A stretch of DNA of 20,000 nucleotides, taken from NCBI GenBank assembly GCA_016218805.1, contig JACRCW010000136.1:49539-69538 (forward strand), in the 5' to 3' direction. Below the pieces are notes generated by a model. The model ran no database searches, was not told where the DNA came from, and saw only the letters and a list, made by a program, of their open reading frames with translations. This document shows, piece by piece, positions 1 through 20,000 of the stretch (the stretch's first letter is position 1; each line of letters opens with the position of its first letter). Source of the stretch: Deltaproteobacteria bacterium. GTDB lineage: Bacteria > Myxococcota > JACRCW01. The position numbers were made by a program, and so were the translations under genes.

Positions 1-89
1 CGGGGACGTCCCTTGGCCGCGGGGCGGTCGCCCCGGGTAACCCCTTATCCTTCCAAATCTCCGCGCCCGTGGAAAGGCAGTCCGCCGCC

Positions 90-827
90 TCACGGGGAGG
101 GTGCCGGCGCCTGGGGCGGGCCGCTGGCAAGAGCCTTGGCGGCACCCGCCACCCGGTGCGCAAACCCCGTGTTGTCCGGCCGGTCCCGCAGGCGCACCCA
201 CCCGTCCGCGTCAATGATGAACGTGGTGAAGGAGCTGATGCCCAGCGGCCGCACCAGGGCGCCACCGCTGGGGTCCAGCACCAGCCGGTCATCCAGTCCG
301 TTGTCCATGGCCCAGGCCAGCCGCGCGCCGCCAAAGGCCACGTTGACCACCGGCAGCCCCGCCAAATCCAGCCCGCCCTGTTGCACCAGCCCACGCCACG
401 CATCCACGGCGGCCTGGCAGTCCGCACAGCCCTCCAGCCACACGTTGACCACCACCGGCGTGGACATGGGGAGGGTCACCTGGCCGCGGGGGCCGTCCAG
501 CGTGATGGGCCCGGCAATCCGCTGCGCCGTGGTGCGGGCCGTCACGGCGGGATGCTTGGGCGCCAGCCAACCGGACCGCTGCACCGCCGAATGCAGCACC
601 GCCCCCGTCGCCACCGACCCGGCAATGAGCAGCACCGTGCCCCAGCGGGCGAGGAACCCCGGCCGGCGGCGGTTGAAGATGGCGGCGGGGGCGCTGGGGG
701 CGCGGTGGTGGGCGCTGGCCGCGGGTTCCGCATCCGCGCGCAGCAGGGCGGCGGCCTCCGGGGAAACGTCCCGGATGCCGTCAGGCGCCTGCGCCGTGCG
801 TGGTCTTTCCGCAGTCCGGGTCTCCAT
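90..827 (-). CDS. Membrane-anchored TlpA/ResA-like thioredoxin-fold protein
   Basis: Hydrophobic segment (WGTVLLIAGSVATGAVL), then VVVNVWLEGCADC (CxxC at 417-428) and TTFIIDADGWVR, matching the TlpA layout. Start taken at ATG 827; ATG 836 is the alternative but abuts a -10-like element. Confidence 0.7.
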   Translation of the reverse strand: METRTAERPRTAQAPDGIRDVSPEAAALLRADAEPAASAHHRAPSAPAAIFNRRRPGFLARWGTVLLIAGSVATGAVLHSAVQRSGWLAPKHPAVTARTTAQRIAGPITLDGPRGQVTLPMSTPVVVNVWLEGCADCQAAVDAWRGLVQQGGLDLAGLPVVNVAFGGARLAWAMDNGLDDRLVLDPSGGALVRPLGISSFTTFIIDADGWVRLRDRPDNTGFAHRVAGAAKALASGPPQAPAPSP

Positions 828-837
828 GGCGGGCATG

Positions 838-846
838 ATGCTAGCA
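838..846 (-). promoter_or_regulatory. Candidate extended -10 element (TGcTAGCAT)
   Basis: Minus strand reads TTTTGCTAGCATcatgcccgccATG: TGn plus TAnnnT, 10 nt before ATG 827, with no Shine-Dalgarno. Confidence 0.35.
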
Positions 847-870
847 AAACGCGCGGCCCCCGGGGGCGGT

Positions 871-1782
871 CTATGCCCGGCGCAGCACCGTCCCCAGCAC
901 CACCAGGCCGGCGGCCACCACGCCCAGCAGCAACACCACCGCCAGGCTCACCCCCACGCCGGCGGCATCCATCCAGAAGGCGCGCATGTACGGCTGGCGG
1001 CACTCCGCGTAGCTGTTGCACCCGTTGGGGAGCTTGTCCCCGCGGGTCTCCGCCCGGTCCACCGCCAGGATCATCCGCTGCGCCATGGCCAGGTCCACCG
1101 CAAACAGCACCACCCCCAGCCCCGCAACCAGCGCCCCCAGCAGGGATGCCGCCGCGCCAATGAACAGGACCGCGCTGCTGCCCCCGCCGACGATGGGGAC
1201 CCCGCAGCACTCCACCACGCGCTCGGTGCGCGCCTTGCGGCGGGGTGCGCGGCTGGTCCCCTCTGCGCGGTCCGGGTCCGCGCGGCCACGCTTGCTGCCG
1301 GTTGCCGCGGGCGGGTGCGGGGCCTTGCGCGGCGCGGGCTCCGGCGCCGCCTCGTCCGACGACGACGAGGGGGGCAGCGGGGCGGGCAGGGCGGCGGCGG
1401 GACCCTCCGGGACGGGAGGCGCCTCCGGGCCCCAGGTGAGCGGCTGGTCCGGGCTGGCGCGCGTGGCTGTGGCACCGGACAGGTCCCGCGCCTCCACGTA
1501 GAACGCAAACGGCCGCGCCTGCAGTACCGCCGGCACCGCGGCCACCAGCGTGTTCTCTTCCAGGCCGGCAACCAGTTCCACCGGTTCAAACGTCCCCCCG
1601 GCGCGCGCCAGGAACACGCGCCCGGACACCGGCCCGGAAGCGCCCGTGTGGCGCACCTCTACGGTGGAGGCGGTGCCCGCTTCAGAGAGGGTCACGCGCG
1701 CGTCAGTGAGGGTGAAGCCGTCAGCGCGGGCAGCCGCGGGGACGAGCAGCACGGCCGCAACGGCCAGGGAGAACCTCATCAT
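871..1782 (-). CDS. Hypothetical exported/membrane protein (signal peptide, beta-rich domain, Pro-rich linker, two C-terminal TM helices)
   Basis: MMRFSLAVAAVLLVPAAARA signal peptide with AxA site. Hydrophobic stretches AVLFIGAAASLLGALVAGLGVVLFAV and GVGVSLAVVLLLGVVAAGLVVLG. The upstream ORF extension overlaps accA and was discarded. Confidence 0.7.
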   Translation of the reverse strand: MMRFSLAVAAVLLVPAAARADGFTLTDARVTLSEAGTASTVEVRHTGASGPVSGRVFLARAGGTFEPVELVAGLEENTLVAAVPAVLQARPFAFYVEARDLSGATATRASPDQPLTWGPEAPPVPEGPAAALPAPLPPSSSSDEAAPEPAPRKAPHPPAATGSKRGRADPDRAEGTSRAPRRKARTERVVECCGVPIVGGGSSAVLFIGAAASLLGALVAGLGVVLFAVDLAMAQRMILAVDRAETRGDKLPNGCNSYAECRQPYMRAFWMDAAGVGVSLAVVLLLGVVAAGLVVLGTVLRRA

Positions 1783-1852
1783 GGCGGGCGCACTGTACAC
1801 GGTGCTGTCGACCTCCGGCACTGGGACGCCGGTGGTGGGCGGCCTATTGCCT

Positions 1853-2854
1853 TCAGCGCGTTCGTCGGCGCGTGCGGGCGCGGGCGCGCTCTTCCGGCTC
1901 GCGCGTGGGCTCCAAGGCCACGCCCATGGCGCGGTACTTGGCCCGCCGGTCCGCAATGCGCGTCTCCGCGTCCATGGACAGCAGCTGGTCCAGCTGGCGG
2001 TTGATCACGCGCTCCACGTTGGCCGCCGTCAGGCCCGGGTCGCGGTGGGCCCCGCCGCGGGCTTCGTCAATGACCTCGTCAATGATGCCCAGCTTCACCA
2101 GGTCCGGCGCCGTCAGCCGCATGGCCTCCGCCGCCTTGTCCGCATTGGCCGCGTCACGCCACAGGATGGACGCGCAGCCCTCCGGCGTGATGACGGAATA
2201 CGTGGTGTAGCGCAGCATGTTGATGCGGTCGGTCACGCCCAGGGCCAGCGCGCCGCCGCTGCCGCCCTCCCCAATGACGGTGGAGATGACCGGCACCCGC
2301 AGCTTCATCATCTCCTCCAGGTTCTCCGCAATGGCCTGGCTCTGCCCGCGCTCCTCCGCGCCAATGCCGGGATACGCGCCGGGCGTGTCAATGAACGTGA
2401 TGATGGGGCGGTCAAACCGCTCCGCCAGCTTCATCAGGCGCAGCGCCTTGCGGTAGCCCTCCGGCCGCGGCATGCCGAAGTTCCGCCGCAGGTTCTCCTT
2501 GGTCCCGCGCCCCTTCTGCTGGCCAATGACCATCACGCGCACGTCGTCCAGCCGCGCAAAACCGGCCACAATGGACTCGTCGTCCGCGAAGCGGCGGTCA
2601 CCGTGGAATTCCTGGAAATCGGTGAAGATGCGGCTGATGTAATCCAGGCTGTAGGGACGCCGCGGGTGGCGGGACAGCTGCACCATCTGCCAGCGCGTCA
2701 GCCGGCTGAAGATGTGGTCCCGCAGCGCCTCCGCCTTGTCCTCCAGGGCGCGGATCTGGTTCTCCAGGCGGGGGCCGCCCATCCGCCGCAACTCGGCAAT
2801 GCGGTGGTCCAACTCGGCAACGGGCTTTTCAAAGGGGAGGGTTGCAAGTGCCAT
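1853..2854 (-). CDS. accA: Acetyl-CoA carboxylase carboxyltransferase subunit alpha
   Basis: LPFEKP start, [66 protein letters not shown] and [14 protein letters not shown] are all AccA signatures. Confidence 0.97.
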
Positions 2855-2870
2855 GGTGAGTGGAACGGGC

Positions 2871-4007
2871 TCAGCGCTGGTCCACGCGCAGCATCTGGTT
2901 GCCCACGAGAATGAAGTCGTCCTGGGCCAGCGGGCGTTCGCCGCGGACGCGCAGGTAGGTGCCGTTGGAGGAGCCCAGGTCCCGCACAAACGCGCGGCCG
3001 GACTTGAACAGCACCACGCAGTGCTGCGCGGAGACAAACCCGTCCGCCGGGTAGGTGATCTCGCCCACCTCACGGCCCAGCTTGGTCTCCGGGGCGCGCA
3101 TCAGGCGGACCTCGCCCTGGCGCCCGTCATCCAGCAGCTGCACCAGCCGGCCCCACGGCGCCGGCTCCGCGGGCGAACCCCACGTCTTGCTGTCATCATC
3201 CGGGGCGCGCGCCTGCGCCTCGCGCGGCAGCGCATCCGCCAGCTCAAAGCGCAGCAGCTGGCGCCCCATCCGCAGAACGTCACCCGCGGCCAGCTCCACT
3301 TCGCCACGCAGGCGCACAAAGACGCCGTTCACGCTGCCCGTGTCCACCACGGACAGCCGGCTGCCCTGGAAGCGGAACGTGCAGTGCGTGGGCGAAACGT
3401 ACGGGTCCTCCAGCAGGATGATGCCGTTGAGGCGCCCGCACACCGTGTCCACGCCGGGCTTGAGGTTGAACGACATTCCCTCCTTGCCCGCGGGGTCAAT
3501 GCAGATGAGCTTTGCCTTGGGCTGCATGATCTGCTGCACGTCCGCGGCGTGCAGGAACATGGTCTGCTTGGCCACCGCGGCCGCCTGGGATTGCGGGTTG
3601 GGCATGGGGGCGTTGGTGTCCAGGCGGGCGCCGCATTCGCCGCAGAACTTCATGGCCGCGGGAACCGGGTTCTTGCAGATGGGACACGGCTGGCTGCCAG
3701 CGGGCGCTGCGGCGGCGGGGGCCGGGGCCGCCGCGGGAGGCGACCACGGGGCCGCCGCCACCGCCTGCGCCGTCCGGGCAGGGGCCGCCGGTGCGGGCGC
3801 GGGCGCTGGGGCAACCACCGGAGCGGGCTGGGGAGCCACGGCGGCGGGCGCCACCACCGGGGGCGCTGCAAACGCCACGGCGGGCGTGGCCACAGGCGCG
3901 GCGACGGGGGCGGCAGCCGGAGCGGCGCGCGGAAGCTCGGTGCCGCAGTCCAGGCAGAAGTTGAAGTGACCGGCGTTGTCTCGACCGCAGTTGGGGCAGA
4001 TGACCAT
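2871..4007 (-). CDS. Double zinc-ribbon, tandem FHA-domain protein
   Basis: CPNC..CLDC and CPIC..CGEC zinc ribbons separated by an Ala/Pro linker. Two FHA domains with intact GR, SxxH and SxNG motifs (CGR..VSPTH..GSVNG; LGR..VSAQH..GSSNG). Confidence 0.9.
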
Positions 4008-4208
4008 GGGTCGCGCCCTCCGGGATGCGCGGGTGGGGCGCGGGGCGTAGCCCGCGTGCTGGCGCGGCGTCAAACCCGGCAGCCGTCGAGGAAATGCGGC
4101 ACCGCGCGCGCGGACGTCCGTGGGCTTGCCAATGCGCGCGCCTGTGCAGCAGGGTGCGCGGCCCACGCTCCATGGGCTTGGGCGTGGCCAACCGGAGGAG
4201 TCCCAACC

Positions 4209-5399
4209 ATGCGAGCGTTGAAGGTGGCGGGCCTGCTGGCCCTGGGCGTGATGGCGGGTTGTGTGGAGAAGAAGAAGGACGGCGGCGGCACCACGCCACC
4301 CGCCCCGGCCCCGGCCTCTGCGGCGGCGCCCGCGCCGGCAGAGGAGACCGTGCTCTTTGGCGTGTACGGCTCCATGACCGGCGCCGAGGCCACCTTTGGC
4401 ATCTCCACCAAGCAGGGGATTGACCTGGCCGTGCAGGAACTCAACGCGGGCGGCGGGGTGCTGGGCAAGAAGGTCAAGACCATCGTCTATGACGACCAGG
4501 GCAAGCCGGAAGAGGCGGTCACCACGGTGACCAAGCTGGTGACGCAGGACAAGGTCCACGTCGTGCTGGGCGAAGTCGCCTCCAGCCGGTCGCTCGCGGC
4601 GGCGCCCATCTGCCAGAACAACAAGGTCCCGATGATCAGCCCGTCCTCCACCAATCCGCGGGTGACCGAGACGGGCGACTACATCTTCCGCGTGTGCTTC
4701 ATTGACCCGTTCCAGGGCACGGTGATGGCGGAGTTTGCCGCGGCGCACCTCAAGGTGAAGAACGTGGCCATCTTCCGTGACAAGGGCAGTGACTACTCCA
4801 TGGGCCTGGCGGACTACTTCCAGAAGGCGTTTGAGGTGCGCGGCGGGAAGATCGTGGCGGATGAGAGCTATTCGGCGAATGACCAGGATTTCAAGTCCCA
4901 GCTGACGGCGATGAAGGGCAAGAAGCCGGAGGCCATCTTTGTTCCCGGCTATTACACGCAGGTGGCGACGATCATCCGCCAGGCGCGCGAACTGAAGATG
5001 GAGATGCCATTCCTGGGCGGTGACGGGTGGGAGTCCAGCAAGTTGTTTGAAATTGGCGGCAAGGCGCTGGACGGCTGCTACTTCTCCAACCACACCAGCA
5101 ATGACGACCCGCGGCCGGAGTTGCAGGCGTTCATCAAGAAGTACACCGAGCAGTTCAAGGAGCCGCCGGACAGCCTGGCGGTGTTGGGGTACGACTCGGC
5201 GATGCTGGCGGCGGACGCCATCAGGCGCGCGGGCAAGCTGGACCGCACGGCCATGCGCGACGAGCTGGCCAAGACCAAGGGCTACAAGGGTGTCAGCGGC
5301 ACGGTGAACATTGACGAGCAGCGCAACGCGACCAAGCCGGCGGTGGTGCTGAAGATCCAGGACGGCAAGGCCAGCTTTGTCACGTCCATTGCGCCCTGA
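4209..5399 (+). CDS. ABC transporter substrate-binding lipoprotein, branched-chain amino acid (LivJ/LivK-like) family
   Basis: GGAGGA RBS upstream, lipobox MAGC, and family motifs GIDLAVQELNAGGGVLGKK, YDDQGKP, LGEVASS, PMISPSST, YIFRVCFID, DQDFKSQL and GYKGVSG. Confidence 0.92.
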   Translation: MRALKVAGLLALGVMAGCVEKKKDGGGTTPPAPAPASAAAPAPAEETVLFGVYGSMTGAEATFGISTKQGIDLAVQELNAGGGVLGKKVKTIVYDDQGKPEEAVTTVTKLVTQDKVHVVLGEVASSRSLAAAPICQNNKVPMISPSSTNPRVTETGDYIFRVCFIDPFQGTVMAEFAAAHLKVKNVAIFRDKGSDYSMGLADYFQKAFEVRGGKIVADESYSANDQDFKSQLTAMKGKKPEAIFVPGYYTQVATIIRQARELKMEMPFLGGDGWESSKLFEIGGKALDGCYFSNHTSNDDPRPELQAFIKKYTEQFKEPPDSLAVLGYDSAMLAADAIRRAGKLDRTAMRDELAKTKGYKGVSGTVNIDEQRNATKPAVVLKIQDGKASFVTSIAP

Positions 5400-5403
5400 C
5401 ACG

Positions 5404-5452
5404 CCTCCACCCGGGCGCCAGCCCGGGGGGAGGTCGGCGACGCCAGTCGCCG
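5404..5452. terminator. Twin GC-rich hairpins between convergent genes (probable bidirectional terminator or 3' stabiliser)
   Basis: CCTCCaCCCGGGC-GCCA-GCCCGGGgGGAGG (5404-5433) and CGGCGAC-GCCA-GTCGCCG (5435-5452). No U-tract. Confidence 0.55.
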
Positions 5453-5462
5453 GGTGGGGGGA

Positions 5463-6386
5463 TCAACGGCCTCCCCGCCTTCTCTTGGGCACTTCCACGG
5501 TATCCAGGTCCATGAGCGCCACCACATCCGGGTGCACCGCGCGCGCCTCTTCCAAGAGCGGCGTGACGTCGTCATAGCGCTGCGAGAAATGCGTGAGCGC
5601 CAGGCGCCGCGCACCGGCCTCAACCGCCATGCGCGCGGCCTGGGCGGCGGTGCAGTGGGCGTACTGGCGCGCTTCGTCCTCGTGCGCGGTGGCAAACGTG
5701 CTTTCCATGACCGCCAGGTCCGCGCCGCGCGCCAATTCCACGGCATTGCGGCACGGGCGGGTATCCATGACAAACGCAAACGCCTGACCCGGCCGCGGGT
5801 GGGACACGTCTTCACGCCGCACGGTGGTCCCGTTCACCCGCAGCGTCCCGTCCCGCTCGAGGTCGGCCACGCGGGGTCCGCGCACGCCGGCCTGCTCCAG
5901 CAGCGCCGCATCAAAGCTGACGCCGTCATGTTCCTGCAGGCGGTAGCCAAAGCAGTCCACGCGGTGCTCCAGCCGCCGGGTGGTCAGCGTGAATCCCTCC
6001 GTCCGCAGCAGCACGCCCTCCCGCTCCACCGGGTGCGGGTGGATGACCGCATTCTCCGCAAAGATGGACGCAAAACGCAGCTTTTCAAAGAACCGCTGGC
6101 CGCTGCCCGGGTAATACACGTGAATGGGATGGGCGGCGCGGTCCAGGTTGAGCCGCTGCACCACGCCGGCCAGGCCCAGGCAGTGGTCGCCGTGGAAGTG
6201 CGTGATGCAGATGTGCGTGATGGCGGAGGCGTTGAGGTTGGCAAAGGCCAGCTGGCGCTGGGTTCCTTCGCCGGGGTCAAACAGGATCCCCACGTCATCC
6301 CAGCGCAGGAACGCGCCGTGGTGGTTGCGCTTCTTGGTGGGCGCCTGGCTCTGCGTCCCCAGCGCAATGAACTCCCGCTTGCTCAT
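5463..6386 (-). CDS. rnz: Ribonuclease Z (tRNase Z, metallo-beta-lactamase fold)
   Basis: LGT, FDPGEGTQRQ, ITHFHGDHCLGL, LEHRV, exosite GVRGP, MDTRPC, ESTF, HCT and LTHFSQRY motifs. Confidence 0.95.
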   Translation of the reverse strand: MSKREFIALGTQSQAPTKKRNHHGAFLRWDDVGILFDPGEGTQRQLAFANLNASAITHICITHFHGDHCLGLAGVVQRLNLDRAAHPIHVYYPGSGQRFFEKLRFASIFAENAVIHPHPVEREGVLLRTEGFTLTTRRLEHRVDCFGYRLQEHDGVSFDAALLEQAGVRGPRVADLERDGTLRVNGTTVRREDVSHPRPGQAFAFVMDTRPCRNAVELARGADLAVMESTFATAHEDEARQYAHCTAAQAARMAVEAGARRLALTHFSQRYDDVTPLLEEARAVHPDVVALMDLDTVEVPKRRRGGR

Positions 6387-6865
6387 CCCGCCTCCGGGCG
6401 CCGCTTCACAAACAGCACTTCGCCATGCTGCGGGACAATCATCCCCGCCACCTCACCCACACGCGCGTAACCCAGCCGCGTGTAGAACGCCTGCCCGCGC
6501 GGGTTGAAACTGGAGCAGAACAGGAACAGCAGCGGCACGTGGCGGAACACCAGTTCCTCAACGTGGCGGACCATGGCTTCACCCACCTTCTGGCCGCGCG
6601 CTTCCGGCGCCACCGCCACGGTTCGGATGTACGCGGAATAGCCTATGAACCCGCGCGGCTCATACCGCACAAACCCCAGCAACCGCCCGCCCGGTTCCTC
6701 CTCCGCCACAATGCCGGGGATGGGGTGCTCCATGAGCGAGCGCAGCGCGTGCTCCTCGGTGACCCCCAGGGTGACCCACGGGTCGCTCCCGGCCATCAGG
6801 GTGGCGACGTCCCCGTAGTGGTGGGGCGCCAGCGGCCGGAGGTGGAAGGCGGGGGTGGGCGGCAT
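6383..6865 (-). CDS. GNAT-family N-acetyltransferase
   Basis: Acetyl-CoA motif VAVAPEARGQKVG and NPRGQAFYTRLGY. The stop overlaps the rnz start (ATGA). ATG 6892 is an alternative start but overlaps a TAGCAT -10-like element. Confidence 0.88.
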   Translation of the reverse strand: MPPTPAFHLRPLAPHHYGDVATLMAGSDPWVTLGVTEEHALRSLMEHPIPGIVAEEEPGGRLLGFVRYEPRGFIGYSAYIRTVAVAPEARGQKVGEAMVRHVEELVFRHVPLLFLFCSSFNPRGQAFYTRLGYARVGEVAGMIVPQHGEVLFVKRRPEAG

Positions 6866-6940
6866 GATTCGCGACGGGGTGGGGGACGGCATGCTACCGC
6901 TACGGGCGGGTGACCGTTAGCACCCGGGGCAAATCGGGCC

Positions 6941-8812
6941 GTGACCAAGTTCACCCCAACCGCCGCCGCGGGCGCGCTGCTCGGCGGCCGATATCGCGTA
7001 GAAACCGAGCTGGGGCGCGGTGGCATGGGCGTGGTCTACGCGTGCCTGGATGAGCCGCTGGGCCGCAAGGTGGCAGTCAAGACGCTGTCCGTGGGCCTGC
7101 TGGGCCGGGACCGTGAAGCGCGCATGCGGCGCTTCCAGCGCGAGGTGCAGGCGCTGGTGCAGCTGGACCACGGCGGCATCCTGCACATCTACGACGCGGG
7201 CGAGGCGGACGACCCCTCCGTGGGATGGGTGCTGTACTACGCCATGGAGCTCATTGAGGGTGAGACGCTGTCTGAGCGCCTCATCCGCGGCGGCGCCATG
7301 GAGCGCGGCCAGGCGTGCGCCGTGGTGCTCAAGTGCGCCGAAGCGCTGGGCACCGCGCACAACCGCGGCATCGTCCACCGGGACGTGAAGCCGGCCAACA
7401 TCTTCCTGGCCGAGGGCGGCCGCGTCGTCGTGGCGGACTTTGGGGTGTGCAAGATTGAGGGCGGCACGGAGATCACGCGCAAGGACCAGATGGTGGGCAC
7501 ACCGTCCTACCTGGCGCCCGAACAGATCCTGGGGCTGCCGGTGGATCCGCGCACGGACGTGTTTGCGCTGGGCGCGCTGTTGTACGTGCTCATCACCAAC
7601 AGCGCGCTGCGCCCGCAACTGGACCGCGCGGGCCTGTCCCGCCTGGCCGCCACCGACGACGCCGCCAACCGCGCACGCGCCATCAAGGGCGCGCCGGATG
7701 GCTTGCCGCAGATCATTGCGCGGGCGCTCGCGCGGGATCCCAAGGACCGCTACCCCAGCGGCACGGAGCTGGCTGAGGCGTTGGAGGCGTTTGCCACGCG
7801 CGTACCGCAGCCCTTTGAGGACGCGGCGGCATCCGCGGCGGCGGACGTCCCGCGCGCGGCGCTGGGCGGCGGGACCATGTCCGCGTTCACCAGCCAGCGG
7901 GAGTCCAGCACGCCCGGCGCCGGCGCCCCCGCCCGCCTGCCCGTGGACGCGGACCCGGACACCCTGGCTGAGGGCGGCCTGCCGCCCTCACTGTCTGAAA
8001 CGTCCAACCCCGTGGAAACCGCCGGCTACGCCCCGGAGGATGACGACGACCACGAGGTGACCGACCCGGTGCGCGCCGCGCCGCCCATGGAGGAGGCGGA
8101 GCAGACGGACCGCCGCGCGCAGGCGCCTGAACCGGTGCGGCCTGCCATGCAGACTTCGGGTCCGGGCGTGCGGGTGTCCACGTCACACGGGGTGCTGAAA
8201 GCGGAGGTCAACCGCGCTTCCAGCGTGCAGGCGGCGCCCGTGCAGGAGCGCGTGCGGACGCCGTCCACGCCCGCCGCGCCGGTGGCGTCCCCTGCGCCGG
8301 ACCTGGAGAAGACAGACCGCACGCGTGAGCGCCGCCGGCCTCCAGCGCTGTTGATGCGTGCGCTGGCGGCCCCGCCCTGGATGCTGATGGCGGGCGCGTT
8401 TGCGGCGGTGTTCCTGGTGGGGGGACTGGTGGCGCTGCTGACCCGGACGGCTCCCGCGGCGCCCCCGGTGGCCGCGGTGGCGCCGGTGGAGCCGGCTGCC
8501 GCACCCGCGGCGCCCGCGGAACCGGTGCCGGCGGTATGCCTGCGCAAGGCGGAGGGCACCCCCAACTACCGCGAAGTGCAGGCCCTGGTGGAGCGGGCCG
8601 GCGCGCTGGACAAGAAGGAGCCCCGCAAGGCGCAGCCGTTGTGGGAGAAGGCGCTGGCCATGGACCCGCAGGACTGGCAGGCGCACCGCGGCCTGGCGCG
8701 CACGCTCAAGAAGACCGGTCACGCGGACAAGGCGCGCGTCCACCTGCTGTGCGTCGTCGCCATCCGGCCCGGCACGGCGGAAGCGGATGAAGCGCAGGCT
8801 GAGCTGCGCTGA
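6941..8812 (+). CDS. Membrane-bound Hanks-type Ser/Thr protein kinase with a C-terminal TPR-like extracytoplasmic domain
   Basis: LGRGGMG, VAVK, HRDVKPAN, DFG, GTPSYLAPE, DVFALG. Long acidic/Pro linker, TM helix (WMLMAGAFAAVFLVGGLVALL) and a TPR-like tail (WEKALAMDPQDWQAHRGLA). Confidence 0.93.
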   Translation: MTKFTPTAAAGALLGGRYRVETELGRGGMGVVYACLDEPLGRKVAVKTLSVGLLGRDREARMRRFQREVQALVQLDHGGILHIYDAGEADDPSVGWVLYYAMELIEGETLSERLIRGGAMERGQACAVVLKCAEALGTAHNRGIVHRDVKPANIFLAEGGRVVVADFGVCKIEGGTEITRKDQMVGTPSYLAPEQILGLPVDPRTDVFALGALLYVLITNSALRPQLDRAGLSRLAATDDAANRARAIKGAPDGLPQIIARALARDPKDRYPSGTELAEALEAFATRVPQPFEDAAASAAADVPRAALGGGTMSAFTSQRESSTPGAGAPARLPVDADPDTLAEGGLPPSLSETSNPVETAGYAPEDDDDHEVTDPVRAAPPMEEAEQTDRRAQAPEPVRPAMQTSGPGVRVSTSHGVLKAEVNRASSVQAAPVQERVRTPSTPAAPVASPAPDLEKTDRTRERRRPPALLMRALAAPPWMLMAGAFAAVFLVGGLVALLTRTAPAAPPVAAVAPVEPAAAPAAPAEPVPAVCLRKAEGTPNYREVQALVERAGALDKKEPRKAQPLWEKALAMDPQDWQAHRGLARTLKKTGHADKARVHLLCVVAIRPGTAEADEAQAELR

Positions 8813-8859
8813 GCCTGTTGGTGAACCCCTCACACGCCCAACGGCGATTTCGCGGCCTC

Positions 8860-9879
8860 ATGCCTGAAAACCCTCACGACGCGCTGTTTCGCCAGACGTT
8901 CTCGGTACCGGAGCAGGCGGCGGGCTTGTTCCGCTCCGTGTTGCCGCCTGCGGTTGTGCAACGGCTGGACCTTGCCACCCTGACGGCGCTGCAGGACAGC
9001 TTTGTGGACGCCGCGCTGAAGGACCGCGAGACTGACCTGTTGTTCTCGGTCGCGCTCGCGGGCCGGCCTGCGCTCATCTACCTGTTGCTGGAGCACCAGA
9101 GCACCGTGGACGCGCGCATGCCGTTCCGGTTGCTGCGGTACATGGTGCTGGCCTGGGAGGCGTTCCTGGCGCGCGAGCCCAAGGCGACGCGGCTGCCCGC
9201 CATCATCCCCGTGGTGGTTCACCACAGCCGCGCCGGATGGACGGCGCCGCGGTCGCTGCAGGGGCTGCTGGATGTGGACGCCGCGACGTTGGCGGCCGTG
9301 GGGGAGCACGTGGTGCGCTTCACCATGGTGCTGGATGACCTCGGGGCGGTGGATGACGCGGCATTGCAGTCTCGCGCGTTGGCGGCGTTGGGGCGGCTGG
9401 TGTTGCTGTGTCTCAAGCACGCGCGGGATGCTCAGGACCTGGGCCAGCATCTGGTGCGGTGGGCGGCCCTGGTGCATCAGGTGCTCGCCACCCCACATGG
9501 TCAGGCGGCCCTTGTCAGCGTGCTGCGCTATGCTCTGGCGGTGAACAATCAGACGTCTGCCCAGGAGCTGCGGAGACGCGTGGCGGAGTTGGGCCCAAAA
9601 GCGGAGGCATCCATGGTCACGGCGGCCGACCTGTTGCGGCAGGAAGGAAGGAAACAGGGGTTGGAGCAGGGGTTGGAGCAGGGGCGGCGCGCCGTGTTGC
9701 GGGAGCTGCTGGCGGACCGGTTTGGTGAGCTGCCTGCCAAGGCGGAGCGTCACCTCCAATCCGCCGACGAAGCCGAGTTGAGAGCGATGGCCCACCGCGT
9801 GCTCACCGCCGCGTCCCTGGCGGAGGTTCTGCAGGGTCGGTCCGGCGCGCCGGGCAAGGGAAGGCGGCGTCGCCTGTAG
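8860..9879 (+). CDS. Rpn family recombination-promoting nuclease / YhgA-like putative transposase (PD-(D/E)XK)
   Basis: NPHDALFR, DSFVD, ETDLLFSV, YLLLEHQS, MPFRLLRY, LPAIIPVV, followed by M-x-T-x-A-x-x-L-R-Q-E-G and GLEQ repeats. Confidence 0.92.
   Translation: MPENPHDALFRQTFSVPEQAAGLFRSVLPPAVVQRLDLATLTALQDSFVDAALKDRETDLLFSVALAGRPALIYLLLEHQSTVDARMPFRLLRYMVLAWEAFLAREPKATRLPAIIPVVVHHSRAGWTAPRSLQGLLDVDAATLAAVGEHVVRFTMVLDDLGAVDDAALQSRALAALGRLVLLCLKHARDAQDLGQHLVRWAALVHQVLATPHGQAALVSVLRYALAVNNQTSAQELRRRVAELGPKAEASMVTAADLLRQEGRKQGLEQGLEQGRRAVLRELLADRFGELPAKAERHLQSADEAELRAMAHRVLTAASLAEVLQGRSGAPGKGRRRRL
9613..9879 (+). CDS. Putative internally translated RpnS antitoxin (C-terminal 88 aa of Rpn)
   Basis: In-frame ATG at 9613 preceded by GGAGG (9603-9607). 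Begins MVTAADLLRQEG, like the MTIAERLRQEG-type start of enterobacterial RpnS. Confidence 0.6.
   Translation: MVTAADLLRQEGRKQGLEQGLEQGRRAVLRELLADRFGELPAKAERHLQSADEAELRAMAHRVLTAASLAEVLQGRSGAPGKGRRRRL
9655..9684 (+). repeat. Coding 12-bp tandem repeat (CAGGGGTTGGAG x2.5; QGLE repeat)
   Basis: caggggttggag caggggttggag cagggg, the typical EQG repeat of Rpn C-termini. Confidence 0.8.
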
Positions 9880-9943
9880 CACCGGCCGGCTTGACGGGTG
9901 GCGATGCGCCACCGTAACGCTCGGCGCATCACCGGAGTTGCCC

Positions 9944-10441
9944 GTGCGCTGCCCCTTCTGCCGGAGCCTGGATAACCACGTTGTTGACAGCCGCACCACG
10001 GAGGACGGCGGAGCCATCCGCCGCCGCCGCCAGTGCCACGGCTGCCAGAAGCGCTACACGTCCTATGAGCGCGTGGAGGAGGTGCTTCCCGTGGTGGTCA
10101 AGCGGGACGGCCGCCGCGAGCCCTTTGACCGGCGCAAGCTGCAGGCGGGCCTCACCCGCGCGTGTGAAAAGCGCCCGGTGGGGACGCTGGCGGTGGACCG
10201 CGTGGTGGAGAAGCTGGAGCGCCGGCTGGTGGAGGACGGGGACCGGGAGGTCAGCTCCGTCACCCTGGGCGAATGGGTGATGGAGCACCTGCGCGAACTG
10301 GACGAGGTGGCCTACGTGCGGTTTGCCTCCGTGTACCGCAGCTTTGCCGACGTGACGGAGTTCACCGCGGAGGTGGAGCGCCTGCGCCGGGAGGCCTCCG
10401 TTCCGCCGCCGCCGCGGCCGCCCAAGGTGGCGGACGCATGA
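9944..10441 (+). CDS. nrdR: Transcriptional repressor NrdR
   Basis: MRCPFC, VVDSR, IRRRRQCHGCQKRYTSYER, VVKRDGRREPFDR, ACEKRPV and LDEVAYVRFASVYRSF. GTG start with GGAG RBS at 9934-9937. Confidence 0.97.
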   Translation: MRCPFCRSLDNHVVDSRTTEDGGAIRRRRQCHGCQKRYTSYERVEEVLPVVVKRDGRREPFDRRKLQAGLTRACEKRPVGTLAVDRVVEKLERRLVEDGDREVSSVTLGEWVMEHLRELDEVAYVRFASVYRSFADVTEFTAEVERLRREASVPPPPRPPKVADA

Positions 10442-11574
10442 GCGGGCCGCTCCGGGCCGACCATCCGCGGCACCGGGAGCTGATGCAGGTCGCGTTGAGG
10501 CGGGCGGTGCGCGCGCTTGGCCGCACGCGCCCCAACCCGTGCGTGGGCGCCGTGGTGGCGCGGGACGGGCACATCCTGTCCGTGGGCCACCACGCGCGCG
10601 CCGGCACCGCCCACGCGGAGGTCATTGCGCTGCGGAAAGCCGGTCCAGCCGCGCGCGGCGCAGACCTGTACGTGACCCTGGAGCCGTGCAACCACCACGG
10701 CCGCACGCCGCCGTGCACGGACGCGGTCCTGCAGGCGGGAATCGCCCGGGCGTTTGTTGCCATCCCGGACGACAACCCACGTGTGACCGGGGGAGGGATT
10801 GCCCGGTTGCGCGCGGCGGGCGTGGAAGTGCACGTGGGCCTGTTGGCCGGGCCAGCGCGGGACCTGGTCAGCGGCTTCTTCATGCGATGCGCAGCGGACC
10901 GGCCGGAGGTCATCCTCAAGGCCGCGGTTTCTGTCGACGGGCGCCTGGCCACCGCCGCGGGTCAGAGCGCGGGCTTGTCCGGCCCACGCGCGCACGCCTG
11001 GCTGCACCGGCTGCGGGACCGCGTGGATGGGATCCTCGTCGGCGCGGGCACCGTGGCGGCGGACAGCCCGCGGCTCACCGCGCGGCGCCCACCGCTGGGC
11101 GCCCGCGGCCGGCGTGACTGGGTGCGCATCATCGTGGACTCCGCGCTGCGCACCGCCGGAAACCCGGGTGTGTGGTCGGATCCGTCGGCTCCCGCACCCT
11201 GGTTTCTGTGCGCTGTGGATGCGCCGCAGGATGCCGTGGACGCACTGCGTACGCGCGGTGCCACCGTGCACGCTGTGCCGCGGACCGCGCGCGGTCTGGA
11301 CCTGCGCCAGGCCCTGGGCTGGCTGGGCGCACAGGGCCTCACACGCCTGCTGGTTGAAGGCGGCGCGCAGATCCACGGCAGCCTGCTGGCGGACCGCTTG
11401 GCGGATCGGGTGGCGCTGGTGGTCACGCCGCGCCTGTTGGGGGATTCCGCTGTGCCCATGGCACGTTGGAGCGGCCCGGACCAGTTGGACCACACCATTG
11501 TGCTGGAACATCCCACTTGGCGCCGCCTCGGCGAAGACACACTCTTGGAAGGGATGGTCCGATATCGAGAATGA
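10438..11574 (+). CDS. ribD: Bifunctional riboflavin biosynthesis deaminase/reductase RibD
   Basis: PNPCVGAV, HAE, TLEPCNHHGRTPPC, LKAAVSVDG, ILVGAGTV, PRLTAR and LLVEGG. ATGA overlap with nrdR. Confidence 0.95.
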   Translation: MSGPLRADHPRHRELMQVALRRAVRALGRTRPNPCVGAVVARDGHILSVGHHARAGTAHAEVIALRKAGPAARGADLYVTLEPCNHHGRTPPCTDAVLQAGIARAFVAIPDDNPRVTGGGIARLRAAGVEVHVGLLAGPARDLVSGFFMRCAADRPEVILKAAVSVDGRLATAAGQSAGLSGPRAHAWLHRLRDRVDGILVGAGTVAADSPRLTARRPPLGARGRRDWVRIIVDSALRTAGNPGVWSDPSAPAPWFLCAVDAPQDAVDALRTRGATVHAVPRTARGLDLRQALGWLGAQGLTRLLVEGGAQIHGSLLADRLADRVALVVTPRLLGDSAVPMARWSGPDQLDHTIVLEHPTWRRLGEDTLLEGMVRYRE

Positions 11575-11722
11575 AACCACGGCGACGCGTCACTCCCTGA
11601 CAGCGTTGCCGCAGGCAGAGCAGGAGGTGGGCAGCAGTAGGACGTCATGGCGCACCGCAGAATGGCCGCAGGCATCACACAGTCCGTTTTTGCCACTCCA
11701 CGTGCAGCCGGGTAAGAATGAA

Positions 11723-11738
11723 TGGCGTGGTTGGTGCG
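11723..11738 (+). promoter_or_regulatory. Candidate sigma54 (-24/-12) promoter for the 71-aa ORF
   Basis: TGGCGTGGTTGGTGCG has GG-N10-GC spacing and is a partial match to TGGCACG-N4-TTGC. Confidence 0.4.
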
Positions 11739-11826
11739 TACAAGAGAAGGAGGGCACGAATTGAGGCCTGGCTGGGAATCGGGAGACGCGCTGGGTCGTT
11801 GGAAGGGGTGAGGGCAGGAGGATGTC

Positions 11827-12042
11827 ATGTTGAGCGTGGAGGTCATTGACGCGTTGAGGCGCGAGGAAGAGCAGCGGCGCGAGGAAGCTGAGCGCTCCAT
11901 CGTGCGTGTCCCCGTGGACAGGCCTGAGGAGCAGGAGCGTCCCCGCGAAGAGGCCGCCGCATCCGAACAGCCCAGCCGTGGGGTGCTCGTCTTGGACATG
12001 AGCCGGGATGACACCGAAGAGTTCCGCATCGCCTCCTGGTGA
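11827..12042 (+). CDS. Small charged hypothetical protein (71 aa)
   Basis: Strong AGGAGG RBS just upstream and GC-rich third codon positions. Glu/Arg-rich helix, then RGVLVLDM. Confidence 0.75.
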   Translation: MLSVEVIDALRREEEQRREEAERSIVRVPVDRPEEQERPREEAAASEQPSRGVLVLDMSRDDTEEFRIASW

Positions 12043-12056
12043 AGGGCGACGCGGAT

Positions 12057-12072
12057 TGGCAGCCAGGTTGCG
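12057..12072 (+). promoter_or_regulatory. Candidate sigma54 (-24/-12) promoter upstream of the ECF operon
   Basis: TGGCAGCCAGGTTGCG is a near-consensus match to TGGCAC-N5-TTGC, in intergenic DNA and in the correct orientation. Confidence 0.5.
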
Positions 12073-12345
12073 CGTTTGATCGCGCGGGTTGTCGTCGCCT
12101 CAGAAATCCCCGCTGACCTCCGCAAGGCGCCCCCAGGGCGCCTTGTTCCGTTCCGGGGGCCCGCACGCCCACGTTCCAGCGCAAACGGTTCGCGGTGTGA
12201 AATGCGACCCCGCGGCCTGCGGCTGTTATGGTCCGGCTCCCATCAAGGGGGGCGTGCGCGGGATCACGGGCCGGGGTTTCGGCCTGCGGCGGCGACGGGG
12301 TCAGTCTTCTGGCAGCAGGAGACGGACCGTGAGGGCGTGGAAGCC

Positions 12346-12873
12346 GTGACGGACCAGGAGCTCCTCAGGAAGCTGTACGAAGCGTACGGGGCCACCGTCT
12401 ACCGCCGGTGCGTCTACCTGCTGCGTAACGACGAGGACGCACGGGACGCCATGCACGACGTGTTCATCAAGGTGTCAAGAAGTCTGGACCAGTTCCGCGG
12501 GGAAGCCAGCCCGCTCACCTGGATCACGCGGATTGCCACCAACCACTGCCTGAACATCATCCGGGCCCGCAAGGCAGCGTGGCACGAACAGTTCCGACGG
12601 TTCGTGGAGCACAAGGCCCAGGAGAATGGTCCGTCCCAGCGGCTGGTGGACAGAAACCAGTTTGTCCAGGTGGTGTTGGCGCTGTGCGACAAGGAAACGC
12701 AGGAAGCCGCCATCTACTACTTTGTGGACGAGATGACGCAGGAGGAAGTTGCCGGCGTCCTGGGTATTTCCGTCCCCACGCTGCGAAAGCGCCTGCGGAG
12801 CTTCATCGACACCGCGCGGCGCGAGCTCCTCAAGATTGACCCGGACCTGAGGCTCCGGGCCGCGCCCATCTGA
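12346..12873 (+). CDS. ECF-family RNA polymerase sigma factor
   Basis: Region 2 (LYEAYG..DARDAMHDVF..FRGEASPLTWITRIATNHCLN) and region 4 (MTQEEVAGVLGISVPTLRKRL). GTG start at 12346, alternatively 12337. Confidence 0.93.
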   Translation: MTDQELLRKLYEAYGATVYRRCVYLLRNDEDARDAMHDVFIKVSRSLDQFRGEASPLTWITRIATNHCLNIIRARKAAWHEQFRRFVEHKAQENGPSQRLVDRNQFVQVVLALCDKETQEAAIYYFVDEMTQEEVAGVLGISVPTLRKRLRSFIDTARRELLKIDPDLRLRAAPI

Positions 12874-12882
12874 GGAGGAACC

Positions 12883-13704
12883 ATGGAACCCCTCGAATTC
12901 GATCTGGCCGACCCGGCGGTTCCTCCTTGCGGGCGCACCCGTCACACGCTGCGCCGCCACTTTGCCGGCGAGCTGGACGCCGCCGCCCGGGCGGACCTGG
13001 ACAATCACTTGAAGGAATGCCTGGACTGCCAAGCCGTGCTTGCAGAATTGAAGAGCGATGAAGCGGCCTTCAAGGTGCACATCCCGTTTGCCCGGTTTGC
13101 GGACCAGCATGAGAAGCGGCTGGCGGCGGCAAGCCCGGTTCGCACGGGGCTCTCCAACTTCTGGAAGACGGTCTTTGGCGGCGGGGTTGCGCTGGCCGCG
13201 GCCATGACCGCGGCGGCGTTTCTCCTCATCCCGGCACCCCGCCCCGAAGACCAGCTCACGGAACGCATCAAGGGCGGCGGCATTGGCTTCCTGTTGCGCA
13301 CCTCAGACGGCGTGCGTGCCGGGCGGGACGGCGAAACGCTCAAGCCGGGCGACCAGATCCAGTTCTTTGTGAAAGCGCCGGAAGACACGGAGGTCGTCGT
13401 CGTCGGCGTGGATGGGAAGGGTGCGGTGAGCGTGTACCACGTGGGCCGCGTGGTGGCGGTGGACGGGCGCGCGGCACCGCTGCCGGACAGCGTGGTGCTG
13501 GATGATGCGGTGGGACCGGAGCGGTTCTTTGCCGTGTACGGGCGCGGGTTTGCGGCGGGTGAGCTCAAGGCGCTGGTGCAGAAGGCGGCGGAGAAGATGG
13601 TGGCTGACGGGGCGGACCTGCGGGCGGTGGAGACGCTGCCGCTGGACCTTCCGGCGGACAAGGCGCAGCAGAGCAGTGTCCACATTGTGAAGCTTGCCCG
13701 GTGA
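12883..13704 (+). CDS. Zinc-binding (ZAS/zf-HC2) transmembrane anti-sigma factor with a C-terminal beta-sandwich (DUF4384-like) domain
   Basis: GAGGAGGA RBS, HLKECLDC (HxxxCxxC), TM helix GGGVALAAAMTAAAFLLIP, then LKPGDQIQFFV..VVVVGVDGKGAVSVY..LDDAVGPERFFAV. The DUF4384 call is from recalled pattern only. Confidence 0.85.
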   Translation: MEPLEFDLADPAVPPCGRTRHTLRRHFAGELDAAARADLDNHLKECLDCQAVLAELKSDEAAFKVHIPFARFADQHEKRLAAASPVRTGLSNFWKTVFGGGVALAAAMTAAAFLLIPAPRPEDQLTERIKGGGIGFLLRTSDGVRAGRDGETLKPGDQIQFFVKAPEDTEVVVVGVDGKGAVSVYHVGRVVAVDGRAAPLPDSVVLDDAVGPERFFAVYGRGFAAGELKALVQKAAEKMVADGADLRAVETLPLDLPADKAQQSSVHIVKLAR

Positions 13705-13707
13705 CCC

Positions 13708-15438
13708 ATGGCGGCCGTGGGCACAGCGGGCGCGCGGGCAGGGCCAGGTGGGTGCTGGCTGCTGGCGCTGGTGATGACGGGGTGGGTGCTGCCGGCCACG
13801 GCCCGGGCAGACGTGGTGCGGCGCGCGCTGCTCATCTCACACGCGGACGGCGGCAAGGGCCTGCAGAAGCTGCGTTACGCGGACCGCGATGTTGCCAAGG
13901 TCAAGGACACGCTGGTGGACCTGGGCGGCTTCCTCCCCGGCGACGTGGACGTGGCCAAGGACGAGGACAGCCCGGGCGTGCTGCGCCGGCTGGCGGTCAT
14001 TGAGGAGCGGATCCGATCCGACAAGGCGGCGGGGCGGGAGACGCTGCTGCTGGTCTACTATTCGGGCCATTCCAAGGACGGGTTCCTGCGGTTGGGCGCC
14101 ACGCGCCTGGACCTGGACCTGCTGCGCGGCCTGCTGCAGGACAGCGGCGCGGATGTGCGCATTGCGGTGCTGGACAGCTGCGGCGCCGGTGAACTCACGC
14201 GCGAAAAAGGCGGCTCCCGCGCCCCGCCGCTCGTCGTCAGCGTGGATGACGCGCTCACCGCGCGCGGCCAGGTGATCATTGCATCGTCGTCCGAGACGGA
14301 GGCCAGCCAGGAGTCCGACGAGATCCAGGGATCCTTTTTCACGCATTACTGGGTCAGCGGGCTGCGCGGGGACGCGGACCGCAGCGGCGATGGGCGGGTC
14401 ACCCTGGAGGAGGCGTATGCCTACGCGTACGAACGCACCGTCTCCGCCACCCTGCACACGCGGGCCGGCATCCAGCATCCCACCTACCGGTACAACCTGC
14501 GCGGCGCGGGTGACGTCGTGCTGGCCAACCTGCGCGGCATCAGTTCAGGCGTGACGCTGCCGGAGGAGCTGGCGGGGCGGTTTGTGGTGTTTGACATGGA
14601 GCGGCAGCGCGTGGTGGCGGAGGTGGACAAGGCGCGCGGCAAGTCACTCCGGATTGCAGTGAAAGGCGGGACCTACGCCATCAAGAAGCGCGAGTCCGAC
14701 CACCTGCTCATGCAGCGCGTGAAAGTGGGCGGTGACGACGAGGTGGAGGTGGACCCCGCGCGCATGGAGAAGATCTCGTTTGACCGCGATTATGCCAAGG
14801 GCCCCATTGTGGAACTGGAGAGCGCGGGGCCGGGGCACGGGTTGTTCGGGTTTTCCTTCAGCGGCGGCGTGGGCGCACAGGCCTTCTATGACCTGCAACT
14901 GACCACGGGGTCCGGCGGTTCCACCACGGCCATCCCGGACAACAAGCTGCCGGAGCCCTTCAACCGCCTGCTGACGCGCCCCACCTTCCCCGCCACGCCC
15001 ATTGCCACCATTCAGCTTCGCTACCACGGGCTGTTCAACCGGCACTTCCTGCTGGGCGCGGACGTCAACTTTGGCCTGCTGAACTACAAGCTGTTGGTCA
15101 CCAACGGCGGTGAGGTCATCCCGTTTCACGCGCGGTTCTTCATGGCGGACCTGGGGTTTGCCCCCATGTTTGAACAGGAAATCTGGTGGTTCCGCGTTGC
15201 CGTGGGCCCGCGCATCTCCACGCTGTTCACCTGGCGGTACATCCTGTCGGATGCGCCCGTGCACCACCAGTTCTACCTCAACCTCGCACCCGGCGTGGCC
15301 GGGTACGCGGGCGTGGATATCCTGCGTTTCCTGCACCTGGAGCTGGGCTTCAGGGGCAACCTGAGCGTGTTCGCCATCGACGGGTTCAAGGCCATTGGCT
15401 ACGGTTCCGTCACGCTGGCTGCGCACGCCGACCTGTGA
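13708..15438 (+). CDS. Exported caspase-like (peptidase C14) protease with an EF-hand loop and a predicted C-terminal outer-membrane beta-barrel
   Basis: Signal peptide ending ATARA, RRALLI, LRYADRD, catalytic YYSGH (H121) and VLDSC (C158), GSFFTH, IQHP. The C-terminal ~200 aa has about eight amphipathic aromatic-rich strands. Confidence 0.88.
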   Translation: MAAVGTAGARAGPGGCWLLALVMTGWVLPATARADVVRRALLISHADGGKGLQKLRYADRDVAKVKDTLVDLGGFLPGDVDVAKDEDSPGVLRRLAVIEERIRSDKAAGRETLLLVYYSGHSKDGFLRLGATRLDLDLLRGLLQDSGADVRIAVLDSCGAGELTREKGGSRAPPLVVSVDDALTARGQVIIASSSETEASQESDEIQGSFFTHYWVSGLRGDADRSGDGRVTLEEAYAYAYERTVSATLHTRAGIQHPTYRYNLRGAGDVVLANLRGISSGVTLPEELAGRFVVFDMERQRVVAEVDKARGKSLRIAVKGGTYAIKKRESDHLLMQRVKVGGDDEVEVDPARMEKISFDRDYAKGPIVELESAGPGHGLFGFSFSGGVGAQAFYDLQLTTGSGGSTTAIPDNKLPEPFNRLLTRPTFPATPIATIQLRYHGLFNRHFLLGADVNFGLLNYKLLVTNGGEVIPFHARFFMADLGFAPMFEQEIWWFRVAVGPRISTLFTWRYILSDAPVHHQFYLNLAPGVAGYAGVDILRFLHLELGFRGNLSVFAIDGFKAIGYGSVTLAAHADL

Positions 15439-15493
15439 GGACCGCGCCGTGAAGAGCCTTCCTGTTTCCAGTGCGCGCCGGGTCGATAGGTCA

Positions 15494-16519
15494 ATGAGAC
15501 TGGTGGCGTTCCTTCTGTTGGCCGGGCTGACCGCGTGCAACTGGTCAGACGAAGACCTGCTGTTCCCGCGCCGCATCCCGGGAGACGCGGTGCACCTGCG
15601 GGTGCCCGGCGCGGACTACTACGAGTCCCTCACCGGCCAGGCGCTGCAGGGCCTCAACGCGTGCGACCGCGGCGATGCCAAGGACATCATCAGCTGCCAG
15701 GCGCGGGCCGTGGCGGGGATGCTCAACACGGTGACGTTCCAGCTCATTGGCCTGGTGAACAAGGTGATGGAGGCCCGGCCGTCCAAGACGCGTGCGGGCG
15801 TGCGCGTGTGGGGCCCCTGGTACGACGACGCCGAGGACCGCACCATCCGGTTTGAGCTGCGGCGTGATGCCAACGTGGGGGAGGGCGGGTTCCGCTACTG
15901 CGCGCACCTGGCCAGGGGGCGCAAGCAGGGGCCGTTTGTGGACCGCAACGTGGCCTGCGGGCGGGATGCGGATGGGTTTGTGGAGGTGTTTTCGGGGACG
16001 TTTTCACTGGAGGATGCGCGCGGGAATGACGTGGAGCGCAGCCTGGGCACCATGGACCTCAACCTCTCCAAGCAGCAGCGCGAAGGGCTCAATGACCGCC
16101 TGCGCCCGCTACAAAAGGGTCACTTTGTCTTCACGTACGACACCACGGGTGGCCAGCAGACCATTGGCATTGACTTGAGCGAGGTGGTGGACGACGACAC
16201 CGGGCTGCCGGCGAGCGCGCGGTACACCTACCACCGCGACGCGGCCGGGGCCGGGCTGATGACGCTGAGCCTGGAGATGGTGGGGCGGCTCTCGCAGGTG
16301 GACCTGCTGGCGCGGTGGAACGCGGTGGGCGCGCTGCGGGTGGATGCGCACGGGCAGGACGGAGTCACAGTGGACGTGCGCGGGTGGGAGTGTTCGGACG
16401 TGGACGGGGAGTTTGTGGGGAGGCATTACCAGTGGGATGCATCCCGGGACCTTCCCGTGGGCAACCCGAGTGAAGCGCAATGCGCGACGGACCTGCCGCC
16501 GACGCCCCCGGGGTGGTGA
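15494..16519 (+). CDS. Hypothetical beta-rich lipoprotein
   Basis: MRLVAFLLLAGLTAC lipobox (Cys15). Six further Cys residues and many predicted beta-strands. Confidence 0.8.
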   Translation: MRLVAFLLLAGLTACNWSDEDLLFPRRIPGDAVHLRVPGADYYESLTGQALQGLNACDRGDAKDIISCQARAVAGMLNTVTFQLIGLVNKVMEARPSKTRAGVRVWGPWYDDAEDRTIRFELRRDANVGEGGFRYCAHLARGRKQGPFVDRNVACGRDADGFVEVFSGTFSLEDARGNDVERSLGTMDLNLSKQQREGLNDRLRPLQKGHFVFTYDTTGGQQTIGIDLSEVVDDDTGLPASARYTYHRDAAGAGLMTLSLEMVGRLSQVDLLARWNAVGALRVDAHGQDGVTVDVRGWECSDVDGEFVGRHYQWDASRDLPVGNPSEAQCATDLPPTPPGW

Positions 16520-16716
16520 CCCGCACGCTGGTGCGGCTGTGGGGCGCGAGCCCGACGGGAGCGGTGTGTCTGGGGTTGGCGGCGGGCTTTGGCGTGTGGG
16601 CGGTTTCTGAGGTGTTCAGCGCGCGGATGGTGATGGCGGGGGTGTTGGGGGCAATAGCGGGTGGGCTGGTGGTGGCGGCGTTGGGGGCGTTTGTGGTTTC
16701 GGCGAAACGGTCGTAG
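16516..16716 (+). CDS. Small two-TM membrane protein (66 aa)
   Basis: GTG start overlaps the lipoprotein stop (GTGA). Two Gly-rich hydrophobic segments and a basic C-terminus (KRS). Confidence 0.55.
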   Translation: MTRTLVRLWGASPTGAVCLGLAAGFGVWAVSEVFSARMVMAGVLGAIAGGLVVAALGAFVVSAKRS

Positions 16717-16764
16717 TCCGGCGCCGTGCCTTCTGATTTCTGCACCACCTCCCACGGATGGCCC

Positions 16765-17238
16765 ATGACCGTGTTTCCCTCGCCCGACTCCGCTGTCACG
16801 GTTGCCACGCGCGCATGGCCTGGAGCCACACTGGTGGCCTTCAGCGCGCACGGCATGCACGCGGACGGTTCTCTCTCGTCGGACGCGCTGGTCTGTTTCC
16901 TGTTCCGTGCGGGGGGCGCGGTGCGCGCGCTGGCGTGGTCGGAATCGCGGTTCACGGTCTTGCCGCGGGGCCCGGTGCCGGATGAGTTGGTGCCTGAAGA
17001 AGCGTTGGGTCCGGTGGCGGCGGCGCCGGCGTTGGCGGCGGTGCTGTGCGGTCAGGCGGGGTTTGACGCGTGGGCGGGGCGGCCGGAGGACGCGTTGTGG
17101 GTGGGCGTGCGCGAAGGCCGCCGCGTGGCGATTCTCTCCACGGCGGGGTTCTTCACGTTGACGGTGGACGCGGTGGACCCCACGCAGGTGCTGAGCATGG
17201 ACTTTGAGCCGGTGCAGTTGCGTGCGGAGACGGTGTGA
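16765..17238 (+). CDS. Hypothetical protein
   Basis: Fills the gap with plausible codon usage and globular composition. Start uncertain (ATG 16765 or GTG 16726). Confidence 0.55.
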   Translation: MTVFPSPDSAVTVATRAWPGATLVAFSAHGMHADGSLSSDALVCFLFRAGGAVRALAWSESRFTVLPRGPVPDELVPEEALGPVAAAPALAAVLCGQAGFDAWAGRPEDALWVGVREGRRVAILSTAGFFTLTVDAVDPTQVLSMDFEPVQLRAETV

Positions 17239-17241
17239 CGG

Positions 17242-18000
17242 TCAGGGAGACCCGTAGGGATCATACGGGTCATACGACGTGACGGTGGGGCGGCGGCGGA
17301 ACGCCCAGAAGGCAATGAGCGCCGCCATCCCGATGACGGACAGCACGATCCACCAGGTGGCGCGGCTCCAGAAAGTCAGTGAATCCCGCAGCAGGATGGC
17401 GTCACGGTTTTCCGGGTAATAGACCAGGGCGGCGTCCACGGCTTCCTGGGCGGTCTTGGTTTCACCCTTTTCATAGGCAATCTGTGCCAGGCGGGTGAGC
17501 TTGAGGGAGGCGTCCTGTTCCTTGCGCGCGTCGGGGCTGCGGGCGGCGGCAATCTCGTAGTGCGCCAGCGCTTCTCCCAGGTTGGCCTTGTCCACGGCTA
17601 TCCGGGCGAGCGCGCGGTGCAGGTCAGCTTCCACGGGCTTGCGTTCCGGGAGGTCTCCTGCGACCTGCTTGGACAGTTCCAGCGCGTCATCAGCGGCTTT
17701 GAGGTCGCTCTTCTTGACGTGGTGGGCAGCGCACCGGATGTACGCATACCCGGCCTTCTGTTTGCGCTTCTTGAGGTCCTCGCCAATTTCACGCAGGCGG
17801 TCCAGGCGGGCGCACGTGTCCTTCCACTGTTTGGCCAGGTAGAAGTCATCCACCTGTTTCCACAGTTCCGCGGGCGTCTTGCCAAACGTGTTGGGGTCCT
17901 GCAGCGCGTATTCGTTGTCATCCTCATCCGCGCGGAGGGGGAGGGCGGCGCAGCACAGCGCCAGCGCCAGGCAGCCACCCACCAGGGCGGGGCGCTTCAT
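17242..18000 (-). CDS. Exported TPR-like protein with a C-terminal membrane anchor
   Basis: Signal peptide (MKRPALVGGCLALALCCAALPLRA), helical repeats (ALAHYEIA, AVDAALVYYPENRDA), TM helix WWIVLSVIGMAALIAFWAF followed by RRR. ATGA overlap with the recJ stop. Confidence 0.8.
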   Translation of the reverse strand: MKRPALVGGCLALALCCAALPLRADEDDNEYALQDPNTFGKTPAELWKQVDDFYLAKQWKDTCARLDRLREIGEDLKKRKQKAGYAYIRCAAHHVKKSDLKAADDALELSKQVAGDLPERKPVEADLHRALARIAVDKANLGEALAHYEIAAARSPDARKEQDASLKLTRLAQIAYEKGETKTAQEAVDAALVYYPENRDAILLRDSLTFWSRATWWIVLSVIGMAALIAFWAFRRRPTVTSYDPYDPYGSP

Positions 18001-19700
18001 GGCGCCGCTTCCCCGGCGGGGCGCCAGTCACGCACCTGCAGCTTCATCCGCCGCACGCCCTGCCACGTTTCCATGCGGGGCGTCATCAGGAAGTCCGCCG
18101 GTGCGGCCTGCATGGCGGCCGCGTCCGGACCCATGCGGAAGGCAATGGCGCGCGCGTTCCCGCCAAACCACAGTTGCAGGTGTTCGCCCGTCTTGCCGAC
18201 GGGGCGGACGTCCCTGACCGCGGTGCGCTCCACCAGGAAACACGGTTCCGCGTTGGACCGGCCAAACGGTGCCGCACGCGCCAGCGTTTCCACGGTCTGG
18301 TCCGTCAGCGCGGCCAGCGGCAGGACGCCGTCATGGTGGCTGCGCGGCAACAGGTCCTCCGGGGAGAGCACGGCCATTGCATGGGAATAGAATGCCTCAC
18401 GGAACGCGTCCACTTTTTTGGGGTCCACCCGCAGCCCCGCCGCGTGCGCATGTCCGCCAAATCCCTGCAGCAGTCCCGCATTCCGTGCCAGCGCGTCATG
18501 CAGGTGAAACGCTTCAATGGACCGGCCGCTGCCCTTGCCCCCCGCGCCGACGAGGATGGACGGCTTGTGGAACTGCTCCACCATCTTCTGTGCCGCAATG
18601 CCCACCACCCCCGGATGCCATTCCTCGTCATACAGGACCAGCGCGCGGGCGGCGGCGTGCGGCGGTTCCAGCGCGCGCGCCGCGGCGGTCTCCACCGTGC
18701 GCTTCTCCGTCTCCCGGCGTGTCCGGTTCTCCCCGTCCAGCACTGTGGCCAGCTCAGCCGCGCGGGCGGGGTCCGTGGCCAGCAACAGCTCCACGCCCAG
18801 CATGGCGTCCTGCAGGCGTCCTGCCGCGTTGATCCGCGGGGCCAGCTGGAACGCCACGTCCCCGGCCTCCGCCATGGCCAGATTCACGTTGGAGACCCGG
18901 GCCAGTTCGCGCACGCCCAGGCGGCGCGCCTGGCGCAGCACGCCCAGCCCCTGCGCCACCAGCACGCGGTTCTGGCCCGTCAACGGGACCAGGTCCGCAA
19001 TGGTGCCCAGCGTGACCAGATCCAGGTGTTCGCGCAGGTCCGGTTCCGCGGCGGCGGCACCGGTCCCGCGCAGCGCGGCGCGCAGCGCCACGGCGAGCAT
19101 GAACGTCACGCCCACCGCGCACAGCTGCTTGTAGGGGAAGGCGCAGTCCGGGCGGTGCGGGTTGAGCACCGCCACCGCGCGCGGCAGGGTCACCGGCACC
19201 GTGTGATGGTCTATGACAATGACGTCCATCCCGGCGTCCACGGCGGCCTGCACTTCCGAGTGCGCGGTGACGCCGCAGTCCAGCGTGATGAGCAACCGCG
19301 TCCCGCGCTCCGCGAACACCTTCACCGCGGCATGGTTCAGCCCGTACCCGTCCCGGACGCGGTGGGGGATGTAGAGAATTGGATTGATGCCGTAATGGCG
19401 CAGGACCTCGGTCAGCAGCGTGGTGGAAGTGACGCCGTCAACGTCGTAGTCACCGCAGAGGCCCACCGTTTCATGCTGCGCCACCGCGCGGGCCAGGCGT
19501 TCCACCGCCGCCGCCATGCCCGCCATGGAGCGCGGGTCCGCCAGGTCCGCCAGCCGGGGCGCCAGGAAGCGGGTGGCGTCGTCCGGGGAGCACAGTCCGC
19601 GGCGGGCCAGGTGCCCCGCCAGCAAAAGCGGGATGCCCAGCGCCGCGGCCAGCGCCGCCGCGTCCGTCTCTGCCGGTCTTTCAAGCCAACGCCGTCGCAT
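17997..19700 (-). CDS. recJ: Single-stranded DNA-specific exonuclease RecJ
   Basis: GDYDVDG, PHRVRDGYG, TLDCG, IDHH, GTIADLVPL, APRINAAGR, GSGRS and FGGHAHAAG motifs. Start at MRRRW. Confidence 0.97.
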   Translation of the reverse strand: MRRRWLERPAETDAAALAAALGIPLLLAGHLARRGLCSPDDATRFLAPRLADLADPRSMAGMAAAVERLARAVAQHETVGLCGDYDVDGVTSTTLLTEVLRHYGINPILYIPHRVRDGYGLNHAAVKVFAERGTRLLITLDCGVTAHSEVQAAVDAGMDVIVIDHHTVPVTLPRAVAVLNPHRPDCAFPYKQLCAVGVTFMLAVALRAALRGTGAAAAEPDLREHLDLVTLGTIADLVPLTGQNRVLVAQGLGVLRQARRLGVRELARVSNVNLAMAEAGDVAFQLAPRINAAGRLQDAMLGVELLLATDPARAAELATVLDGENRTRRETEKRTVETAAARALEPPHAAARALVLYDEEWHPGVVGIAAQKMVEQFHKPSILVGAGGKGSGRSIEAFHLHDALARNAGLLQGFGGHAHAAGLRVDPKKVDAFREAFYSHAMAVLSPEDLLPRSHHDGVLPLAALTDQTVETLARAAPFGRSNAEPCFLVERTAVRDVRPVGKTGEHLQLWFGGNARAIAFRMGPDAAAMQAAPADFLMTPRMETWQGVRRMKLQVRDWRPAGEAAP

Positions 19701-19902
19701 CTGCCCCGCACCTTCCCCGACAGACACCCTATCCCCGACGAGAGACCCGCGCCACGCTTCCCGCCCCGCATTCCGTGGCGGTTGGGGGGCGGCCAGCCCG
19801 GGCCGGTCCGCGGTGGCGCTGCGCAGGGACGGGCGTCGCCGGCCTCTTGACCGTCGTGCTAATCCCAAAAGAAGCGTGACCCCGCGCGAAATCACCGATC
19901 AA

Positions 19903-19971
19903 ACTTGAAAAGCCTCCGATAATCCAAGCTCACAGCGACGTGGCTTGAGGCCACCGGAGGGCTTTTCAAGT
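19903..19971. repeat. Long imperfect inverted repeat / stem-loop
   Basis: ACTTGAAAAGCC-TCCG (19903-19918) pairs with CGGAGGGCTTTTCAAGT (19955-19971) with one bulge. Inner stem CAAGCtCAC/GTGGCTTG. Confidence 0.8.
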
Positions 19972-20000
19972 GAACAAGACCATACGCGACAAGTTGCGCA

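Follow-up and report, generated by a model that had tools for sequence, protein, structure and literature searches.

The locus at positions 12346-16519 of the 20,000-nucleotide stretch of DNA analysed here (the window) raises the question of what a caspase-like protease with a predicted signal peptide does directly downstream of an ECF sigma factor and its membrane-bound anti-sigma factor. The reading we favour, with a probability of about 0.5, is a self-contained sigma/anti-sigma switch in which a dedicated periplasmic metacaspase-like protease is predicted to make the site-1 cut in the neighbouring anti-sigma factor. The forward strand carries all four ORFs and, as had originally been predicted, they are co-directional, with gaps of 9 bp between sigma and anti-sigma, 3 bp between anti-sigma and protease, and 55 bp between protease and lipoprotein genes. 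The features of the locus are as follows.

12277..12302, + strand: predicted ECF-type autoregulated promoter TTTC-N17-GGGTC (motif conservation)
12346..12873, + strand: ECF sigma factor, 175 aa (Sigma70_r2, Sigma70_r4_2, TIGR02937)
12883..13704, + strand: single-pass anti-sigma factor, 273 aa, with cytoplasmic HxxxCxxC domain, membrane helix and periplasmic DUF4384-like domain
13006..13029, + strand: HLKECLDC, HxxxCxxC zinc-type motif (read off the sequence)
13168..13233, + strand: predicted membrane helix, anti-sigma residues 96-117, TVFGGGVALAAAMTAAAFLLIP (hydropathy)
13264..13275, + strand: R128-I-K130-G131, candidate site-1 cleavage motif in the juxtamembrane linker (conservation)
13708..15438, + strand: exported C14 metacaspase-like protease with beta-sandwich and C-terminal 8-strand barrel, 576 aa (PF00656, model, Foldseek)
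13708..13809, + strand: predicted signal peptide, protease residues 1-34, ...LPATA/RA (read off the sequence)
14068..14181, + strand: catalytic His121 to Cys158, with Asp156 at Cys-2 (conservation)
14197..14214, + strand: T164-R-E-K167-G-G, candidate autoprocessing site at the start of a disordered loop (conservation, pLDDT)
14515..14775, + strand: beta-sandwich domain, residues 270-356 (strands 271-356 in the model)
14788..14802, + strand: D361-Y-A-K364-G365, second basic-Gly site, candidate release site in the barrel linker (conservation)
14848..15432, + strand: OmpA-like 8-strand beta-barrel, residues 381-575 (model, Foldseek)
15494..16519, + strand: lipoprotein, 341 aa, with lipobox LTAC, disordered tether, one long helix and large meander beta-sheet

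The assignment of the first gene to the ECF sigma factors was borne out by its matches to TIGR02937 (5e-22, 78.2 bits; cut-off 42.9), Sigma70_r2 (2.8e-14) and Sigma70_r4_2 (4.3e-5); the same frame also has an alternative GTG at 12337. In the region immediately 5' of the sigma gene the motif TTTC-N16-18-G[GT]GTC was found in 43 of 68 related loci and, in the reverse-complement control, in 0 of 68, and the match listed above is the only one on either strand of the 20-kb window. A gene-neighbourhood survey, which had been proposed as a check on the original prediction, found the order conserved. Sigma and anti-sigma genes precede the protease gene in the same order and on the same strand in 69 of the 71 loci whose upstream flank measures 1.5 kb or more, the lipoprotein gene follows it in 70 of the 73 loci having downstream room, and the complete four-gene set is found in 61 of the 66 species loci that extend far enough in both directions. 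Because this order and orientation come back in other species, the arrangement is, judged by gene order, far beyond chance, and the set is kept across many myxobacteria-like genomes. One relative (G024) carries 21 caspase loci of this kind, 18 of them with an anti-sigma gene upstream on the same strand, as have 31 of 40 weak-match protease loci from other genomes, which indicates that the sigma/anti-sigma/protease triad persists even among distant paralogues. On this evidence the four genes constitute a single conserved unit, preceded by a conserved, predicted ECF-type promoter. The unit had been described as CRISPR-independent, and indeed neither CRISPR nor defence genes turned up among those window ORFs that were scanned.

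The original prediction of a ZAS anti-sigma factor was upheld for this protein. The protein has the HLKECLDC motif, a single hydrophobic helix (hydropathy peak 2.02 in a 19-residue window) and a DUF4384-like periplasmic domain, DUF4384 being matched in 10 of 16 family members with a best E of 1.6e-6. The zf-HC2 score of 19.4 bits is slightly below the cut-off of 22.2, however, and HxxxCxxC occurs in only 27 of 85 family anti-sigmas, so that on the alignment it is not a feature of the family. In the linker outside the membrane helix, K130 is present in 83, G131 in 80 and R128 in 70 of the 85 sequences.

For the third gene, both the exported C14 protease with an intact dyad and its fusion to a barrel were upheld. 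The protein scores 33.4 bits against Peptidase_C14 (cut-off 21.4), a hydrophobic leader opens each of the 17 relatives aligned, and not one of 88 relatives lacks H121, D156 or C158. Its nearest solved sequences are the plant metacaspases 9, 4 and 1 (6e-6 to 2e-4; PDB 8a53, 6w8s and 7qp0), the DSC motif aligning with DSCHSG of metacaspase-4; this kinship and the Asp at Cys-2, a residue likewise found in Lys/Arg-specific metacaspases, fit a predicted cleavage after Lys or Arg. In the AlphaFold model (overall pLDDT 80.7) confidence falls below 50 at residues 167-182 and 365-378, and a basic-Gly site stands at the start of each of these loops. In the first, K167 is found in 88, G168 in 86 and R165 in 77 of 88 relatives, and K167 lies 9 residues past the catalytic Cys; in executioner caspases the intersubunit cleavage site lies about 12 residues past the Cys. 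In the second, 79 of 88 relatives have K at position 364 and the other 9 have R, and G365 follows in 87. Between these loops lies the beta-sandwich (pLDDT about 83-93 over residues 271-350), for which no Pfam family was matched. Eight long strands make up residues 381-575, and Foldseek matched the protease model to caspases (E about 1e-7) and the barrel to two OmpA membrane-domain structures, 9fzc_A (TM by target 0.72) and 9a2m. The C-terminal residue of the barrel is Leu, as opposed to the usual aromatic residue of outer-membrane barrels, which counts against the proposal. Together with the lipoprotein the barrel is the fastest-evolving part of the module, with a mean identity of 27% versus 48% for the caspase domain.

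Co-transcription alone would be equally compatible with the protease being an output of the sigma factor. According to this alternative, which we regard as rather unlikely, the protease-barrel and the lipoprotein would not be activators; the sigma factor would be freed by an unrelated signal, through a DegS/Prc-type protease or none, and the induced protease would remodel or degrade envelope proteins or act as a suicide or defence effector. ECF operons commonly include members of their own regulon, which speaks for such an arrangement, as do the single conserved promoter and short gaps, implying that protease and sigma factor are, at the least, expressed together, and two loci (L060 and L065) that retain protease and lipoprotein genes without sigma or anti-sigma genes. 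The tether of the protease, far from the inner-membrane site, points the same way. An output role would leave unexplained, however, why DUF4384, elsewhere tied to caspase-fold proteases, is the sensor domain of the anti-sigma factor, why a genome holds up to 21 separate sigma/anti-sigma/protease sets, and why the two proteins share a motif that changes jointly in a sister clade.

This motif is R-x-K-G. An anti-sigma has about one copy, placed 5-20 residues out from the membrane helix, and a protease has one in the loop that follows the catalytic Cys. Among 65 anti-sigmas it was counted 54 times, where 2.5 would be expected, and among 65 protease N-parts 63 times, where 5.5 would be; with 0, 1 and 1 occurrences it is all but missing from the sets of sigma, barrel and lipoprotein sequences. 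As 3 of 3 DUF4384 proteins outside the module lack it ahead of this domain, the motif is not generic to DUF4384. In the profile columns for the basic residue, 107 of 134 protease/anti-sigma pairs are K/K, whereas a deep sister clade (19 rows, support 100) has R-G instead of K-G at both sites, with 16 of 18 R-type proteases paired with an anti-sigma having R-G after the helix. Within that clade one locus (L124) has K in protease and anti-sigma alike. The L119 pair has a hydrophobic residue in both proteins (RPLG and RWMG). Two pairs are discordant, L118 with K in the protease and M in the anti-sigma, and L146 with R in the protease and K-S in the anti-sigma; nine third-type proteases lack the D-x-C pattern and their anti-sigmas retain K-G. 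On the tree this co-variation amounts to essentially one deep split and a few tips, thus to few independent events, and K to R is the most conservative change possible, which lowers its weight. The conserved basic-Gly motifs could also be structural and not cleavage sites. The original prediction of the protease as site-1 protease draws genuine, if indirect, support from the strict co-occurrence of the genes, the shared R-x-K-G, the K-to-R change, the Asp at Cys-2 and an RseP homologue encoded in this genome (217 bits; cut-off 147.55), while cleavage itself is predicted from these features.

If the protease does act as activator of the switch, it would in the resting state be an inactive zymogen suspended beneath the outer membrane. 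An envelope signal, possibly sensed by the fast-evolving barrel and lipoprotein, would trigger the protease, which would be activated by self-cleavage after K167. It would then cut the anti-sigma factor after K130 of the R-I-K-G motif, some 13 residues beyond the membrane helix, and so remove the bulky periplasmic domain; the RseP homologue would next cut within the membrane and cytoplasmic proteases would complete the degradation. Once free, the sigma factor would associate with RNA polymerase and switch on its own promoter as well as further targets. From its anchor in the outer membrane the protease would have to get to a site close to the inner membrane, which counts against the proposal, and because of this distance we suggest that cleavage after K364 perhaps releases the protease from its barrel.

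It has also been considered that the protease domain and the DUF4384 domain of the anti-sigma bind without cleavage and that barrel or lipoprotein signal by a FecA/FecR-like contact relay, with R-x-K-G as a pseudo-substrate restraining protease or anti-sigma and the true substrates elsewhere. The layout resembles cell-surface signalling (outer-membrane barrel, periplasmic domain, single-pass anti-sigma, ECF sigma), sensor parts often evolve fastest, as barrel and lipoprotein do here, and a substrate-like motif can inhibit, as securin is described to do with separase (PMC11506125). We nevertheless consider this improbable. All 88 relatives keep the dyad, the Asp at Cys-2 and the Lys of the loop, which argues for real catalysis; a Pfam search of this locus detected neither FecR nor TonB-dependent receptor or transducer families; the modelled barrel is 8-stranded without plug or signalling domain; and if the periplasmic domain were cut off at the candidate site, the stub left behind would be short and suitable for RseP.

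The proposed proteolytic switch can be compared with several known systems. In Escherichia coli, sigma-E is controlled by regulated intramembrane proteolysis of RseA, with periplasmic site-1 cleavage by DegS followed by site-2 cleavage by RseP. RseA and the anti-sigma factor described here are both membrane anti-sigmas with a periplasmic domain, and this genome too encodes an RseP homologue. DegS, however, is a PDZ-regulated serine protease of the inner membrane, whereas the site-1 protease would, if the proposal is true, be a caspase-fold Cys protease that is operon-encoded and tethered to the outer membrane. Like this module, FecA/FecR/FecI exists in many parallel copies per genome and builds a trans-envelope relay from a barrel protein of the outer membrane, an anti-sigma with one membrane pass and an ECF sigma; yet FecA is a TonB-dependent 22-strand transducer, and the barrel here is a small 8-strand OmpA-type anchor.

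The original prediction knew of no experimental characterisation of such a module, and literature searches agree, although a fused caspase-fold anti-sigma factor, DdvA, has been published (PMC11506125). DdvS/DdvA of Myxococcus xanthus is the closest published system (PMC11506125, PMC6061681), sharing with this module the phylum, an ECF sigma and a single-pass zinc-type anti-sigma. The periplasmic caspase-fold domain of DdvA is described as facing its own juxtamembrane linker, and truncated DdvA as degraded RseP-dependently; in both systems a His-Cys caspase-fold domain is proposed to cut the flexible linker next to the membrane helix first, before RseP (PMC11506125). In DdvA the protease domain, a TPR-CHAT, is fused to the anti-sigma and proposed to act in trans within a dimer (PMC11506125), while here the protease is separate, C14 metacaspase-like and equipped with its own barrel anchor, and in the anti-sigma a small DUF4384-like domain but no TPR or CHAT was detected. 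The DdvS regulon is described as a CBASS/CRISPR island (PMC11506125, PMC6061681), in contrast to the absence of defence genes among the ORFs scanned here.

Caspase-fold proteolysis of a sigma-binding inhibitor is also described for the type III-E craspase, in which Cas7-11/Csx29 occurs with Csx30, Csx31 and an RpoE-type sigma (10.1101/2022.08.17.504292, PMC10028731); in the present module such cleavage is a prediction. One group of Csx30 C-terminal domains is reported to be DUF4384 (10.1101/2022.08.17.504292), the family also found in this anti-sigma. As portrayed there, the craspase is cytoplasmic, RNA-guided, CRISPR-linked and of TPR-CHAT type, whereas this module is predicted to be periplasmic, lacks a CRISPR link and uses a C14 protease. 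With prokaryotic orthocaspases and plant metacaspases the protease shares the C14 fold, the His-Cys dyad, D-x-C and the expected basic-residue cleavage, and DUF4384 is a recurrent accessory domain of orthocaspases (PMC6426788, PMC7475262). The orthocaspases described are treated as cytoplasmic multidomain proteins (PMC6426788, PMC7475262), while the protease here carries a predicted signal peptide; our literature searches found no account of an orthocaspase that undergoes export, has an outer-membrane barrel as fusion partner or belongs with an ECF sigma and its anti-sigma.

The call of a lipoprotein as the fourth gene agrees with the lipobox LTAC read at 15527-15538. The model of the protein has a pLDDT of 74.8; no family in Pfam or NCBIfam was matched, and the lipoprotein family comprises 1654 representative clusters at E up to 0.001.

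The four genes form a real, conserved module in which the proposed control of an anti-sigma factor by a caspase fold is split over separate genes, a variant that is apparently unpublished. They lie on the same strand (window 12346-16519), separated by gaps of 9, 3 and 55 bp, and comprise the following features:

12277-12302, upstream of the sigma gene: predicted promoter TTTC-N17-GGGTC
12346-12873, + strand: sigma factor gene
12883-13704, + strand: anti-sigma gene
13006-13029, near the anti-sigma N-terminus: HLKECLDC (HxxxCxxC), read from the sequence
13708-15438, + strand: protease gene
15494-16519, + strand: lipoprotein gene

By its profile matches, the product of the first gene is an ECF (group 4) sigma-70 factor with regions sigma-2 and sigma-4 only: TIGR02937 scored 78.2 bits (cut-off 42.9) and Sigma70_r2 53.1 bits (cut-off 24, E 2.8e-14), with Sigma70_r4_2 slightly below its cut-off (23.5 bits, 25.7). 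The anti-sigma gene starts 9 bp 3' of the sigma gene, the position of an adjacent cognate anti-sigma. The predicted promoter is the sole match to TTTC-N16-18-G[GT]GTC in the window, and this motif was found directly 5' of the sigma gene in 43/68 loci, with a spacer of 17 in 35 of the 43, versus 0/68 reverse-complement controls. Such an element fits ECF autoregulation. A scan of the 6.4-Mb genome, which comes from an uncultured groundwater bacterium, with TTTC-N17-G[GT]GTC returned 40 occurrences, five of them with a stricter -10 element, and gave no interpretable target set from which to read a regulon. A highly acidic 71-aa ORF (11827-12042, + strand) precedes the promoter, and a terminator-like GC-rich hairpin with a T-stretch lies at about 12125-12150, some 80-110 bp past the stop of this ORF.

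The conservation of the gene order was surveyed by a pattern scan with one genome per species, which gave 306 relatives; the best 80 loci of the 306 were analysed, the first 20 of them serving to build the profiles. Among these 80 loci, anti-sigma and sigma genes were present on the same strand in 69 of the 71 with at least 1.5 kb upstream, the lipoprotein in 70 of the 73 with room downstream, and all four genes in 61/66, so that the order put forward in the original prediction proved to be conserved. As the best 80 loci are the closest relatives, these counts describe the window's subfamily. The lipoprotein was missing at L092, L097 and L099, and at two loci (L060, L065) that encode the protease-barrel and the lipoprotein, the 5 kb upstream contain no sigma or anti-sigma gene and instead a divergent gene for an outer-membrane-like lipoprotein. 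A wider sample comprised all 21 caspase loci of one related genome, G024 (L012, L108-L127), and 40 weak-match loci of other genomes. An anti-sigma gene lay upstream on the same strand in 18/21 of the former, 13 of which had an adjacent sigma gene, and in 31/40 of the latter. Since the triad of sigma, anti-sigma and protease recurs in both sets, it constitutes the conserved core, while the barrel and this lipoprotein are traits of the window's subfamily. The protease family occurred in 27/41 related genomes searched, often in high copy number, and at least 863 protease clusters were matched at E <=0.001 in a word-indexed search among 8000 candidates scored, their source annotations reading 'caspase family protein' or 'hypothetical' only. 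Several records are titled Enterobacterales, Rickettsiales or Klebsiella, names that depositors gave to metagenome bins. In the tree their sequences are placed among the rows of Myxococcota, and the range we claim is confined to this phylum. Mean pairwise identity over 63 modules was 47.8% for the caspase domain, 42.1% for sigma, 35.7% for the beta-sandwich, 33.1% and 24.1% for the periplasmic and cytoplasmic parts of the anti-sigma, 27.1% for the barrel and 27.0% for the lipoprotein.

The protease (576 aa) starts with a leader that resembles a signal peptide, matches Peptidase_C14 (PF00656) with 33.4 bits against a cut-off of 21.4, and retains H121 and C158 in 88/88 relatives, which bears out the exported C14 protease with an intact His-Cys dyad proposed from the sequence alone. 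The solved proteins nearest by sequence were plant metacaspases 9, 4 and 1 (6e-6 to 2e-4). In metacaspases and MALT1, the P1 pocket accepts a basic residue and is lined by an Asp at position Cys-2; Asp-specific caspases carry Gln at this position. D156 of the protease occupies Cys-2, is invariant (88/88 relatives) and matches the Asp of the metacaspase-4 DSCHSG motif in the alignment. By this D-x-C signature the protease is of the metacaspase/orthocaspase type, and basic P1 specificity would be expected. Assignment to the EACC1-associated caspases (NCBIfam NF047832) was rejected, as the score of 71.3 bits fell below the curated cut-off of 140. In the structural model (pLDDT 80.7), the caspase domain spans residues 36-265 and is followed by a beta-sandwich (270-356), a linker of low confidence and, at 381-575, eight long strands. 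Foldseek retrieved caspases (E ~1e-7) as well as 9fzc_A, the membrane domain of OmpA (TM by target 0.72). In the model, the C-terminus is thus an OmpA-like 8-strand outer-membrane barrel. A C-terminal aromatic residue is the BAM signature in proteobacteria; the protease ends in AAHADL and lacks it, and its relatives end variably in L, F, H, R or P.

The anti-sigma (273 aa) has a single hydrophobic helix at residues 96-117 and carries the HxxxCxxC motif of ZAS proteins, with zf-HC2 at 19.4 bits, below the cut-off of 22.2. The predicted HxxxCxxC anti-sigma with one membrane helix holds for the window protein. Across its family, HxxxCxxC was present in just 27/85 anti-sigmas, implying that zinc is no requirement there. 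The C-terminal part matched DUF4384 (PF14326) weakly, at 14.3 bits against a gathering cut-off of 27. Matches were clearer across the family, in 10/16 anti-sigmas at E <=0.1 (best E 1.6e-6), and a genome search with DUF4384 recovered three family anti-sigmas, two above 27 bits and one at 22.6 bits. Homology of the anti-sigma DUF4384-like domain to the protease beta-sandwich was considered and discarded, the sole profile-profile match being the R-x-K-G-G stretch, which was not significant (probability 0.4%, E 0.16).

Within the periplasmic part of the anti-sigma, the sole strongly conserved positions lie 5-20 residues past the membrane helix, namely R128 (70/85), K130 (83/85) and G131 (80/85). 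The protease carries a like motif, T164-R165-x-K167-G168-G, 6-11 residues past the catalytic Cys, with K167 conserved in 88/88, G168 in 86/88 and R165 in 77/88 relatives. It has a second basic-Gly pair where the sandwich is linked to the barrel, K364 (79 K and 9 R of 88) and G365 (87/88). The sites at K167 and K364 open low-confidence loops of the model, 167-182 and 365-378, respectively. In executioner caspases the activating cut falls about 12 residues past the catalytic Cys, in the loop that also holds K167. Counts of the R.KG tetrapeptide over 65 non-identical modules, compared with the shuffled mean, were 54 versus 2.5 in the anti-sigma and 63 versus 5.5 in the N-terminal part of the protease, with 0 versus 1.9 in sigma, 1 versus 0.5 in the barrel and 1 versus 1.3 in the lipoprotein. 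No depletion of K-G was seen elsewhere in the module (lipoprotein, 21 observed versus 21.0 expected). In a small sample of three DUF4384 proteins outside such modules, none had the motif before the domain. From the sequence pattern we infer that K130-G131 is a candidate site-1 cleavage site of the anti-sigma. A complex prediction run without controls for the periplasmic parts of the protease (34-362) and the anti-sigma (116-273) gave scores of 0.02 and 0.06, where the mark is 0.32, and counts neither way on binding.

The basic residue of the motif appears to vary in parallel in protease and anti-sigma. By profile columns, 107/134 non-identical protease/anti-sigma pairs have K in both motifs. 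A FastTree phylogeny of 85 rows, calculated after leaving out the 49 rows among L021-L100 with a number not divisible by 4, resolved a deep sister clade of 19 rows (local support 100), whose proteases show x-x-R-G past D-x-C. For 16 of the 18 R-type proteases of this clade, the partner anti-sigma has x-R-G(-G) past its helix; L151 is ambiguous (R-R-P), and L146 is a mismatch, its protease having R and its anti-sigma K-S. L124, within the sister clade, has K in protease and anti-sigma alike, L119 has Leu in the protease and Met in the anti-sigma at the basic position, and L118 is a mismatch of K in the protease and M in the anti-sigma. As the R clade amounts in essence to a single event, independent co-changes are few, perhaps three, and the alignments are suggestive of co-variation between the two proteins. 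Nine proteases of a third type (L125, L128, L131, L148, L153, L155, L159, L160, L165) have neither D-x-C nor the R-x-K-G loop (AACHSG in L125), and their partner anti-sigmas retain K-G after the helix; judged by these motifs, such a protease may differ from the others in specificity, or may have degenerated. The barrel is usually missing from the R-type clade (L124, L126, L127, L137-L164; L126 = G024:C188:7700-15600). A strongly hydrophobic 19-residue stretch (hydropathy >=1.8) was detected in the C-terminal tail of 12/19 sister-clade members versus 0/120 other proteases, and the tails of L124 and L126 resemble two membrane helices. The membrane anchor of the protease thus appears to be interchangeable, since the sister clade has hydrophobic tails and usually no barrel.

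The reading we prefer, at a probability of about 0.5, is regulated proteolysis with the operon's own Lys/Arg-specific caspase-fold protease as site-1 enzyme. From the observed anatomy, conservation and motifs of the module we infer every cleavage and which way the signal runs. An envelope signal would activate the zymogen by a cut after K167, and a cut after K364 would possibly free the protease from the barrel. This release would solve a problem of reach, the candidate site in the anti-sigma being only some 13 residues away from the inner membrane. The protease would then cut the anti-sigma after K130, and RseP and cytoplasmic proteases would finish the release of the sigma factor; an RseP homologue is encoded in the genome (TIGR00054, 217.2 bits versus 147.55, G000:C19:92724-93767). 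That the protease, encoded in the same operon as the sigma factor, is merely an output of it is unlikely, at about half the weight of the site-1 reading. Signalling by contact of the two periplasmic domains, with the basic-Gly motif as a pseudo-substrate, is the least probable of the three explanations.

The site-1 reading can be extended, tentatively, to the genome scale. Myxobacteria-like bacteria might possess up to about 20 parallel, insulated trans-envelope lines per genome, each composed of a sigma factor with its anti-sigma and a periplasmic metacaspase of its own, in which self-activation, anchor release and anti-sigma cleavage would all occur at R-x-K|G (x-R|G in the sister clade) with co-evolving enzyme and substrate. 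If so, caspase-type proteolysis would be a general, CRISPR-independent input to bacterial transcription. The module would join two questions, the signal sensing of most ECF sigma factors and the role of bacterial caspase homologues outside CRISPR and abortive infection. It would supply a site-1 protease of the caspase fold that is dedicated, encoded in the operon and active in the periplasm, together with a predicted cleavage code. Given the size of the family (at least 863 protease clusters, 1654 representative lipoprotein clusters, 21 loci in G024), a confirmed mechanism would annotate thousands of genes. Triads with a short recognition code could possibly also serve as orthogonal switches.

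The closest published system is DdvA/DdvS, an anti-sigma/ECF sigma pair of Myxococcus xanthus. According to PMC11506125, a periplasmic TPR-CHAT caspase-fold domain is fused to the anti-sigma DdvA, whose autoproteolysis at the juxtamembrane linker is proposed and unproven, while RseP-dependent degradation of truncated DdvA was demonstrated. In contrast, the window anti-sigma of 273 aa gave no match to TPR or CHAT in a Pfam-type profile search, and the protease is a separate gene; if the mechanism is confirmed, the module would be a split counterpart to the autoproteolysis proposed for DdvA. The type III-E craspase cleaves the sigma-binding Csx30, one group of which has a C-terminal DUF4384 domain, according to a preprint (10.1101/2022.08.17.504292). 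Unlike this system (Csx29/Csx30/sigma, Cas7-11 and a CRISPR array), the window yielded no match to CRISPR (cas) or defence families among the ORFs scanned outside the module, in agreement with the CRISPR independence that had been predicted. The module also differs from FecA/FecR/FecI, as TonB-dependent receptor and FecR families were absent from the Pfam scans and the barrel has 8 strands, although the multiplicity of 21 caspase loci in G024 is reminiscent of FecIR-type systems. Among further contexts, cytoplasmic EACC2-caspase conflict systems adjoin ECF sigma genes (PMC8195603), and the gene context of ECF54 includes CHAT proteins (PMC8999054). No description of a C14 protease that is exported, carries a barrel fusion and accompanies an ECF pair was found in the openly accessible literature; subscription-only papers or supplements to ECF classifications could list such a context.

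The lipoprotein has the lipobox LTAC and matched no Pfam or NCBIfam family. In its model (pLDDT 74.8), a disordered tether of 50 residues is joined by a single long helix and a large meander sheet; Foldseek found nothing in the PDB at E <=0.001. A wide VIA-align search returned maltoporin (Z 9.5, rmsd 4.7, 182 aligned), TonB-dependent receptors and OspA (Z 8.1); on the model, these matches are a generic likeness of beta-sheet walls in the range common for the tool. Only unnamed Myxococcota clusters were matched in the Atlas, together with weak resemblance to LESV, YdgA and TamB (TM 0.44-0.52), and no named fold could be assigned from the Foldseek, VIA-align or Atlas results. An acidic motif, C-G-N/D-x-S-N/D-E-D-L-x-F, right behind the lipid-modified Cys (window 15536-15580; lipoprotein family alignment A3) is conserved among the lipoproteins and sits in the otherwise disordered tether. 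An extra lipoprotein paralogue precedes the sigma gene in 12 loci (L026, L028, L031, L032, L040, L044, L050, L052, L058, L078, L084, L091), where a hairpin often follows the paralogue and the TTTC/GGGTC promoter is missing at that spot. A second paralogue lies downstream in 10 loci (L038, L041, L048, L049, L051, L053, L062, L066, L087, L098).

The neighbours of the module are mostly housekeeping or unrelated genes. They include accA, a periplasmic binding protein, a Ser/Thr kinase and a YhgA-like transposase-family gene, with nrdR and ribD upstream, and recJ and a gene for a small TPR membrane protein, the latter on the opposite strand, downstream. No Rfam family matched in window 11400-17400. 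A family-less 170-aa ORF (16726-17238, + strand) lies 3' of the lipoprotein gene, and convergent with it is a gene (17242-18000, - strand) for a protein of 252 aa, whose N-terminus is signal-like, whose TPR matches are weak and which has a hydrophobic helix at its C-terminus.
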